Position numbers and translations under genes: made by a program
Part shown: positions 1 to 64,000 of the stretch, piece after piece
Numbering within the stretch: position 1 is the first letter of the stretch
How the letters are laid out: each line of letters opens with the position of its first letter
Source of the DNA: Marsupella aquatica
Taxonomy: Eukaryota; Plantae; Marchantiophyta
Direction of reading: 5' to 3'
Length of the DNA stretch: 64,000 nt
NCBI GenBank assembly: GCA_973895155.1
Contig: OZ316892.1
Span: 25,195,233-25,259,232 of the forward strand
The notes under the pieces: model-generated
Databases searched by the model: none
What the model was told of the DNA's origin: nothing
What the model saw: only the letters and a program-made list of their open reading frames with translations

Positions 1-441
1 CTTTTCAATAAGTCAAAATAGAAATACATTAGAATGATAAGAAGGCATTACAATGAACATACAATATCATATTCAATTGTATTACTTTCATTGGCTTGGA
101 GCCTAATCAGCTTACTCTGTCTTTGAGATTTTTTATTTGTACTTTTGTTTCAAGTAGCCTCAGACAAGGTGCTTCTTTGTATTATTGGACTTGAAATTGT
201 TTTTGCCCCCTTCTTAATGTTTGTAATTTTCTTGACCACCTCTTCATATCTATATTTATTTTTCAATCTTGCCCATCCTTTGCTGGAATAGGCATTTTTA
301 TCTTCACATTTAAATTACATTAAATTGACAATTCCCCAAGAAATGCATATACAAGGGACACTCTAAGCTATCTTTTTTCAAGAATGTGAGAAGAAAACAT
401 TTCAAGATAATACCATCTGCTCCCCTTATTCTAAATTGATG

Positions 442-650
442 GTTTTGAGTGACTCGTGTCACTAACCAAAGACATTATGAGAGAAATATGAAAAGGCCGT
501 CATTTTATAACATGCATTGATAATCTCTCAAAACCAGAACAGTTGCGTACAACAAAGACTACATTTGGACATAAAAGTGAAAAGTGAAGCCATCACTTTG
601 TAATATCATGAGAAGTGAGAAGAGGGCACAGGCACTGAGTCACCCAAAAC
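442..650. mobile_element. Small MITE-like element with ~20-bp terminal inverted repeats
   Basis: gttttgagtgactcgtgtc (442-460) is a near reverse complement of ggcactgagtcacccaaaac (631-650). No TSD was established. Confidence 0.4.
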
Positions 651-1608
651 TAGCATATTTTTGCTGTAAAGTAAATCATAAAAAATTCATCCATACTCTA
701 GCAAAGTATGATGCTATTATTCATATTAACATCGTGATCTGTTAGAGGGGGACACACTAAGCTAGTTTCTTTCCCTTTGGACTTACTCACACCTTTAGAT
801 AATTAAAAGAAAATTGTGTTTCTGATTTACCTAGATATGATAGTTGTAAAACCTTTTTTATACCATTCAGAGAAGGTTACTTAAAGTTGGAGCAACCCCG
901 TTGTGAGTGGTCGTTGTACGTTGTCCTAGACAAGATTTTTTTGAGTGTGATTTTTTGCATTTTCTCATCTAGCCAACCCTAGTGTTTATGAATTATTTCT
1001 AAAAAAACCATATTTTCTTATTTCTCCTCACCTGACCTCAATTTCCTCCACTGTCTTAACCCAAGAATAAATTTTCAGCCCAACTTTTCTGGAACGTAAC
1101 TTATTGTGCCGAGTGCCAAGAAATTATAAATGACCATTATTTGCGCGACCGAATTCTTATTATGGTACGGTCCCTGACCGACCCTAATCTCGTTCTATTA
1201 CTGCTAACTAATCAATGCGATCGACCGTTAGGAACGGGATTAATGGTCGAGGTTAGGGTTAGTGTCGACCACCACTAATTAATTTCGTTGTAATTACTCT
1301 CCGATTACACCAGTCCTTGCAGTGTGGTATAACTACGGTACTGGACTACAGTAGACTCTGGTTAGGCAGGGAGCCAGGGAAAGGGTCTACAAGGGGTGGG
1401 TTGGCCATCCCGGTCAAACCTCGGCCCTTAATCTACTCATACATCTTTAGGCAGTCCCTGAGTCCCTCTAAACCGTGTTTGAAAACTAATATGAAAGCAC
1501 TTTTCGAGAAAGAGGAAAAAAAAACATATGCGTATTGTAAGACGGTATTGTCACATCTCATAGGCTGGATGGACCATATCCATCCAAGGATCCATCCCAT
1601 ATAAGGTC

Positions 1609-2228
1609 GGAAAAATGGCTTTTTACTAACCTATGTCCCAAAGTGTTCATAATTATCACCCTGTCCCCCAAATTATCTTAATTCCTAAGTTTGCTCTCTT
1701 TTTTCATATTGATTATTCTAACTCCTCTATTGAACCCAAGGTAAATCCAGCATTGGTCGCCTGCCACATGGCAAGGTACTATATGCCACACGCAACCCTG
1801 GCTGGTTCAGAATTTACCTTAACCTGGGCTGATTCATTCCCATTTTTACAATTTATGGAGCACTGGGCTGGCTCCTGTGCGTTGCAGTAAGACAGCCCCG
1901 ACCCGGCTTCCTCCCCACCCAACTTACCCGCAAACGCAGGCCTGACAACATGGCCTGAGACATGGCCACCCTTTCCTTCCCTTTGCCTGTCGGGTACTCC
2001 CTAAATTGTCATAACGGGAGTGAGTCGGCCTGGGTTAGGGTAGAACTGGCCGGGGTTCAGTGTGGTGAATAGTGCCTTGACACACGGCAAGTGACCAACA
2101 ATGAACGACCTCAGGTTAATTACTAAATTTGGAGCAACCCATTTAGGGGTTTACTTAGTAATTATTTGGGAGACAACTTGATAATTACTGTCAATTTTGG
2201 GGATAGGTTAGTAAAAATCTCTTTGGAC
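1609..2228. mobile_element. Foldback (MULE-like) non-autonomous element, ~620 bp with ~270-bp degenerate inverted arms
   Basis: Paired blocks on opposite arms: tttttactaacctat (1620) / ataggttagtaaaaa (2203), taattatca..tgtc.cccaaa / tttgggagacaacttgataatta, ttggtcgcctgcca..gcaaggtacta / tagtgccttgacacacggcaagtgaccaa, and acaatttatggagcac / gtactccctaaattgt. The left end starts GGAAAA. Confidence 0.7.
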
Positions 2229-2856
2229 AAAGTCATGGTACAGCTGTTACAACAAAAGTTTAGTCTTGCGACACCATACAATAGGCTCTCTCTAAGTGCA
2301 CACTCCGTGGAAGAAGAAACTGAGGTGCACATTTCACACATTTGCATTACATGACAAGTGATAAATCATTGAAATGTGCATTTATTGATAAGACCTACAT
2401 TGCCTTCATGTTCCATGGCCACTCTGTCAGTGAACATTCTAGAGACATTCAAGGGTTACAGAAATTCAATCCAATGGTGATAATACTCAACTGGACACGT
2501 AACGAACAGTTGAGTATTTATCCAATGGAGTTTGAAAATCTTCTGTGATGGTTGTTTAGGTTGGCATCACAAGCGATGTTCAAACTCCATAGTGTAAACA
2601 TACAAGTAGTCTAAGATTGTTTTGCTCAGAAAGCAGGCTCCAAGCAAGCCAGACCCATTTTGATCTACTAGTGTTTGCAAAGTAGATTATTTAACTTATT
2701 ACTTTACTCTATGGCTAGTATGGATATTACTAATTAGAAACTGACTAGCAACATCAACTAGCAAGTGAATCAAATTATTTCGAGGATTTCATGAAGCTTA
2801 GGTACGATCAGTAATAGGAAAAACTGAAACTTGTTACTACCATGGTGGTTGAGATG

Positions 2857-2970
2857 AAATTACTAGCTATAGTTTTGAGTTCTAAATAATACATTAAATT
2901 ACTAGCTATAGTTTTGACGTTCTAGATAACAAGTTAAATTATTAGCTATAGTTTTGAGTTCTAAATAACA
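2857..2970. repeat. ~40-bp tandem repeat x3
   Basis: aattactagctatagttttga(c)gttcta.ataa occurs three times in tandem. Confidence 0.9.
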
Positions 2971-4205
2971 AAATTTGACTCATCAACAACAATTTTTTTA
3001 GCACCATCAGGAACCCCTATACACCCCTTCTTTCTCAATTATCTGCCCAAGCTGCCCTGAGCCTGCAAGCATCTGCTCAAGATAAAATTTAATTTTAATA
3101 AAATGGATCTTATTTTTTGTCTCACTTGTAGATCTTTGTCTTGTCTCAACAATTTTTTCTCATTAATATCATTGCTTCACCTCAACATGTTTTTCACTCT
3201 TTGACATTGCTCCCTTTCTTCCACATCTTTCTATGCAAGGCATTGGCACCGGGCTAGTCAAGTATGACTACAGAAAAATAGCCTTTTTGAGATAGAATAC
3301 CAATTGTTTAGAATGAGCTAAAATAGGTTAAATGGAGCTAAAAACTGTATGGAGTGACATCTGCCTAAACATGGGCAGATATCGGGCTGTGTGTTATGTA
3401 AAACGGGAGTAAGTTGTCCAAACTGGGCACCTCGTGGAGCTTACTTCTGGAATCCATTGAATGAGACCCAGAAACCAAGACCAAGTGTCAGCGTACATGG
3501 CCAACAGTACGATCTAAACGTTGAGGTCCAAGAGGAAGGTTCGGTTGCAGGATGTGCTGGATATGTAATGGAGCCAATGGAAGGGTAAGAGAGAGGCGCA
3601 GCAAAGCTATAGCTATGGTGTGACTGTAATTGAGAGTGTCATGGGCGGCTGGGTGGTATGTATTATGTAAAAAGAAAAATTCCCAGAAAAGGCATCAGGG
3701 CCAAAGTCAATTCCAATCCATATCATGTAAACTTATGTTGCTAGCTGTTGTTTGCAAAGGCGGTGAAACTGACCTGGGTGGTCGGTGTCATGGATGATTA
3801 GAGCAGTAGGGGGTGGACCAGCGGTGGCTTTTCTCGCTGCATTGGTGCCTTTTGTGAAAGCATTTGGGATGAAAGGAAAGCCAATTTCAGTATGCTTTTT
3901 CTGACTTACAAAAGGTCACACCCCTCTTTGGCACAAGGTCAAGGACCCTTTGGGGGTGCCTTATCTGTCATGCCAATGATTACGCTGGCATGAGTCCCAA
4001 AGTGACAATTGGCTTCGGTACCACAATAATGCTAACAATGATTATTATTTTGATTTTGGGGGGACGTCGTACTTTTTAAGAGTAACAATAATCTGCAAAT
4101 GTTGGAAAGGGGGACCAGACTTAAATCAAACCCCTAGCTTTATCCAGCCTGGGTGGTCCACGTATTGGATATTACATGGTATACATGTCTTCACCAATGC
4201 TCAGT

Positions 4206-4360
4206 CTAGCCTGTGCTTCCACACCTTATAGTTTGAATGACTCACCAGCCCCAGAGTGACTCGTCCCCCCATTCTCCTTTTCCTCAACTCCAGAGTCATG
4301 CATCTAGGGCTTCATTCTAGTACTAGGTGTGACGAATTGCTTCACACTTTATAGCGTAGA
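4206..4360 (-). mobile_element. Mini-Helitron-like element, copy 1 (degenerate)
   Basis: The minus strand starts A|TCTACGCTATAAAG at 4361/4360. It carries a degenerate palindrome tctagggcttcattctag (4303-4320) preceded by ccagagtca, as in the other copies. The 3' CTAG at 4206 is tentative. Confidence 0.45.
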
Positions 4361-7300
4361 TGCCCCAATTCAGTCATTGGGCATTTCTATTCACTAGCCT
4401 GACTGCCCATGTTTTCTCATGATAATAGTTGGAATTTTCCTGTCCCCAGAGTCACACCTTCCCTCACTTCTGTGCCCCTAGGGTTAGGGTTCAAAGACCC
4501 TCACCCTACACCATAGGCTCAAAGTTTAGCTTTGCTTTGTAGTTTATTGCACTGTAAACCATATGTAGTGTGACTCACACTAAATTGTATGGACATTTCT
4601 TCTAACCCGTATCACTAGACAGTGTGACATACACTATATTGTATGGACATTTTTTTTCTTCTAATCCTAATCACTCTAATTGAGCATGTTAAGTCACACT
4701 ATTTATTTTGTATTGATCGAGAGTCTGCTTGAGTATCAGTTTTATGCCTCTATTCTAAGTGTGCAGTATTCAAGGCAAACACCTCAATTAGTGAGAATTG
4801 TGTGACTTCTTGTGAACTCTACTTAGTGTGACACTTGAAATAATATGACTCGCGCTATTATGTGAGATGTAACATTTAGAGGGCTACGCAAATAGACTAA
4901 CACTTTTTGCAATGCACAGTGCAGTAAGAATTGTCCTCAACCCTTGCATGCAGTAAGGAGGGTTCAAGGGATGACCTGAATCTATCATCTCTAATTAGGA
5001 AGCCTTGAGATGCCCAGTATGAACAAAGGTACCCTCTATTTCATTAAAGGACAAAAGAAAGATTTATGAGCATCTACTATGGAAGCCAAAAAGAGATATA
5101 GAAGAAGGATCAGTATCTCATGTGGCAGCCAAAAAAACAGATTTATTAATTGTAGTTAACTGTGGTGTGGAAGGTGCTCCGCCTCTTTCGATCCGTCCAT
5201 GACGCTGAGCTGACAGAATAGAGCTTTTTCTTCTCACGGCCCCCACCACACTGCTCGTTCATGTACACAAAGATGATTCTTGTCCTTCTGCAGTAGAGAA
5301 TTTCTAGTTTTTCTTGTACACACAAGAGGAAGGACGACCTAGCAATCTCACAAATGCTCACAGTTATGTCCTGAACTCTTCCGGAAGAAGTTGTCTGCGT
5401 TCGATTACTGCTTTCCATCGGACTTTGACGGTCCGATAAACAAGCTCTAGAAACAGCATTGTCTATATTCATTCTGGTTACGCTGCTGTTGTGTCTGTTG
5501 TCTAGTACTGTGTTGAGAAAATTTTGGGATTCCTTCCGAAGTTTCTTTGCATCACATTTGCTCCGCGATCTGTTCAGTGGCGACAGGATGACTCTGTGCT
5601 GTCTTCCGACCAGTCGTCGTGTATGATGTAAAGGAACACCGGCTCCAATTTTGGGAAATGGATTTGCGGAATTGGAGTCAAGTCGATCCAACCCCAGAAC
5701 GTCGTTCTAATTGCATTCGTTCTAATTGCATTAACAGGTTGTTTTCCGTGGAATTGCTGGAACATGTCCTGCAACGACGCCAGTTTTTCTTTTGCGTTAT
5801 TACTAGGTGCTCTATCTTTGCTTTCACATCAGGCCGCACGGCCGTCTCCACTTTGATGATACTGGATTTTTGCTTACGGATTTCGCCCATGCTTTTGAGA
5901 GCTCGAGCTAGCCCGGCAGCTTTATTGCGTTTTGACACTTATTTTGTGCATGACGCTGCCATTGCTGCGTCTTCCGTTATTTTCGCTTGGACGATGCCGG
6001 AGCATCTGCTCGGGTATTCAGCTTCCCATTTGATCGTGTGGTCGATTTATGAATCTTAGTTGCGGTGGTCGATGCATAGCGATCAATCGTTGATTTGCGT
6101 TACCTGTGTGACTGAGAACGTCGTCGTTTTACCTTCGCTAAGTCCGAAACGCATTCTCCCTAGCATTAATTTGTATTAGGATATAGCTGTCAAACTTTCA
6201 AATTTCGCTCCATTCTTTTTGTCTAGGTTTCCAAGTTTTGATATCTGCTGTGTACATCGCCCTGATGTTGTAAAGGCTTTGTCTTTTTAGGCTGAGGATG
6301 GCGATTCCTGAACAATTTTCATTTTGCTTCTTATGTATGCCAACTGTGTTGCGCCTGTGTCTTGGCGTACCTCGTGCCTTGACACCTCTAAATCAACTTG
6401 CTTAAGTTGCCTCTGTCCGGGTGCGATAGGTGCAATCCCGAGCATCTTTTGAAAACATTTCTCTGCTGAACAATCGTCCAAAATCTGAAAGGAAGCTGTT
6501 GTAAGGAATTACAGGCCGCGTATTGACACATGATTGGACGGATCGAGTTTATGACTGAAACCAAGGACTATAATAGTTTGATTGTTGAAAGCCTGGTTGC
6601 AGATAGTGATCATATTCAGTACGGCAAGAGTTCTCAACACATATACATCAGTTCAAGTCGTAATGGCGTCCATGATCGAAGTCGTCGATAAGCAAGGAAA
6701 AGAGTAAGTAGGTGCAACTTGCGAGATAGATGGAAGAAAGGCTAAATAAGTCCTTCTGATTATTTCCCTCGGCCTACGTGGTAAATGTGTTAGGCAATCG
6801 TGCCGGTAAAGCATCGAGGTGAAAGATTTCCAGTCATACGAATTGTGAAGAAAAGTCCATGTCCCCGTCAATGTCATCCTGCTAATCATCTGGGACTTGG
6901 ATAAACATGAGAGAGTTCAAGTGAATTACTTGTACCCTGTCATCATCCTGTTTTATAGTCCGTGACAGAACAAAATAATGTCTAGCGACAACGATCTTTG
7001 CGGTCAAGAGTCTTCTACCAACTTGACAGTGGATAATTATTGTATAGTGACTGCAAGCTTAGCGATCATGTAGGTCTGACGAGTCTTGAATCAACATGAC
7101 CCTTGCACCTACTTGGCGGTTCTATGTCCATAGGCGTAAAGACTTTGACTCGTTGAGCCTGCATCGATTCGGCGTTCTTTGCCGTGATCGTGTTTGAGAG
7201 AATAGCGATCGGATTACGGCAGAGAAATCCTTTCATTTCAACGAATAAAGCTACTGGCATCATTGCTCCACGAGAAAATCAAAACCGCGCGTGACTGATG

Positions 7301-9835
7301 ACTTTGGGAGCTAAATGATGTACGTAGATCCTCAATTTTCCTGATCCAGTGGTTTCCTGAAAATCTTTTATAATCGTACTGTGAACATTATTTATTTATC
7401 AATCGTGACGCCATTATACAAGTTACGTACGGTTTACGGGCAGGCCGGCGGTAACCTTTCGGTCATGCCAGCACTCGCACCCGGGAGAGTCGGAGACCTG
7501 GTTGCCATGATCCACATCAGATCTACCCCGACGTCCCGAACCTCCCAAAAGTTGACTACAAAAAACCTAAGATTCTCAAGCTCGTACTCGATGCCTATGA
7601 TCACCTGTAGTAGGTGTCCATCTCTGTGTCCATCGGTGTGTCCATCGGTGCGGAGATGAACGTAGGGCGCCTGTCACTCCGCTTTGAAGCTCGGCGCGGC
7701 AACGGTACAGTGTGCTACAGCAGAGATCGAGCCGCCACTGAGCGTGAAAAAAAGGCAGTCCGGGACGAGTCTTACGGGATGTCTCACGACAAAAGTAGTA
7801 GAGAAAATGAGAAATGGTCTCAAGCAACGACAACGAGCACTGCTGTGGCTTGAAAACCTCAAAGGGCTAGGTGCCCCAAGCTTCAGTCTATCGCATGCAA
7901 CTGCAGCTAGTCATGTCTGTGCTCCTCCTGTAGGGAATTCGATGATTTTTTGGAATTGTTTTAGTACGGATTGGATTCTGGTGTCAAGCAGAGGAGAAGC
8001 TACAGTCAAATGTACTTCAAAAGTACAAATCTGCACTCCTACAGCTTGAATTGGCGCCGCACGGCTGCTCGAGTCGGAAAGAAATCATTACGGATTTGTA
8101 ATTGGACGACTGCACAGAATTGTTTCAGTACCGTTTGGATTTTTTGGTGTCAAGAAGAGAACAAGCTATAGCGAAATTTACTCTGAAGTACACACATCCA
8201 CTGCTCAGTTTGAATGTCTCATGGCAACAGATGTCGCAAGCGCTGTAGCCCACCCTATCCGCTCGAACCGGAAAGTTGTCGTAATCTTTAGTCGTCGTCG
8301 ACAAATTCTACGGAGTTTTCCCGGCACAAGCATTCTGTACACTACGATCACGGCTCTGCGGAAATACGGGGATTGGATCGGGAATCTTGACTGAGATCGA
8401 CAGTCTTTAGATACGGGTCTCGGACGGCTTTTACGTCTGGGTCTCTGTAACGATCGAGGACTGTTAACTTGTAGGTAAAGCAAGAGCATTGCCACGATCC
8501 AATCAGGCGACAGGCACGGCCCGAGTCTCCTAAATTCTAGTGCGCTTGTTCGCGTAGTCGGGAGGCGTCTCGAGTCTCCATCTCACCGAGATTCAAAGCT
8601 TGTCTTATTTGTCAACGGTGGTATCTGTGCGGGGAAAGGGTCTAAGGTCATTTAGCATGCCTTCGCGTGTCCATATCTTCGAGAATGGTGGTAAGCTACG
8701 TTCAAAGTACTGTAGAGTACTGCTATGGGTAGGTGGAGATACCCCGGTGCAAGATTGGTTTACATAATCTACGACGACCTTCGTCTGCACAAGTCGGTCC
8801 GGTCAATCGATGCAGTCGGTCAACCTTTTCTGTTGAATTTGCTCCAATCAGGATCCATGTGAACTGTGGTGGGTCGAAATAGTCTCTTCTCCTTTACTAG
8901 TTTGGGATGGCTTGGGAGAGGTATTTGTCGAGACAAAATTTCATGCCAGTTGTGTATCGAAATAGTTTCTTCTTAATGCCTCGAGATTTCTGCAAGCTTT
9001 GATTTGAAGACTGGATGCGTTACGTGTTATGAAGACTAGTTAATTTTGCAACTTGGAATCTCATGTTAGTTGCGGGACGAAACTGTGATCTCTGAGAAAC
9101 GTATCTTTCACCAGACGAACAGCAAATAACTCTCCGGGTAGTTTGGAATCTCCATTTTTGGCTTTCAAACATCTGATTGAATTCCATTCAACAGTAGACA
9201 GCATACAGTATGGAATTTCTGTTTTTGTCTTGAGACATCCATTGAATTTCATTCAAGTAGACAGTATGCAATTTGGATCTTCTTGGGTTACGAGTCTCTC
9301 AACCTAATCGCCATCATTTCCGAACGATAGGGCCTATGTAGATCATTGAAGGCATGGAGGATATGAGAAAGTAAGATTTACATGTAGTTAGTTTAGCCAA
9401 TCTTGTGAAACTTCATTGACATGGTTTGATCTTTGTTGGCTGTTACACAGGGGCTAGCTCGGTACAAATATGCTCTGTGTATGTTATTGGCTCAGGCAGT
9501 AAAACTTTCTTAAGTAATCACAATCTATGGAATTCGAGCGTGAATGTGAATTTCAACTTTTACAAGCTTTGGCCAGTTACAATTCAATGTTGGGAGCAAA
9601 CATTGTCGCCTAGACTTTACCTCACTGACAAGTCTTAGTCACTTTTGGCTGCAATTCCCTAGGCTTTTATTCCTTCCAGTAGCCTGTTTCCCACCTGGCC
9701 ATAGACGCCATTAACCAGCACTGATGGTCAGCCTTACATCTACGGAGACCTAAGAATCAGAAATAACATAAGGAATACTCTTCACATCGTCTCCTTTGCA
9801 CAAGGTGACATTGTCCATCCTGAAGAAAACGACGA

Positions 9836-10001
9836 CCTGCAAAATTAAGCTGGTTCGTAATGAGTTCAAGCTGAAGTTCTGGAGGTCCATAGCTCCCTTG
9901 TAACTCTTCACTCAAGCTCCTGCAAAATTACGCTGGTTGGTAATGAGTTCAAGCTGGAGTTCTGGAGGTCTATAGCTCCCTTGTGACTCTTTACTCAAGC
10001 T
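9836..10001. repeat. 83-bp tandem duplication
   Basis: cctgcaaaatta.gctggtt.gtaatgagttcaagctg.agttctggaggtc.atagctcccttgt.actctt.actcaagct at 9836 and 9919. Confidence 0.95.
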
Positions 10002-12478
10002 CATGCACTGTGTTTTCCAAAGGACGTCGTAGCAGAATGCAGAAAGAAGGAATGGTCTTAGTAAGTGGAAGCACAGTTGCAGGGAACTACAATAAGAACA
10101 ATGGTTGACAGGAGCTTCCATGTAAACCCATAAAGTCAGCTTCAAAAGTGGGACCCGCTTCAAATATTCTGCAGCTCAAGTGGTGCGTGAAGGTTGGGAA
10201 GATGGGATCGTGATTTGCACCTCAGCCTTCTAGTTTTGCTTTGTATCAGTTACGGTCACAGGTACACCTGCGATCCACCTCGCTAGAAATTCCAGATCAA
10301 CCTCGCTAGAAATTGCTACTTTTAGTCTGCCACGAAAGAGGACACGTTTTATGTGTCACAGAAGAGAGTTTCTCAATCTCTGCTTGAAAAGACTACGATG
10401 TAAAAATTTCTTTCGACCCAAAAAGACTACGATGCATCACTGTCACCGACAAATGTCACATTATTCTACGGACATAATACCTCTGACCTGCACATCTGGC
10501 CATCCGTGGTCCAGACAGTCGTTTGAGGCACCAGAGTGATGTCACTAGTTAGTACGTCTGGATATCCGCAAGAGATATCACCAACGATCATTTCTTTGCC
10601 GCCTTGAAGTTTTCCGACTAAATCACGACAGCGAGAAATTAAGAGCCACTGTATTCCAGTCCCCTTAATCTGCTACTGATACACAAGGCTCAAATCCAAA
10701 ACATATAAGACAGGATTTTACTCCACTTCCAGTTCTTGTACCCGAATTCGTGGGTCTGGAACAAACAATTCGGGATTGGTCGATCTTTCGGGTAGCCATA
10801 GCAAATCACAAGATTTAGGGAAGTTCTACCGATACTACTTCTAGCTCTAGATGGTGCAGGCGTAGCCATTTTAGTCTAGTCGGCGATTTTTTGGGGATCA
10901 GTTTGGGATTAAGTTTCTGCAAGATCAGTATCTGATAGTTGAAACCAAACACTGTTGTCGAATCTCGTGTCTCCCAAAGAAAATGGCATACGATATGAAT
11001 CACTGGTGAACTTTTGGCAGACGATCCGAATAACCGGTGAAATTGAACCAAAAAAAATGACAGACGGTAATCATCTGTTTCATTGGATGTGTCCGAAGGG
11101 ACACGTCATTCAGTTGTTGCTCAATATATTTTAGATCAATGGCAGATCCCCAAGCAAATCAATCTATACCGCCCATCAAAACATGTCAATAAGATGTCAC
11201 GACGACCATAGCCTATTTATGGTCGACATTTTTATGATTCCAGAAATTCCAAAAGGGAAAGATTTGACTTCGTTTAACATAAAATAAACCTCCATCCAAG
11301 GCCACCAGTAATTGAGCTCGCAGAAATGCTCGCCTAATCGCTTCTTCTCGATAAACTTGGTGACCGAGAAATCTTTCTCATTCTTTCATCATGTTCACGC
11401 AATTGCAGAGTGTGGTGCAGTAACAGAAATGCCGTGCCTAGCATGGAGACACCGCCAAAACTGGAGGATAACACTTTGATCCATGAAATGCCGTTACAAG
11501 CACTCTATGCCTGATCTCAATCTTTGAACTCAATTTTATCCTTCAATAAGAGATACAATGAAGCATACTTGACTACTGTTGCGACGTCGTTCAATTATGC
11601 CAACAGGTGACAGACCAGAGTGTGAGTGGGCGTGTGTAATGAAGTTCCACCGAAAAAGGGGAACTCGAACAAAACCAAGGAAGACCTCTCAAGACAGCAC
11701 AGCAAGTTCAGAGCTTCTCTGTCAGCACCTTAGGAACTCATGACATTGCGACTACAGAGAAAATTCCCCTTTGCGTACCAGCATACAGTCTGTGTTGATG
11801 GCAATAAGCTCTTTGGGAAGCGTGCGGCACTTGCAAGAGGTTCTTCACCAGTGACATAAGAAAAGCTGGGGCGATTCCTATAAGGACGCTGTGACTGTAG
11901 CAGTAGAACTTACAGATATGACGAGTGTCTGCCTGTGTTTTTCGAGACGACTGACACGTCAGTTGCACGAATTTTTCACACCATGAATTTAGATCTGGAC
12001 GGAGTTTGAGCAGGCTTATCTGCAAAGATTCATAGTTAGTCAGGATCAACCCAGTCATTAAACGAGAAAACATTTTGGTCTTACAATTATTAGATTCCAC
12101 TCGCACAAAGTGATACAGAGTACTAATTACGTGCTGTCCCCCTTGTCTACTTCAGGTAATTTCCATACCATTGCGCGGAAGCCCAGTCACGTTGGGAATA
12201 TCATACTTGCGAGGTTCGACATGGGGTTTGATATAACAGTTTCAGATACCAATGTTTAGCACATAACGATTCAGATAGAAAAAGTTCAACAACCTAGATA
12301 AATCGAGTGATTTGGAAAAACTGTCTTACGCCGAAAGTGTTAAAAAGTGGTTTGCATCTTCTGTTCCTTAGACAAACTAATAGTAAGATTCTTGATCGTG
12401 TTTTGAATTTCCCATCTTAACTAGTCCCAATCAGCTATGCAGCACAATTTGCCTACGGTCACAAGCCAGATCTAACCA

Positions 12479-12501
12479 AAAACCCTAAACCCTAAACCCT
12501 A
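12479..12501. promoter_or_regulatory. Telo-box / short interstitial plant telomere repeat (AAACCCT)x3
   Basis: aaaaccctaaaccctaaacccta, lying in the putative first intron of the gene that starts at 12996. Confidence 0.7.
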
Positions 12502-12560
12502 GTAGTAAGAAATCTGTCTCGGTCTGACCAAATGAGAACTAAACGGAGGGAGAAATGTAC

Positions 12561-12996
12561 CAGTTTCAGCAGACGAATCTACACGGACGTCATCGTTGAC
12601 GTCGAGCACACCCCGTAGGAGCGTTACAACATTGCTCTCTGTTGTCTCCGCAGCCTCCAATTTCACCAAAGCCGATCTCAAACCATCCAGTCTCTCCGTG
12701 AGCGCTTCGTTCTGCTTTCTCAAACGCCCGGCAGACTCATTGGCATACTCAAGCTCCTTCTCCTGCCTGATGAGGCTGATCGCCAGAAACGCTATGGAAG
12801 CAGACAACGCCATGGTTCCCAGGCCCTGCTTCTGCTGCATCAGCCTGCTCCAGAAAGAAGGGTACCTCTTCGTCTCGAACTGCATCCCGCCCTCGCCGAG
12901 CGGAGGCGCTCCTGCTGACGACAGCGCTCTCCATGACCTCGATCCTAGCTTGACGAGCCCCATTCGCGCACCTCCTCTCCCAACAGAGCTCCACAT
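12561..12996 (-). CDS. Exon 1 of an uncharacterised, probably mitochondrial single-TM coiled-coil protein (3' exon(s) not resolved)
   Basis: ATG at 12996. The Arg/Ser-rich N-terminus (MWSSVGRGGARMGLVKLGSRSWRALSS) is followed by a hydrophobic segment (GTMALSASIAFLAISLI) and a heptad coiled coil. Likely donor G|GTACAT at 12561/12560. GC-rich, coding-like composition. Confidence 0.7.
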
Positions 12997-13332
12997 TGCG
13001 AAGCTCTCCACAAATTGATGAAACTTTCAGCTCTGCCTCGGTGCTCGTGCTCTTCCTCAGCACGTAATCCAATTTCGCCTGCAGATGACAGACTCGTCTA
13101 CACGTAGTATGGAAAAGCAGAATGACAGAAAAGATCGAGAGAATCTGAGGCGTGCCCACATTCAGCTTGCAACAGCTCGGGATGATGATGTCCTTTGATT
13201 TCTAAGGTAATCAGTGACCTGCGTATGGAATGAAATGAAGATGGATCATTCTTACAAGGACATTCCAGATGTGTACTCCTTAGTAAAACCAACACGTACA
13301 GTATTGTTAATATCCCGTCCGATGCACATCGT

Positions 13333-13375
13333 GACGGTTTGGCCGAGTGGTCTAAGGCGCTGGATTTAGGCTCCA

Positions 13376-13407
<32 letters not shown>

Positions 13408-13412
13408 CGTCA
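13333..13412 (+). tRNA. trnL-UAG: tRNA-Leu(UAG)
   Basis: Acceptor stem GACGGTT/AGCCGTC+A, A-box TGGCCGAGTGG, anticodon arm CTGGA-TT-TAG-GC-TCCAG, long variable arm, B-box GGTTCAAATCC, and a T-run terminator near 13426. Confidence 0.97.
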
Positions 13413-13917
13413 ACGAGAGGAGTAGTTTTTCTTCAACTTTTGAGCTCGAATTTGTAAAGAGCACATTTAAACAAAGCTGAACAGCCGTCAATCAGAACAG
13501 TAGCTTTTTTTCAACATTTGTGCTCTTGCCCAGCCTACCTATGAGACCAGTACGAATTTATAAAGAGCACATGTAACAAAGCTGAGAACATGCCAGGGTA
13601 TGGAGGGCGTCAATAAGAGCTGTAGCTCTTCTTCAACATTTATGCTCGAATTTGTAAAGAGCACTTTGTAACAAAGCTGAACCGCCGCCAATCAGAATCG
13701 TAGCTTTTCTTCACCATTTGTGCTCTCCCAGCTACCTACGAGACCAGTATAAGTTTGTAAAGAGCACATGTAAACAAAGCTGAGAAACACACGCCAGGGT
13801 AGGGAGGGCGTAAAGAGTACATGTAAACAAAGCTAAGAAACACACCCCTAGGTATGGAGGGCGTAGAGTGCACATGCAAACAAAGCTGAGAAATGCACCC
13901 CAACGTAGGGAGGGCGT
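13403..13917 (+). repeat. Higher-order tandem array beginning at the tRNA 3' end
   Basis: Units start with ACAGCCGTCAA-like sequence (13403, 13481, ~13603, 13681) and share gtag.t.tt.ttca.c.ttt and taaagagcac....acaaagctga. Pattern: A(78)-B(~125)-A-B, then two ~53-bp units ending ggagggcg. Confidence 0.9.
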
Positions 13918-14156
13918 TTTACAGAAATCGATGAATCCCCATCATTGTGAGTTTCGTTGCGAATGCACTGAAATGCTTTGGGAGTTATTTGTCCAGCATC
14001 AAGATTTCTCTGTAATCCGTGCTTTGATGACATAGCCCTTACAATAGGGAGGGCTTAAAGATGATTTGTTGTGCCGTGAGAAACGTGCCTTCACAAACGT
14101 CGGTACATTTAGTATTCGTGGATTTGGTCTAAGTTGGCTTGACATTAAACCACAAC

Positions 14157-14256
14157 GTCCTTCAAAAGCTACCGGTTACGTGTAGTTATCATTAAAAGTA
14201 GATTTTGTCCTTCAAAAGCTACCGGTTACGTGTAGTTACCATTAAAAGTAGATTTT
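14157..14256. repeat. 50-bp tandem duplication
   Basis: gtccttcaaaagctaccggttacgtgtagtta.cattaaaagtagatttt x2. Confidence 0.95.
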
Positions 14257-15041
14257 TCCTGAAATTGTGGAACAAAACTAGCATACTAGAGGAACAGTGA
14301 TTGAAATGTGAAAAAAGGGGGAGTACTTGGACACTTCCCCTTCTATAGGACAAGTTGTGATTTATTGGATTTGAGAAACAAACAAAACAAAAAGGCTTGT
14401 AGAATGTGCAAATGAGACTGATGTTGTTGGCATCATCATTGTCGTTGGAAAGCCAGTCACTGTACCTGAAATTGATTTGTGAAACAAACCAAAAAAAACA
14501 TCTTGCCCATTGTGGAATGAGACTACATAAAACCTTGGTAACGAAGTTCCATTTTTCAAACATAGAAATAGACGCGGATTTACGAATGGAAAATTGTGAT
14601 GGCTGTCCGTAAAGCATAACAGTGGGTTCGGCTGAGAGACCTGAGTAGGTGGCATTTTTCAATAATTCTCAAAACAATCGATGCTGGCAAGCGAACTGTA
14701 CAGCGTAGCTGCACAGAAGGCTCGTTACTAAGGCCACCTGCACCCTTCCAGCTCACCGCAACTAGCCAAATATCATTGTGGTACCCGTGTCCTTGGTAGT
14801 TTTGAGATGCTCATATGGTTTTAGCAGAATCTTACAAATACATACACTATGCTCGACATGCCCTGAGGATAAGATGATGCAAACCTGTGAGGAATCTTAT
14901 ATTTGACGTGCTTGTATTAAAACATGTATTGTCCTGCTATCCGAATCGCCTACGTACCGGAAGAGTTTTATTTGTGAAGAGCTTGTATTAAAACATAAGA
15001 GCCGTACTATCCCCACTGCCTACAGACCGCCTGCATGTCAC

Positions 15042-15115
15042 TGCAGTTGGTGAAGCACTGGGATCTTGGCATCTGACATGCAGTTGGTGAAGCACTGGGA
15101 TCTTGGCATCTGACA
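15042..15115. repeat. 37-bp perfect tandem duplication
   Basis: tgcagttggtgaagcactgggatcttggcatctgaca x2. Confidence 0.95.
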
Positions 15116-15717
15116 GCTGAGCACTACGCAATAACGTTTGCTTAGGGATCAAGACCTCTCTTCATTTGTGCTTGTGGGACCCCTGATCAAATGTTGGAAT
15201 CTAGAGTCCATGGATGACATTAATCAGGTGGAGCTCGCTTGTCCTCTTCAACACTCCGTACTCCACTTCGGGAAATTACACAAGCTGGAAGAGATGGAGA
15301 CTTCAGTAAGAACGCATGCCCTTGACCAGCACTCCAATAAAGAGTCATCCTATTGGTGGCAGAAAGGATCGACTGTGCAATTCCATTACATGTTTTTTCT
15401 ACTCTCTTGAAGGACGAAGGAAGATCTGAGTTATTGAGAGCCGGATGATAGGGGAAAGTCATGCTGTTGGGGCACGGGGGAGGAATCTAGAGGCTCGAAC
15501 AGAAACACTCCAGCTATAAACGGAGATACATCGCGGCACACAAATCCTAGGAATCGACCGGGACGGCGCTACTGCTTTTGAGCAAGTAAGCAGAATAATA
15601 TCCAGTTACCCAATATATTGCACCACATACGACCACGAACCAGACACTTTCACAGAACAAGGGATATGGTACAACCACGTTTTCATGATAAGTAGAAGCA
15701 ATTGACGTAGTTACATT

Positions 15718-17186
15718 CTATTCTTGCTTAGAGTCAACCTTTGGTTGAGCTGCAGCTTTGGGGGTTACCTCCTCTCGCGGCAACGTGAAAATGTCCTTCA
15801 AGTTGATCCAAGCGAGTGAGCAAACAACGACTAGTGCAAACATGGGCTGTGCAAACACGTCTTCTCTTCTACCTCCTTCTATGAAGATGAACCAGAGCAC
15901 AAGAAGGACCCCCCAAAAACTAATCTTGTTGGGTCCAGCCACAGACAGCAAAGCCCCAAGCAAACAAATTACACACGCGCCTACAAACTCCCAGCTCACA
16001 CCATAAGGGTTGTTTGCTTCAAACATAGACAGTAAGTTTGGGATCAATGACACAGAGACGGACCCTGCTGCCCTCTCATTTTCTAAAATGTCCGCTGTGA
16101 GATTCCATCGTGAGAGAATACCGTCCCATTCAGGCAGTCGAAACGATTGAGGTTCGTCACTCATGAGTACTTCAGCATTCAACATCAGAGAAGCCGGATA
16201 AAGCATAGCTTTGGTCCAATCTTCAGGCATCATTTGCTTGGTATAACCATATGTGGCAACCACGTCGAGAGGACTGAAGCAAGTTCCTTTCTGGCATGGA
16301 ACACTGCAATCACCATCGAAATATTCATTGAGATATCAGCATCATCGGAGAGCACAAAAAATGAGGATGAGAGGAATTCGAGAGACTAGGGCTTGCAGAA
16401 ACACCATCTAGTGAATGATCTGCCGCAGGAAATTCCCCCACCCTACAATGCTTGAAATGTGGACAAAAACAAAGAAAGCTTCTGTAGTGCTTGGACATAC
16501 GAGCAATTCCTCTATGTTAGAGTGCAACCACAGAGGTTTCCAGGAATTTTGCCATCAGTCCGGTCAACACTTGCACAGTAGATACATACGTGGAATCCAC
16601 AACGTAACAGCTAAAGTATCAGTCGATCTAGAGTGTTCAAAGTCGGAGATTCTGGCGATCATCCTTGGTCAACATTATGTTCAGGATGGACGGTAGGGTA
16701 TTCATGCACGAATGCACTATAAGACGCCGACAGGAGGCCAGACCCACCAGTCCAGTTGAGGCAGTACTCGGAAACAACTAGTTGGACCCTCAACCTGGTC
16801 TAAGAGCTCCAGACACCGAAAGAAATAAAAAGAAAAAAGACAGAAGAAAGAAGGAAACAAAGAAAAAAAAACAGTATGAAGTATTCCTTTACATAATAAC
16901 CCTCATGAGTACAAAAACTTTATGACCATGGTTTAGGCGGGCGGACATATTCCTTTACATAATAACCCTCATGAGTGAAAAAACTTTCTGACCAAGGTTT
17001 AGGCGGGCGGACAGGGAAGAGATTGGAAGACGGGATTGTAAGAACGGAGACTCACTTGAAAACTGGAAAGCCGAGCAGCATAAGAAGGCAGTAGAACTGT
17101 GAGGCTCTCTGCTTCCATCCCCACCCGGAACTTGCAGCAGGGACGACGGCGGGGGTTGGAGCAGGGGCGACTGCAACTTTGGGCAT
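15718..17186 (-). CDS. Conserved plant multi-pass membrane protein, 238 aa, 2 exons (17186-17056, 16303-15718); from memory resembles the At5g52420/At5g23920 family
   Basis: MPKVAVAPAPTP...LLMLLGFPVFN joins via AA|GTGAGT...TTGCAG|T to VPCQKGTCFSPLDV...KAMLYPA...; the frame is continuous (717 nt). Several TM helices and a C-terminal KVDSKQE. The family name is recalled, not searched. Confidence 0.85.
16882..17013. repeat. 66-bp tandem duplication within intron
   Basis: tattcctttacataataaccctcatgagt...ggtttaggcgggcggaca at 16882 and 16948. Confidence 0.95.
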
Positions 17187-18090
17187 GATTTCAGAAACAC
17201 CCACTCAAAAGAAAACTCCAGTTGAGTCAGCCGAAGGGGAACCCTGCCGATCTGTCTCCAAAAGTCTCAGTCTTGCCTCCACCTCCAAAATACAATAAAA
17301 TGGCTTCCAAAACTGCTGCCTCTCACATCAATTGACTGATCTTCCTTTGCCGACACACGGATCCCACCGAGTACTCTCCTTGAAATTCAATTCGTCTCCT
17401 ATTGCACCAAGTAACCTCCACCCTGAGACCAAACGCGTTCTCCCTCTTCCGCTGGCTGAGTCTACTTCTGCTAGAAAGCGAGAATCAATGAGCAACTCTC
17501 CTTCACCTCTTTAAAGAGCGACTCCCCCTCTATCAATGTCCAACTCGCTCGTCACCCTCGGTGGGTATGTTGCTCAGGGAACCGACAGAAAGGGAATGAG
17601 ACAAGAGAACAACGACGTCGGCAACAGCAACAGCAAGCCGCAGCTCGGAAAGCCTTCTTCTGAATACCCTACAGTAAGCGAACCACCGGCAGCAGTCAGC
17701 ACACAGAGCCGAGTTCAGAGGCGACCTGCAAACTTTCTTATCACTTGTTCGATTTAATAACGACCCAGAGACGGAATCCAGCAACGAGCAGAAATCAGCA
17801 AGCAGAGCAGAATTCAGATTCTACCAACGATTTCTCTTGTGACACTTTTTCATACTGATGAGATCGACCGACCAGGGGATGAGACTCTGGTCACCGGCAG
17901 AAACGAGCAAGTGGAGCAGAATTCTCAGTTGTTACCTGCAAACCTTTCAGGTGACTTGTGCGATCAAACGACCCACCAGAGATCGGATTCCGGAGTCCAG
18001 TCGGGTCTTGAGAAGGGCCAGTGCGCAAGAGGAATGAGGGCAGAGCGGAGTCGTCGGCGGTCATGAGGTCAAGTCAAGCACCACCATCCT

Positions 18091-18092
<2 letters not shown>

Positions 18093-18124
<32 letters not shown>
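18093..18124. repeat. (AT)16 microsatellite
   Basis: Direct reading. Confidence 0.99.
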
Positions 18125-18127
<3 letters not shown>

Positions 18128-18391
18128 ACTGCCCAAGGGCAGAAAATCCCGAACCGGGACACATGATCTCAAAGGAAAAGCAACGGAAAAGCAACCCAAT
18201 GAAGGGTAGTAAACAAAAAACCTAACCGGGAGACATGATCCAAAGGCAAAGCAACACAATTTTTGGGAGGAAAAGACGAGAAAGGGCCCCAAGAAAAATT
18301 AGTTAGTGTACCCCTTCCAAAGGCAAAGCAACCCAATTTTGGGGAGAAAAAGACTAGAAAGGGCCCCAAGAAAAATTAGTTAGTGTACCCC
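18125..18391 (-). mobile_element. 5'-truncated 3' end of the CRE-like retrotransposon family, with an internal 77-bp duplication
   Basis: tgcccaagggcagaaaa...aaagcaacccaat...gggccccaagaa aligns with 34189 onward and abuts (AT)16. 18241-18314 is repeated at 18318-18391. Confidence 0.7.
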
Positions 18392-19957
18392 TGCTACACT
18401 TTTTAGGCCTTGTTTGAGTAAAATTAATATATGTAATATTAGCTTAAAGTCAAGTTGTGAGAGGCTATTATGGTCCAAAATGCTCTGGCATCACAGATTA
18501 TTATGATGAGATAGTTTGACCTCGGTAAAATGGCAACATGGATAAGTGAAAACCAGGCATAATACTTATACTCAGGGCCATCTTGCATGTAGAAAGTCCT
18601 GGAAAAATAGGCTGTTACCACTCCTACACTTTTAGTAAAAAGTGCATAGCAAATCTTCATAGAATGAACTAAGAAAAGACCTGTTTCATTTATTTGATTA
18701 GAAATTTAAAGGTTGGGATGTGAAAGGCCAGAAACTTTCCTGCCCTTGCCCCTGAATATGCTGCCATCAGGCTGCCTTAGGACGGGGTTGAGACATGAAT
18801 GTCTAGGTCACTCATAGAGTGTCATCAGTTTATTTAAGGCCCCAAATTTTCAGGACCCTCTACATGCAAGGCGGCCTTAAACCACAACTATGTCGATAAA
18901 AGACCTTTTGGTTCACTGTACAAAATTCTAAGGAAAAATGGGAAGAGGGTGGAAAATATATACACATTTTTAAATGGAAAAAACAAAGTCATATATCTAT
19001 CTCGTCCATGATAAGTATCATAAATGACCTGTGAAAATGGACGGGTGAGATTTCTAGATGCAAAATGAAATGGATGGCCAAGAAAGAAGGATTTCAATTT
19101 GATCTTGGCCATCCATTTTGTGGAATTCAAAATCCTGAAACAAAAATGGATGGTCAGGAGTTCGAATTCATCAATAAGATGGAAGAGAGTGCTTTTGCTT
19201 TCTTCTTACTAAATATTCCATTGTTTTGGATGCAACCTTTACCAGCAGTAGATCTCAGATCTTGGAGGCCGGGACCTTTCTATGGGGCCCTTGATCGCAT
19301 GGAATGGTGGAGAGAAGTTAAAGGGACGAGGAGTTAAAGGGACCAGTGAAAATCTGACTGATGTGGGGTGGTGCACTCACTGATGGTTGTGCATTCAAAG
19401 GGGGAAGAAAAATATAGAAATGAGGACTCCGGGTAACCAGAAGGTTTCTGGAGGCTCTTATAACCCAACACATGGCTTAAAGTGGCAGAAACCAGATGAG
19501 TCAACCGGCATTTTGATTCAAGATCAGGTTGAGTTACTGCTGTATATCTACATCAACTACCATAGTGCCATCTAGGTTTGTTCAGGACCTCTTCCAAATA
19601 AAAATTATTCATTACTCCACTAAATCATGCAACATCCAATCTTTCCCCTGTAAGAAAGGTTAAGGTCCTGTAAAGTGGCCCTAAGTTTGCTTAAATCAAA
19701 GTCTCAAATCTCCCTAAAGGCAAAAACCTAACTCACTCGGTGGGATGGCCTGTGAGTTATAAATTGTACTAAACCATTGCGCATCCACTCTACTCATGAC
19801 TTTATCCAGTAGCAAAAACACAAAGCTAAATTCAAGAAAGTGCTGAGCCACCTTGCATGTCGATCCTCTAAAAGTGACCTGATGTTCTAACCTGGCAACT
19901 GCTTATGCAAATTCAGGGTTCCTTGTCCTTAATTGAAAAGAAGGATAGGGAAATATA

Positions 19958-20218
19958 ACAGTGCCAAAGGGCAAAAATGCAGAACCAGAGAGACAGGGTC
20001 CCAATGGCAAAGCAGCCCAATAAAGGGGGCAAAAAGGAAGGAGAAAAGGCCCCAAGAAGACCAAATAGGCCAACAAGCCAAGGAGTCTCTCACAACAACA
20101 GAGGAACAAAGACAAAAAAACAAAAACCAAAAACCTACAAAGAAACAGAGAAGACTTAACCCAACTGGGTGGACAACTGGAAAGCCTGATAGAACTCCAG
20201 AGTAAACAGCATAGGATA
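19958..20218 (-). mobile_element. 5'-truncated 3' end of the CRE-like retrotransposon family
   Basis: gtgccaaagggc...cccaataaaggg...ggccccaagaaga...gaagact.aa...gaaagc.tg...aga.ctcc.gagtaaac..catagga is collinear with 34189-34461 and is preceded by atata. Confidence 0.8.
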
Positions 20219-20335
20219 TGGAAAGGACTGAACTCCATTTATTACTTTCTTTCAGAATTTTTATTGCATGTATTTGGAGTCCTTGCACAATTTGGAGTGA
20301 TAGCACAATTTGGAGTCATTTCAAGAGTCTTTCAT

Positions 20336-20517
20336 AAATATTCTTCCGCAAAGGAGAGCTACTTGCACTATTCCTCATTGCAAGGGTCTTCTGTAAATAT
20401 TCTTCCACAAGGAAAGCTACTTGCACTATTCCTCATTGCAAGAATCTTTTGTAGATATGCCTCTACACATGGAGAGCTTCTTGCACTATTAGTCAATGCA
20501 AGGATCTTTTGGAAATA
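20336..20517. repeat. ~59-bp tandem repeat x3; a related 21-bp x3 repeat lies at 21102-21163
   Basis: The unit aaatattcttcc.caa.gga.agctacttgcactattcctcattgcaag repeats. The 21-bp unit tacttgcactactggtctttg shares the tacttgcacta core. Confidence 0.85.
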
Positions 20518-20923
20518 CTAGCCTCACAGTTCTTTGAATGTAATTATAGGTAGTTGCCCTTTCACCAATCAGAGTGATTCCTCACAGGATGAATCAATTT
20601 CAGAGACTCACCCCATTTTTCATCCAGATCCCCAACTTCAATCATGGTCTAGAGGCTTCACGCCAGACCCAACTTCCAACTTCAGTTCCACCAAAGTCAC
20701 TCTCTAGAGGCTTTACTCCAGACCCAACTTCAGTTCCGCCAGAGTCACTCTCTAGAGGCTTCACTCTAGACATTAAGCCCATAATCCCCATTTTTCATAC
20801 ACACCCCCAACTTGAGTTCTGTCTCTCTGTGGAGGAGGCTTCACTCTAGAAGTAAAGCCCAGCCAGAGTCTATGTCTAGAGGCTTCATGCTAGAATACTA
20901 GCCGTGCAGACTTTACCAATAGA
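20518..20923 (-). mobile_element. Mini-Helitron-like element, copy 2, with amplified internal palindromes
   Basis: Minus strand reads A|TCTATTGGTAAAG ... attc-aaa-gaac-tgtgagg-CTAG|T, i.e. an A/T insertion site. At least five TCTAGAGGCTTCACTCTAGA-like units lie between 20648 and 20894. Confidence 0.65.
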
Positions 20924-21366
20924 TAGTTCGATTCTTTCACACAAAACAATCACCGTCTAGAGGCTTAATTAACTCTAGATGGTGGACTCTAGCTGTCCAT
21001 GGCAATTATATGGTTCAATTCTTGCGCACAATGAGAGCACTCGTTCAAAAGAAACTTCTACTGTACTTGCTCAAATGGTCATTGCAAGAATCCACTAGTT
21101 CTACTTGCACTACTGGTCTTTGTACTTGCACTACTGGTCTTTGTACTTGCACTACTGGTCTGTGCAAGAATCGTTTGTTGATATTGTTTCACACAATTAG
21201 AAGCACTCATTCAACGGAATGGAGGTGACTGGACGACCATTTTTCTCATGGCCTCACACATGCCAGAGCAACAGCAAAGTGGGATTTACAGCAACATGGG
21301 CAATGTCAGCTCCTCACATATACAAGACGAATAGCAAAGGAGGAAGGAGAGCAACCATGAGCAGTA

Positions 21367-23134
21367 TCAGCTCACTGGTGTCAGGAGAGGTAGGCCTGCA
21401 AAGTGAGCTTCCAAATTGGCTGCAACCATGTTGGCCATGGCCTGATGGGTTTCCTCGGTGGCACTCGCAACATGGGGTTGCACAACACAATTGTCAAGCT
21501 TGAGCAACTCCTCAGATACTACCGGCTCATTCTCAAACACATCCAGACCTGCTCCTGCGATTCGGCCCTCTTTCAATGCCTTCACAAGCTCAGCTTCGTC
21601 GATCACTGGGCCTCGAGACACATTGACCACAAAACCCTGCGGCCCCAGCGCATCCAGCACTTTTCGGTCGATGATCTTCGTCGTGGCTTCCGTCAAAGCG
21701 CATGCTGCAATGAGAATGTCGCAATTCTTGGCAAGATTTACAACGTTGTCGTAGTGCTCATAGTTCGGGTGGTGTGGCTTTGGTGATCTGCTCCAATACC
21801 CTATTGTGCATCCGAAGCAGGCCATCCTCCTCGCAATGGCAGCTCCGATGTGCCCTAGGCCGACGATCCCAACGTGCTTGTTAGAAAGCTGGGATCATGA
21901 TTGCGAAACAGAAGCACAAATTCAGGTAAGAATACGAAACTTCCTCTGACTCGGTTCTAGTGACGGCAAAGTACGACGAAGTAATAGCTCAGAAGCTTCA
22001 TCAGAGCAGAGACAGTCGTTCATTGCATGGAGAGCCTTCTCTTCGAAATTCCATGTGGTTTATGTGGTTTTTGCCGTAGAAAACCTATTTCCCGCATATA
22101 TTCCCAAAAAATCCAATCACGGCAAGGGCAAAAGTAAATGAAAATCTCAGAGCCTCCGTCTCAACAGAGACACTTTCGTCTGGAGAATGTCCTTCCTAAA
22201 AATACATTAGCGTCATTCTCGCCCCCGTAAGACTTATTTTAGTAGGAGAACAGAAAATGTACATGAGTGTGCGTTGCCCGTTCATAAAAGCTGAACTGGA
22301 TATGCATGAGTGTGCGTTGCCCGTTCATAAAAGTATCGAGAGATTGCCTCGTCACGGTGAACGTCGGAAATAAGAAATGCTTCTCAAGCTCGACTCTCGC
22401 AGATCGCCGTCCCTAATTTCCAATTTCCGTTCCCAGTTTAAACGTTCCCATTGCAGTCCTAACCTTATATTTCAAAGTTCGAGGTTTCAAATTTTAAATT
22501 CCCTACTTTGGACACCTAATTCAAGTTCAACTTAATCTGTACTTCTCTCAAACTGGATCGGTACGGTTGGCTCAATTCGATTCAATGGATTCGACTCTAT
22601 CCATCAAAATTGTGTACTTACAGCAGATAAGAACGTCTGGCGTTCAAGTCTAGCACAGACAGACACGAACGAATCCTACATTAAACAATGAAAGTCATAT
22701 ACCTGCCTTGTGAGACGGAAGCTACCACCAGCAGCCCATTCCCCATCGCGAACGAACCGATCGGCAGCAACGATTTTACGCAACGTTGAGAGAGCCAAAC
22801 CGACCGCCAATTCCGCTGCAGAATCCGCATGCACGCTGCCTGTATTCGTGAGAAGCACCCCCCTGGCCTTCAGGAGGGCTTTGTCCACGTTGTCCGTCCC
22901 TGCGCTGAATGCGGATACTATCTCCAGGTTCGGGAGCTTGCTAATTATAGTGTCGTCAATGGGCAACCACGAGCAGCCGGCGACGACCAAGCCCCGGAAC
23001 GAGGGCCCATGCTCTGCCAGGAAGGCGTCTTTGTCGGCATGCTCCCAGAGCGAGCAGCGGTCAAACTTCGCACTCAGATCCATCGTAAGCGCGGGCGATA
23101 CCTCGATCAGTTCGAGCACTTTGGCCTTCGACAT
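21367..23134 (-). CDS. HPPR: D-isomer-specific 2-hydroxyacid dehydrogenase, HPPR/HPR2-like (hydroxyphenylpyruvate / glyoxylate-hydroxypyruvate reductase), 317 aa, 2 exons (23134-22703, 21888-21367)
   Basis: LPNLEIVSAFSAGTDNVD, Rossmann VGIVGLGHIG, NVSRG, AGLDVFENEP and PHVAS (catalytic Arg/Glu/His), ending AHFAGLPLLTPV. Canonical CAG|GTAT...CCCAG| intron. Confidence 0.93.
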
Positions 23135-24373
23135 TCTTCCGGCTTCAGCTCGTGCATTCGACGAGAGACGAGATACAGCAGTTTCAAGTAGACGTGTTAT
23201 TTGTTCGACTGTCAACAATTTAGTGGCGAAACTGGACTCGAAACATTCAGCTCGGAAATCTATACTGGACACATTCACGTCGGAAATTTATTTTGGAAAC
23301 ATTTGTGAAGGTGCCTTAGGTGGTTGAGTAAGGAGCACTCAAGCTCTCGATCTCAGAAGGCCCCCAAATGTGACTTAGTGATTTTTTGTTCCAAAGTGAC
23401 AGTCTTGGACATGATTGAGCTCTAATAGTAAGTTAGTCTTAGCGATTATTTCGTTCACCGTGTGTCCTTCCGTCGCTGTCAACTGACATATCGATTACAT
23501 TTTGATGGAAACCTAGATGCAATTGCTGTTTCAGTTAGGTGAAGTGAGAGGCTTGTGGGCATTCTGACAAGTCTTAGGAGGTGTGCTTTTACTAGCATTG
23601 ACAGATCAGATTCTTGCTAGGAAGTTCATTTTTCCGTCCTGCATCGGTTATTCTTCTGGAATTGCCAGGGTCAACCATCCTGGACTTTTAGCTTGACGGT
23701 CGTGTTTCAAAACACCCTTTTCGGGGCAGGAAAGGAGTTTTGAAAATGTGGGGCAGAGAGTATTCATTTTGATTTCGACAATTCATACTGATCCAACAGG
23801 CGCAGGGACACAACTACTTGATGACCATGTTTTGTTACTCAACTCATTCCCACGACTGTAACAATGGCTCTTTGGTTTTATTATTCAATCCACAGGAGCC
23901 CGTGACTACTTGCCTTGTTTTATTTCATTACGAGGCCCAGCAGTCATGCCCTCAGTGTATAGATAGTGACAAAAGAGCACAACCTAGTTTAGCGACTGTC
24001 CAAACACTGCTCCGACTGAGTCTGATCGTCTCCAATAATGATACTACACAAGAATTTCAAGGACGAATTGTCAAGGTGCATAAAATGTGAAGGAGAACCA
24101 CTTAGATATAACCCGAATCCCAGAAAAGAAGGCAGGAAATATAGCAACCTCTTTGAACCCCAACACTACGAGGCCAAGAACCTGCTTTACTACCGCTGCA
24201 CACAAAGCTGTAAGATTGCAGTGGTGCAGGACGAATGCAGGCTTCCACTGATTTTTCATCAAACTTTTAAGAACTGCAGTCCGCTTCTCTAGTCAGTCTG
24301 ACACAATTTTCGCCCTTTCGAAAGCCCTACTGCGTGAACAGTCGGAACCAACCAGTCAACACCTGCGTCATGC

Positions 24374-27300
24374 TCACTTTTGCCGTTTGTAGATCTTGGC
24401 TAAGAAAGCCTTGTAAACAGCCTGCGACAGCACAAAATGTGCACCAAATTACGATTTTGTTGGTCATATTTTTGGCCAATTGGAAGCTAGATCAAACATC
24501 TGTCATTGAATTGGGTTCCAAGAGCGAGAGGAGAAACTTCAGGCTTACTTGCAAGGCAACATTCTCCTGCTCGTTGATTTTTGAGATAAGATTCTCGTAG
24601 GTATCTTGTTCATACTTCTCGAACAGGGCCTGCAAGACGGTTCCCACTACCCATGAGATGAAACAGTCCAGGCTCCCTCTTCCAATGAATTACAGAAATC
24701 TTCATTTTCCCAAGGAAACGCCATATTCTCATTAAATGTTAGGGCAGTGGACTAAAAGATAGAGCAGTAGACTGAGATTCTACAGAAAACAACAGCTGGA
24801 AGTGATCGTAAGTCTTACCTACAGCGACATTCTCAAGACAAAGAAGCCACACCTTTAAATGACATTTTCCTTCCTAGTACATCTGTGTGATCTTCAGTTA
24901 TATATCCATTTAGTTTCAAGCTATCTTCACCGGACAGTAAACACCACATCATACCTCAAAGTTATCAAGGGAAGCTACTAGCTAAGGTGGACTACAAAGA
25001 ATTAGAGAGCTGGCACATGATTTAACTGTCAAAAAAGATCCTGCCATCTGGAGGTCGCGAGAACAGGCTGAGGAAGTCCAATATCTGTCTCAATGGAGAG
25101 CGATATCACAGGAATATCTGAAAGTCATATGAGCCAGTCTCGATCCCACACACCCGAACCCCACACCCCCTCCGCCAAAAAAGAAACAAGCAGTGTATTT
25201 AAAGCCGTCACGCATATGAATCACCCACCTTGATATTCAATTCCTCGTAAATTTTCTTCACTTCTGCCACCTTTGCAGGGTCCTTCTGGCCATAAATCTC
25301 CTGAAGGACAATCACCAATAAATCATCCACATATAAGCTTTTGGCCCAAAAGCAACTGATTAGATTCGTAAAGTGTCCCGGATCTGATCATCATGATACA
25401 AATAAACTACGATGTTGCAAGGATTTACAACATACTTCAAGGCGCCGCTTCTGCTCGTCGCTGGCCTTTTCAAGGGCCTTTACAACCAGCCAGGAGCACT
25501 TAGTGTCTTCAATATCAGTACCAATCTGCGATGTGCAAATCACATCATAAGCATTCCCGAAGGACCATTTGCAAGACACTCAAAGCCAAAGATTCATTGC
25601 GGCCATTGAACTACAAATTCAGCTTCTCATGATAGGATGGTGAGTGAAGAAGGGTGGGGACGGCCAGTTTGAAAGAAGATATGCGAGAACCTTGCCAATG
25701 AACTCAGGATCTCCATAGCAGTCGAGAAAATCGTCCTAGAACAAACAGAAACCAGGTCATTTTCAGCTTGTGGTTGCTAGATTTGACAGTTGTAAGGAAG
25801 ATAAGGCATTGAACCGCACCCAGCTTACTTTTTACCTTTGAGCTACTAATAAGGAAACTTTCGAAGTTAGATAAACTGGAAGTTGGAGAGAACCTGCATA
25901 AGCAAATATCACGACAAGCACAAAGAGCAAAGCAAATAGACAGTTCACCTGCACTTGGAAGTAAGTTCCCATTTGAACTAGGATATCTTCTGCGGATTCA
26001 AAGAGCTTCTGATTTTTCTCTCCAGCCATCAGAAGAGCACATGCCACCTACATATTTCGGTGGAAACGGAATGTAAGGGAAGAGCAAAACCTTCGGAAGC
26101 ACACCGGAAACAAAATTCAAAGGATCTTACAAACACGAAACACAATACACTACATTTTTTCATGTGAAACACTTATAGAGATAGAAGGGATAGTAAGCAA
26201 CTTACAGGTAGATAGAAGGAATAGTAAGCAGTTTTGTATTGAACGATTTTAGTGTAACTGCACAAGGAATTAAGGAATTTAGCTTAGGATCGAGGAAGTT
26301 CTAGCGTTCATTCAATCAGTATTTAGGATGCTAGCAGGATGCCTGGACGCATGCTTTTAAACCTGTCAATAAGTTTTCTAGCGGTAGTGTAGACCACGAC
26401 CGATTAAAGGTATCTTATAAGATCATGACAAATGGCTTCTATGTAGAACCACCTTTACCTAGCGGAAATAAACCTCTACTACCAAATATCGAATGCACGA
26501 TCACAGCCTACTCATCATACACCTCCGTAGACAGAGCAAATGGGACTGGTCTTGTAAACTCAGGTACTCACGTTGATGTGACATATTTCGAGATATCAAC
26601 TTCCCCTTCTGGTGTAGTGATCAGGTCCAGCATTTGACCTACAGACGTTTGGTACTCCACCTGGGCAGAGGACAACAAACAATACTTCAGTTGTCTCACA
26701 AAACCACGAGAAGTGAAGCCCACATTGGTTGCAATCAGGGCTTCCAGGAAATATGTCACTGCACGTTATCGCACATACATCAGAGCTCTTTCACGTCAAC
26801 GGGCTAATTCGGACGACAGTCCTTATGCAACGAGAGTTGTAGAAGTGACACACAACGTACTTCGTTGAAAAGGTCCAGGAGATCAACGTAGTAAGGGAAG
26901 CCCTTGAAGTGGCGCTTGAGTATCTGAGGTAGGTGATTACGAAGCACGATCCCATCGTTCACGGCTATGACGCCCACCTACGAGCAAAAATGGAAGAAAA
27001 GTCAAATTGATAACATCCCCTTCATCGACCAATGTTGTCGTTAAGTAATTCCTTAGATACTACTCGCATTACCAAGTATCTGTGCTTTTGCTCAGTATGA
27101 GCTGAGCAAAAGGAAAAATAATCCCAGACCTCTAACTAGAATCAAATAGACAATGAAAGCATAGTGCTATGAATCTTCTTCGTTCCACCGACGAGTGAAA
27201 ACGACTCCACGTGCTTTCAAGTAGTCTCATTGCAGCAACACACCAAAATACAACGCACAGCAATAAAATCCGTAGGAAAGCATGCCATCCCTAGGACAAT

Positions 27301-28503
27301 AGAAATAACTCGTTTACCTTAGGAAGTCTGTACCAACAAGGCTGTCCACGACGTGTGACCGACTTGTCCATAATGTCATCCTCGACGAGAAAGTAAGCTT
27401 GTAGCTGTGCGCAAGGAGGAACATTTTCTTTTTCAGTCATTTAGTTACTGATGTCTCCACCTTCTCAAAAAGGGTCACAGCAAGCAAGAAGGTTCCTCGA
27501 GATCATGTATTGTACCTGAAATTTCTACATTCGGTAGAAATTTGAGAATCAAATGGCGTAAGGTTGTGTAACATACCCACTCAACGCACCAGCCGAGAGT
27601 GGAGGAAAGGAAGAACTCCTGCTCGGTAAGCTCGTCTTGCTTCAACAAAGCAAGACTGTCTACCACTGACAACCCTCTGTTCAGCTTGCCTGGATGACAA
27701 TCAAGACCAGCCTTGTTAGTTGTAGCCCTTAGCATTTTCTGCCGAATGGACCAAACTGGTGCCACGGTAGTTCACAAACCCTAATTGATATAAACCTATC
27801 GAGAACATGCGATGGGTAGGTACATTCAGAACGAAATATCCTCCAATGCCATCCACTCTAGCGAATGCGGCAACTTGCTTGACAGGGAGTATCTCACCTT
27901 TGGGCACATTGTAGTCGAGCATCTGTCCAAAGCAACCACAAGAAGAGAGACCGAAATCGTTGAATTAGAATTGCACTAAGATTAGCGATCCACAGGCTCG
28001 GACATAGAGCGCAGGACTCAAACGAGTAAAATTCACACGTAGGGAAATGCGGTGAGAAAATCTGTCACCTGTTCCACCCATGCTCTTGACTCTGGGGTGT
28101 ACTGAAACGTATTGGAGTCGGTGAGCAGTTCCGTTTTCAGCTGCTTGTAGACATCTAAGAACTTTCCCTTATCTGCCATTCCAATCTTGATCTTCTGGGG
28201 CGTCCCGTTGGCGGTGCCAGTAGCCTCTGCAAGGAAAAGAAAGTAGCAAATGAATTCAATGAGTACTTTCATTTGCAGCACCAGTTCATTGCCTATCAGG
28301 CATGCTACTCCAAAATCATTTCTGAGCGAGTCTTGCGGAATAGCCCAGAGCTCAAATACCCCGGTCGGCCTTCTAAAATCATTAGTCCATACGAAGCGGC
28401 AGTGTCCACATCCGAAACTCTTGATGCAAATGCAGTGGCAGCAAAGGTCTCCTTCACCAAGATGCATCAGTTTGTTACCCTTCATAATAGTCTCTCCACC
28501 CAT
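24374..28503 (-). CDS. FPS: Farnesyl diphosphate synthase, ~366 aa, 14 exons (28503-28479, 28226-28069, 27922-27898, 27689-27577, 27404-27318, 26977-26861, 26660-26572, 26257-26206, 26047-25949, 25735-25691, 25525-25436, 25300-25229, 24629-24549, 24421-24374)
   Basis: [79 protein letters not shown] and C-terminal KIYKRQK. All introns are GT-AG and phases sum to 1101 nt. The first 25-nt exon is the least certain part. Confidence 0.96.
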
Positions 28504-30116
28504 CGCTGCAGAAGTAGAAGTACTTCCTTTGCTGCTGTTATCCGTGTCTCCTAGAAAACTCTTCGAGCAGAGTGTTGCACAGCGAATGGCTCTCTTTGTC
28601 GTCTTCACCAGAGTGGCCAGCGTCGACAGGCGGTTGATTCGAAGCGCTCTAAATCCTTGAATTTCGATCTCCTGTTTCCACCTCCCATGCAGAACAGAAC
28701 CGATCTAGTTCGGACAATTTGTATTGTGTGTAGATCGATGCAAAGGGAAAACACACACTGATTACTCCTCGATGAATCAGGCGGTAGATGGGACCGGAGC
28801 TTCAATCAATCTCTCGATCTTTTGCAACGATGACTTTCGATCACACCGTAGACTTACCACACCTTGGGGTAGCACACCTACAACTCTCACACCAACCAGC
28901 TGGGACGTTGAATTCACACTCAACACAATAATGTTTGCAGAATTGCTCTTCTGTAGTGAGGTGCCGAACACTATTTGTGATGAGTTTGATTTGAAGCTAC
29001 GAATTTAATTCTCTTTCGTCTCTTTCGACTGTCTATCTTAAGATTCTCGAATTCCAATCGGACCTACTTCCATGGAAACTGCCAATGTACTCCACGCCAG
29101 ACAATAAAGGGTCAATCATGATGACAAAGATGGTTGACTGGAGCATCATTCCCTATTAATCTGGTGGGGGACCAGATATTCTCTGCTAGTTCTATAGAAA
29201 TAAGCACTCATTTTTGTCTTTCACATGAGTGAAAAATAAAGCCAGGATGGACCCAGGGGTTGGTTGTGAAACCCAGATGGATCAGTAAAGCTTGGATGGA
29301 CTGGTTCAGACCCTCTAAATAAACTTGGGTGGCACTTTTTATGGCTTTGACTGAAATTTGACTTGTAAACTGGCTCCTTACAGTTTGCAATTGGTTTTAT
29401 TTAGTTCACCTGGTGGTAAGTTACTCTTCATGTCCATACACGGGTGACCTTCACAAAACTGAAGAGTCCCTTCCCAATGGTGGTAGTTTGCTGGTCATGC
29501 CGGAACTACTCAGAGAGTTTTTCACAAAAGCACAGCATCTGTTGGCAGTTAGTTTGTAGTATTTTATCATATTTGTGCTCCTTGGAAAAGGATTATGTGA
29601 TCTCATAAAAATTCCATACTTTGAGAAAAAATTTCATACTTTGAGAGATTATAGATTGTACATTAGAGAACATGCTCTTGAGATTAAACAGAGGTCCAAA
29701 AGTAGTCCAAATAAATGCACAAGTTTGCCAAAAACCAATGGTCTAGAGCTCATCCTTCCTAAAGCAGTAGGTCACTCCTCAGCAAATTAAGTGAAACATC
29801 CTTCCAAAAGCAGTAAGTCACTTTTTCCCCATGTAAATTGAGTGATGACTTTAGGCAGTTAATGGGGATGGGAAGTACAAAAGCAATCGGTCACATCGGG
29901 CATAATATTCCACCAGTGGGGAACCAGTCAGTTGTAGGTGCACTTCCATCCATTTGATGAGACATGAGTTCACATATTACTTGGTATATTTTATTTAGTT
30001 TATTTAACACCAAACCACAACGCTATAATGATGGTGAACCGTCAATCTCTACCCCTCTTTGCAGGGATTTTATTTTATCAAGGAGTCATCAAGTGACCTT
30101 TGATATTTTGTGCCGA

Positions 30117-30312
30117 CGAGCCTCATGTCAATGAAAAAACCATCATGATGTCATCATTTTAACATACATAATAATATATCAGTCTCCTTTCCATGGGAAT
30201 ACTTCTTTCTATGCACATAAAGTTTTGGTGGGGCCCTAGAGTCATAGTCTAGAGGCTTCACTCTAGAAGTCTAGACCCAAAACTCAGTTTCTTTGTGCGC
30301 TTTTACTTTAGA
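30117..30312 (-). mobile_element. Mini-Helitron-like element, copy 3
   Basis: Minus strand starts A|TCTAAAGTAAAAGCGCACAAAG. Perfect palindrome TCTAGAGGCTTCACTCTAGA near 30248. The left end acgagcctca matches actagcctca of copy 2 with one mismatch. Confidence 0.6.
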
Positions 30313-30595
30313 TAAACATTTGAAAGTGCAGAATGTTAGATATTGGGTGCATGCAAAGAGAACCATTAGATCTGAATTTATCCTAATATGAGGGAACAAT
30401 CTGGTCTAGTTAGCCCATCCTCAAACACAATTAGTTATTTCATCCTGTAGTAGAGTTGAATTAAAAAGTAATTGTCATTAAATTAATAATAAAAGAATAA
30501 ATTGGGAAACCCTGTGGCTAGTAATGCACCTCAAAGATACACAAGGGTTGTGCTGGTAGTTGGTGGCACATAGTTTAGAGCTGCAATCTGCTTGT

Positions 30596-30868
30596 GCATA
30601 TGGAAATCAAGATGCACCTTTTGTAATGTAACACTTACATTTCCTTCCCCATTGTTATAGCATGTTCATCTTGGAACATGCTTCAGTTTTTGTTTTGTAG
30701 TGATCCATAAATTACTTTCTACAGTATCTGCATATGGAAAATCAAGATGCACCTTTTGTAATGGAACACTTAGTTACATTTCCGTCACCTTTGTAGAGCA
30801 TGTTCATCCCGGGGTTCATCCTGAACATGCTTCAGTTTTTGTTTTGTAGTGATCCATAAATTACTTTT
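30596..30868. repeat. ~134-bp tandem duplication
   Basis: gcatatggaaa(a)tcaagatgcaccttttgtaatg...gaacatgcttcagtttttgttttgtagtgatccataaattacttt x2. Confidence 0.92.
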
Positions 30869-31034
30869 ACATTGTCCTATGCATTGAAGAGGTTGTTAGT
30901 GAAAAAGATAATGAAAAGTATAGAAGTAGAAATGTGACCAGTAGAAATTTAAATTAATATTTAGTTACAATGTATCCAATTTGTGTAGTACAATGTATGA
31001 AGTATTAAAATATAATCTATGTATGTACCATACT

Positions 31035-31378
31035 TGTTGAGCATAGACAACATTCACAACGGCAAGCCCATGCACCATCCAACGCACAATAGTCGACACA
31101 GAGAGATACGTGGTTCACCTCCACATGAGGCTACGTCCACGGGAACACACAAGAGCTTTACTGCACTCTAGGCCGACCGGCCATACCAAGCATCCACAGC
31201 ACAAGCTCTCCCTATCTCTCAACTAGCTCCGTAACAATGAGCCTAAGTTCCACCAGGGTCTGGCATCAGCCCTGGCTATATACACAACAGCACTACCGCT
31301 AACATTAGCTAAGTCCTAACCCAAGTTAGACTAACTGTGGTTAGCTCATGAGTCACAAGACTAGAGCAATATCTAACA
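31035..31378 (-). mobile_element. Solo LTR (Ty1/copia-like), 344 bp
   Basis: TGTTG...TAACA termini flanked by a perfect 5-bp TSD ATACT (31030-31034 and 31379-31383). The minus strand carries the copia-type motif cccgtggacgtag...gaaccacgta and a TATA-like tatatag. Confidence 0.92.
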
Positions 31379-33255
31379 ATACTATCGCCATATGAATCTG
31401 GGCTTAAAAGGTAAAATTCCCAAAACAAAAATCTGTTTCTAAATATTTTGATTGGTGAGCCAAAGAGTGAGCAAAGTCAATAAACTTGGAGTGAAAGCAA
31501 ATTCAATAGACTTGGAGTTAAAAAGGAGGGAACATCTGTGTCCATCTGGGTCGTCACAGCAAACGTCTGTGTCCATCCCGGGTTCTTGTTCTATATATTG
31601 AAAGTTTAATTAAAATTAAAATTGACTAGTTGTTTATGAATTCTAACTGTTTTTTCATCATGGGCAGTGCAGACAAGGGCCAGGCAGGTGAGATGGGAGT
31701 ATATGGGTGGATATGATAGTGCCAAAAAATCAATTTTTGATGAAAGGCCAAGATTGTCTCCCCCCTTTTTCAGAGCCTTTTTCACATATCTTAATAAGAA
31801 GATCCCACTTTGTGGTGGGATCATGCATTATAGTCCTTGATAATATATGCTTAGCATTTGGGTTTGCTTATGACCATTTGGAAGAGAGACACAATAATTG
31901 GATGCATTACTTGATTGTGTCTGGTCTCATGAGCTTCTATAGGTTAATTCAACTACACCTCTTGTGAAGTTTTGTGTATATGTCAAAATGGTAACATTTG
32001 GATTATTTAAGGTTATTTCAATGATTTTTATTGAAATCTTGTGCATGTGACAGAACAGTACTCCAAAATGATACAGTTGGGCATGACATTTGGGAAGACA
32101 CCAGTGTTCTCCTAGTATTTTGGGCTGGTAGCTGCTGTTGCATCCGCCTGTTGGATTTCTTCATGAGGGGCAGCTACCTAATGGAACCGTCACTTGGGAG
32201 AGGTACATGGTGGCTCCTAGCATCTCCAAATGTTACAATGTCCCAAAAAAACGATATCTTACTCATAGTTTGCAATGGAAAGCTACTTTGAAAGCCCATT
32301 GTCTAAAGTGAACCTCTAGACCATAACTTCTAATTAAAGCATAATTGAAAGTGAGGGTCAAGATAGAACGAGAGAGGGAGAGATGAAATGGAAATAAACA
32401 CTAGACTAACTGAAGGCATAATTGTGCAGACAAAAGGCAGAGATGGGGGAAATATGAGAAAGAAATCAAGACTGTTCTTGGTTTCAAGGTACTTTTTGTT
32501 CCCCACTTCTATTTCCATTCAAGGAACATGTAGTCAGGCTAGGATCCCAAAAATACTATAAACTCTTTCTTACACATGATTTTATTGTATGTGAAATGAG
32601 TATAGATGATGGGTTACCCATAGTACTTCATATTGGAACTAGTGGTCTAAATTCCCCTTTAAAAACTACCCTAATGGGACATGACATTCATAAATCAGTT
32701 TTTGCATCAAAATTCTAAGAATATTTCTAAAATATGCATTGTACATTTTTTCCAAATCTCACAAACATTAAAACTATCAGTAAACTCGGTTAACCAGAGA
32801 TGGCTGGTACATTTTCAGGTCAAAATCATGCACCAAAAGAAGTGTGAGCTTCATTGTTTTCACTTGATGAAAACTCCTGGAAGTTTATGCAAAGCTAAAT
32901 GGGTGCATTGAAAGTTTCAATTACTTTTCAATAATATGACATTGGTGAATTAACTGAGGTCAAATAGTTGTTTAGAATGCATCTCATACCTCTGCGCGCT
33001 CAGTCCTTTTCACCATTTGAGCCTAAAGTGACTCATTATTATTTGAGATCAAAATATCTTAGTCTAGTTTGTAGTCAATATTTTTCATGTCTTGTTGAAG
33101 TGGCCACCCAAAATATCTGAAATGAGACAAAGGTTACCACTTCTTGCAAAATTGTGTGTAAGAAGAACATGTGACACTTTTTGACAGGTGGTTGTAATTA
33201 GTATGATACACTTTTAGTGTCACACCCATTACTTACTGGCAATGTCTAAAACTTT

Positions 33256-33552
33256 ATGTCCACATAAATTTGATTGTGTGAGTAAATAGTGCAAAAAGAG
33301 TGTAACTCGCTCTTTGTTAGAGTTTAGGCTACTGCGTTCTCTTTTAAAAGTTATGAGAAGTGTTTTTTATTGCCTTGAAACCTAAAGCTGACCCATCCAT
33401 TTAGAGGATAAACAAAATGTCCACAGAAACTAGATTGTGTGAGTAAATAGTGCAAAGAGTATAACTCGCTCTTTGTTAGCGTTGAGGCTACCGTAGTACC
33501 CTTTTAAAAGTTATGAGAACTGTTTTTAATTGTCTTCAAACCAAAAGCTGAC
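33256..33552. repeat. ~161-bp tandem duplication
   Basis: atgtccaca...gattgtgtgagtaaatagtgcaaa..gagt.taactcgctctttgttag...cttttaaaagttatgagaa...aaagctgac x2. Confidence 0.92.
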
Positions 33553-34188
33553 AAGGATATATAGACATCAACTCCAGAGCAGAACCCAAGGATCCGACAG
33601 GGACCCAGACCAAGAGGGAGAGAGGGTGGCACGAGGGCCCAAAAGCAAAACACACACACACACTACCCCCCACAACCCTTGCATGTGGAGTGATTGAACC
33701 TTAAACCTCTCACATCTAGGCTCATCCCTTGAGTTGCCAACTCAAAATTGTTTGTCCAAAGTTGCACATGACTCAAATTTTAGATAATTAAGTATTTCAG
33801 TTTTTAAGTACTTTGCCACTAATGATGTTCTAATTGACAATACTGCTACTGTTTTTTTTTGTATTAGTATAATTACTTTTTCATATTTATAAAAATAACA
33901 TTGGTTCATACATGGATCATAAGTTTACCAAGACAAAAGGGGAACTATATATGGAAAGGGTGACATTTTTATAAATACAAAAAACACTGACAATACTGTA
34001 AATTCAATCATCTTTAGTGACAATCTATTAAGTATTTATTGCCTCATCGTCATAGTGTATGACAGAGAACAAGAGGAGACGACAAACTCCACAATTGGCA
34101 AACAAAAGAATACTTGGGTAGAGAAGAGAAAGGAGTCAACCATAAGACAAAAGGATGAACTCTGTTAGTGCTGTATTAGTATATATAT

Positions 34189-37100
34189 CAAAGTGCCAAA
34201 AAGCACAAACACCAAACCGAGAGATAGGGTCTCAAACTAAGGCAAAGCTCGAGGCAAAGTAACCCAATAAAGGGCAAGAAACAGAAGAGGGGAGGGCCCC
34301 AAGAAGAACCAAGAGGCCAAACAAGGCAAGAAGTCCCCTCACACAACCAAAGATCCACAACAAAAACCAAGAACCCCCAATGGAGCAAGGAAGACTAAAA
34401 CCCTACTGAGCAGAGAACTGAAAAGCTTGGTTAGTAGAGCTCCGGAGTAAACCACATAGGAGGGTCACGAAGTGGAATCTGTCTAGAGGCCCTAAAACGT
34501 AGGGGGAAAAGGCCTCCGCTCAATACAATAAACCGCACATGCCCCGAGGAACTGGTCTAAGGTGGGGTGGAAAGCACCAAAAATCTCTAGAGCAAAAGGG
34601 TAGAAAAGATCTCCAGGATAGCGAACAACATATGCTTCCTCCTTAAGTTGGGCAGCCTTGGCAGCGCGTAGCCAGGCACATGAGCAGCCACTGCCACATG
34701 GCTCCCCCCAGTTGGATCAGCAATAGCCACATCACCAAGAGCAGGAACACCTGCCCTAGAGAAGACCAGATCAGCCCTCCTTCTGTTTGGAACACCATCA
34801 CGGGGGCCGGGGGAGCACATGCCGTTGCTCCATGGCCACATGGTACCCCAAGTCTCGGGTGATGGCCGCCATCACGTCCCAACTATCGTCATGTATAGCA
34901 GTCCGCTCGTTCTCACCTGAGGATTTGAACTCCAAAAGGATCCAGTGACGCGCCACACACACAGGTGGGTTTGCCAAGGAGGCAGGGGTGAGGAAGTCCC
35001 AAACAAAGGCGCAGAGATGTGGTAAAGAGAAAGGAGCTCAATCAAAATGGGGCCCACAAGGGACTAGCAGAAAGCCAAGCACCAGAGCCGGTGCTCGCAT
35101 AAGATAACAAGCAAGCCCGGACCGAGTCAGAAGGTGCGTTGAAGAGCATGCTAGAAAGGGTATGACGATGCATGCGGTTGGAAATCACCTGCTGGACACA
35201 ATCTGGGCTGTCCATGACTCACCACCTCCATGAAAACGGGGCAACGGCTTGCACAACCTCGGGAAAAAGTGTGCGGGCCTGGCAAAGGGAAACCTGGAAG
35301 GGAAGGACCCCATCCTCAACACCCATGACGTGATCAAAGAGGATGGGCTGAAGATGCATAATGAAGTGAGATGCGAGGGACATAGCCAACTGTGCCCAAC
35401 TACCCAAGAAAGCGCAAGGGGCAATGGAAACAACTAAGTAAAGAGATCCCCATGCCACCACCAGATGGAGGCAGGGTGGCCTGCCTAGCAGCAAAAGAAC
35501 CTTCCTCTCCGTCAAGGGCTCCCGGTCCAATAAGGTGTCCAAAGGTCCCCATCATAGTGGTGTCAAAAGATGAGAGCAAGGATAAAAATAAGGGAGTGGG
35601 CGGGACCGTCCAAAGAAGGTACAAAGGGCGCTGGACAAAGCACTGGACCAAAATCAAGAAGGCAATCTGAACGTCCCCAAGGGCCACCAACTGATCAATA
35701 TGAAGAACATCCTGGGTTGATGCAGCCTGAAAAAACCCACGAACAAAAGCCACCTCCCCAAATGGACCCCCAAGACCCGGATGCCCTCCGCACGGACAGG
35801 GATCCCCGGGGGAGGGGAGAAAGAATCAAGGAGTCAAAGCGAAGACTAGAACCAGCACTTCTGCGGTTGGACCAAAAGGCCAAGGAGAGCCAACTGGTCA
35901 ACAAAGTGGTAATAGGCATCCCCCAAATCTGAAGTAGGCCCCACAAGGTGAGTATCATCAGCGATGGACGGAAACATACAACCGGGAAAGGCGGCCAAGG
36001 AGGCTGAAAGTGCACAAAAGTGTGTCATGGCAAACAAAGCCCCACCAATAGGATCCCCTTGACGTGTACTAGTCTCAGATAGAATAGTCATGTAGGACCC
36101 TAGACTGAGGCGGTCGGGGTAGAACAATAAGGCTGGGGTCCCATAGAAGGCCCAAACAAACAGATGAGGGATACTCCACTTGCATCCCGCAACTCCTCAA
36201 ATATAGCACGCTTGGAGACAGTGTTGAATGCATTGGCCACGTCCACCTGAATGACCGCCCAATCTGGGTTGAGGTCCACAATAGAGCGGAGGCCATGCAC
36301 CACACTCTTAGAGCCCCCTGGGGTGGCCACCCCAAATGATGAGGAGAAAGATGAGATGCCAGCAGAGACCGGGTTTGAAGGCAAACACAACAACTGACCA
36401 TATGGCAAAGAACCTCCCCAATGGCAAGGGGCGGAACCCCATCCGACTCCTTGGCCATGGCCAACAACCGACTAGCCCCCAAAAGACAAGCCGCAAATCT
36501 GACCACCAATAACATGAGCACAAACCTGAAAAAACTATGAGGACCCAGACGCAGAGTCATCCAATAGGAAACAGTCCCGTAAGTGCTCAAACATCATCCT
36601 AGAGAGGCCCCTAGCTGAAAGGCATGGCAGATGAAGGAAAACTGAAGTGAAGACCTTCCGGGATAAGGAAAACTCAACTCCGGTACAAAACCCCCAACAA
36701 AGGTAGGGACCTCAACGGACGCTGGGGGATGAAGGGAGTGTAGAGCAACAATGGTCTCCTCGCAAGAAGGGGCAGGCGAGAGGGGAGCCAAAGAGTGCGC
36801 AGCCCACAAGAACTCACCAGCCTGTCCCAACATGAGGCACTGACAAAGACGATGCGGAACCAGAGGAACCTGGGGCACCATAGGGGAAGCCGCCAAATGG
36901 GATGCAATAGCCATCACCCAAAGATAAAACTCCTCCTGAAGTTGAACCAATCACCCGAGGAAGCGCTAAAGACAAGCGTGGGTCTCCCGGTGGCCAGCGG
37001 GGCCACCACGAGGGGGGAGAGCCAACACCCAATGAGGGAGCAAAAGTAACTGGGACTAGGCAACAGTGTTAGAGGGATCATGGCCAAGTGGTCCAAAGGA

Positions 37101-37580
37101 AGGCAAAAGGCATGCAAAATCGCAAACGGACAAGACAAAAACACCCAGAGAACCACACGGCTTACACCAAAACCAAACACCAACAAAGAGCACCAACCCA
37201 AACGCGCAGCAGCGAACAGCAGCCGGAACAAAAAAACCCCACTCCAGCCCAAGCAATGGTCAGCCAACCCGGGTGGCCAAGCTCCACAAAGGGCTGCCAC
37301 CAACACCACTGGCGGTCGGGGAGCCGAGTCCCAAAGGTCAGGAAGGCACCAGGCCGCAAGAGCAGACAAGCCCTCGGGCAGGGCAATCCCCCAACGGACA
37401 CAGATCCAACCCCGCCAACCGGGCCAACCCGGCCTTAGGCAAGGCAAGCCCCCACACACACCAACCACCAGTCATAGGATCCTGAGGAGCCAACAACCAT
37501 GCAAAACTGGCAAAAATGGAAGGCCGAGCCTGCACTCCCCCCAAGCAAAGAGAGTACGGGGAGGGCTGTCATGTACAACC
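34189..37580 (-). mobile_element. Decayed CRE-like non-LTR retrotransposon (RT + restriction-like endonuclease)
   Basis: Frameshifted fragments: GEF.WAAHSLAP...ETIVALHSLHP, PLAIGEV, QVDVANAFNTVS (~36230), RQGDPIGGALFA (~36050), IADD (~35960), QATLPPSGGGMGI, and a C-terminal Cys/His region with RRADLV...DVAIADP...FYPFALEIFG (RLE). The pyrimidine-rich 3' UTR abuts atatatat. The 5' boundary is approximate. Confidence 0.85.
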
Positions 37581-37585
37581 TCTCC

Positions 37586-37751
37586 ATGTATAGGATAATG
37601 GGGGTTTAGTCGCCCATTACCAGGGTGTAACGGGGCGACCAAATTCTGACCAAGCGAGACCGGTGGTTGCTGAGAGCGCTTTGGGAAGAAGCAGGGAGCA
37701 CCGGTGACACCCGGTAATGGGGGATCTTAATTAACCCTCATTACTCTACAT
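37586..37751. mobile_element. ~165-bp MITE-like foldback
   Basis: atgtataggataatgggggtt pairs with aaccctcattactctacat, and cccattaccagggtgtaac pairs with gtgacacccggtaatggg. Confidence 0.65.
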
Positions 37752-37795
37752 AATTCAGGGTTGGTAAATGGGTTACAGGGAATAAGAAGTCAACC

Positions 37796-40700
37796 AATGG
37801 GATAGGGAGTTGAATCTGCACTATCGAGGAGGTATACTAGAGCGCGGCGACTGCGGGCACCCCATTCAACTTTTTTGAGTTTGGTTTTGTAGAGACGACG
37901 TTCATTGCTCCTGCAAACTCGATGCATTTTCTTTGTTGGTGGTGCTTTGTGAGTTGATACTCTATATGCATTCTTGCTACTTTATGGTGTGTTGAAGGTG
38001 GTGGGATCAAGGTGCAGGCGATGGCACGACCAGCAGCTGATTGATCCAGGGTGGGGGCACAGACTACTCATTCAAAATTTTCTGAGTTTAAGTTTTTGTA
38101 ACCGTGCTGCTGTGTGTTCAATGCGCTCATTGTTGTGTTTTCAATGTTGAGTGGTCAACTTTGTATTGGAACTTACCGACTACTACTTGCAGTGGATTGA
38201 TTTCTTGCTGCAATTGGCGGGGTCTTTTTCAAGGTGGACAAGTTCAAATCAAGCTGGCACGAGAGTTGATCAATGGCTTTATTCTATCTTGCTTCCATTC
38301 TTATTTAAGACAACAACACTGCTTTATGCTCATTCAAACCAAATGGAATGACATTGTTGGACTTTTTTTGATCCTGTGACCTCCTATTCAGTCATAATTG
38401 CAGGGCTGCATTGCTTTATGGAAGTGAAGGGAATGAGTGCTTTATGGGAGGAAGCAAAGTGATTGAGGATGTAAAACATGGAAGGACTGAGTCTAGACAA
38501 AGAGACTAGTGAGATGTTTCCTTGGACGAGCTTGAGGAGCCAGGGAACATTGAGTTTCTTTCTGATATACCTTCGCTTGTGGTCTAGGCAGGGCCGGATG
38601 GTGAAGAGAGCTCGAACGGGAGTTCCATTGCGCTTAGCGATCTTGGCTTGCAATCGGTTCCAGATCCCTTACTATCTGATGCTGGGAGAGGGGACGAGAA
38701 GCACCCGTCAGATCAGAACAACAAATGGGCATTGAAATGTGGTCACTGCTGCGTGCTGCTTTGAAGTGGGACATGTCGATTGCAATGGGAGACTTACCAT
38801 TAGAGAAACTTGATGTGCTCTTTAGTAATCATTTTTGCAGAGTTGTGAAGGTCAATGGTAGCACATATCCTAGTTCAACATTGATGAACATGATGAACAG
38901 TTTCAACCGTATCATTAAACGGTCAAGCAAACTCTCAGATCTGTCAGGGGACAAGGTAATCTGGTTGAGAAAGGATCTAATATCAACTCGCATCCCCTTT
39001 TTGCAAAGACACAGATGGTCCTGTGAGCTGCAGTGAAGAAATCGGCTCAAGATAGAGTGATTAAGAAAAGAAAAAAGGCATGATTGTTTTTTACCTTTCT
39101 TCTCCATCTTTGTTTGAGCTTCGAGTTGCTTGATTCTTTCTCTAGTTTCATAATCAAGATCTGTTATACAACATCTCATGTGTTTTCTGTGGTTCGCAAG
39201 CTGAGATAATCACGGAAAAATGGAGACAGCAGTTCTGGCAAACATCGACCATCAGATAACCAGTAGCCATGGATGCTACAAGCTTGGCATTCTATTTCTT
39301 GGTTTGGCTTGGGACTCGAGGTGGTGTAGATGTACAATCTGATGAGGAATGACATTCAGATATGTACAGACAAATCAGGATGAGAATATGTACCGTTAGG
39401 TGATTGAAGCTCTTTAGGATGCTATTAATATTGTAGTTTCTTGATTTGAGTTAGACATCTAACAAGATTTAAGTTGTTTTTTACAGTTTTGAAGAAAGAG
39501 AGAGCAAGAACAATTCGTACTCCCTTGATCGCTACAATGAAGAGTAATTCCGGAAATTGTTTTACAATTATGAGGATGATTTTGTCCTTTGTGTGAAGCA
39601 ATATTTGGGACATTTGCCTCCTCTGGAAGGTGACACGAAACCTGATCTTTTCATGGGGCCTACTACTAATCTTGTGGGCAATGTGTGGTACAACCGAAAG
39701 CATAAGGTTGCTCAAGATCATGCTGGAAAGTTGTTGAACAATATGCTGAGTCTGGTTGGATTACATGTGATCTGTTTTCTAATTAACCGTAGTGGAAGAT
39801 CCACTTTAGTCACTCGGATGGGCGCTAGAGGAGTATCAGATGAAGTGGGGATGATGATCAGTGGTCACCACACCAATAGTGGATACTCAAGGTATGATCA
39901 TACATAGGAGTTAAAAATGAATGCTGTTGTTCTTATTTCTGCTAACCCGAATGTGGATTATGAGAACACCTTAATGGAAGTGTCCAAGAAATTCGTGGAG
40001 GAGAAGGTTGTTGGAAACTTGGGTCAGTTGAAACCTCTGATTGATAATATCAACACAAAACCGAGCCTGCAATTGTCACTGATCCATCCAAGACATGAGG
40101 TAAGTTGGTGCTTCTTATGTTTTGCTGTTCGGGTTGTGTTTGGTGTTTTGTGTCTTGATGTCTTGATGTTCAAAACTGTTAAGTAATATACTTGTTGGTG
40201 ACAGGAATCGAGTGCTGGGAAAGCAAGTGAAGAACTTGCATCAAAAAAGATGAAAGACAAGTAGGTTTGTAGTGTCAAATTTTCAGTGAAATCTAGTTGA
40301 GTGTAATGTGTTTGTGATACTGATTACCTATTGCTTTCCTCACTGGTTTTACAGGAATAAGATCAGTCAAATGAACGAGTTCGCTCAATGGACCAAGAGA
40401 AAAGTTGCTTCAGTGGCCCAAGAAGTTTGATGAGGTAGACTGGATAGGAGAGATAACAAAGAACGACCCTGAGTTTGCAGCTCAAACATTTGGTGGAGGC
40501 CCCTCTAGTTCTAGTGTTTTTGTTGGTTATAGTGGGTCTGGCAATAGATTCAAAAATTGTACTATCACCTTGGTTGTGAAGGATGATAAGGAAAATAAAG
40601 CCCCAAAGGAGATCTCATGTAGTCTTCAATTACTTGTTACAGATTACAGAGTGTAGAACAGACCAGATTGATTGAGGGATTCACTATGCAATGATCCCTT

Positions 40701-40918
40701 CCATTTGAATAAAGTGTTCACTTTGATTCAGAGATTACAAAACTATGTAATGGCTGCCGTGGCTGGATTTTTCCGAATAAAGTTTCAAAAGATTAGTGAA
40801 CTGCTGTATACACTGGATTGAAATGTGAAATCACCAAGTCCCATTATTATTGTCTTTTAAGTTTCAAATGACTACGAAACCTCAACTCAGATGGTGATAA
40901 CGGCAGATTCAAATGGGA
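37796..40918 (+). mobile_element. Crypton-like tyrosine-recombinase DNA transposon (candidate boundaries)
   Basis: Encloses the YR pseudogene. Direct repeat AATGGGA at 37796-37802 and 40912-40918; inverted TTGAATCTGC (37810-37819) / GCAGATTCAA (40903-40912). Confidence 0.55.
38478..40656 (+). pseudogene. Crypton/DUF3504-type tyrosine recombinase, intron-containing, disrupted by stops and frameshifts
   Basis: Reconstructed: NNKWALK..LDVLFSNHFCRVVKVNGSTYPSSTL..FNRII..NINSHPLF..AAVKKS, then FYFLVWLGTRGG (R, 39317), ERESKN (K, 39506), LFMGP..NVWY, NRSGRST (H-x-x-R with H>R, 39788-39799), ISGH (39866), YSRYD (Y, 39893) and a C-terminal FKNCTI. Introns at about 39078-39200, 39395-39486, 40100-40204 and 40261-40354. 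Confidence 0.88.
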
Positions 40919-40969
40919 CTCTCGATCAAGGTTGACAGCATATTTGAAATGGATGGATGGTTGTAAACA

Positions 40970-41179
40970 CTAGCCCGATTATCCGTTCCTTGAACATAAA
41001 CAAATATGAAGAACAAAATCTCGCACAATAATATTTCTATGCTATTTCGTTAACCCTCATTTTAAGTGTTTTTTGATTGAGATTCATCACTTTTATCTCT
41101 ATTGGGGTTCCGGTCTAGAGGCTTCACTCTAGACCCTAGGCCCTTAAGAGTAGACTTTGTTTGCGCTTTTATAGTAAGA
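40970..41179 (-). mobile_element. Mini-Helitron-like element, copy 4 (best preserved, ~210 bp)
   Basis: Minus strand reads A|TCTTACTATAAAAGCGC ... atgttc-aag-gaacgg-ataatcggg-CTAG|T. This gives a 5' TC, a 3' hairpin 9 nt before CTAG, an A/T target and no TSD. Palindrome GGTCTAGAG-GCTTCA-CTCTAGACC at 41112-41135. Confidence 0.72.
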
Positions 41180-41315
41180 TTGGAGCCATTTTCTCAAGGA
41201 ATATGCTAATTTCGTAACCTAATTATGAGATTCGTAAGGCAATTATGAAATTCTATAACCCGATGATGAACTTCCGTACGGGGGCATTATGAAACTCCGC
41301 CGTGTCAGGCTGGAA

Positions 41316-42030
41316 ATTACGTATAGGGTAATGACGGCTTGGTCTTGGGTTACTAGTCTGTATCCCTGTGACCAGAAAGTGAGGAAATGTTGACCGACGG
41401 CAGCTGGGAAGTTTTTCTGAGCTTTGTGGGAACAGGTTTCAGACAGTAACCCCAGGCCAAGCCGTCATTATCATACGTAATACCTGCCCAGAAAAAAGAT
41501 TACCGGGAACACTTTCTCCGCATAGGGTTATGGAAATGGTGGCACCTAGTAGAAAAGGTTACACACCGATAACCTTGCTTCCTGATGAATTACGGGAAAT
41601 AGACACCTATGACAGAAAACTTCACAAGACGATAACCCATATACCAACCCTCTGTTGCGTATAGGGTAATGATGGCTTGGTCTTGGGTTACTAGTATGTA
41701 ACCCTGTGACCAGAAAGTGAGTAAATACTGACACTAGGAAGCCCGGAAGGTTTTTTGAGTTTTGTTTTCAGCTTTGTGGAAACAGGTTTGAGACAATAAC
41801 CCCAACCCAAGCCACCATTATCATACTTAATACCTGTCCGGAAAAAAGATGATGGGAACATTTTTTGGGCAGAGTATTATGGAAATGGTGGGTGGCACCT
41901 AGGAGAAAAGGTGGAAAAAAGATGATGGGGAACATTTTTTGGGCAGAGTATTATGGAAATGGTGGGTGGCACCTAGTAGAAAAGGTTAAGGTTACACAGG
42001 GATAACCTTGCTTCGTGACACGAATTACGA
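41316..42030. repeat. Tandem duplication (~340 bp) in which each unit holds a ~165-nt inverted-repeat hairpin
   Basis: attacgtatagggtaatgacggcttggtcttgggttact (41316) pairs with agtaaccccaggccaagccgtcattatcatacgtaat (to 41481). The second copy is at ~41658-41831. An extra ~73-bp duplication lies at ~41840-41987. Confidence 0.85.
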
Positions 42031-42310
42031 AGGGCCGAAGGAGGGCTAGCCGAGGGCGACGACTTCCCCTGCAGGAGGGAGGGAGGGCCTCAATCATAGT
42101 GAATCCACCTCCTTCGAAACCCCGAGGCCCACGCAGCCTCCGCTCGCCTCCGTAGCAGTAGTTCAATCTACTGTGTATTAGTCGTGTGGATTTGTGACGC
42201 GAGAATCAAGTTCCTAGGTCAAAAACTTGTTCGCGTGCACTGATGTGCCGACGCGAAAGGAGTTAAAGTTGCTGCCTGTTAGCTACAGAGGGGTTTTGTG
42301 GATCGACACT

Positions 42311-43483
42311 ATGGCCTACATTTCTTCAGAACCCGTGGATGTGACGCGATGGGTGATCTTCTACCCCATTTATATCAATTCTAAGAAAACGATTGCGGAA
42401 GGAAGGCGAATCAGCAGTAGCCAAGGTGTTGAGAATCCAAACGTGGCAGAAATTCACGACTGTTGCAATTATTTGAAGCTGCCCTGTCTCGTTGAGGTGT
42501 TCGTTCCCTTCTCTCATTGCTGTTTTCGTATTGAGTTCCATATGCTTTGATGGGTGTGTTAGGTTTGTTTTCCACGGTCAGCTCTTCTTCGATTATGACT
42601 TGAACCTTATTAAAGGAGCTATGGTGTTGAGATTCGAAATGTGGGCATGACCTCCCTGAATCACCTAAAGCCTCTCTGTCTGATTCTAGTGTGCCATTTC
42701 TCCTTCTTTCTCACTGCTGCATTACGAGTTCAATCCTCTGTGCTTTCATGCCTGCATTAGTGTTTTTGTGTTAGGGTTGCGTTTTGCTCGATTCCTGCTT
42801 GAAGTTCATTGACATAATTCCTAGCCATGCCTGACCGTCGCTTTGGATAGGTACTGAACAGTGTCTCAATTTTTGGCCCCCATTCATGTTTTTGTGTTAT
42901 GATGCCTCATTTATTAGTGGGATGCAAGTCCCAGCCCGACTGATCTTTCTCTCAAGCGAGCTACCGATCGCCGCCTCTTATTGATAAGTTTAGAGGACGA
43001 TTTACTTCCACTCAATCATGGATTAAATTCACTTTTATTTGAAATCGTACTTAAGCTGGAGCCGAGTAAGCTTAAGCTCATACCAATGTCGCTGTGTTAT
43101 TGCTGGGTGCAGCCTACGAAAGCCTACTCTAGGGATTTTATGCAAAGAGGACGAGTACGAGTTCAATTGAAGAGAGAGGATGGCCTTCCTATGAATTCAG
43201 CCGTTCCTACAAGTATGTCTTCCTTTATTCATTTACTGCACGGTAGCTGAATTCGACTTATAAAAGTATCGTCAACGTGAAGGTGCTTATCAATAGATAG
43301 ATGACCCAACTGATAGTCACCTGATGGGTGAAATCTGCAGGGAAGGCTCTTATGCTCAAGGTAGCTGAACTGATTCCCAAACATCAAGGCCGCGTGAACA
43401 AAAAAAGTGGAGATGCGTCTGCAGCTGCAGGGGCCAGTGCAACCGCAGGGAAATCTGGAAAGAGTGGGAAAAAGAAAAAATAG
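42311..43483 (+). CDS. SRP19: Signal recognition particle 19 kDa protein, 142 aa, 3 exons (42311-42496, 43113-43212, 43341-43483)
   Basis: WVIFYPIYINSKKTIAEGRRIS, ENP, KAYSRDFMQRGRVRVQLKREDG and a Lys-rich tail GKSGKSGKKKK. GT-AG introns are in frame (429 nt). Confidence 0.96.
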
Positions 43484-43649
43484 GTAAAACCTCCGTATGA
43501 AGCTTACTCACATGAACGTCAGTCAGTTTTCTCACTAACTTTGTGGATACTTTCACACATGTTAATTAATTTTTGGCGCTTCTTCAGTTATATCTAAGAG
43601 CGAAGATGTCCTTCAGACGTAGCGAAATTAAAGATTTGAATAACTAGAA

Positions 43650-44900
43650 CTTCTAAACTCCTTGCGTATCTAGATGGCGGAGGCGAACTAAGAGGTTGGT
43701 CTAAGAGTTGTTGAGCTGGAAGACAAGCTGTGGAAGGAGGACCGTGCATATGCGGGAAGATGGAGGTAGGGTAGTCGGACGAGGTGGATGAAAGCTGGGG
43801 ATGCACCTTCCAGCGTTTTGGCACTGATGGAGGTGAACCACGCTAAGGAGACGATCAAAGCTTTAAATTCCAGATGGCACCGTTTTTGACCGTAAGACAC
43901 TCATAATGGCTGAGCTACACACTAGGCAAAGTATCTTACTTCACATACCAAAGTGGATAGCACCAAATTGGAATAGGAGCGAGTATTAGAGCCTATTACA
44001 GCAAAGGTATTGGACCACGATAATGCCAATCTGGTAGTGGTTGCAACCGAAGAGGAGATAGACAAGATTGCGTCCGCTAACGAGAAGTCTCCTGGGCTGT
44101 ACGGGCTTATATATGAGATTTTACAGGAAGGATGGGGATTCATTAGCATGGCCTGCATTGACATGATCATGATCAGAGTACTTTCTATGAACGCAGCTCG
44201 AGGTGTGATATTACTCATATCAAAAGAGCCTCCGTCCATCTTTTCGACAGATTGGAGACCTTTGACGATGTTGTCCGTCCTATTGTACCGAAGCTAGTCG
44301 ATAAGCATCAAACCAGATTTTGCAGGGGAGAAAAATCTCAGATAACGGATTAGTCTTCAAATCTGGTAGTGATCGGTCAAGCTTACTAGGCAGCAAGCAA
44401 TATTTTTGACACTTGAGTTTTTGAAGGCACATGACCATGTATCTCACAAATTCTTGTGGGCTTGCTCACGGCCATGGCTTTCAGTCCCGTCTTTACTATA
44501 CGGTGAAAAGGGCTGGAGCTTATTTCAAGAGCAAAGATTCATGCAACTGGATTGCTTACATTGTCCTGTGATCTTTAGTATGAAGTTAGACAAGGTTGTC
44601 AATTAGAGCCATTACTATTTGCACTCGGCACTCGACCGCTGATGCTATTGTTCCAGAAGGAAAGTATCATCTCAAGGATCAAGGTAACTTAGCATTGTCA
44701 CGTGCAACATCCACTCAATGCATACAATACTACCAAATTCCTGCAGTCGAAGACTCAGATAACGTCGTAAAAGGAAGTGTTGAAACCAAGTAGGGCTGAA
44801 GGTCCCGGATAGAGTCTCAAAATTGGTGTAGATTTTTAAGTATTGTGACTGTGCTGTGGGGCTGTCAATTAAACCCGCACAAGTAACGAGGTTGTCTAAT
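43650..44900 (+). mobile_element. Decayed L1-type LINE ORF2 (RT) fragment
   Basis: WMKAGDAPS, KSPGLYG..YEI...W, GVILLISK, DWRPLTML, LEFLKAHDHVSHKFLW and RQGC motifs across broken frames. Boundaries are approximate. Confidence 0.8.
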
Positions 44901-46933
44901 AGGATTTGATCATTACCATCCAGACAGGATTGGTGACTTACTGCAATGTAGGCTAAGATCGACTTAACTCAAACATGGATGGGTTGGATCTGTCACACTC
45001 CTGGTCACACCTTCCTTCCGCAAAGCTTGTCAGCCCTTCTATCCTCATGCATGAGTAATACACACATCTGCAGACTGCATCTCTGTCCTCTCTTGGGTCT
45101 TGTATCCTCGTGCTCAATTGGTGGCCGCTTCTTTGCTCCAAGTGACGGCTGATCCTCTGCAGTGCTAATAGTGCTAGTCTTTGATCCTGCTTGATGATGG
45201 TGCTCCCATGCGCGCTCTTTCACCCAGTAGTGATCATTTGGCTCTGGTACTCAAAGTGACTTAGCCCTGAGCGTTGTGCGAGGGCGCATTACCAGTTTCA
45301 TCATGTATCTGCCGGCTGAGTACTTGACTAGGGCCCTAAAACCATCTCACCCTGTACAACCCACCTAATACACCATGAGTTGCCCGGTTGCCTGCTATTT
45401 CACCATTTACCTCGTCATTATACTCAAAATTGCACCTCGTCAATATACTTAAAAGGGCCCAATAAAAGACAATGGAGTACAAGCCAAAGAGACAAAAAGA
45501 GCACAAACCACCAAACTCAATGTAAGGGCAAAATCCTAGAAAGACTAAAAAAAATGCTCTACTCCAATTGTGCGATCCAACGGTCCACATCGAAACAGCC
45601 ATCATCATCGGATGTGGTGGTGAATCAACGGCTCAGAACCTTCGCCAAAGTGTTGCTCCGTCGTAAAGGTCATGAGTCTGGAGTGTTTAGTAAGGTAAGG
45701 TAGCTTTTGCCGTGAATGTAGTTTTGTATGCCATAAAGTAGGAGTGAGTCATCCTCGAGACTCGAGAGAAGCTCTTGATTTGCGAGGGAGGAAGCGGAGG
45801 AGGTGGGAGTTGAAGCAATCAACAGCAGGAGTGCGGCCTCGAGCTTTCCACTTTCCGGGCACTCGACAACAGTAGAGTGTGGCTTGTTAAAGCGTGATTT
45901 TTTTATTACTGTTTTTGTGCCCTTGGGTTCTACAAATCGTCATTCTCTCAGACCAGGACAGGAGTGTTCTACTGTGATAAGGAAGGAGATTGATGGAGGA
46001 TGGCGTGAAATAGATACAAGGATCCTTGTGAAATGGAGTGAATCTACAAAGAGCTCTCTGAATGCGATCCTTCGTTGATTGGAAAAAACTTTCTCAGGGC
46101 TGCATTGATCAGGGGAAAGAAAGGTTTTGGACAGCGGTTGGTGTGTGGTTTAATTTAGAGAAAGTTTGAGTGGAGGACTCTCTAGCTTCATGTTTTATTA
46201 AAGCAATTTAGGGCAAGTGCCAAAGTGGTCAAAATTTCCTATGATGGCGTTTGATGGCTAAAATTCGCGAAGGGAGAAGCTACTGAGGTTGAAGGTGAAG
46301 GGAAAGGGAAAGGGAAGGGAAGCAGAAAATTGCTACTGAGTAAACACAGAGAAGACCAAATTGAGCTTGTGGAAACGTCATTGGGTGGCTTGCTTAGTTT
46401 TGTCGCTCAGATGAGAGCTTAGAAGGGTTATCACTACATTCAGTAGTCTGCGAGGGCACTGCTCTTGTTTAAGATCTGCCGAAAGACCGGTTACCTCGAG
46501 GACGAACGTTAGAGGTCGCAGGTAAAATAGACGGGATTTAATTGGGATTGGGTGGGTGGATTTCAAGTCCGGGGCTTCACGAAAGTAGTTAAGGGTTTGT
46601 ACAAATCGATTAACGGGGCTGAAGAGCAGAGCACACGGAAGCAGAGAGATCTTTATTCGAGAGATTTGCACGAAAGCGGAGTAGGATCAGACCCAATTAT
46701 CGATGACATGCGGGCTGAAGTGATTCTTTCCACAATGACTTGTCCGGCCTGGTTGGCATGATACTCTCCTGAATTCTTCGCCGGAGTGTGCCATTCGCTG
46801 TCACGGTAGTCATTGCAACGGTTGGAAATTTTGCTAGGGGGTTAGAACTTCTGGACTGTCTAAGAGGGTTCAAGTAAGCCAGAGAAGGGCTTTCACCGAT
46901 AAGCAGTGGTAAGAATTTCTCGAGTGTCTATCA

Positions 46934-47470
46934 ATGGCTTGGGGCAATAATTGGGTAGTAAGCTGGTTACGCCAAAATGTAAGTGAGCCACTGGTTTCCG
47001 TCATGCAGAGGGGGGCAGAACCGAAGACACTGGCTATGTCTGCAGCTTTGGGAGTCACTCTGGGTATTTTTCCTATATATGGCGTGACAGCTTTGATGTG
47101 TGCTTGCGCTATTTGGATACTGGGATCTCGATGCAACGCGCCCACTATGTTGATTGCTAACCTTGTTGCGACTCCAGTGGAGCTAAGTTTGGTGGTTCCA
47201 TTCTTGCGTCTTGGAGAGGCTGTTGTTGGTGGAAGGCATCTACTGTTATCGAAAGACGCTCTCTGGAAAGCTGTGACTGGACAAGCCTCATGGGACGTGG
47301 TACTTGGTTTATGGCACGCCTTTCTGGGTTGGACTATCGCTTCACCTTTCATCATAGGTTTTCTATATGTCTTGCTGCTTCCGCTGATGAGAATCGCCAT
47401 TAAGAAATATGAGAACCTGCAGCCAGCTGAGAGCCACCTTACCCCTCTAGTGAAGGACCCAGACGTGTAA
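46934..47470 (+). CDS. DUF2062-like plant membrane protein, 178 aa, single coding exon
   Basis: EPL..MQRGAEPK.LA.SAALG.TLGIFPI.GVT...CNAPTMLIANLVATPVELSLVVPFLRLGE...LWHA.LGW, the pattern recalled for plant DUF2062 proteins. Confidence 0.9.
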   Translation: MAWGNNWVVSWLRQNVSEPLVSVMQRGAEPKTLAMSAALGVTLGIFPIYGVTALMCACAIWILGSRCNAPTMLIANLVATPVELSLVVPFLRLGEAVVGGRHLLLSKDALWKAVTGQASWDVVLGLWHAFLGWTIASPFIIGFLYVLLLPLMRIAIKKYENLQPAESHLTPLVKDPDV

Positions 47471-49397
47471 TGCTCTTATCCCTTGTCACTTCCCACCACC
47501 AATGTCTGTTTGTTCAATGTTCTGTTTCCCAGCAAGTACAACTGGAATACGTATGCACTTTCTTCGCTGTTCAGATGAGGTCCGGAGTCTGGACCCAATC
47601 ACATTACGGCTGTCCGATTGTTCTTTGAGAGTCGATGACGCTCAGGCTGTCTCTTCTCGTGTCGCTTATTTTGGAGCAGATCAAACAAGCTTTAAAACTT
47701 CGTGGCGGGTTAATGATGCTTGAAATATAGGTTTTCCATTCGAGTTACAATTCTAGTGCTAATGTTGTAAGTTAGCTGCTCGAAGGGTCACTCTGGCCTT
47801 CTGAATTTTTGCTTACAACTGTTTAGAATAGAATTTCCGGATAAATGGGTTTTTCGCGACGTTGGCCATTTAAGTAATGGGAACATTGTCAATCTAAGGA
47901 ACTCATCTGGTCTTATCGATTTAACACGTGTTGATCCCTGGTATACCCTACAGGCTTTCTCCTGAAGTCTGTCTGATTTGTATGTTTGTGAAAGTTAATC
48001 AGCTTCCTATCTAATCTACAGGTTTGATGTTTAGGGACGAGAGCACGGAGTAGACGGGCCGGAGCAAGTTTTGGTGGACATCAGATTATAGATTGATAAT
48101 TTGAGGCCTGACATCTATTTCAATTTTAGTGCACTAATCGTTCATGACGCCGCCCGGTTGCCAATTTCTGATACATCTTCTAACTCGGGGTTTGGCGTGC
48201 CCTTTGTGTCATCCAGACCGGTGATTGTGGTTGTAAGGTTTCCCCAATGCATTCAGTTAGGCACAGATCTGATAATTTCATCTCTGAACCTTGTGACCAG
48301 AATGATACTAAGACTACTAAAAAAGGGCAGTCTTCTGGAGCGTCTTTAATAGTGGTCAGCCTCTCAAGTGATTGAGAGACACAATGGGCCTCTGTACAGT
48401 AGAGATTGGAAAAGCCTTGTATACCAGATATCGGATGTTCTAAAAGATTTAGGCCATACCGTCAGGTACTAGTTTAGTCAAAAGTTTTACTTCTGTCAAT
48501 ATAGGACAGTGTTCTTGAAGATATACATGTAGGTCAGGAATCTTTGGTCTCTGCGCAGCAGGAATAAGGAGTTTCTTGCAGACTTTCCTTAGCTGGATCC
48601 AGAGGGTTTTTTGTATGAAAGGATGAAGGTGGGACAGGAAACCTGAGATAGACGGAATCAAATCGTTGTATAGTCTAGCCTGTCGATGTAGGATATCGCC
48701 AGGGAATACGTAATTTGAGAAACATGAGAAGAAATCCCCAGAGTTGTGCTTGGTTTGATGGAATCAGTTGGACAGATTGTCACTGTAGGCTTTGATACTC
48801 GAATTTTCCTCTTTACTAGATGAGGTTTTATTTGGGAAAGGGCCCGGATTAAACGGAGGCAGCTTTTTCTTAGTGCCACAAATTGTGGCAGCTATGCAAA
48901 TGATATTGTCTAAATGCACTACCTTTTGGCATCCCCTCGTGAGTTCGTTGTTGTCTTTACGAGCTGGCATGGCGAGTATTTTCAGGGTATATGTGGCTAC
49001 CTCTGCTCAAATGTGAACTCGGGCTAGGATGTGATGAATGGATGCTAGGCTCTTCGTGTTTTCTTTTACAGATGCTAAAGAGAAGATTGGTCTTTAGTTT
49101 TGATTGGAGATTGTGTCATTGATTTCACAATAGAGTGATAACTGTAGGGTCCTAAAACTCAGAGAAGATCTGCTATTCTATCCAGGAGCAGGACAATGAG
49201 TCTGATAAAGGCTGTGACAGTGATTTTAATAGTGACCGGTTTTCTTCTCTTGGTTTCTTTGTGTTATTGAGAAAAGCTATGTCACGGAGTTGCAAGGGGC
49301 TGTTTCCTCCTTGTATTTAGCTGCCTCTTGTCTCGAATGAGTTATATTTCGCCTCATTGTGGGATGCTATCACCATTAGTCCAAACGGGGGAAGCTG

Positions 49398-49509
49398 AAA
49401 ACTACCATGATGGTTACCATCACCTTTGGAATCCCACGATAAAACTTCTGAAACCAACCCTGATGGTTACCATCACCCTTGTAATCCCACGATAAAACTT
49501 CTGAAACCA
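49398..49509. repeat. 53-bp tandem duplication with palindromic core
   Basis: tgatggttaccatcacc.ttg.aatcccacgataaaacttctgaaacca at 49408 and 49461. Confidence 0.9.
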
Positions 49510-49932
49510 CTGACGACGTATCCTGCTCAGGACTCCTTTATCTGGCCAACCTATCAATGCTTCCTGGATATATTACGTGGCAAGACATTCTCAGGAGAGG
49601 CACCATGCCAATGAAGGATGAAAACAGTTGATGCTGGCAGATTAAGAGATGGCATACCTGATTGAAAATGAATAACACATAATTCATTAGCAAATTTCCT
49701 CACACTTCATATCCCATACATAGAACTTGAAGATATAAGGTTTATCTTTGGAGCCTTGCACTTACAGCCACTTGATATAAGCGCTGGTCCAATAGGGCAT
49801 TTCAAAGTAGGAAGTGTCAAAGGTCCAATTGGGCATTCAAAGCAGGGCGTGTCAAAGTACTTTCATAAGAAAGGTCTTATGGGTGTGACCTTTTGGATGT
49901 GTGATGCTTATAGGGCACGTATATTGGTAGCT

Positions 49933-50128
49933 CATAAGATTCTTGTTTTTGCCATAAAATCATTTAATGTCTTTGATCATATCTCACTTTAAGGTTCTTG
50001 TCCTGGTCATAAAATCATTTTATGTCCTTGATCATACCTCACTTAGTGCACCCGCATGTATATAGGTAGTCCATAAGGTTCTTGTCCTGGCCATGATACC
50101 AGTTCATGTCCTTGATCATATCTCACTT
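49933..50128. repeat. ~55-bp repeat x3
   Basis: taag.ttcttgt..t.g.cat.a.a.ca.tt.atgtc.ttgatcata.ctcactt occurs three times. Confidence 0.85.
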
Positions 50129-53100
50129 ACTCCACTGTTTTGACAGGGCGTAGGTAGTGCATGGGACTTCAAATCTGTTAAAAACAAGATTGCGGAGGCA
50201 TCCAAGAAAATGATCAGTCTTCCTGATTTGTGAAGCTTCAGAGACTTTAACTGCAAGGCTTCTTCAGTTTTGAGCTAGCCTTGAGACATGAAGCTCTACA
50301 TGAACAGACTTGGGCTTCCTTGGTTTTCTCTGACGTGTCTTGGAATACCCTAGTTTCATCCTGGACCTGAGTGGAATATTAATTAATTTTTATTGTAGAA
50401 AATAATGCAACACCGAAGTATTTTTCTCCTTGTTTAGCTTTTAAATCTAGGGTAAGTCAGTTACATTAGGGTACAGTAATGCAAAAGAAAACCATCCTAA
50501 AATAAACAAATAAATAAATGAAGGGACAACAACTTTACCAACCAGCAAGTTACATTCTGCAGTTTACCATGGGCCCCCGCTGTTGGTGGAAAGATGTCAC
50601 CGGGCTCACGGGCCAGGTCATCGGAAATTGACACTTGTGGGAAAACACACTCCAACCCACTTCAGGCCCCACACAAAACCCCGTTCGGCCTCCTCATTGG
50701 GTGCGGTCTCCCCCCACTCCCGCCACGTATTGGGTGTCCACTGATAGGATTTTTACTTTTTTGTTCCCATTTTCGGGAATCTTTTGACACTGCGTGAGCG
50801 AGTGACTAATGGACAGTGCGATCTCGTAGACTCCAACTGTGCTTGGGATGACCGTCCTTGCCAAGGAATTGACGAGCCGATGACTATAGGATTACTTTGT
50901 AACGCTCTTGGCATGGCAGGTGGCACAAGGATGATTTTTAAGGATTTTTTTTCTTTTCTTTTCTTTTTGGGCACCTCGCAAGGCATGAGAAGATGCAAAG
51001 TATACTCCTTATTTAATTTTCTTCCGTTAGTTTTCCATGGTTGAATTTTCAAGGATAGTACTCAGATGTTGGGGCAGTGGGTTGTACTATTGGAATATAA
51101 ATAAAATGACCAATATTGGCAACGATGAAGGAATACTTTTCAATCAGATGGGATTTGGTGAATTTTTGTCACTTGACCAAATTGGAAGTTTAAACACCAA
51201 ATCCAATCTGATTCAAGAAACGAGGTCAAGGATTTTCTTTTTCTGGCCACGTGGCAATTGTGACGTTATGTAAGAGAAAAATGCTTAAAATGTTATTTCT
51301 CAAATTTTACTAGATTAAATGCTGAACTTTAGATCTCTCTAGATGGAAGGATAACTCTGGGTGGGCAGGTTTGCTATTGTCCTGGAGTGGAGGGTATTAC
51401 ATTTTTGGGGCACACGTCAAACTCTGCGTGCATTTGGTAAGTACGTGATAAACCAGAGTAAGTTTCTTTTTTCTTAATTCTTTTCTTTCACTCTGGCAAA
51501 TGTCACCTTGTGTGAAGGAGAAATTCCTAGAAATACTCCTTAACTAATTTTTCCAGATTAATTCTTCATCAGTGGACCTCTCTGGATTTAAGGGGCCCCT
51601 GGCTAGGTGGGACTGGCTAAGAACTGCCTTAGACATGGCAAATTTTAACCAAAAGTGGCAAGAAAAACTTACTGGAAATATATGCTTGATAGACCCCAAA
51701 AATGAAAGCTGTTATTTGATGGCCTTGAGTGATCTGGACTCTTAAACTAAACCATAGTATCCCAAACCTCACATGTTTAGTTGGGGTGAAAAATTGGTTT
51801 GGGAGTCTATGAAACAAAACCATCTTTTTAAGTGAAATGTAATTTGACAAGGTTTAGTGAATTCAAAAAACTGAAACCCCTGCGGAACCCAAATTAACTT
51901 GTTGCCATCAGATAGCACGTTGGTTTTGGAAAACAATTGTACTTCTGTGGTCAACAGCAACATTGTCCATCCGGATTCCAAGATTCATGTGAGTAGTCTA
52001 TCCAAACATTAATTAAAAAAACAATAATCTGTCGTCACCTTTGCTATTGTACGTTTGATTGCCTTTGGGCACATGTCAAGCTCCGAGTGCATTTGGTAAG
52101 TACACGAGTTCCTTTTGGGAACGATGAATTGCGAATTTGGGACCGTACCAGACAAGCAGAGGCTTCCCCGGGTTTTGGAAAGACCCTTGCTGTCAGTAAA
52201 GTTTCCACTCAGGAGTGAACGAAGAAAGTCCTTGGCTCCAGCTTCCCTGCCCTCAAGGATGGGCAGGCCTCTCTGGCTACGTGTCTGGAACGGATAGGGG
52301 ACTTTGTGCTCGTGTCGGAAAACTGTTTGCGCTATTAGGCATCTGAAGGGGTCTTTAAGTACAGTACCTCTGATGTGGCTGCCGTACTTCCATTGTGGGA
52401 CGGTCCACAATAGACGTAAGTGTTTGCTGGATTTCTGGATTCTAGCACGTGTCGATGCCTCCTTTAGCAGTTGGCACGCTTGTGTAGCTTACGAGACATT
52501 TTGGTGCCAATTTGTTGGAGCTCAGGAAAAAAAACCCACGTTGGGATGGTTGTGAGCCAGAATGAACGGCCAAAGTTAAGAGATTGGGTCAGATTGTCAA
52601 AATGAATAGTGTATTTTATAATTTTAACTGAAAGGTGACCCCTTTATATAATTTTCAAATAGTTTACCTGATGGCTAGTGGTTTCTCAATTCCAGATTAG
52701 TCTGGATCTTCACAAAGTGAGAATTTCATTTTTAGATGATTTGTTATATTTGACATCTTAGTGTTCATAGAAAATGGAGAGAATGATCTCAAGAAAATAT
52801 TGCACTTGTCAAAAGGTGTCACAATCTTTCTAATCATCAATTATACGGAAGCAAATTGGTTTGGAAATACATACCTATTGGGTGGACCTTCCATTGATTT
52901 AACATTGCATTGTTGTTGGCAACCTGTGACAGAAGGCTGTTACTCTGCATAGATATTTAAGGAGCGGGTAAAACACTTTTCATGGCACAACTTCTCAGTG
53001 AATTTTGAGATAGGGATGTTGTGATTAATCAAACAGATCCTTTGTCAAAACATGTGTTAGTGAGCAGCTCAAAATGGAATGAAATGAAGAGCACATTATG

Positions 53101-53935
53101 GCAAAAGACAAGACAACAACACTGCCTCATGCAAGAAAGGATAACAATGCTGTTGTCCCACCTGGAACGGAAGAAACAATGAGGAAATTGCATTACAGTT
53201 TACGATGAAACTGCACACGGAAAAAAACACTGCTCCGGAAAGGGACAAAAGAGATGGAGAGTCTTTGATTGGAACTTCCAAGACCTAAACTTCTTCCATG
53301 CACATTAAACTCTAACTCAGTTCACTGGTTCCTGCAAATCTCATTTATTACAACCCTCTAGGTCCCACTCTTAGATGTTGCCAGTCTGCCCATTTGCATG
53401 GTAGGTGGTAAGAGAGTGATTTCCAATTTTTATAATTATCAAGTCTTTTGTGTGCAAAGGGCTCACTCTCCCCTTTGGGATGAGGGTGTGTGCAAGGGCT
53501 GGTTGACTCGTCAAGCTTGAACCTAGCCTAGAACCTCACTTGCTGCAATGAAGACATATAGCTACTACTGGGTTATGCACGCTTGTTGAGACAATTGTAT
53601 ATAGAGCAAACTTTACAATTATGTGGATCAGCGCACCATAGGTACCATTCAGAAATGTGAGGACATACACCCTTCACCTTCATTAAATGGGAAATGGGGG
53701 CAGCTATTGGGTTTCAACTTCGCTACCTGTGCTTCTCCCAATAATAGTAACCCCAATTAGGCAATACACTTTTGAGTGACCAGCTCTACCAACTTCCGAC
53801 CAAACTTGCCTGGGCAGCGGGCAGCCAGAGTTAAACAACTTGAACTCACATCTATCTTACTTTCTGCCAAAGTGCCATAACAGGCAATAACGGGCAGCAC
53901 CCAAATGGTTGGGCCCAATATAAATGTCTTGCCAA

Positions 53936-54268
53936 TTTCCAATGAACCTCGTTCAGAGTCACTAGACAGAATATGCCCAAAGGGAAGAACACCTTTTTTG
54001 TCCCCTCTCTGAAACTTCCTTTAAAACACGAAAAGAAAAACATATTGCACAGAAAGGGCCAGACAGGGTACAATGAAGAGCAAACAAAAGAAGTACAAAA
54101 CCAACAAACCCAAAAACCCAAAAGAAGAAGGTGCAATGAAAAAAGAAAGATAAGACACTTCAATAAATTAATGACTTTCCCATGAACCTCTTTCCGAATC
54201 ATTAGGCAGAATATGCCCAAAGGAGGGGAACACCCTTTTTCACCCCTCTCTGAAAGTTCCTTTAAAAA
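53936..54268. repeat. ~90-bp direct repeats flanking a ~150-bp A/C-rich spacer
   Basis: ttcc.atgaacctc.ttc.ga.tca.tag.cagaatatgcccaaagg...aacacc.tttt..cccctctctgaaa.ttcctttaaaa at 53936 and 54177. Confidence 0.85.
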
Positions 54269-54807
54269 GGGGGGAACAACTTTATCACACGACAGATCCG
54301 AAATCCAAAAACAACTCTGGCGCGGCTGTTGGAAGCACTTTCGATTGGATTGGAATGCAGGAGTCGATATAATCAGGTGGGTCTTCGAGAGAGGGGGAGG
54401 GTGTGCGGCTGGGAGGCTGTAGGAGGTCGAGTGAGGTGGAGTTGTGAGGCTGGGAGGCCAAGAGAAACACGCTGGGCAACGCAAGCACGGCCTCAAATTG
54501 TGATTCTATTCTGGTCCTGTCGGACACTTGTTTCTTCATCATTCTACGCATCTTTCGTTCTCTTTCGTCTCTTGGATTTTCGAGAGGAATTCGTCATAAT
54601 AATTCTCCTCTCTTCCTCTTTCCATTGTTGGGTTTCTCTTTACGCTTACGCGTGTGAGACGATCCTTGAGGAGGGGGTTACTCTCTCGTCGCGGTAGAAC
54701 ATTTTGTGAAAAGCTAGCTTTCGTTGCGAGTTGGAAAGCATTTCTCGGCGACGGTGGTCGGAGGTTTTGTGGATTTGTGTGATTGGCAGCAGACAGAGAA
54801 ATACACA

Positions 54808-56388
54808 ATGGCCATGGCGGCGGGGTCCTCTGCTTTGATGCGGGCTCACTGTGCCCCTCCTGCAGCGGCTCGTGGTGTTGCTGAGAGAGAGCTTGCTGCA
54901 AGCAGGATGATGAGCAGCTGCTCTAGGGGTTTAGGGTCCTCGGCCTCTGCACTCCGTGGGGCGAAGCTGATGTGCAACACCAATCATGGCACCAACAGCA
55001 ACAGGGCAGGGAAGATGAATTTGGTGGTACCAAGAGCGGTCTCCGATTCTCCACCTTCAGAGTCATGCCTTGATCCAGACGCAGGAAGGAGTGTCCTGGG
55101 CATCATCCTTGGAGGAGGCGCTGGCACCCGGCTGTATCCTCTCACGAAGAAGAGGGCCAAGCCAGCGGTCCCACTGGGTGCTAATTACCGTCTCATCGAC
55201 ATTCCCGTGAGCAATTGCATCAACAGCAACGTCAACAAGATTTATGTACTCACGCAATTCAATTCTGCGTCCCTCAATCGCCATCTCTCCCGAGCTTATG
55301 CCAGCAACATGGGTGGTTACAAGAATGAAGGTTTTGTGGAGGTCTTGGCTGCCCAGCAGAGCCCTGAGAACCCTAACTGGTTCCAGGGCACAGCCGATGC
55401 CGTGAGGCAGTACTTGTGGCTCTTCGAGGAGCAGCAGGTGCTGGAGTATCTTATTCTGGCAGGAGACCATCTCTACCGTATGGATTACCAGGATTTCATC
55501 AGGAAGCACAGGGAAACTAATGCTGACATCACTGTTGCTGCCCTTCCCATGGATGAAGCTCGTGCCACTGCATTTGGCTTGATGAAAATCAATGACAGGG
55601 GCCGGATTATTGAGTTCTCCGAGAAACCTGAGGGGGATGAACTGAAGGCCATGATGGTGGACACCACAGTGCTTGGTCTTGACAAGGAGAGGGCCAAGGA
55701 GCTGCCATACATTGCTAGCATGGGTATCTATGTCGTCAGCAAGGAGGCCATGATTAAACTACTGCGTGAGGACTTCCCCGAGGCGAATGACTTTGGCAGC
55801 GAGGTCATTCCTGGCGCCACCAAACTCGGAATGAATGTGCAAGCATACCTGTATGATGGGTACTGGGAAGACATTGGGACCATTGAGGCCTTCTACAATG
55901 CCAATTTGGGCATCACCAAGAAGCCCGTCCCAGACTTCAGTTTTTACGACAGGACTTCTCCAATCTACACTCAGGCACGATTCTTGCCTCCATCTAGGAT
56001 GCTGGATGCGGATGTAACCGATAGCGTCATCGGTGAGGGTTGTGTGATTAAGAACTGCAAGATCTTCCACTCGGTTGTGGGGCTGCGGTCATGGATTGCT
56101 GAAGGAGCTGTTATTGAAGATGCTCTGCTGATGGGTGCTGACTACTACGAGACAGACGAGCAGAGGAGCGAGTTGTTGGACACTGGTGGCATCCCCATGG
56201 GCATTGGCCGGAACTCCATCATCAAACGTGCGATTGTCGACAAAAATGCTCGGATTGGGGAGAATGTGAGGATTGTGAACAAGGATGATGTGAAAGAGGC
56301 TGCCAGGGAAACTGATGGGTACTTCATCAAGAGTGGGATCGTGACCATCATTAAAGATGCTGTTATCCCGAACGGCACTGTGATTTGA
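54808..56388 (+). CDS. APS1: ADP-glucose pyrophosphorylase small (catalytic) subunit, plastid precursor, 526 aa, intronless CDS
   Basis: Transit peptide to PRAVSD, then SCLDPDA (redox Cys), [58 protein letters not shown] and [19 protein letters not shown]. First ATG at 54808. Confidence 0.98.
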
Positions 56389-59300
56389 GTAAGAGCACCA
56401 GGTGATTCTGCCCGTGAGATCTCGAAGTGGACGTGTGCTAAATCTATTCTCCTCGAGCGAGGGGTGGCAAAGAGATATGAAAACTGCACCACGTCTCTCC
56501 CTATCTGCAATAATTTGGAGAAGAGGAGACAAGCTGCTTCTGCTGCTCCGAAGGAGTGGGCAAGAAGTTGAAAGAGATCGAATCACAGGAGGAACATCTC
56601 GCCCTATCTCTTTAGTCAGTAGTCAGGGCGACATGCTGTCCCCAAGGAAATTTTGTTTAGGACTAGAAGTGAGGATGTAGTAGGCAGGGATCCTTCAATC
56701 TTCTGTAAATTACCAACATTTATGCCTGTCCAGAACAAGCACGTTCTGGAGGAGGCAAAGCTATTATTATATCCGAAGGAGACTACTGTTTCAGGACAGA
56801 CCTTGCTCAACCGACATATATGCTGTGTGTCCTTGAATCTTTTGTATACTTGCAAATCTTGGTTGTTGAGGACAGCACTTGAATAGATTTTGCACTGTCC
56901 CCGCAATGATCAACCCTTTGTGTTTTCGAGACTATTTTCTTGTGCCTTCTACAAATTTCTTTAGTGCAGGTCTCTTTGTTGTTTAAAGCTGCATCGTTGT
57001 TTCAGTGACGATTTTTGGTTTCATCACTTTCCGACATCAATCCTCTCTTTTCACCTAGAAGCCGAAATGTGCTATGAAGGGAGTTTTTTAAGGATAGCAC
57101 CAATGGTGAGTAGCATATCGCTTCACTTACACAGATATAAGGCGCTCTGGGTAGCATGAGTGACGCTGTTGTCCGTTATATTAAATTAGGCAGAAAGTTA
57201 AAGATCAGGGAACAGAAGAATCACACTCTTGAGATCTTCGCCACTATAACAGTAGATAGCATGCTGAAGACACGTGCTCAGTGAGGCATGATGAGATGGT
57301 CACCAATATGTCAAGGTTTCAATTAACGAAGAATTCTACGCCACATGAAGCATCTTTTTCGTTCCATTCTGATCAGGAGGTGCATTGAAAATCGATTGAC
57401 GACGTATTGTTGCCCTCTATGACGAGTATTTCATGTTTTTCCCAGGAAAGGCGTCGTGTCGAGATATCTAGTATCAGGACGGCAGATGTTTGGAACAGGG
57501 AGCTCCAGTCATTGCGTTACGTCATGAAATTTGTGTTCTTTCTTTCCCCTTCTTGATTGAGCGTGTGTGCATCACGGGGACGTTAAAAACCAAACACTAC
57601 AATATGCAATCCAACTATTCCTTTCTCATAGTCTAAATCTCATTGTGTCGAGAAGCCTTCCAGGCCATCAGATTATGGCGTCATTTTTACTAGCCATTGG
57701 ATGGACCTAACCTCCAGGCCCAACCCTTCACTCTACTTGAAACTTACTCTCCTTGAAACTCACACATTCCTTGAAATCCATGTCACTCTCCTTGAAGCTC
57801 AAACATTCCTTGAAATCCGTTGCCAAGTTGCCGACTCTTCAAATCATGGTGACATTTTCCCCTCACCATGAGGTGGACCCTAAACTCAAGGCCCAACCTG
57901 TCACTCTCCCTGAAGGACAATCTTTGTAGTTTGGGCATAAGAAGTGACCTACTTACCACCGGGTAAACTAATTGAAACTCTCTACAAACAGAGAGGAGTT
58001 GGTTTAGAGGCAATATTTCAGTCAAAACTATAAGACTGTTACCTAAGTCGTTTCAGATGTTGAGAGGTAGAAATCTATCTGGGCTTCACAACAAACCCCT
58101 CTGCCAATCTAAGGTTCTTTTCCTTGCCATTGAACCTTGAGATTATTTCTGGGATAGATTTTATGTTAGCTACAAGTATTTATATTATACTAGTATGATT
58201 GTATGTGATATTCCAAAATATACAATAAGCTATTTAACCTCTTGAGCAACACTTCTGCCCCAAGGCATGACTTACAATTGACAATATTGTGCAAGACACT
58301 TGCATTAGTCTAGTTCAACATGCATTTTGAGATTTTTGCTTCCTCTCCTATTCAGAATTGAGTAACAACACTAGGAAAATAAAATTCAACAATGGATGTC
58401 CTAATAGAGATTCTGAGTATTATCTTTGGCATGGAAGCAAATCACGTCAGCAAGCCTGGGTATCATGGTAGTGACTTGCTAGCAAAAATCTCTGTTTGCT
58501 AGCATCTTAGAAGCCCTCCTTAGTAGGTCCGTCTAGTAGTTCTTCAATGCTTATAATGATTACTCTACCTTTGGCCCATCTGAATCCATTTGCAGGAACC
58601 TGTCTCCTGCCATTAAGAGTGGGAGTGAGCAACCCTCACTCCCAAAAACTGGTCCGTAGAACTGAAATTTTCCAAAAACTCTTCTCTTGAATGGTTGTTG
58701 ATGTCAACCAATGTACAGTAGACCCCAGAGGACTGATGCAAAGTAGGAGGCACACTCTTATGCAAAATGACCTTATCCAAACTTGAACCAGTGACATGCT
58801 CCTCACATGGTACAGTCAGTTATAATGCTTTGGCTCTACGAGTTTGGAACATGTAGAATCAACCTCTATAATACAGTTTTCTGCCCATTCCTGGGCTTTG
58901 TCTGCTTATGAAAACAAAAAAGGGAAGAACAAATTCTTGATCATCCATTAAAAAGGAAGATTTTTTAAAATCATCTCATTGTTTCTCCAGTCTCACATGC
59001 AATGGCACATAGCAACAGGAAGTGGTACAACATGCCAAGGTACATCTGACCGTCATGATGTATAGTGTCCCGACCATAGACACATCGTAAACATGCCACC
59101 AAACCATCAAGTCCATGAGATTAAAAATCAAAAGAATGTGTCACAAATATACACAAATGATGACATGGTATGTCCATTGCGGAGGTGTAAACCTCTGTAT
59201 TGAAAACTATCGGGATGCCCAAATAGACCTGGGCATCTAAGGAATCAATGTCTAACTCTGTGTATTAAGTGGCAAGCTATGTCTGAAGTGCTTTCATTGC

Positions 59301-59949
59301 CTTCATAATGATTCACAAAAACCAAACTAACAAGTGAGCAAGACTCTACCTAAGTAGTGGGTGAAGCAAACAAATGGCTTTGCTTGAAGAACACCAAAGC
59401 TCACTACAAGAACATTACATCAACTAAAACTAGATGAAGCAAAAGGTGCCCCCAGAAAATAGCTTTGCTTCAAGAACACCCCATACTTGCCATACAAGAA
59501 CAAAAACTTGATTATGGCCCTCATGGGCAATTGGAACCCAAATCACAAACGGACAAAAACAGAGTGGACCCAAAGGCTTGGCGGTCATGCAAGTGACATG
59601 GCAAATGGAACCAATGGCCATGTACCTAGGCATGATAGACATGATCTATGTGTAAGTCCTGGTGACTGTAAGTGCTGCTTATGCAATTGTACTTGAAGGT
59701 ATCCCTAATTATGGTTGTATCATTGTAAACTTTACTTCATGGAGAAGATTTGGCACAATGGAGGGATGCATGAGAAGATATCATTATGCAAAACATGTCA
59801 TTGCATACCCACATCTTTTACGTAACACCAACTTTTGTGCACCTGCCAACAGCCAACACGTTTGCCAATTCAGAAAGCACCAAACCCAAGTCAAAGGTCC
59901 CTCTACCACCAAGTTTAAACAAGTGTTCATGATTGCAGCCTAACCACAT

Positions 59950-61250
59950 CTTTAACAAAACCTGATAGATTAAAATGCCTTGGCAGAGCTGACATAGTCA
60001 TCCACCAATGAAGCGTCGAGAAGAGCCATCAATCTTGCAACGGCAGAGCTTGTAGGACCCACTACTCTAATTTTCAGAGCTCTTTGCCGCTCTTTGGAGC
60101 CCAGAGAGGCATAGCTATGTGATAACTCACATGAGTAAAGACTGATAGGTCTTGGGTTCAAATGTTGTGATTGATTGTTTCCTTTCTGTGGGGTTTCACA
60201 GATGAACACTTAAATTTAAATAATAATAATTTCAGATCTTTCTCCAGTGAAAATATAGTCTTAGAAGCTGATAAACATGAAAGTTCAATTCAATATTCTA
60301 AGGTCCTTAAAGGGCTCAACTCTGTAGGCCCATCTCCACTATATGGCACTAGGGACCATGTTTACTCTGCAGAGGCTCACAACCCTAGGAAAGCCTCGGT
60401 TATCCCCCCATTGTTCAATTGTGAATCCATGCATATTGTGCCAATTGAGAGGCAAATCCTTCCAGCAGTTTTCCTCTGTTGACCAGCCCTTAATAGTTCT
60501 TAGCCCTAGTCTTCCGCAAGTAGCAGCAACACCAGAAATGTCCTCATTGGGCAGGGAGTTGAAGTCAGCCATGTAGTGAAGGTGTCAATGATACTCCGAC
60601 ATCCATAAGTCCCAATCCGCCCAGGTGCATAGGAAAGATGATCCTGCATGAGCTTCCATGCCTCCACAGTACGTCCACCTGTGTAAGGTAATCCCACCAC
60701 CGCATCAACAGAGTAGTAACCGGTCTACAATAATCTAGTAATTTCTTTTAGGACCTTGGAATCAAGCCAGTCCATCATAGCCAAATTGCCAAGCATTCTA
60801 GACCAATTACCAGGACAGTTCAAAGCATTGGTAAATTCACTATCAATGCATCTGGATGGCTCTTAAAATCTTTAAAGCCCTTTGCTCCTTTCACTTTTGC
60901 TAGTGCTAAATTTAGACCAGGCTACAAGCATTTGTTTTACCCCCTATTGGTTGTAGCCCCACAGAATTTCTGCTGAGTGCAATGAGTTTCTGTTTTCTGT
61001 GCCAGTCTTGCAGAAGCTGTAAGATACATCACATGGTAGGTAGGAATTGCGTGCAACACATCCTTGATGAGATGCTTGACTAACAACAATCTGCCAGTAA
61101 AAGAGAGCAGGTTATTGGACCAAGACCGCACTTGAGCTCCAATTTATCCCAAAAAGAATTTATGAACTTATCCAGTCAGTAATCCAACTCCCAGTGCAGG
61201 GCCCAGTTACTTCTGGGCATCTCCCTGCTTAGTGGTATGACATCACAAAT
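59950..61250 (-). mobile_element. Decayed L1-type LINE ORF2 fragment
   Basis: RSWSNNLLSFTGRLLLVKH...VLHAIPTYH matches the plant L1 motif W...LLS.AGRL.LIK.VL.AIP.Y. Frames are broken and boundaries approximate. Confidence 0.75.
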
Positions 61251-62439
61251 CTTAGCTCATGATGTAAGCATGTGCAATGTGTCAAGACATCTTTGAAATG
61301 TGTCTCCCTTGATTATTCTCCAGGCAGATAGCAGAGAGTGACCATGCCTAATCCCAAGACACCCTGGCAGCTGCCCCCCATCTTGCAGCCGGCCCCCCGG
61401 CCCCCGGCTCTCCCCATGACAACATGGTCGCAACAACAACCGCACAGCACAGTCATGTACATTGGGCTAAATAGCATGTTATCGTGGTTGTTAATATAAT
61501 AATATAAATGATCATGATCAAACAATGTAACTTGTGATCCCGCCCAAACATTCACTGTGGTCTGTTTTAGGAATGAGTTTTAAGCCGGACTCAATACTGA
61601 GTTTTTTTTATGGCTATTGAATCAGCCAAAGGGCTCCTAGCCTGGCACTAAACTGACGCAAGCATTGTTTTTATCACTTTGACAATGACAACATGGTCAA
61701 AATGATTACATGGCCGCAACTACAAATAAGATGTCTCAAGAATTTCTTTGCCTTATTTGCATTCTTTTCCTTGCCTTGGCATCTTTTGTGCCATGCACAC
61801 GAATGGGGCTAGTTGAAGATTAACAGGAACAAAATTGGGCTACACAAAGTGTTACCAAGATGCATGGTGAACAGCGCATGGACTTCTCCCAGTTCTACAT
61901 CGACTCGAGTGGGCATACCGAAATGCTTGTGAACAGTGTATTTATGGCCGAATTCAGACCCTCTGGAGGTGATGTTTCAAAAAGACCTCTCGGTGATCTT
62001 TGGAACGGTTAAGAGTATGATGGAAATTTTATTCTTTGTGAATCTACCAGTTAATCTTCATTCTTGCAGATTTGTCCCATTTCTGTTTGCACATCATGTG
62101 TGGAACCTGCAAGTTTTTGCAAGAAACAATTCTCGCCCGCCTGGATAAATGTGCTTGAGCAATAATTCTAGTGCATCTCATGTCTGAAAAGTGGTTGCAG
62201 ACATAAAACTCAATCGTGAAAGTAATTTACACAACATTGGTGGATATTTCTTAGCGGTAGATTCTAGGAGGTGGTGTTCAGCAGACCAATACAAGCTGTG
62301 AAGCAATGGTCTGACCACCTTCTGTCATCAGTACCTGATAATTTGAATCAAGAAAGTTCATGGCCATGGTTTTGTTCAATCAGATGATTTCCCAGCGTGC
62401 GAGAACTGAGGTCAGCATTTCAAGCGCGGATCACTGTCT

Positions 62440-62636
62440 TCGACCGAGATAGCTCAATGACATAGCCTCACATTGACTCAATTTGCTGCTTCTGTTTTGA
62501 ATGACGTTAACGTGTACTGGGGGAATCCGAACTGTATTACTGTTTTGACCGAGATGAATCAATGACATAGCCTTAGCATCCACTTAATTCGCTGCTACTC
62601 CCGCTCTTCAGGACATTGATGTATACTGGAGGAATC
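62440..62636. repeat. ~106-bp degenerate tandem duplication
   Basis: gaccgagat...tcaatgacatagcct...cact.aatt.gctgct.ct...gac.tt.a.gt.tactgg.ggaatc x2. Confidence 0.8.
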
Positions 62637-63445
62637 TGGATTGTGAAATTTCAAAACGCTGACTATCGAATCCACACCATATCGCTTCTTACACAGTACA
62701 AAACCCAAAATTCTCATTCGACCAAAATCCCCGTCAAGATGTCGTGAATCGAAAACCAACAAATGGATCAAGCATCAAGAAAAGAGATACGATTTCTACA
62801 ACGAATTTCACGGAAACTTATTCTGGCAAACCATGGTTAAACATTTCAGTGGTAGCTGCGCTCTTGTCCAAGTTTATGTCTTCCAATCTCCCCAACTACG
62901 TCTGTGGGTTGAATGCAGACCACAAACTTGCGCCATTAAGGATACCAGCACAGGCGAATAATTTCCACTAACAGAAAAGAAGCAGGATATAGAACAACTT
63001 CCTGCAATCAAATGTGAACTATATATTCATGATTGCTTTTAGATTTTCTCTAAATGCCAGGTTCAATTTCCAACCTAGCTCTCCCTCTGTACAAGAATAG
63101 GATAAACAGCGACTTTTGGCTGTCCCCCTAAACCATAATTTTCTCTGTCCTCTTCTCCACGCGCCATGAGCAATGGCGTGGACACGAGTTGTTGAATCTC
63201 TAAAGGCTGCAATTCACCGGATCTTTGGTGGGACGAAAAGGCTCTTAAGTTAGTTGGGTATATCTCGATTGTGATACAGTACATGAATCCATGGACTAGG
63301 TTTGTTAAGGATCTACAGTAGGTTGGTTTTGCGAGTGATGCTCGCGTATCAGTGCAAAAATTAAAAAAATGGAGATCTGACGGCCTTGGCGATGATATGT
63401 TATAAATTATGAAAGGAAAAGGAAGTATTTAGACTTTTCAGGAGA

Positions 63446-63979
63446 TTAGAATACCAAACTCAACTTCTTCAGAGCACTTGAGATCTGATCCACATTCCCT
63501 TCTGTGGTTAAAATCAGTGGGCTCTCTGCCGGTGCAACGTCACCTCTTTGGTAACTACCACCGACACGCAGTAGCCTGTCCGAACCGTTTGTCACAACAC
63601 CTTTTAGCACAATTGTCTTGTGTGTGCCTGAAAGTAACTCTTCATAATCGGTATCTCCTGTCTCTCCAACAAACACATACATGTTCGCTACATCAAGTCC
63701 CCAACGCACAAACAAGTACCTGCACCCAACACACGAGAACAAGGGTTCATCAGATCCAATTTCCAACGTTCATTTCCCCATAGAACATCTTCAAGAAAAG
63801 TTTTCCTTGCAAATACAGGTCATATCACTTTAAGACTTCAAAGGCCTTTACCTCAGAGCTTGAGAGCGTGATGCAAACAGGGGAATTACGCGCATTCTGG
63901 TCTCATTCTGGCAATACATCACATGACATCTCAATCCCCGCTGCCGTAATCGCTGTCGTATGTGGTCCACTGATGGTGC
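63446..63979 (-). CDS. SPS: Sucrose-phosphate synthase, last two exons (63979-63852, 63719-63446); gene continues beyond the window
   Basis: LRQRGLRCHVMYCQN..RMRVIPLFASRSQALR joined to YLFVRWGLDVANMYVFVGETGDTDYEELLSGTHKTIVLKG, the SPP-like C-terminal domain of plant SPS. AG|GTAAAG...TGCAG| intron. Confidence 0.95.
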
Positions 63980-64000
63980 CTGGAGACAAATTTCTTTGTT

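What the first reader, a model, noticed from the sequence alone, without database searches (positions are those of the whole stretch)
38478..40656. Spliced Crypton-type tyrosine recombinase in a land-plant genome
Seen: joining frames across four intron-like gaps rebuilds a full YR with catalytic R (TRGG), K (SKN), HxxR (NRSGR, H mutated), H (SGH) and Y (YSRYD). It also has the N-terminal F..V.K.NG..Y...L pattern and a C-terminal F.NCTI motif. Known: these are hallmarks of Crypton transposases and their domesticated animal relatives (DUF3504 in ZMYM2-4/QRICH1; KCTD1). To my knowledge Cryptons are described mainly from fungi, animals, oomycetes/diatoms and green algae, and are poorly documented in embryophytes. 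No RT/RNase H is adjacent, so this is not DIRS/Ngaro. Inference: a plant lineage of YR DNA transposons that move via excised circles. This copy is dead, but intact relatives may exist.
Basis: partly seen in the sequence, partly recalled or inferred. Interest (0 to 1): 0.85.

Follow-up and report, generated by a model that had tools for sequence, protein, structure and literature searches.

The report
Dead plant Crypton with unusual ends
This is a broken copy of a multi-copy jumping gene whose only protein is a Cre-like DNA recombinase; its relatives occur in liverworts, a moss and a fern and carry lysine or arginine where such enzymes normally have a histidine, and its ends suggest that it likely moved as an excised circle inserting at short AYGT sites.

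Summary
Observation confirmed. 38.5-40.7 kb holds a four-intron recombinase pseudogene with four stops and several frameshifts, 275 of 513 residues identical to an unbroken Calypogeia fissa protein. That protein's model folds like Cre (Z 19.2) and like DUF3504/CryptonA proteins. Diverged copies occur in all four runs that hold the locus, so it is a transposon family, not a single host gene.

Three additions. (1) The 'mutated' HxxR histidine is not decay: K or R stands there across a well-supported clade holding all 9 named plant proteins. Both changes inactivate Cre; topoisomerase IB has K. (2) The element likely spans 37590-41660. It is bounded by a 4-bp AYGT-type core and carries an internal inverted copy of its own circle junction, like a DIRS ICR. 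Two short gene-less repeats beside it share this design. (3) A decayed reverse transcriptase lies next door, but opposite-strand and outside the boundary.

I found no paper on land-plant Cryptons. This scan noted the family before in other plant genomes. Mobility, splicing and catalysis are untested.

The parts
37590..41660 (+). Inferred full extent of the recombinase element (about 3.6 kb without two nested insertions)
   Evidence: Left end: a paralog contig matches only down to 37590 in X1, X3 and X4. Right end inferred: inverted partner of the left-end arm lies at 41630-41656. Right end not confirmed by a paralog or empty site.
37586..37589 (+). Left 4-bp core ATGT (presumed target half of the terminal direct repeat)
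   Evidence: Sequence directly before the paralog boundary; same register as the start of the short repeats
37590..37747 (+). 5' hairpin region, arms A (37590-37634) and A' (37701-37747)
   Evidence: Self-alignment and folding; collinear homology with the short repeats, score 52 against shuffles 23.6 +/- 3.1, maximum 37 of 300
37735..37778 (+). Internal inverted copy of the predicted circle junction: A', core ACAT (37748-37751), arm B (37752-37778); ICR-like
   Evidence: 30 of 44 ungapped, best plus-strand site in the window, next 24; gapped score 49, control maximum 26 of 2084 tiles
38478..40656 (+). Tyrosine-recombinase pseudogene, five exons (aligned from 38594); four stops, at least five frameshifts
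39078..39199 (+). Intron 1 (GC donor, acceptor reads AA; degenerate)
   Evidence: 47% T; P0001 runs across it; ends placed by eye
39395..39486 (+). Intron 2 (GT...AG, phase 2)
40100..40204 (+). Intron 3 (GT...AG)
   Evidence: gene calls of relatives P0002, P0004, P0007, P0008, P0009 run into hydrophobic intron-like tails at about the same column
40261..40354 (+). Intron 4 (GT...AG)
   Evidence: ends placed by eye
39317..39895 (+). Catalytic codons: R-I 39317, K 39506, His-II position Arg 39788, R-II 39797, H-III 39866, Y 39893
   Evidence: His-II register confirmed against integrase 3nkh, NKsgR aligned to SHILR (weak E 0.16), and against NHSLR-type relatives
40970..41179 (-). Nested 210-bp Helitron-like non-autonomous insertion (minus strand TC...CTAG, between A and T)
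   Evidence: 20-26 contigs per run with loose ends at 40969 (X1, X2, X4), 41-58 at 41180; ends. Helitron end rule from recall plus the AT/TT target statement in PMC10288648
41323..41595 (+). Short gene-less repeat, unit 1, sharing the element's end design; sits at an ACGT inside the element's 3' part; presumed non-autonomous derivative of a sister family
   Evidence: 31 contigs with loose ends at 41321 (X4), 28-46 at 41585 whose consensus ends in GAATTACGT; internal junction copy score 41, control maximum 35 of 2084; single strand folds at z -4.0
41596..41660 (+). Inferred 3' end of the recombinase element: arm B' (41630-41656) and core GCGT (41657-41660)
   Evidence: B matches its own inverted 3' end at 21 of 27, against 13 for unit 2's end and 9 for the alternative end at 41322
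41661..42030 (+). Short gene-less repeat, unit 2 (with a 74-bp tandem duplication), in tandem at the element's right core
   Evidence: 80% identical to unit 1 over 259 bp; internal junction copy score 35, control maximum 30 of 2084
34500..37589 (-). Neighbouring decayed non-LTR retrotransposon (RT motifs DVANAFN, QGDP, IADD; CCHC and restriction-like endonuclease motifs); not part of the element
   Evidence: Motifs read from translations; no profile hit; assignment to CRE-type LINEs is from recall; the paralog of the YR element does not share it

Best explanation
This is a decayed copy of a multi-copy, intron-bearing DNA transposon of a land-plant Crypton (DUF3504-related) lineage, whose single gene encodes a Cre-fold tyrosine recombinase that likely excised the element as a circle and likely re-inserted it at AYGT sites. 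Shown: the gene and its lesions, the fold of an unbroken relative, multiple diverged copies, the left boundary, the K/R substitution at His-II across the clade, and the shared end design with two short repeats. Inferred: splicing of the four introns; the right end at 41660; that the arms flanking the 4-bp core are recombinase-binding sites; that recombination between the left and right cores releases a circle; that the short repeats are non-autonomous passengers which inserted at the element's own ACGT/GCGT sites; and that the K/R side chain is turned away from the scissile phosphate as in topoisomerase IB, so that the enzyme was active. The order of events would be: LINE-like element first, recombinase element into its 5' part, then the Helitron-like piece and the two short repeats.
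For: Homology: P0001 E 6e-70; 275 of 513 identical. Fold: the model of P0001 has block-mean pLDDT of 73-98, mostly above 90, over residues 211-580; best matches are Cre, Foldseek E 5e-08, Z 19.2, rmsd 4.2, 300 aligned. Atlas: DUF3504/phage-integrase clusters at 0.98 and TM 0.81. Profile search: 730 proteins at E up to 0.001; weaker hits are classic DUF3504 proteins, 21 of 22 His-type rows scanned pass the Pfam cut-off. Multi-copy: a contig with 55 differences over 38222-38894 in X1 and X2 (shorter form in X4); 3-4 contigs with other letters at 38695 and 38831 in X2; contigs with 67-89 differences over the catalytic exon in X1, X2 and X5. C. fissa has relatives on four contigs, two of them 92% identical. 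Paralogs read C at the stops 39545 and 39905. Ends: motif YGTATAGGRTAATG occurs 3 times in the window, at the element start and both unit starts, chance 0.03; internal junction copy in 3 of 3 elements with the same 2-nt gap. The loose-end consensus before 41321 ends in AT, giving ATGT (agreement only 0.37). Precedent: Chlamydomonas CryptonF-1 ends in CACCG, targets CAYCG and excises cleanly (PMC9977147, passages); non-autonomous Cryptons outnumber autonomous ones (PMC3212892 section 8).
Against: No Pfam family matches this copy or P0001; only 2 of 22 K/R-clade proteins pass the DUF3504 cut-off. In Cre, Lys and Arg are two of the five inactive His289 substitutions (PMC2943603 section 23), so activity of this clade is not a given. 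Animal CryptonA/I elements are described without terminal repeats, unlike the structured ends here. No single contig spans the element, so continuity of the full-length paralog is pieced together. The right end and an empty site were not observed. The right core reads GCGT and the unit cores ACGG and ACGA, each one base off ACGT. No genome was available to count copies.
Confidence: 0.84

Rival explanations
1. The recombinase gene is a Crypton-derived passenger or relic, and the structured ends belong to a separate hairpin-ended element (rolling-circle or MITE type) that happens to flank or has captured it.
For: [quoted passage not shown] A Helitron-like piece is nested in the same cluster. The short repeats are far more abundant than the gene-bearing part (depth; not a copy number).
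Against: The left arm B has its only good partner 3.9 kb away on the other side of the gene. A paralog starts at the same base and tiles the interior at roughly 90% identity. No HUH or transposase domain was seen inside (one frame each of the two flanking segments; for ORFs).
Confidence: 0.08
2. The plant K/R clade is a catalytically dead, domesticated DNA-binding family like ZMYM/QRICH1, and this locus is a pseudogenised duplicate of a host gene.
For: K or R at His-II inactivates Cre. The gene has introns. One member, Marchantia Mp5g04240, clusters at 90% with an M. paleacea protein and lacks H-III.
Against: Eleven K-type and two R-type proteins keep all of R-I, K, R-II, H-III and Y across liverworts and a fern, whereas domesticated animal DUF3504 genes lost Tyr and Arg-II (PMC3212892 passage). 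Copies are numerous, diverged and often broken, and this one has transposon-like ends.
Confidence: 0.04
3. The gene is the recombinase of a DIRS/Ngaro-type retrotransposon whose RT is the one at 35-36.5 kb or has been deleted.
For: An RT lies next door. The internal inverted junction copy has the topology of a DIRS ICR (PMC8969392 passage).
Against: The RT is on the opposite strand, carries endonuclease motifs of non-LTR type (recalled) and is not shared by the paralog. Introns argue against passage through RNA. Among 46 relatives scanned one has an RT domain (P0060); its sequence looks like an LTR-type RT joined by gene prediction (my reading). The nearest relatives are DUF3504-type, not ALOG/DIRS-type.
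Confidence: 0.03
4. The sequence comes from a fungal or animal contaminant or a recent horizontal transfer, for example a Glomeromycota Glomhopper.
For: Glomhoppers are intron-rich DUF3504 CryptonA elements of fungi that live in bryophyte thalli (PMC13465315 passages).
Against: The window carries plant genes (AGPase small subunit E 1e-259 to plant enzymes). The nearest named relatives lie on multi-megabase contigs of five plant genera. Glomhoppers are reported to keep the histidine. An ancient transfer is not excluded; no named Glomhopper was in my tree.
Confidence: 0.01

Closest known systems
CryptonA elements and DUF3504 tyrosine recombinases of animals (Kojima and Jurka 2011, PMC3212892)
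   Same: Single YR gene without RT; nearest family by language-model features, predicted structure and profile search; no folded C-terminal domain; non-autonomous derivatives.
   Different: His-II is K or R rather than H; forms its own clade, SH-aLRT 99.4; mostly below the DUF3504 cut-off; structured ends, whereas animal Cryptons are described without terminal repeats; plant hosts are not in that paper's table.
Glomhopper (fungal CryptonA subfamily, PMC13465315)
   Same: DUF3504-related YR, often intron-bearing, mostly truncated, in nested repeat clusters.
   Different: Reported to keep the catalytic histidine, to have no shared intron positions and poorly conserved ends; here one intron position appears shared among close relatives and the ends are defined.
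CryptonF-1_cRei of Chlamydomonas (PMC9977147)
   Same: Short terminal motif matching a degenerate target (CACCG/CAYCG there; ACGT/AYGT inferred here).
   Different: CryptonF proteins carry a GCR1_C domain, which was not detected here; activity is observed there and untested here.
DIRS1-type retrotransposons (ICR-bearing)
   Same: An internal segment complementary to both termini.
   Different: No RT/RNase H inside, introns present, no long inverted terminal repeats, and a DUF3504-type rather than DIRS-type YR.
Type IB topoisomerases and Cre
   Same: Cre is the closest solved fold (Z 19.2); lysine three residues before Arg-II as in poxvirus TopIB.
   Different: Topoisomerase IB structures match less well (Z 12.6 at best); in TopIB that lysine points away from the scissile phosphate, and its orientation here is unknown.

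Membership tests
Crypton DNA transposons | Encodes a tyrosine recombinase | tested here: met
   Fold of unbroken relative matches Cre, Z 19.2, rmsd 4.2, 300 aligned; 275 of 513 identical to the window
Crypton DNA transposons | No reverse transcriptase or RNase H within the element | tested here: met
   No such ORF or motif between 37590 and 41660; RT motifs lie outside the paralog boundary
Crypton DNA transposons | R-H-R-Y catalytic tetrad | tested here: not met
   R, R and Y are present but His-II is R here and in P0001. Of 116 rows with Arg-II aligned (166 rows examined): K 73, H 26, R 12, T 3, C 1, Q 1
Crypton DNA transposons | Short (4-6 bp) direct repeat at the termini, no long terminal repeats | tested here: inconclusive
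   ATGT left, GCGT right, ACGT in the loose-end consensus of the short repeats; right end and empty site not observed
Crypton DNA transposons | Interspersed multiple copies | tested here: met
   Diverged contigs in 5 of 5 runs laid; four C. fissa contigs; genomic positions of the paralogs unknown
Crypton DNA transposons | Excision as a circle and re-integration | not testable with these tools
   Needs junction reads, PCR or an assay
CryptonA / DUF3504 | DUF3504 (PF12012) match above the curated cut-off | tested here: not met
   None for six window pieces or P0001; 2 of 22 clade members pass; structural match TM 0.81 to DUF3504 clusters
CryptonA / DUF3504 | Nested within the CryptonA clade in a YR tree | tested here: inconclusive
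   K/R clade separates from His-type DUF3504 proteins at SH-aLRT 99.4, but the tree is unrooted, lacks named CryptonA/F/I/S references and was seeded by a plant profile
CryptonA / DUF3504 | No folded C-terminal domain after the YR | tested here: met
   Residues 587-711 mostly pLDDT under 50; no Pfam hit
CryptonF | C-terminal GCR1_C domain | tested here: not met
   No Pfam hit in P0001 or 22 clade members
DIRS / Ngaro retrotransposons | RT and RNase H in the same element | tested here: not met
DIRS / Ngaro retrotransposons | Internal region complementary to both termini (ICR) | tested here: met
   3 of 3 elements; scores 49, 41, 35 against control maxima 26, 35, 30 of 2084 tiles each; depends on the inferred right ends
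Starship elements | DUF3435 captain and large cargo region | tested here: not met
   No DUF3435 hit in 46 relatives or P0001; inferred element is about 4 kb with one gene
Domesticated DUF3504 genes (ZMYM2-4, QRICH1, KCTD1) | Intact conserved gene lacking catalytic Tyr and Arg-II | tested here: not met
   This copy is broken and keeps both residues

The most novel reading that the evidence does not exclude
Seed-free land plants host their own group of tyrosine-recombinase DNA transposons with a topoisomerase-IB-like active site (K/R in place of His-II) that move by single-strand transfer: one strand is cut at both AYGT cores, and the internal inverted junction copy pairs with both ends and splints them into a circle, as the ICR does in DIRS but without reverse transcription. 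This would give copy-and-paste amplification and explain abundant short derivatives and tandem stacking at element ends.
Probability: 0.2. Interest if true: 0.88.

Novelty: new variant of a known kind. Interest (0 to 1): 0.68.

Why it matters
Cryptons are not described from land plants in the papers I could search, and standard Pfam scans miss most members of this clade, so bryophyte and fern repeat annotations probably leave them unclassified. The locus supplies what Crypton studies usually lack: candidate ends, a target core, non-autonomous partners and unbroken proteins from C. fissa. That makes the open question of how Cryptons gain copies while excising cleanly directly testable. A natural recombinase clade with Lys or Arg at His-II, substitutions that inactivate Cre, would also show how a recombinase can work with a topoisomerase-like active site. 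Marchantia Mp5g04240 is a candidate plant parallel to the domesticated ZMYM/QRICH1 genes.

Tried and rejected
No genome is held for this window, so copy number, synteny and empty sites could not be read from an assembly. No RNA holder was listed. Contig depth of one subfamily was about 171-177 in X2 against 22-36 for other contigs, and the short repeats reach about 100 times the flank depth; the tool states that depth is no copy number, so I use it only as a hint. Pfam, NCBIfam and PDB sequence searches of window pieces, P0001 and alignment A2 gave nothing significant. The first structure model (11 sequences) was unusable, mean pLDDT 44. Scans of metagenome and viral contigs found no relative (52 and 22 pattern matches, none confirmed). 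A scan for the terminal motif gave 10 metagenome loci; 4 showed only the 22-bp match and none a tblastn hit, so all were treated as chance. Rfam: no match in 37000-42300. A 12-bp direct repeat at 37731/41050 was dropped as a terminus because the second copy lies inside the Helitron-like insert. A right end at 41322 was dropped because arm B matches it at only 9 of 27. In one search unit 1 was given an end two bases short and its internal core two bases off, so its ungapped arm counts are not used; the gapped scores are. The AAGGTTA-N8-TAACCTT palindrome occurs only in the two short repeats (2 matches; 6 of 100 shuffles reach 2) and is not counted. The neighbouring RT could not be confirmed by any profile. 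The second Atlas search (unnamed clusters) named no plant cluster. For the tree, 67 of 166 rows had at least 150 of 226 columns, and two poorly aligned rows (P0134, P0150) were dropped, leaving 65.
Full report
THE GENE. The largest exon, read with X at two stops, found one protein among those of 358-2000 residues: P0001, 711 aa, Calypogeia fissa CAM6090480.1, E 6e-70, 59% identity. A frameshift- and intron-aware alignment to P0001 covers 38594-40610 with 275 of 513 residues identical, stops at 39024, 39381, 39545 and 39905 and five frameshifts. P0001 has R, R, Q and Q at these stops, consistent with C-to-T changes, and paralog contigs read C at 39545 and 39905. Four gaps have 42-47% T against 16-29% in exons; three have GT...AG ends and the first is degenerate. 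Splicing is inferred from these signals and from continuity with P0001.

WHAT THE PROTEIN IS. Pfam has no match for the window pieces or P0001. The ESM Atlas placed residues 205-570 of P0001 next to DUF3504/phage-integrase clusters (score 0.98; TM 0.81 to a DUF3504 cluster, mostly molluscs). An AlphaFold2 model from 86 sequences is confident over residues 211-580 and disordered elsewhere. Its best solved matches are Cre (Foldseek E 5e-08; Z 19.2, rmsd 4.2, 300 aligned), then Xer and integron recombinases; QRICH1 scores Z 11.8 and topoisomerase IB up to 12.6. It is a tyrosine recombinase of the DUF3504 neighbourhood.

A PLANT CLADE WITH AN ALTERED ACTIVE SITE. A profile of 11 close relatives found 730 proteins at E up to 0.001; the best 150 were listed. 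Of 166 rows aligned to the catalytic domain, 116 had Arg-II; the His-II position held K in 73, H in 26, R in 12 (this copy included), T in 3, C and Q in one each (a few rows are near-duplicates). In a tree of 65 rows, all 35 K/R rows plus two others form one side of a split with SH-aLRT 99.4. All 9 rows with a source name are on that side: C. fissa (3), Marchantia polymorpha and M. paleacea (3), Riccia sorocarpa, Ceratodon purpureus and Adiantum capillus-veneris. I named only these; the His-type rows were not looked up, and 21 of the 22 scanned pass the DUF3504 cut-off, against 2 of 22 in the K/R clade. The search was seeded with plant sequences and the tree is unrooted, so it shows a distinct clade, not its origin. 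Thirteen proteins keep R-I, K, R-II, H-III and Y together. The substitution matters: in Cre, Lys and Arg are among the five inactive His289 substitutions, while poxvirus topoisomerase IB has Lys there, pointing away from the scissile phosphate (PMC2943603, passages and section 23). This argues against taking activity for granted, and it is the most surprising protein feature.

MULTI-COPY. Four runs from two studies hold 70-94% of the sampled words. Laying their contigs showed exact pieces of this copy and diverged ones: 55 differences over 38222-38894, 40 differences with a 500-bp skip, and 67-89 differences over the catalytic exon. C. fissa has relatives on contigs of 27.2, 12.2, 5.8 and 66.6 Mb, two of them 92% identical. 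A single-copy host gene is therefore unlikely. No assembly was available.

THE ENDS. One paralog contig matches 37590-37853 and then differs for over 130-250 bases on the left in X1, X3 and X4. The 200 bases from there are collinear with a high-copy short repeat at 41321 (score 52; shuffles 23.6 +/- 3.1, maximum 37 of 300), whose own left boundary is marked by 31 loose-ended contigs in X4. The shared start motif occurs exactly three times in the window, chance 0.03. On the right, a paralog stops at 40967 where a 210-bp Helitron-like piece begins; the stretch laid ended at 41105, so its continuation was not seen. The left arm B (37752-37778) has its partner inverted at 41630-41656 (21 of 27), which places the right end at 41660. 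For the element and both short repeats, the reverse complement of the predicted end-to-end junction recurs about 145 bases inside the 5' end with the same 2-nt gap: scores 49, 41 and 35 against control maxima of 26, 35 and 30 among 2084 tiles each. As single strands, unit 1 folds at z -4.0 and the two element ends joined in silico at z -7.1, in the latter with both termini brought next to the internal core (40 shuffles; the ends were chosen after seeing the arm match). This is the topology of the DIRS internal complementary region (PMC8969392, passage). The cores read ATGT at the left flank, ACGT before unit 1 and in the loose-end consensus of the repeat's 3' end, and GCGT, ACGG and ACGA at the three right ends. 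An AYGT target with an ACGT terminus would parallel Chlamydomonas CryptonF-1 (CACCG into CAYCG; PMC9977147, passages).

THE NEIGHBOURING RT. Minus-strand translations of 34.5-37.6 kb show RT motifs and, downstream, CCHC and restriction-like endonuclease motifs. No profile confirmed them; the CRE-type LINE label is recalled. The paralog does not share this region. Both flanks of the cluster have 10-11% T against 26-35% next to them, a weak hint that the cluster sits inside the LINE's 5' part.

HOST. Neighbouring genes are plant-type (AGPase small subunit E 1e-259, SRP19, DUF2062, 2-hydroxyacid dehydrogenase). A leafy liverwort is my inference from the nearest relative; the species was not determined.

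MECHANISM. Most likely the spliced recombinase bound the terminal arms, recombined the two 4-bp cores to release a circle and integrated it at AYGT; since integration regenerates such a site, later short derivatives stacked at the element's end. Every step of this is inferred. The bolder reading, single-strand transfer splinted by the internal junction copy with a topoisomerase-like active site, fits both odd features but has no direct test here; I give it 0.2.

LITERATURE. Ten searches of the held library listed no paper describing Cryptons, DUF3504 elements or such ends in land plants; two searches were loose and their listed rows did not contain 'crypton'. Read: PMC3212892 (passages, sections 5 and 8), PMC13465315, PMC9977147 and its preprint, PMC11630846, PMC12130899, PMC8969392, PMC10288648, PMC3537659, PMC13182070 (passages only; the last had no Crypton mention), PMC2943603 (passages, section 23). 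Subscription papers, Repbase, Dfam and supplements of plant genome papers were not seen and may hold prior entries. UniRef already labels Mp5g04240 a DUF3504 protein. Six earlier notes of this scan report the same kind of relic in other plant genomes; they are not independent support. Two word searches of those notes for terminal repeats or the lysine/histidine change returned nothing.

VERDICT. A real, dead member of a land-plant Crypton-like lineage; a new variant of a known kind because of the clade-wide active-site change and the ICR-like ends. Interest 0.68.

Noticed in passing
P0057/P0162/P0163 (Marchantia Mp5g04240 and M. paleacea KAG6545836.1): Member of the plant clade shared by two Marchantia species in one 90% cluster, with H-III replaced and the region after box II degenerate: a candidate domesticated gene.
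   Followed up: partly
P0020, P0021, P0026, P0165 (JGI and Logan contigs of 2-11 kb): K-type relatives called as long single ORFs (464-819 aa), so apparently intronless subfamilies exist; the cluster mate of P0026 was seen on 12 contigs.
   Followed up: partly
P0146: Ala/Pro-rich unnamed relative with Thr at His-II that falls inside the plant clade on a long branch; could be a green-algal member.
   Followed up: no
window 34500-37589, minus strand: Decayed multi-copy non-LTR retrotransposon with RT and restriction-like endonuclease motifs (CRE-like, label recalled).
   Followed up: partly
window 41112-41180; also 20648-20780, 20848-20895, 30238-30290: Very abundant motif with a TCTAGAG-N6-CTCTAGA palindrome, here inside the Helitron-like insert and repeated elsewhere in the window.
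   Followed up: no
window 41202-41300: Three to four 20-bp tandem units (TTCGTAA/ATTATGA motifs) in the inferred 3' part of the element; possible accessory binding sites.
   Followed up: no
window 41555-41576 and 41988-42009: 7-bp perfect inverted arms around an 8-bp asymmetric spacer that differs between the two short repeats, 20-25 bases from their 3' ends; looks like a recombinase site.
   Followed up: partly
window 54808-56388: Plastid-type AGPase small subunit encoded by one uninterrupted ORF of 526 aa; flowering-plant homologues have introns (recalled).
   Followed up: no
window 33590-34500: Further high-copy short repeats with loose-end clusters at 33590, 33802, 34434 and 34498; related copies near 18181-18392 and 20002-20073.
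   Followed up: no
P0029 and P0060: Gene models in which a clade member is fused to PPR repeats or to an RT domain; probably prediction artefacts over nested insertions.
   Followed up: no
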